11,117 nucleotides of DNA from Nanobdellota archaeon (GTDB lineage Archaea; Nanobdellota; Nanobdellia; B33-G15). A program made the translations under genes and the position numbers. The stretch spans positions 1 through 11,117 of the forward strand of contig QMVD01000018.1 in assembly GCA_003660925.1 (NCBI GenBank), read 5' to 3'. Shown piece by piece: positions 1-11,117 of the stretch. Each line of letters starts with the position of its first letter. The stretch's first letter is position 1. Below the pieces are notes generated by a model. The model was not told the DNA's origin, made no database searches, and worked only from the letters and a program-made list of their open reading frames with translations.

Positions 1-2
1 AT

Positions 3-116
3 GAGAAAGAGGTGGATGCCTTCATAAACCTAGTATGCGATGAGATCAGGCGAAAGAAGTTCAAGGTGCTGAAGGTCCCGAAGAAACAGGGTTCAATAAT
101 TCACTTCTGCAAGTGA
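3..116 (+). CDS. 3' end of an unidentified CDS (partial, runs off the left edge)
   Basis: The frame starting at nt 3 is open to a TGA at 114-116 and reads ...EKEVDAFINLVCDEIRRKKFKVLKVPKKQGSIIHFCK. It abuts the convergent stop of the minus-strand gene (tgatca at 114-119). It is too short for a family call. Confidence 0.3.
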   Translation, partial: EKEVDAFINLVCDEIRRKKFKVLKVPKKQGSIIHFCK

Positions 117-941
117 TCATATGATTAGTTTTAGCTTTTTCACTTCTGACCTTTCTCCGGCCCACTTGTGCTTGGCCGTGCCCCTTACCTTCCTCTCGAG
201 CACCTCTCCATCCTTGAGGACATAGGCGAACTTTTCCGTCTTTTCCTTTCCCTTCTCCTTCACCCTGAGCTCGCTGATGCCGACGATGTACTCCTCTCCG
301 AAGAGCCCTTCCACTCCAGTCATGAAGGCTACCTCTTCTCTTCTCGATGGGAACCACACGCCCCCTGGAAACTTAAGGAAGGTAAACAATTGGGGAGAAA
401 CCTCCATTCGGATGGTCATCTTACTTATCACCAAATCCCCGAGGTCTATCGTTTTGGCATCAGGAACGGAGACGCGTTTCTGATACACCTTCACCCTCAG
501 CACGTTTAGATACGCTTCCTTCTCCGATCTGTAATGATCCACTTCCATCACAGGAGGGTCGAAAGGGGCCTGATCCTCCCTGAAGAAGCGCATGTTGGTC
601 CAACACGAATATTTCTCCGAATGCTTGAACTTTGAGACCTTCTCTGAGAACTTCGTCAAGTAATCGGCTGCCTTCTTCACCTCCTCGACCATCTCCTCCT
701 GAAAGAAGGAGATGTTCAAGCTATTCGGATCTTTCCCCTTAAGGCCGTAGATGATGCCCACCAAGTCGTCCCTCTTCATGGTGTCTTCTACCTCTCGAAG
801 AGCATCTTCCAAGGTGACCTCCCCTTCCTCAGGAACCCCTCCGGGGAACCTGACCGAGATGGAAGGAGTCAACACGTTAACTACATCATAGAGGCTTATC
901 TCCCTCCTCATCTCCTTCCAAAGCTCCTCTCTTGTTACCAT
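117..941 (-). CDS. hypothetical protein, 274 aa, no family recognised
   Basis: This is the long minus-strand ORF from the track. I start it at the ATG at 941 (MVTREELWKEM...) rather than the TTG at 1019, because a TATA-like box lies about 26 nt upstream of 941. The composition looks protein-like. An internal FPGGV motif occurs twice (SVRFPGGVPEEGEV and FLKFPGGVWFPSRREEV). Confidence 0.6.
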   Translation of the reverse strand: MVTREELWKEMRREISLYDVVNVLTPSISVRFPGGVPEEGEVTLEDALREVEDTMKRDDLVGIIYGLKGKDPNSLNISFFQEEMVEEVKKAADYLTKFSEKVSKFKHSEKYSCWTNMRFFREDQAPFDPPVMEVDHYRSEKEAYLNVLRVKVYQKRVSVPDAKTIDLGDLVISKMTIRMEVSPQLFTFLKFPGGVWFPSRREEVAFMTGVEGLFGEEYIVGISELRVKEKGKEKTEKFAYVLKDGEVLERKVRGTAKHKWAGERSEVKKLKLII

Positions 942-962
942 TGTTAAATAGTGGTAGAGCGT

Positions 963-972
963 CTTTAATAAT
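963..972 (-). promoter_or_regulatory. TATA-like box for the 117..941 gene (leaderless layout)
   Basis: The minus strand reads ATTATTAAAG, centred about 26 nt upstream of the ATG at 941. Confidence 0.4.
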
Positions 973-991
973 TTTCGAAAATGTGGAAAAA

Positions 992-999
992 CTTTTAAG
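992..999 (+). promoter_or_regulatory. TATA-like box for tRNA-Phe
   Basis: CTTTTAAG is preceded by the purine-rich GGAAAAA and is centred about 28 nt upstream of the tRNA 5' end at 1024. Confidence 0.45.
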
Positions 1000-1054
1000 G
1001 GGTACCTCACTAAAAACAACGATGGGGAGGTAGCTCAGCCCGGGAGAGCGCACG

Positions 1055-1706
1055 ATGGGGGCGGAAACGATTCGTCAAGAAGAGTGGGAACTAATCGGCG
1101 CAGTGATAGGCGATGGAAACCTCTACAGTCACAAGAAGCACTACAGAGTACACCTAACGGGACACCCTAAAAAAGATAGGAATTACTACGAGTACCTCAA
1201 AGAACTAATAAGAAAGTGTTGGGGTAAAAAAGCAAGGATTAAAGTGAGACAAAGAGCCCTCAGATTAACAGTGTATTCGAAGGAGGTGTATGAGAAATTG
1301 AAGAAGTTGGGGATCCCTGAAGGAAGGGAAAAACACAAAAAAGTCACCATTCCGAAAATGGCGTGGAGGGACGAAGGAGCGCTGAAGAAAGTGATCAGAG
1401 GCATCGCTGATACTGATGGTTCAGTGTTCATCTCAGACAAGAAGAGAGCTAAGGCGTATCCCAGCGTCGAGATAACAACTAGTAGCAAAACACTTGCATG
1501 TGAAATAAGAAGTGCTTTGAACAACTTCGGTTTTAGGGTGGCAAACCTGAGGAGGTATAAATCAAAGAAGAGTAGGTGTAAGAGTTACAAGGTATCTTTG
1601 TACGGGAAGACAAACTTGGAGAAATGGATGAAAGAGATTGGATTTTCGAACCCTTCAAAGCGCGAAAAGGCGCTTTTATGCTTAGTGGGTTCCGCCCCCA
1701 TGCGAA
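1055..1706 (+). mobile_element. BHB-type intron carrying a homing endonuclease gene (putative mobile intron)
   Basis: The splice motif has a 3-nt bulge C1053 G1054|A1055, a 4-bp helix of 1049-1052 (CGCA) with 1701-1704 (TGCG), and a 3-nt bulge A1705 A1706|G1707. An 11-bp GC-rich helix (1056-1066 TGGGGGCGGAA with 1690-1700 TTCCGCCCCCA) closes the intron. The interior looks more A-rich than the flanking host genes. Confidence 0.7.
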
Positions 1707-1711
1707 GCTGA
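1055..1711 (+). CDS. LAGLIDADG homing endonuclease, monomeric two-motif type (I-DmoI-like architecture)
   Basis: The 218-aa ORF has motif 1 LIGAVIGDGNLY near the N-terminus and motif 2 VIRGIADTDGSVF about 100 residues later. Acidic residues are retained in both motifs. Each motif is followed by a basic DNA-binding-like segment. Confidence 0.85.
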   Translation: MGAETIRQEEWELIGAVIGDGNLYSHKKHYRVHLTGHPKKDRNYYEYLKELIRKCWGKKARIKVRQRALRLTVYSKEVYEKLKKLGIPEGREKHKKVTIPKMAWRDEGALKKVIRGIADTDGSVFISDKKRAKAYPSVEITTSSKTLACEIRSALNNFGFRVANLRRYKSKKSRCKSYKVSLYGKTNLEKWMKEIGFSNPSKREKALLCLVGSAPMRS

Positions 1712-1836
1712 AGCCCGTGATGTCGGGGGTTCAAATCCCCCCCTCCCCATGATGAAACTCAGGCAAAGGTGTTAGAAGACCTGGAAAAAGCTTATTGCAT
1801 CCTACCAAAGGGGTAAGATAATTCCTCGACTTTTGT

Positions 1837-1850
1837 AAAAAAGAAAAAAA
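1837..1850 (-). terminator. oligo-T tract downstream of the decayed minus-strand gene
   Basis: The minus strand reads TTTTTTTCTTTTTT immediately after the stop at 1851-1853. This is a typical archaeal oligo-T termination signal. Confidence 0.4.
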
Positions 1851-2231
1851 TCATTTAGGGCCTTCTGCTTTATTTAACACGTCATACTCGAAAAGCCATT
1901 CTGTGGGGTTCCAACTCACTAATTTTCCCCCTTCGCAATCTACATCATTGCTCAGCACTAACCAGATCTTAACTTTTTCTCTTTCCAAAATGATTTCTGG
2001 CAAGTTGCCCTTAATGTGAAGATCCCTTTCATCATTTGCTGTTCCAGATTCTATGCACGTGGCATAAGGCCAAACATCGTTGTGCTATGATCACATCTTC
2101 TCCTCTCAACTTCAAGTCTGCCACTTCGCAGGCGACCCCCAGTAAGCGGCTGGAGTTAGCTTTAAAGCTACTGCTCCCGCGGTCACCAATAGGGTCGCTG
2201 CGAGCAAACCGAAGAGAAATAACTTTTTCAT
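1851..2231 (-). pseudogene. probable decayed gene for a small secreted or membrane-anchored protein
   Basis: The ATG at 2231 is preceded by GGGTGA about 7 nt upstream. It gives MKKLFLFGLLAATLLVTAGAVALKLTPAAYWGSPAKWQT, then four in-frame stops between 2114 and 2085. The same frame then reopens for 77 codons (HNDVWPYATCIESGTANDERDLHIKGNLPEIILEREKVKIWLVLSNDVDCEGGKLVSWNPTEWLFEYDVLNKAEGPK) to the stop at 1851-1853. A second frame is open across the stop-rich patch. Confidence 0.35.
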
Positions 2232-2289
2232 TTAAGTTTCACCCAAAAAGTAATAACATTTCTCACTTAAATGTGTTTTGGAAAGCACT

Positions 2290-2300
2290 AAATTTTTATT
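2290..2300 (+). promoter_or_regulatory. TATA-like box for the MinD-like gene
   Basis: AAATTTTTATT is centred about 27 nt upstream of the ATG at 2323. Confidence 0.4.
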
Positions 2301-2322
2301 GTTCGCGGGATATGTTAAACTC

Positions 2323-3093
2323 ATGACCAGGATTCTCTGCGTGGCTTCTGGGAAGGGAGGTGTCGGGAAGACCACCACCGTAATAAACTTAGGTGCTGCT
2401 CTCTTCCACTTCGGCCAGCGAGTGTTGATCATCGACGGGAACGTGACCACCCCAAACCTGTCACTCCACTTGGGGATAGCTAAGGAGAAGCCTACCTTGC
2501 ACGATGTCTTGGAAGGTTCGGTCAGCATAGAGAACGCCATTCACCTTCATTCCTCCGGATTGATGGTCATCCCAGCCGGGATCTCTTTGACCAATTTGAG
2601 GAAGATCTACAAGAAGACCATAGCTCAAGCCATAACCGGGATCGCCGGTAGGTTCGACTGGGTCCTGATAGACGTCCCAGCAGGATTGGGAAGGGAAGCG
2701 AGGTTGGCCATAGAGGCGGCGAATGAGGTGGTTGTGGTCACCAATCCCGAATTGCCCGCTGCTGTCGACGCCTTGAAGGTCTCCAGGTTGGCTAAAAATT
2801 TGGGGACGTCCCCTTTGGGGGTGATAGTTAATAAATTTGCTGGGGAGAAGGAGGAGATGAGTCCGGAAAACGTGGCGGAGTTCGTGGAGCTCCCCTTATT
2901 GGGGGTGATCCCCTACTCCACCCTCTTCCTTAAAGCTCTTTCTGCCAAGTATCCCTTGGTGTTATTATATCCCAACTCCACCCCCGCTGTCCAGTACAAG
3001 AAGATAGCTGCTGCCCTCCTTGGAGAGAGGTATGAAATCATAGAAAAACCCAGCATCATCCAGCGAATAAGGAGGTTCTTAATAAGGATATGA
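2323..3093 (+). CDS. minD: MinD/ParA-family P-loop ATPase (archaeal MinD-like)
   Basis: The deviant Walker A CVASGKGGVGKTTT includes the signature lysine. The Walker B-like WVLIDVPAG is present. The C-terminus SIIQRIRRFLIRI looks amphipathic, like a membrane-targeting helix. The start is set at MTRILCVASG (ATG 2323), not the track's 2278. Confidence 0.85.
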   Translation: MTRILCVASGKGGVGKTTTVINLGAALFHFGQRVLIIDGNVTTPNLSLHLGIAKEKPTLHDVLEGSVSIENAIHLHSSGLMVIPAGISLTNLRKIYKKTIAQAITGIAGRFDWVLIDVPAGLGREARLAIEAANEVVVVTNPELPAAVDALKVSRLAKNLGTSPLGVIVNKFAGEKEEMSPENVAEFVELPLLGVIPYSTLFLKALSAKYPLVLLYPNSTPAVQYKKIAAALLGERYEIIEKPSIIQRIRRFLIRI

Positions 3094-3710
3094 ACGTCGT
3101 CATTTCCGTCGGCGGGAGCAGGTTGTTCAAGGGAACGGAACTAGACATAAAGTTCCTCGAGGAACTCAAGGAACTCGTAGGGAAGAGGAAAGAAAGGTTC
3201 TATCTCGTGGTTGGGGGAGGGTGGGTGGCGAGGAAGTTCCAAGGGTATGGGAGGAGATTGGGATTGGATGATGTCCAACTGGACCTGATAGGGATCGCTG
3301 CCACCAGGCTGAACGCGGAACTCGTGCGGAACTTCTTAGGGGTCAAGACCCCGGTCCTAACGAATCCCTTGGACGTCAAACATAAAGAGAAAGTATTGGT
3401 GTTCTCAGGCTGGAAGCCTGGCTTCTCCACGGACTACGTGGCAGTGAGGCTAGCTAAGGAGGCGGGGTCTGACAAGGTGATCAACATATCTAAAGTAGGT
3501 TACATTTACAAAAAAGGGAGGAAGGTAAGAGAAATATCTTGGGAAGAGGCGGGAAAAATGGCTGGGGAGTGGAGGCCTGGTCTGAACTTCCCAGTCGATC
3601 CCATGGCCTGTAAATATGGGAAAGGGTTAAAATTCTACTTGGTGAGGGAAACCGAGGATCTGGAGAACGTCTTGGATGGAAAACCCTTTAGAGGCACCCT
3701 GATCCGATGA
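3090..3710 (+). CDS. pyrH: amino-acid-kinase-fold protein, archaeal UMP kinase (PyrH)-like but divergent
   Basis: The protein is collinear with archaeal PyrH as I remember it: VGGSRL, LVVGGGWVARKF, LIGIAATRLNAEL, GWKPGFSTDYVAVRLA, VDPMA. The usual NVDGVY..DP segment reads ISKVGYIYKKGR. The ATGA at 3090-3093 overlaps the minD stop. Confidence 0.6.
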   Translation: MNVVISVGGSRLFKGTELDIKFLEELKELVGKRKERFYLVVGGGWVARKFQGYGRRLGLDDVQLDLIGIAATRLNAELVRNFLGVKTPVLTNPLDVKHKEKVLVFSGWKPGFSTDYVAVRLAKEAGSDKVINISKVGYIYKKGRKVREISWEEAGKMAGEWRPGLNFPVDPMACKYGKGLKFYLVRETEDLENVLDGKPFRGTLIR

Positions 3711-4191
3711 GGTGAGCTAACCTTATGGGTTCCGGGATCCTGTATTTCGTGTATTTCTTGGTGAGCCTTACCGCTTCCTCCAAGGAGATCTTGTGACCTA
3801 CTGACACGTAAATGGGCTTCGAGCTCGTCTTTAAGACCGCGCCTATTCTCTCCTTCCCGTCGTAGACGTAGTTCCCTTTAACTTCCCCGAACAATAAGCT
3901 CTTAGCGACCCCTACGGTGGGCTTGTCTAAAACCTCTCCTATGAAGGTGGCCAGGCCCTTCCTCTCTGGGTGTAACTTCCCGTTCCCGTCCACGAAGAGG
4001 ACATCGAACTCTAACCCTGCTAGGGCTTTTAACATCAATGGCCCCTCCCTGAACCTCAACAATCCAGGGATGTAGGGGAAGTTCACCTCCCCTCCGACCT
4101 TCCTCACCTTGACTAACTTGAAATCTTTCATGACGACGGCACAAGCCACGGGGTTTCCCTTATAACTAATGTCCACTCCTGCCACCAACAT
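3688..4191 (-). CDS. nfi: endonuclease V (short, 167 aa)
   Basis: Motifs seen are VAGVDISY, FPYIPGLLRFREGP, LFVDGNGKLHPERKGLATFIG, PTVGVAKS and YRIPEPIRLAH. The start is set at the ATG at 4191. The longer track ORF runs antisense through another gene and through tRNA-Gly. The 3' end overlaps the convergent pyrH-like gene by 23 nt. Confidence 0.85.
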   Translation of the reverse strand: MLVAGVDISYKGNPVACAVVMKDFKLVKVRKVGGEVNFPYIPGLLRFREGPLMLKALAGLEFDVLFVDGNGKLHPERKGLATFIGEVLDKPTVGVAKSLLFGEVKGNYVYDGKERIGAVLKTSSKPIYVSVGHKISLEEAVRLTKKYTKYRIPEPIRLAHLIGSGCL

Positions 4192-4211
4192 GGTTGAAAA
4201 GACGTTCAGGG

Positions 4212-4244
4212 GTTTATCAAACTTCGGGAAAACTTTAAAATAAG
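4212..4244. promoter_or_regulatory. divergent promoter region between nfi and the 4264 gene
   Basis: CTTTAAAATAAG (4233-4244) is centred about 26 nt upstream of the ATG at 4264. On the minus strand, TTTGATAAAC (about 4212-4221) lies about 24 nt upstream of the nfi ATG at 4191. Confidence 0.4.
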
Positions 4245-4263
4245 AGGATGTTAATAAGGAAGC

Positions 4264-4638
4264 ATGAACGAGGAAAAGAAGAAACCATTGGTTCCTCCAC
4301 CGCCTTCTGTCCCGCCAGTGCGCCCAACCTTGCCGACGCCACCGACCGCTCCAGCTCCGATGCCACCCAAGCCACCCATCCCGGACATAAAACCGCCTAA
4401 GCCGACCGTGAAGCCCGTGAAGCCTCACGTCTTCGTGAAGATAACTTCTTACAGGGAGATCATGGAGAGGATAGAGGAGATCAAGGCGAGCATGCACAAG
4501 TTGGCCCAGTTGTTGTCCGAGATGGCTGTGAGCACTAGGAGGGAGGAGGAGAAGATAGCCACTTTGGGACAGGTCCTGAACAGCATAAACCAGAACCTGC
4601 AAGTGGTGGATGATATCTTCTCGGAGCCAGAGGAGTAG
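4264..4638 (+). CDS. hypothetical protein, Pro-rich N-terminus plus coiled-coil C-terminus (124 aa)
   Basis: MNEEKKKPLVPPPPSVPP...KPPKPTVKPVKP is followed by HVFVKITSYREIMERIEEIKASMHKLAQLLSEM..., which shows heptad-like periodicity. A TATA-like box sits at the leaderless distance. The protein is weakly similar to the 5566 gene product. Confidence 0.6.
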   Translation: MNEEKKKPLVPPPPSVPPVRPTLPTPPTAPAPMPPKPPIPDIKPPKPTVKPVKPHVFVKITSYREIMERIEEIKASMHKLAQLLSEMAVSTRREEEKIATLGQVLNSINQNLQVVDDIFSEPEE

Positions 4639-4650
4639 AATTTTAAAAAC
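4639..4650 (+). promoter_or_regulatory. TATA-like box for tRNA-Gly
   Basis: AATTTTAAAAAC is centred about 27 nt upstream of 4672 and starts directly after the stop codon of the preceding CDS. Confidence 0.45.
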
Positions 4651-4671
4651 ATCCTTCTCTCTTATCTTTGA

Positions 4672-4742
4672 GCGCCGGTAGTCTAGTGGTAGGACACTGC
4701 CCTCCCAAGGCAGCGACCCGGGTTCGAATCCCGGCCGGCGCA
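4672..4742 (+). tRNA. tRNA-Gly(CCC)
   Basis: The acceptor stem is GCGCCGG/CCGGCGC. The anticodon arm is CTGCC-CTCCCAA-GGCAG, with anticodon CCC at 4704-4706. The T arm is CCGGG-TTCGAAT-CCCGG and the discriminator is A4742. There is no intron and no encoded CCA. Confidence 0.9.
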
Positions 4743-4745
4743 TCT

Positions 4746-5195
4746 TCACTTCGGTACTACTAACTCTCCGAACTTCTCGTAGGAACCCTTCTTAAAAGCT
4801 AGGGCGGAAAGAGCACAGAGGTAAGCATCCCTTTCGTGCTTGTTTCTCCCTAAAGACCTGAATTTTTCCCTGAAGGCTCCTGGGAAGGTCTCTATCACCT
4901 CGACACCATGTCTTTCTAGTTCTCCTTTAAGCCTCCTTGCCCTCTCATACAACTTCTTCATGGAAGGGAGGGAAAGTGGAAGGGGTTTGAAGCCCCTTTT
5001 CATGAGCTCTTCCTCCTCCTTCCTCCATGGAGAATTAAAGGTCAAAGGGGCGTCTATGGCCACTACCTCGCAATCTTTCAAGGCCTCAATGATCTCCTCA
5101 TCCTCTTTGAGGGAAAGGGTCTTGATGGAATCGTTCATTATGCAAACTCCTGAGACCCTCTTCTCGCTCGCGGACAGATCCAACCCACCTATCAC
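4746..5195 (-). CDS. predicted RNase H-fold nuclease (DUF429-like), 149 aa
   Basis: The GTG start gives (M)IGGLDLSASEKRVSGVCI. Further motifs are VVAIDAPLTF and NKHERDAYLCALSA near the C-terminus. This pattern recalls the DUF429/COG2410 predicted nucleases. The stop lies 3 nt from the tRNA-Gly 3' end. Confidence 0.55.
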   Translation of the reverse strand: MIGGLDLSASEKRVSGVCIMNDSIKTLSLKEDEEIIEALKDCEVVAIDAPLTFNSPWRKEEEELMKRGFKPLPLSLPSMKKLYERARRLKGELERHGVEVIETFPGAFREKFRSLGRNKHERDAYLCALSALAFKKGSYEKFGELVVPK

Positions 5196-5230
5196 AGGAA
5201 GATATGAATCCCCGAACTTTTAGGTTTTTT

Positions 5231-5245
5231 CAAAAAAAGAAAAGG
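5231..5245 (-). terminator. oligo-T tract after the small minus-strand ORF
   Basis: The minus strand reads CCTTTTCTTTTTTTG, 16-30 nt downstream of the stop at 5261-5263. It is part of a T6-C-A7 palindrome. Confidence 0.3.
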
Positions 5246-5260
5246 AGGTGGGTGGGAACA

Positions 5261-5386
5261 TCACTTGGCCCTCTTGCTCAGGAGCTCTATCCTCTTTTTG
5301 TACCACTCCAAGAGCTCCCTCCTCCTCATCTCCCTCTCGTCGAGCCTCCTCATGAGCTCATCGAAGTTGAGGAACCTTCCCATCAT
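5261..5386 (-). CDS. small basic helical protein, 41 aa (hypothetical)
   Basis: The sequence is MMGRFLNFDELMRRLDEREMRRRELLEWYKKRIELLSKRAK. GGTGGTGAGG lies directly upstream of the ATG. A TATA-like TTTAAATTAAAAAG lies about 34 nt upstream, and an oligo-T tract lies downstream. It is below the track's size cutoff. Confidence 0.35.
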   Translation of the reverse strand: MMGRFLNFDELMRRLDEREMRRRELLEWYKKRIELLSKRAK

Positions 5387-5454
5387 GCCTCACCACCGAG
5401 ATAGAGATGGTCTTTTTAATTTAAATGGAGAAAGATGGCCTTTCCCCTTTTCCG

Positions 5455-5467
5455 ATATTTTTTAAAT
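5455..5467 (+). promoter_or_regulatory. TATA-like box for tRNA-Val
   Basis: ATATTTTTTAAAT is centred about 30 nt upstream of 5492. Confidence 0.45.
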
Positions 5468-5491
5468 CCGAAATTGCTTCAATTTTTAGTC

Positions 5492-5564
5492 GGGCCCGTG
5501 GTCTAGTGGCTATGACACCACCCTCACACGGTGGGGGTCCCCGGTTCGAATCCGGGCGGGCCCA
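5492..5564 (+). tRNA. tRNA-Val(CAC)
   Basis: The acceptor stem is GGGCCCG/CGGGCCC. The anticodon arm is CCACC-CTCACAC-GGTGG, with anticodon CAC at 5525-5527. The T arm is CCCGG-TTCGAAT-CCGGG and the discriminator is A5564. There is no intron. Confidence 0.9.
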
Positions 5565-5565
5565 T

Positions 5566-6015
5566 ATGAATGAGGACTACTTCGTCAGGATAGAGGAACC
5601 GGAGAAGGTGAAGCAGTACATGGACGTGCTCTCTTCCCTCTTGAGGAGGGCGAGGAGCATAACAGAAGAACTAGGAGACATAAAGGACAAGAAGAAGGCC
5701 ATAAAGGACCTAGTGAAGGAAGAAGTCAAAAAGATGGAAGCGGCATTGAATCAGGTGGAAAAGATGCTGAGCAAGGAGGAGAAGCCAAAGGCGAAGAAAC
5801 CCAAGGCGAAGGCAAGGCCTAAGGAGGCAAAGCCTGAAGTCAAGCCAGTGGAGGTAAAACCCGTCGAGGTAAAAGCCAAAGAGGAGAAACCCCCTGAGGT
5901 GATGGCAAAACCAGAGGAGGTCAAGGAGATCGAGGAGAAGAGGGATGAATTAAGGGAGAGCATAAAGAGTCTCAGGGGAGAGCTGGAAAAACTCAAGAAG
6001 GAACTGGAAGGTTAG
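5566..6015 (+). CDS. hypothetical coiled-coil protein with Lys/Pro/Glu-rich repeat region (149 aa)
   Basis: The sequence starts MNEDYFVRIEEPEKVKQYMDVLSSLL... and continues ...KPKAKKPKAKARPKEAKPEVKPVEVKPVEVKAKEEKPPEV...LRGELEKLKKELEG. The track ORF start at 5425 reads through tRNA-Val and is rejected. An alternative start is the ATG at 5620, with GGTGA 8 nt upstream. Confidence 0.6.
   Translation: MNEDYFVRIEEPEKVKQYMDVLSSLLRRARSITEELGDIKDKKKAIKDLVKEEVKKMEAALNQVEKMLSKEEKPKAKKPKAKARPKEAKPEVKPVEVKPVEVKAKEEKPPEVMAKPEEVKEIEEKRDELRESIKSLRGELEKLKKELEG
5830..5886 (+). repeat. in-frame 15-nt tandem repeats encoding KP(V/E)EV units
   Basis: aagccagtggaggta (5842-5856) and aaacccgtcgaggta (5857-5871) both encode KPVEV. 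Degenerate copies flank them on both sides (KPEV, KAKEE). Confidence 0.5.
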
Positions 6016-6019
6016 AAAG

Positions 6020-6030
6020 CCTTATTAAAC
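6020..6030 (+). promoter_or_regulatory. TATA-like box for tRNA-Leu
   Basis: CCTTATTAAAC is centred about 27 nt upstream of 6052. Confidence 0.45.
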
Positions 6031-6051
6031 TTTCTCTGCCTTTTTCTTAGT

Positions 6052-6168
6052 GCGGGGGTGCCCGAGCCAGGTCAAAGGGGGCAGGCTCAAGTTCGACTTG
6101 AGCGCTGATGAAAAGATGAGGAACCTGCTGCCTTAGTGGCTGCGTGGGTTCAAATCCCACCCCCCGCA
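6052..6168 (+). tRNA. tRNA-Leu(CAA) with a 31-nt canonical (37/38) intron at 6092-6122
   Basis: The acceptor stem is GCGGGGG/CCCCCGC and the anticodon stem is GCAGG/CCTGC. The loop is CTCAAG|intron|A, with anticodon CAA at 6088-6090. The BHB core has bulge A6090 G6091|T6092, helix CTCA (6086-6089) with TGAG (6117-6120), and bulge G6121 A6122|A6123. The long variable arm is TGCCTTAGTGGCTGC, the T arm is GTGGG-TTCAAAT-CCCAC, and the discriminator is A6168. Confidence 0.9.
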
Positions 6169-6210
6169 TCCTGAAAGTTGCTCCTTGACCCTTAATTTTC
6201 GCCGAACTTC

Positions 6211-6227
6211 AATTAATTATAAAAAAG
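6211..6227 (+). promoter_or_regulatory. TATA-like box for the RCK-domain gene
   Basis: AATTAATTATAAAAAAG is centred about 27 nt upstream of the ATG at 6247. Confidence 0.4.
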
Positions 6228-6246
6228 TGGGCGACTTACCTTAAGC

Positions 6247-6942
6247 ATGATAGAGTGGGAGGATGTCAAAGGGTTCTTGCTCACGCTCTTCCTCTTCGTC
6301 TCCTTCCTCTTCCTATTTGCCGTCACCTACTCCTACATAACTGGGGAGAGCTTATCTAAGGCTGTGGGGGACGCATTAGTGCGCATATTTGGGATGGAAG
6401 ATGTGAAAGCGTCCTTGACGTCCGCCATGTTCCTGTTCCTCTCCAGCATGCTCATATGGTTCGTCGTGGATTACATCGTCAGGATACTCGTTAAGTTAGA
6501 GTTAGGAGGTGTTACCAGCATGGTGAAGGCAAAAGGCATGAGGGACCACTACATAATCTGTGGCTTCGGGAGGGTTGGAAGTCATGTGGCCAAGAGGCTC
6601 AAGAAAGAGAAAAAGAAGGTGTTGGTCATCGATGTGAGTGAAGAGGCCCTGAAAGAGGCAAGAGGATATCCTGTGATCAAGGGCGACTGCCTTCAGGAGA
6701 AAATCTTGAAGTTGGCCGGGATCAAAAAGGCCAAGGCCATCATATGTGCCTTGGGGAAGCCTGAGAGCAACGTGTTCCTGACCATAACAGCAAAGCACCT
6801 GAACCCAAGCATAACAGTTGGGGCAAGGGCGGATGATGCTGACATCGCGGCGAAGCTCAGGCATGCGGGTGCGGACGTGATCATAATGCCCGAAGCCATA
6901 GGTGGATATAAATTGGCCGAAGAAGTGATGAAGAAGGGATGA
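6247..6942 (+). CDS. two-TM membrane protein with TrkA-N/RCK NAD-binding domain (MthK-like architecture)
   Basis: Two hydrophobic helices are present (FLLTLFLFVSFLFLFAVTY and AMFLFLSSMLIWFVVDYIV). They are followed by a Rossmann motif HYIICGFGRVGSHVAKRL and an RCK N-lobe that is collinear with MthK as I remember it. There is no TVGYG filter and no TrkA-C lobe. Confidence 0.75.
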   Translation: MIEWEDVKGFLLTLFLFVSFLFLFAVTYSYITGESLSKAVGDALVRIFGMEDVKASLTSAMFLFLSSMLIWFVVDYIVRILVKLELGGVTSMVKAKGMRDHYIICGFGRVGSHVAKRLKKEKKKVLVIDVSEEALKEARGYPVIKGDCLQEKILKLAGIKKAKAIICALGKPESNVFLTITAKHLNPSITVGARADDADIAAKLRHAGADVIIMPEAIGGYKLAEEVMKKG

Positions 6943-8330
6943 ACTTAAGGGAGTATCAGAGGAAAATATTAGAGAGGGCTAGGGAGAAGAACACTTTAGT
7001 GGTGTTACCCACAGGAACAGGAAAGACCTTAATTGCTCTCAAGTTAGGTCTGGAAAAGAAGGGAAAAGTTCTCTTTCTGGCCCCGACCAAACCATTGGTG
7101 GAGCAACACAGGAGGAGCTTGGAGAAGTGGTTTGGGGTGAAGGGGATTACCCTAACTGGAGAGGTGAAGCCAGAGGAGAGGAGGAGGTTGTGGGAGGAGA
7201 ATAGGTTCATTTTCGCAACGCCCCAGACCATAAGGAACGATTTGATGAAGGGGAGGATAAGTTTGGATGAAGTGTCCTTGATCGTCTTTGACGAAGCGCA
7301 TAGGGCGGTGGGGGACTACGCTTATGTCTACATCGGGAGGAAATACAGAGGACACGTGATCGCTCTAACTGCCTCTCCAGGGGATGAGGAAAAGCTCAGG
7401 GAGATCTGTAAGAACCTGAATATAGAGCACATAGAGTGGAGGAGCGAGGAGGATGAGGACGTGAAGCCCTATCTCATGGGAAAAGAGGTGGTCATGATAA
7501 AGGTGGAGCTCCCCGAGAAGTTGAAAGAGGCAAGGGACTCGCTGAAGGACTGTTTGAACCGCTTGTTGGATAAGTTGAAGGAGAGTGGTTACGTGAGAGA
7601 GAGGGTGAGGAAGAGGGACCTCTTGGAGTTACAGAAAAGGACGAAGAAGCCGATGGTCTTGTCCTTAGTGGCTAGTGCCATAAAAGCTTGGCACGCCAAG
7701 GACCTGTTGGAGATGTACGGGAAGTCAAGTTTCATGCGCTTCGTCCAAAATTTGAGAAGGGATGGGAGGCTCGCTTCCAAGAGGTTGCTGGGTATGGATT
7801 GTTTCAGAAAAGTCATAGGAATGGAGGTGGAAGAACATCCAAAGCTAGGGGCCTTGAAGCTCATATGTTCCAGAGAGAGGGGGAACATGATCATATTCAC
7901 CCAATACAAGCACACCGCTGACATGCTCAAGGAGTTCTTGAAGGACGCTGAGATCTTCGTAGGTCAAAGCAGGATGAAGCAAAAGGAACAGATAGAGACC
8001 TTGAGGAGGTTTGAGAGAGGAGAGTTCAGGACCCTGATAGCCACGAGCATAGGGGAGGAAGGATTACACATCCCAGATGTGGACATCGCTGTCTTCTTCG
8101 AGCCAGTTCCATCTGCCTTGAGGATGATCCAAAGGAAAGGGAGGGTGGGGAGGACCAAGTTTGGGAAGATATACATCTTGATGACGAAGGGGACGAGCGA
8201 TGAAGTTTATTATTGGACCTCAAGGAGGAAGGAAAGGAAGATGATGAAAGGTTTGAAAACTATTGAAGAGGAGTTGAAAAAAGGTAAAAAGCAGAAGAAG
8301 TTATGGGAGTTCTATGCAGAGGATGCTTGA
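6939..8330 (+). CDS. hef: Hef (FANCM-like) SF2 helicase domain protein
   Basis: Motifs seen are LVVLPTGTGKT, LFLAPTKPLVEQH, ATPQTIRNDL, IVFDEAHRAVGDYAY, LTASPG, FVGQ, LIATSIGEEGLHIPDVD and VPSALRMIQRKGRVGR. The protein is collinear with the Pyrococcus Hef helicase half as I remember it. The ATGA at 6939-6942 overlaps the upstream stop. Confidence 0.9.
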   Translation: MNLREYQRKILERAREKNTLVVLPTGTGKTLIALKLGLEKKGKVLFLAPTKPLVEQHRRSLEKWFGVKGITLTGEVKPEERRRLWEENRFIFATPQTIRNDLMKGRISLDEVSLIVFDEAHRAVGDYAYVYIGRKYRGHVIALTASPGDEEKLREICKNLNIEHIEWRSEEDEDVKPYLMGKEVVMIKVELPEKLKEARDSLKDCLNRLLDKLKESGYVRERVRKRDLLELQKRTKKPMVLSLVASAIKAWHAKDLLEMYGKSSFMRFVQNLRRDGRLASKRLLGMDCFRKVIGMEVEEHPKLGALKLICSRERGNMIIFTQYKHTADMLKEFLKDAEIFVGQSRMKQKEQIETLRRFERGEFRTLIATSIGEEGLHIPDVDIAVFFEPVPSALRMIQRKGRVGRTKFGKIYILMTKGTSDEVYYWTSRRKERKMMKGLKTIEEELKKGKKQKKLWEFYAEDA

Positions 8331-8949
8331 GGAGGTGGAGGTCGTAGCGGATTACAGGGAGAGGAAGGTGTTGGAATACTTAAAAGACTTGAAGGTGAAG
8401 ACAAGGTCCCTTCCAGTGGCAGACTTCATCATATCTGGGAGGTGCGCCATAGAGAGGAAGAGCGTGAGGGATTTCGCGGAATCCATAAAGAGCGGGAGGA
8501 TATTCAAGCAGGCAGAGGAGTTGAAGCAATTCGAGAGGCCCATAATCGTGATCGAGGGGAGCAACTTCTACGACATCCCTCTCCACCCCAACGCGGTCAT
8601 GGGAGCGATAGCTTCCTTGATCTTAGACTTTGGCATCGTGGTGATAAACACGAGCGATGCTGGGGAGACCGCTGCCCTGATAAGGGCGTTGGCTATCAGG
8701 GAGAAAAAGGAGAGGAGGGAAGTGGCCTTGAGGGGGAAGAAGAAACCAAAGGGGTTAAAACAGCTCCAAGAATATTTCCTAGAAGGATTGCCCCACATAG
8801 GGCCGAAGCTCGCGAAGCGCATACTCAACCACTTCAAGAGCGTGAAGAATTTCATAAACGCGAGCGAGTCCCAGATGAAGAGGGTAGAAGGACTAGGAGA
8901 GAAGAAAGTGAGAGACATAAAGAGGGTGATAGATTCTGAATACAAATAA
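8314..8949 (+). CDS. hef: Hef/XPF-type ERCC4 nuclease domain plus tandem helix-hairpin-helix
   Basis: Motifs seen are VVADYRE, VADFIISGRCAIERKSVRDF (ERK box), PIIVIEG, HPNAVMGAIASL, then GLPHIGPKLAKRIL and VEGLGEKKVRDI (two HhH). GGGAG lies 4 nt upstream of the ATG at 8314. The ORF overlaps the helicase ORF by 17 nt in a different frame. Confidence 0.9.
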   Translation: MQRMLEEVEVVADYRERKVLEYLKDLKVKTRSLPVADFIISGRCAIERKSVRDFAESIKSGRIFKQAEELKQFERPIIVIEGSNFYDIPLHPNAVMGAIASLILDFGIVVINTSDAGETAALIRALAIREKKERREVALRGKKKPKGLKQLQEYFLEGLPHIGPKLAKRILNHFKSVKNFINASESQMKRVEGLGEKKVRDIKRVIDSEYK

Positions 8950-8953
8950 GTAT

Positions 8954-9904
8954 GTGATCGTTGGAGTGGACGCGGGATTGAACGTGGCATGGGCCATCCT
9001 TGACCTAAGTGGGAACCTCTTAGGTCTGGGGAGCAAGAAAGGACTGGGGAGGGGGATAATAGGGGAGGTGAAGAAATATGGGGAGCCCCTCATCGTATCC
9101 ACGGACGTGAGCAAGCCCCCCAGGTTAGTGAGGGAGCTCGCCACTTCCTTTGGGGCCAAGCTCTTCCTTCCGAAGGAGGACATGAGGATCAAAGAAAAAG
9201 AGGTGTTGACTAAAGGATTCGTGTTCGGGAACAGGCACGAGAGGGATGCGTTGGCATCTGCCCTCAGGGCGTTCAAGGAGATAGAGGGTTTGGTGAGGAG
9301 GGTGAAGAGAAGGGGAGGGGATGAGGAGGTCATCAAGAAGATCCTGAAAGGGGAAGCGAAGAACATAAGGGAGGCTATGAGGGTTGAGGAGGAGAGGAAG
9401 GGAAGGGTGAGGAAGAAGAGGAGGAAGATGTCAGTTGAGGAACTCCTCGAGCTCGTGGAGAGGCTGAAGGAAGAGAATGAGAGGTTGAGGAAAGAGAGGA
9501 GGTGGGTGGTTTACAAGGTGTCTGAAGTGAGGCCTAGGATCTTGATAGAGGATAAGGCGAAAGTGATGAACAAGTTGCTGAAAGATGGTAAGATCCCCAT
9601 CCTGAAGGTGGAGGGGAAGAAGGACTTGAAGGACGTTTACAAAGATGTCGTCTACCTCAAGACCCAGGACGAGAAGATCTTGGAGGAGCTAAAGAGGAGA
9701 AAGGTGAGAGTGTTGATCATGGACGAACCGAAGGAGATAAAAGGGTTCGTGACCGTGAAAAGGAGCGATTTAAATATCAAGGAAGAGGATGGAATAGAGT
9801 ATGTGGAGTTCAAGGAGTTCGAGCGCTTGGTTGAGAAGATCGTTAAGGAGATGGTCAAGGAAGTACTCGAGGATTATAGGAGGATTAGAGAGGCGTTTAT
9901 CTGA
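8954..9904 (+). CDS. DUF460/COG2433-type predicted RNase H-fold nuclease with coiled-coil and C-terminal domain (316 aa)
   Basis: The GTG start gives (M)IVGVDAGLNVAWAILDLSGNLL. Further motifs are GEPLIVSTDVSKPPRLVRELATSFGAKLFLP and NRHERDALASALRAF. A basic coiled coil follows (EELLELVERLKEENERLRKERR). The start lies 4 nt after the nuclease stop. Confidence 0.65.
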   Translation: MIVGVDAGLNVAWAILDLSGNLLGLGSKKGLGRGIIGEVKKYGEPLIVSTDVSKPPRLVRELATSFGAKLFLPKEDMRIKEKEVLTKGFVFGNRHERDALASALRAFKEIEGLVRRVKRRGGDEEVIKKILKGEAKNIREAMRVEEERKGRVRKKRRKMSVEELLELVERLKEENERLRKERRWVVYKVSEVRPRILIEDKAKVMNKLLKDGKIPILKVEGKKDLKDVYKDVVYLKTQDEKILEELKRRKVRVLIMDEPKEIKGFVTVKRSDLNIKEEDGIEYVEFKEFERLVEKIVKEMVKEVLEDYRRIREAFI

Positions 9905-9917
9905 GAGGAACAAGAAG

Positions 9918-10379
9918 TTGTTTTTCGTCCTCAGGTTCTTGGTGAGGTTCCTCATCTTGGCCGTCCCCTTATATCTTTTCGAACGCTTGGACCTCTTCGC
10001 CCTGCAGGACTTAGAAGCGAAGCAGGTGAGTTACATCCTAAATTTACTCGGACAAGAGTCCGAAGTGGTTTACGTGAATAACATCCCAAGCATAGTGTAC
10101 CAAGGGAGGGGGATAGGAATCATAGGGGCGTGCACAGGTTATCGTTCCTTCTTCGCCCTCGTGGCCCTGATCCTGGCGGTCCCGAAGGTGAGTTGGAAGA
10201 AGAGGAAGTTGGGGGTGTTACTGGCCCTACCTAGCATCTACATCTTCAACCTCATGAGGTTGGTGAGCACCGTCCTCTTGTCCCAGTTCATAGAGTTTCA
10301 GGTGATACACGATTACCTCTGGATATACGGGATGACCTTCCTAGTCCTGCTTCTTTGGCTCTTTTGGCTCAAGCTCTAA
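9918..10379 (+). CDS. small archaeosortase/exosortase-family protein (ArtE-like size)
   Basis: The protein is polytopic and hydrophobic, with the family's Cys/Arg/His pattern: GIIGACTGYRS, IFNLMRLVS, QVIHDYLWIYG. The start is uncertain. I use the TTG at 9918, which has GAGG 9 nt upstream. GTG 9942 is an alternative. The track's ATG at 9801 overlaps the DUF460 gene by 104 nt. Confidence 0.55.
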   Translation: MFFVLRFLVRFLILAVPLYLFERLDLFALQDLEAKQVSYILNLLGQESEVVYVNNIPSIVYQGRGIGIIGACTGYRSFFALVALILAVPKVSWKKRKLGVLLALPSIYIFNLMRLVSTVLLSQFIEFQVIHDYLWIYGMTFLVLLLWLFWLKL

Positions 10380-10919
10380 CTTGATGACCTTCCCCCCTGG
10401 GCTCACTTCCTTGAAGATCTCTGCTGTGAAGGCGTATAGCTCCACGTCCTCCCCTCTCCAGGCGAGCGGGGAGAGGCCTGCCTTCACGCAGGTCTGGGAG
10501 AGAAACTCCTCTCTGTCCCATCCCCACTCCAAGGGGACTTGAGGGAGCAAGAGGCCGGAGAAGAATCCCTTCTTGACGATCAACCCATGCTTTCCCACCT
10601 TCACCTCTTCGGGCTTTATGGGCTTTGGCTTCGTCAGCACAGAGACCTCTATAGTGATTTCGTCTAATTCTTCTTTCTCGAGAGGGAGGAACCTGGGGTC
10701 CTTAAAGGCCGCGGCTTTAGCTGCTTCCACTACCCCCTCGTACAAAGGGAGGATGGGTTGAGGGAAACCTATACAGCCCCTCAACTCCCCGTGTTTGAGG
10801 AGCGTGACGAAGACCCCCATGGGCTCCCCCCCTTTCACCTTCAGTTCTTCTCCCTTGAAATGATATTCTATCGCCTTCCTCGCCAACCTCACCAGCTTCT
10901 CCCCTTCCCTCAGATCCAT
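10341..10919 (-). CDS. AMMECR1 domain protein
   Basis: Motifs seen are GVFVTLLKHGELRGCIGFP, HGLIVKKGFFSGLLLPQV and EEFLSQTCVKAGL, and the length is typical. The 3' end overlaps the convergent archaeosortase-like gene by 39 nt. Confidence 0.85.
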   Translation of the reverse strand: MDLREGEKLVRLARKAIEYHFKGEELKVKGGEPMGVFVTLLKHGELRGCIGFPQPILPLYEGVVEAAKAAAFKDPRFLPLEKEELDEITIEVSVLTKPKPIKPEEVKVGKHGLIVKKGFFSGLLLPQVPLEWGWDREEFLSQTCVKAGLSPLAWRGEDVELYAFTAEIFKEVSPGGKVIKLELEPKEPKKQD

Positions 10920-10933
10920 ATCCTTTGGGAAAA

Positions 10934-10949
10934 GCTTTAATTATAATAA
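10934..10949. promoter_or_regulatory. shared near-palindromic TATA region for the divergent AMMECR1 and wHTH genes
   Basis: In GCTTTAATTATAATAA, the + reading is centred about 27 nt upstream of the ATG at 10965. The minus reading (TTATTATAA) is centred about 27 nt upstream of the ATG at 10919. Confidence 0.4.
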
Positions 10950-10964
10950 GTTTTGCTCCCCTCC

Positions 10965-11117
10965 ATGGAGAGGAAACAGGCCATCATAGAATTCCTGAGA
11001 GAAAACGGTCCCTCACATCCCATCCAAGTGAACAAGGTGTTGGGGCTTGACAGCTTCACAGCCTCCGCCATCCTGAAGGAGATGTTGGAGGAAGGTCTCG
11101 TCAAGAGGAGCGTGAAA
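10965..11117 (+). CDS. 5' part of a putative winged-helix DNA-binding protein (partial, runs off the right edge)
   Basis: MERKQAIIEFLRENGPSHPIQVNKVLGLDSFTASAILKEMLEEGLVKRSVK is open to the window end. The pattern is typical of an N-terminal wHTH (name-like helix, LG turn, recognition helix, EEGLV wing). Confidence 0.5.
   Translation, partial: MERKQAIIEFLRENGPSHPIQVNKVLGLDSFTASAILKEMLEEGLVKRSVK

Follow-up and report, generated by a model that had tools for sequence, protein, structure and literature searches.

A relaxed bulge-helix-bulge intron in an archaeal tRNA-Phe gene carries a gene of the LAGLIDADG homing endonuclease family

Overview

The tRNA-Phe(GAA) gene in an 11,117-nt stretch of DNA from a Nanobdellota archaeon (contig QMVD01000018.1, the whole stretch being called the window hereafter) is divided between tRNA positions 30 and 31 by a 652-nt bulge-helix-bulge intron, which contains an intact gene of the two-domain LAGLIDADG homing endonuclease family. 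Relatives of the encoded protein are present in about 80 other archaea, nearly always next to or inside a tRNA-Phe gene, and the splice motif at position 30/31 is kept and covaries among them. The likely explanation of the whole is a spliced tRNA-Phe intron with a homing endonuclease, belonging to a family of such genes linked to tRNA-Phe; its splicing, translation, DNA cleavage, target site, mobility and evolutionary direction are inferred.

How archaeal tRNA introns arise and spread at non-canonical positions is an open question: rRNA introns have a homing endonuclease as their vehicle, whereas tRNA introns had none. The locus described here and its relatives provide a possible vehicle as well as a graded series at a single tRNA site that runs from no intron, through a short intron with a neighbouring endonuclease gene, to an endonuclease gene inside the intron.

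Structure of the tRNA-Phe gene

The 5' exon (1024-1054, 31 nt, tRNA positions 1-30) and the 3' exon (1707-1749, 43 nt, positions 31-73, with the anticodon GAA at 1710-1712 and no encoded CCA), both on the forward strand like all other features of this gene, join to give a 74-nt tRNA-Phe(GAA) in which ARAGORN finds a full cloverleaf without defect, with stems of 7/4/5/5 bp and the T loop TTCAAAT. The intron (1055-1706), delimited by ARAGORN and comparative pairing, has a G+C content of 44%, versus 69% in the exons. Neither a default ARAGORN run nor the Rfam tRNA model detects the gene. The intron mode of ARAGORN reports it at 1023-1750 with a 652-nt intron, but places junctions one or two bases off and mistypes many relatives that have non-canonical introns, and for this reason a structural parser was written for the tRNA-Phe genes of the relatives. 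Since standard tRNA finders miss such genes, some DPANN genomes that appear to lack a tRNA may simply carry long introns, in agreement with a remark in PMC5829648.

A TATA-like box, CTTTTAAG (992-999), preceded by the purine-rich GGAAAAA, is located approximately 28 nt 5' of the tRNA start. It is presumed to be the archaeal promoter of the tRNA-Phe transcription unit, an inference from sequence alone, made without a promoter model. In relatives, similar TTTAAA-type boxes follow the stop codon of the endonuclease gene and precede the tRNA.

The splice motif is of the relaxed form

The central helix of the motif consists of 4 bp between CGCA in the 5' exon (1049-1052, tRNA nt 25-28) and TGCG near the end of the intron (1701-1704, intron nt -6 to -3), and is flanked by two 3-nt bulges, CG^A (1053-1055) and AA^G (1705-1707), with predicted cuts between 1054 and 1055 and between 1706 and 1707. 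The splicing enzyme cuts after the second bulge nucleotide; the 5' cut was placed by this rule together with the exon junction given by ARAGORN. On the intron side, an 11-bp inner helix (h') pairs TGGGGGCGGAA (1056-1066) with TTCCGCCCCCA (1690-1700), and also appears when the full precursor is folded for minimum energy. On the exon side, the comparative alignment supports an outer helix (h) of 2 bp, formed by 1047-1048 (A23, G24) with 1708-1709 (C32, U33); both pairs are invariant in 35 of 35 compared genes, and a G-G mismatch comes next. Joining of 1054 to 1707 is predicted to produce a spliced exon junction of GAGCGCACG followed by GCTGAAGCCC, and joining of the intron ends a circular-intron junction of CCATGCGAA followed by ATGGGGGCGG.

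Membership of the bulge-helix-bulge class is met by the 4-bp central helix and the two 3-nt bulges, a geometry that agrees with the description of the class. The strict hBHBh' form, which has two flanking helices, is not met, the inner helix having 11 bp and the outer helix only two pairs. The motif is thus of the relaxed HBh' type; its cleavage is inferred. The central helix draws on nucleotides of both the D stem and the anticodon stem, and competes with the D stem. Single-sequence minimum-energy folding did not return the bulge-helix-bulge and preferred a different local pairing; with the motif enforced, the fold has an energy of -58.3 kcal/mol, 3.8 kcal/mol above the optimum of -62.1. Given an outer helix of just 2 bp and competition from the D stem, cleavage would need a splicing enzyme of broad specificity; the splicing endonucleases of DPANN archaea reportedly have a loop that has been linked to the cutting of disrupted tRNA genes (PMC5829648).

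A first-pass annotation, made without database searches, had proposed that a tRNA-Phe gene is split at 30/31 by a bulge-helix-bulge intron and that this intron carries an intact LAGLIDADG gene; all three elements held. So did its details of a complete tRNA-Phe formed by joining 1024-1054 to 1707-1749, and of an intron motif with 3-nt bulges, a 4-bp helix and an 11-bp closing helix; its 652-nt intron coordinates and its cuts after the second bulge nucleotide held as statements about sequence, the cutting itself being inferred. Its description of the motif as textbook failed, in view of the 2-bp outer helix, the use of D-stem and anticodon-stem nucleotides in the central helix, and the relaxed form that results. 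Two LAGLIDADG motifs with intact acidic residues, which it had also reported, and its expectation that a profile search would place the protein in a LAGLIDADG family were both borne out, as detailed below; its equation of the reading frame with the intron interior was right as to the length of 218 amino acids, but not as to the stop codon, which lies in exon 2.

Conservation of the motif among relatives

Comparison was made among 44 structurally parsed tRNA-Phe genes that adjoin relatives of the endonuclease gene, of which 38 have an intron at 30/31 and six have no intron at all. Intron junctions were picked by tRNA exon criteria, independently of the central helix. All four central-helix pairs are nevertheless kept in 37 of the 38 introns, in 12 different sequence combinations, and 33 of these 37 are short ORF-less introns of 15-47 nt. 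Pairing is present in 93.6% of cells, compared with 30-39% when the partners are slid, and none of 500 shuffles reaches 93.6%; compensatory changes are found at 10 of 12 pairs, and at all four pairs of the central helix. Retention and covariation of the 30/31 motif across relatives are thereby shown, splicing being inferred.

The other four motif-keeping introns are divergent copies that contain an open reading frame: the intron of the window (652 nt, central helix CGCA/TGCG), that of L085 (631 nt, 57% identity, CGAC/GTTG), that of L005 from the Aenigmatarchaeota (638 nt, CGGC/GCCG) and that of L030 from the Undinarchaeota (630 nt, CACC/GGTG). The closest homolog of the protein of the window is only 57% identical to it.

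These data bear on the possibility that the insertion destroyed this copy of tRNA-Phe and left a dead gene, the cell being served by another, intact copy. In its favour are the weak outer helix and the absence of the splice motif from minimum-energy folding. Against it are exons free of defects, a TATA-like box at the right distance, compensatory changes that keep the motif in four independent ORF-bearing and 33 short copies, and the identity of the region between strain variants (below), all of which make a dead gene very unlikely. As part of the overall explanation, the tRNA-Phe(GAA) of the window is likely to be a working gene of a DPANN archaeon, with splicing inferred.

The intron-encoded protein

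The open reading frame (1055-1711, 218 amino acids) starts with an ATG at the first nucleotide of the intron, its start codon being inside the 11-bp G+C-rich helix, and ends with a TGA (1709-1711) that corresponds to U33-G34-A35 in exon 2. Excision would therefore separate the reading frame from its stop codon and leave the linear intron as a non-stop message; in circular form the intron would be read through to 255 amino acids. Translation, Pfam, an AlphaFold model and structure matches identify the product as a monomeric two-domain LAGLIDADG endonuclease. Its two motifs are ELIGAVIGDGNL (1088-1123, residues 12-23, with acidic residue D20) and VIRGIADTDGSV (1391-1426, residues 113-124, with acidic residue D121); among 30 relatives, D20 is conserved in at least 90% and D121 is invariant. 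The Pfam family LAGLIDADG_3 matches with E=2.2e-11 and 44.3 bits (cut-off 22.5). The AlphaFold model has a pLDDT of 94.7 and shows D20 and D121 as the final residues of predicted helices 8-20 and 107-121. Its best matches among solved structures are the TliVMA intein endonuclease, PI-PfuI, I-Tsp061I and I-DmoI (Foldseek, E 1e-10 to 1e-8, with a TM score of about 0.7 to I-Tsp061I), and a profile search against solved structures matched an intein endonuclease, I-Tsp061I and I-DmoI by sequence. Motifs, profile and fold all assign the protein to the two-domain LAGLIDADG homing endonuclease family; cleavage of DNA and gene conversion are inferred. An identical 218-amino acid protein is annotated in a metagenome-assembled genome labelled 'Nanoarchaeota archaeon'.

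An alternative is a self-splicing group I intron that encloses an endonuclease gene, an arrangement found in tRNA genes of bacteria and in some rRNA genes of DPANN archaea; in the latter, group I introns carrying LAGLIDADG genes are on record (PMC6125680). However, a sensitive Rfam scan of the window detected no group I ribozyme, the reading frame fills 652 of the 652 nt and therefore leaves no room for a ribozyme core, and the short relatives at this site, of 15-47 nt, could not be ribozymes. On these three grounds the group I interpretation was rejected, and it is all but excluded.

Linkage of the endonuclease family to tRNA-Phe genes

Of 85 loci with a gene for a relative of the 218-amino acid protein, at least 60 show linkage to tRNA-Phe. 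A loose automatic test scored 62 of the 85 as linked, versus 10 matches in 284 kb of control flank, and reading by eye adds further linked loci; a looser automatic classifier gave spurious matches inside reading frames and was left out of the class counts. The linkage takes four different arrangements, in several phyla and among otherwise unrelated neighbours. Only four relatives are inside a 30/31 intron, most being free-standing beside a tRNA-Phe gene that has a short ORF-less intron there: in at least 25 loci the endonuclease gene is 17-107 nt upstream of a tRNA-Phe gene with a 15-47-nt intron at 30/31, and in about 10 more it is convergent with a tRNA-Phe gene carrying a short intron at that site. 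One free-standing relative, at CP010424.1 990378-991001, adjoins a tRNA-Phe gene with two introns (991045-991212), one of them at 30/31. Within the literature searched, the linkage of this endonuclease family to tRNA-Phe genes is a new result. Another idea, that free-standing genes upstream are transcribed as part of the tRNA leader, was rejected as a general rule, most of these loci having a TATA-like box between the stop codon of the reading frame and the start of the tRNA.

The reading frames are intact in all sampled members. The search confirmed at least 104 relatives among 185,579 species genomes, a lower bound limited by the search pattern. No relatives were found when viral or plasmid carriers were sought in IMG/VR and in deposited phage genomes. 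That the family is intact in about 100 genomes might also reflect a function for the host instead of continuing homing.

Such a function is the core of another reading, in which the protein has been domesticated as a host factor tied to tRNA-Phe, either helping the weak 30/31 motif to fold or splice, much as LAGLIDADG maturases do for group I introns, or regulating the tRNA gene by binding its DNA; the intron would then be merely one tolerated location among several. Consistent with it are the four arrangements of tRNA-Phe linkage across several phyla with unrelated neighbours, the intact reading frames of all sampled members, the relaxed 30/31 intron shared by most partner tRNA-Phe genes, and the naming of some members as WhiA-like regulators in some sources. 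Against it, both catalytic acidic residues are conserved, unlike those of WhiA-type domains, and Pfam WhiA_N matches only with E=0.6; six partner tRNA-Phe genes have no intron, so that a splicing helper would have no task there; the count of confirmed relatives, even as a lower bound, points to a patchy distribution; and no maturase is known for protein-spliced introns. Domestication is considered unlikely.

Mobility and evolutionary direction

Under the preferred explanation of a spliced intron with a homing endonuclease, the primary transcript would carry the 652-nt intron between positions 30 and 31 and would fold into the relaxed bulge-helix-bulge, tRNA nt 25-28 pairing with intron nt -6 to -3 and the 11-bp helix closing the intron side; the tRNA-splicing endonuclease would cut both bulges and an RNA ligase would join the exons. 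The loop of the inner helix would hold the endonuclease gene, the start and stop codons being together only in the unspliced precursor. The endonuclease most likely would recognise and cut uninterrupted tRNA-Phe genes around GGGAGAGCGCACG^GCTGAAGCCCGTG, whereupon the element would be copied in by repair, now or recently. The element would be one member of the tRNA-Phe-linked family, and the window would represent the fused stage of a collaborative-homing pathway.

The arrangement of the intron is the same in four independent assemblies, all of which carry it. The source samples are JGI 3300028891 and 3300021499 and ENA ERZ27227314. Strain variants have 14-15 differences in the upstream gene versus none in 946 nt that span the promoter, tRNA and intron; strains that differ by 2.5% just upstream have no substitutions across the 652-nt intron. 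Recent transfer or selection would account for this absence of substitutions better than decay would. A search for intron-less alleles, which the first-pass annotation had suggested, was limited to a single metagenome scan and found none in a close relative; the only uninterrupted exact copy of the 26-nt junction is in another organism, L091, where it is not syntenic with the window.

These observations admit the reading that the element is a fixed relic, a passenger stranded late in the homing cycle, with the intron spliced and the tRNA working while the endonuclease is inactive or has no targets left. The presence of the intron in all four assemblies of the population and the failure to find an intron-less allele in a related genome support this reading, as do a start codon within a G+C-rich helix and a stop codon outside the intron, both of which should keep expression low. 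It is opposed by the full-length reading frame with all family-conserved positions and a confident fold, and by the lack of any substitution in the intron between the diverged strains, and it is judged unlikely.

The homing explanation can be extended to a bolder one, offered tentatively and with rather more doubt than confidence, namely that archaea have a form of collaborative homing. Free-standing LAGLIDADG endonucleases would target the 30/31 site of tRNA-Phe; the short intron would protect the carrier genome and travel with the endonuclease gene; and the gene would have entered the intron at least twice (once in the clade of the window, L085 and L005, and once in L030) to make a self-contained mobile tRNA intron. 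One trait of collaborative homing is met, a free-standing endonuclease gene adjoining a gene with an ORF-less intron. That the endonuclease targets the 30/31 site and that the intron protects its own genome are inferred only from those relatives that are inside the intron, and the six partner tRNA-Phe genes without an intron would need another form of protection. If the bolder reading is true, homing endonucleases are both a source of non-canonical tRNA introns and a means of their spread, and tRNA introns confer immunity to these enzymes.

The term 'invaded', which the first-pass annotation applied to the tRNA gene, may be backwards: in relatives the endonuclease gene usually stands alone next to a tRNA-Phe in which a short ORF-less 30/31 intron is already present, so that it may have entered a pre-existing intron. 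The same annotation saw in such elements a plausible mechanism by which tRNA introns spread into non-canonical positions, an idea to which the comparative series adds strength, though no mobility event has been observed.

Comparison with other intron systems

The rRNA introns of I-DmoI, I-PorI, I-ApeI and I-Tsp061I share with the intron of the window a protein-spliced bulge-helix-bulge and a monomeric enzyme of about 200 amino acids with two LAGLIDADG motifs. They differ in that the host is 16S or 23S rRNA rather than tRNA; in contrast to them, the motif of the window is of the relaxed form, its outer helix having 2 bp and its central helix using D-stem and anticodon-stem nucleotides; the reading frame begins at the first nucleotide of the intron and extends into exon 2; and the protein has only about 20% identity to their enzymes. 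The short non-canonical tRNA introns of Thermoproteales, DPANN and Asgard archaea are likewise located away from position 37/38, with relaxed motifs and a splicing endonuclease of broad specificity, often with several introns per gene (PMC5829648, PMC11291895). Their lengths are in the tens of nucleotides and they lack reading frames, whereas the 30/31 site of tRNA-Phe holds either a short intron or an endonuclease-bearing intron of 630-652 nt.

Collaborative homing as described in PMC3984707 presents the same picture of a free-standing endonuclease gene beside a conserved gene with an intron at one fixed site, the endonuclease gene being inside that intron in relatives. Its described hosts are phages and its introns are self-splicing, whereas the present loci are on archaeal chromosomes and their introns would be protein-spliced, and cutting of the 30/31 site by the free-standing enzymes is inferred. 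Bacterial tRNA genes have group I introns with homing endonucleases, for example in cyanobacterial tRNA-fMet, which occupy the same niche in the anticodon arm; they are self-splicing ribozymes with another family of nuclease, and the window has no group I signal. Phage T4 SegB is a free-standing GIY-YIG homing endonuclease in a tRNA cluster that promotes the inheritance of that region (PMC13096335). Its location among tRNA genes is similar, but it is a phage GIY-YIG enzyme with no intron.

The full-text literature searched contained no description of an endonuclease-bearing archaeal tRNA intron, so that no equivalent emerged that would have overturned the novelty claimed in the first-pass annotation, and a long review of tRNA introns does not use the words homing, ORF or LAGLIDADG. 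In that literature the combination of a protein-spliced intron with an endonuclease gene was found described only for archaeal rRNA genes, and within this scope the tRNA host is new. Members of the family may also serve as reagents, as compact enzymes, some probably thermostable, for a nearly universal tRNA sequence, if the inferred recognition is confirmed. The ordinary case for comparison, as the first-pass annotation correctly stated, is in the window itself: the tRNA-Leu gene (6051-6171) has a 31-nt intron at the canonical site according to both ARAGORN and Rfam.

Structure of the tRNA-Phe gene and its intron

Once joined, the exons at 1024-1054 and 1707-1749 of the forward strand form a 74-nt tRNA-Phe(GAA) with a full cloverleaf according to ARAGORN, as the first-pass annotation had claimed. 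When long introns are permitted, ARAGORN calls tRNA-Phe with an intron of 652 nt (1055-1706, 44% G+C compared to 69% in the exons), located between tRNA positions 30 and 31 within the 5' strand of the anticodon stem. ARAGORN at default settings overlooks this gene, its sole calls in the window being tRNA-Gly and tRNA-Val, and the Rfam tRNA model recovers no more of it than a T-arm fragment (1724-1741). Kaneta et al. noted that incomplete tRNA sets of DPANN archaea point to unidentified disrupted tRNA genes. By eye, a TATA-like box CTTTTAAG (992-999), preceded by a purine-rich run, is located about 28 nt upstream of the tRNA-Phe 5' end. The tRNA-Leu(CAG) gene (6051-6171) has a conventional intron of 31 nt in the canonical position (ARAGORN, introns permitted), which also agrees with the first-pass annotation, and the tRNA-Gly(CCC) and tRNA-Val(CAC) genes (4672-4742 and 5492-5564, respectively) have no intron; thus, the long intron is specific to tRNA-Phe. 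A group I intron was excluded, as an Rfam scan of the window gave no group I match. The C/D-box sRNA family sR52 matches the window only weakly at 8265-8319 (E=0.39; 22.4 bits, with a gathering score of 50), most likely by chance.

The sole long ORF of this strand in the region (1055-1711, 218 aa) begins at the intron's first nucleotide with an ATG; the closest in-frame stop upstream is a TAG (1031-1033) at tRNA nucleotides 8-10. It had been described as interior to the intron, which is only partly correct: its TGA stop codon (1709-1711) is U33-G34-A35 of exon 2, and therefore the frame is complete only in the unspliced precursor. Excised as a linear molecule, the intron would provide no stop; circularised, it would be read through to 255 aa. 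The expectation of two LAGLIDADG motifs with their acidic residues was borne out: a profile search of the kind proposed in the first-pass annotation assigns the protein to Pfam LAGLIDADG_3 (E=2.2e-11), the motifs are ELIGAVIGDGNL and VIRGIADTDGSV, and among 30 relatives D20 is conserved and D121 invariant. The AlphaFold2 model (pLDDT 94.7, pTM 0.92) finds its top matches among solved structures in archaeal intein endonucleases, I-Tsp061I and I-DmoI, as does a sequence search. From the sequence and the predicted model, the product is inferred to be a monomeric LAGLIDADG enzyme of two domains whose active site looks intact, although cleavage has not been demonstrated.

The splice motif and its conservation

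The central helix pairs CGCA (1049-1052, tRNA nucleotides 25-28) with TGCG (1701-1704), and the bulges CG/A (1053-1055, predicted cut CG^A) and AA/G (1705-1707, predicted cut AA^G) each lie 3' of their own helix strand, an arrangement that agrees with the motif as described in PMC8393795. The intron is closed by a G+C-rich inner helix of 11 bp (1056-1066 with 1690-1700). The 3-nt bulges, 4-bp helix and 11-bp terminal helix claimed previously are thus upheld, but not the description of the motif as textbook: the outer helix has two pairs only (A23-U33 and G24-C32), making this the relaxed HBh' form. Because the central helix takes nucleotides of the D-stem and anticodon stem, the motif forms at the cost of the mature fold. 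The minimum-energy fold of a 116-nt mini-precursor has different local pairing (-62.1 kcal/mol, versus -58.3 kcal/mol with the splice motif enforced); with the motif 3.8 kcal/mol off the optimum, thermodynamics alone neither predicts nor excludes it.

Among 44 tRNA-Phe genes near relatives of the endonuclease gene, parsed by tRNA criteria alone (acceptor pairing, anticodon-stem pairing and GAA loop), 38 have an intron at 30/31, and in 37 of these introns tRNA nucleotides 25-28 pair at all four positions with intron nucleotides -6 to -3, in 12 sequence combinations. When 35 distinct junction constructs are aligned without gaps, the proportion of paired cells is 93.6%, falling to 30-39% if the partners are displaced by 1-3 columns; compensatory changes occur at 10 of 12 pairs, and none of 500 shuffles matches the observed pairing or covariation. 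This is strong comparative evidence that the motif is under selection, from which we infer that the 30/31 introns are spliced. With its exons intact and its splice motif under selection, the tRNA-Phe gene of the window is unlikely to be dead.

Relatives of the endonuclease and their linkage to tRNA-Phe

A genome labelled 'Nanoarchaeota archaeon' encodes an identical protein, annotated there as hypothetical, and four assemblies from separate samples carry it beside the same neighbours. A word-index search found 87 relatives, mostly of about 45-55% identity, in genomes labelled Nanoarchaeota, Diapherotrites, Aenigmarchaeota, Hadarchaeaceae and Bathyarchaeota; a one-genome-per-species scan confirmed 104, of which 80 were retrieved. 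No relatives were found in the viral collections searched. When flanks are clustered, more than 40 loci have a downstream flank that groups with those of the window, and the sequence in common is tRNA-Phe. By a loose automatic test, a tRNA-Phe 3' half lies within 450 nt at 62 of 85 loci, versus 10 matches in 284 kb of distal flank; including cases identified by eye, at least 60 loci are linked.

Reading of the flanks distinguishes four arrangements. The endonuclease gene is inside a 30/31 intron in the window (652 nt), in the context of its closest homolog (L085, 57% identity, 631 nt, ORF fully intronic), in an Aenigmatarchaeota locus (L005, 638 nt, with a frame already open upstream of the tRNA and terminating in exon 2) and in an Undinarchaeota locus (L030, 630 nt, GTG start). 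Elsewhere it is upstream on the same strand, 17-107 nt before tRNA-Phe, with a gap that usually holds a TATA-like box; most of these tRNA-Phe genes have an ORF-less intron of 15-47 nt exactly at 30/31, often beginning ATGG as the window's intron does, and many have a second intron at 37/38. All three further metagenomic members from the protein list (L088, L089 and L090) are of this type. The third arrangement is convergent with an opposite-strand tRNA-Phe, mostly with a 30/31 intron too, and in the fourth the ORF 3' end overlaps the tRNA 5' end (Micrarchaeota L046, L052 and L059; Aenigmatarchaeota L054). Six partner tRNA-Phe genes have no intron.

Two introns (30/31 and 37/38) are present in tRNA-Phe of L007, L008, L016, L020, L029, L031, L057 and L089, in genomes mostly labelled Iainarchaeum; these genes lie downstream of the endonuclease gene, and their middle exon is only 7 nt (GCTGAAG). 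Where the ORF enters tRNA-Phe (L046 1659-1734, L052 3118-3191, L059 3159-3237, L054 approximately 3124-3219), its TAG or TAA stop codon is at tRNA nucleotides 8-10, and therefore tRNA 5' processing would sever the end of the message.

Hints of possible mobility

The anatomy is very likely that of a homing-endonuclease intron moved from an rRNA setting into a tRNA gene; rRNA homing-endonuclease introns are alike in anatomy and differ in host gene. Papers on rRNA introns state that many encode such enzymes and do not say so of tRNA, and a long review of tRNA introns nowhere mentions homing or ORFs. The literature searched, which did not cover most subscription journals, describes neither an archaeal tRNA intron that carries an endonuclease gene nor an endonuclease family linked to tRNA-Phe. 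To this extent the unusual niche claimed in the first-pass annotation stands: such introns are known in rRNA and apparently new in archaeal tRNA, but an earlier description cannot be excluded.

In phage collaborative homing, an ORF-less intron and a free-standing endonuclease come to share a single site, and the intron subsequently takes in the endonuclease gene (PMC3984707). The fixed 30/31 site, four ORF-bearing copies and many free-standing relatives beside ORF-less introns resemble this system. A collaborative-homing reading of the family would be of high interest if true; it rests on analogy, with neither cleavage nor transfer demonstrated, and on balance we lean slightly against it. The main alternative, a domesticated tRNA-Phe-linked factor, is unlikely because catalytic residues are conserved, some partner tRNA-Phe genes are intron-less, and the distribution is patchy. 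A fixed relic remains possible.

The four ORF-bearing introns belong to different phyla. A neighbour-joining tree, which carries no support values, unites the window with L085 and L005 in one clade and places L030 elsewhere; this suggests that the endonuclease gene entered or left the intron two or more times. An unrelated metagenomic contig (L091) has an intron-less tRNA-Phe (2743-2814) with the same 26 nt (GGGAGAGCGCACGGCTGAAGCCCGTG) across the 30/31 junction, an uninterrupted copy of the predicted target; a single metagenome scan found no intron-less allele in a close relative. Two short strain-variant contigs from other samples (L003 and L004), both stopping at the tRNA 3' end, differ from window positions 216-1750 at 14-15 sites, all in the upstream gene (216-804) and including a 1-nt gap at 800, with zero differences across the 946 nt of presumed promoter, tRNA-Phe and entire intron (805-1750). 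A recent sweep or gene conversion affecting the element could explain this pattern, as could a branch point in the assembly. Together with the L091 target copy the pattern hints at mobility, cleavage or transfer not having been demonstrated.

Other features of the linked loci

At 4 of 44 loci (L022, L030, L041 and L088) the final 15 nt of tRNA-Phe recur, with 0-1 mismatch, 67-91 nt past the gene end, and L024 and L038 have a similar additional T-arm/acceptor fragment; no extra copy was found in the window. These repeats are possibly recombination footprints or att-like. Contigs filed in bacterial bins (Saccharibacteria, Dojkabacteria) or as 'Methanosarcinales' (L027, L041, L012, L039, L062, L065, L073-L075 and L079), probably mis-binned DPANN, have the endonuclease gene with an archaeal-type tRNA, which contains introns in most and is tRNA-Phe where typed. 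The most distant relatives (30-33% identity) adjoin other tRNA genes (L070 3107-3178, L081 3094-3167, L077 3134-3206, and the downstream flanks of L074-L076 and L079); examples are a tRNA-Thr(CGT) overlapped by the ORF end, a tRNA-Thr(TGT) on the opposite strand, and an untyped, intron-containing tRNA. Possibly, the wider clade consists of tRNA-gene-specific enzymes. Just downstream of the endonuclease gene of L067 (approximately 1830-1960), a tRNA 5'-like segment of about 62 nt (GCGGTAGCTCAATCTGAGAAGAGC...) is tandemly duplicated.
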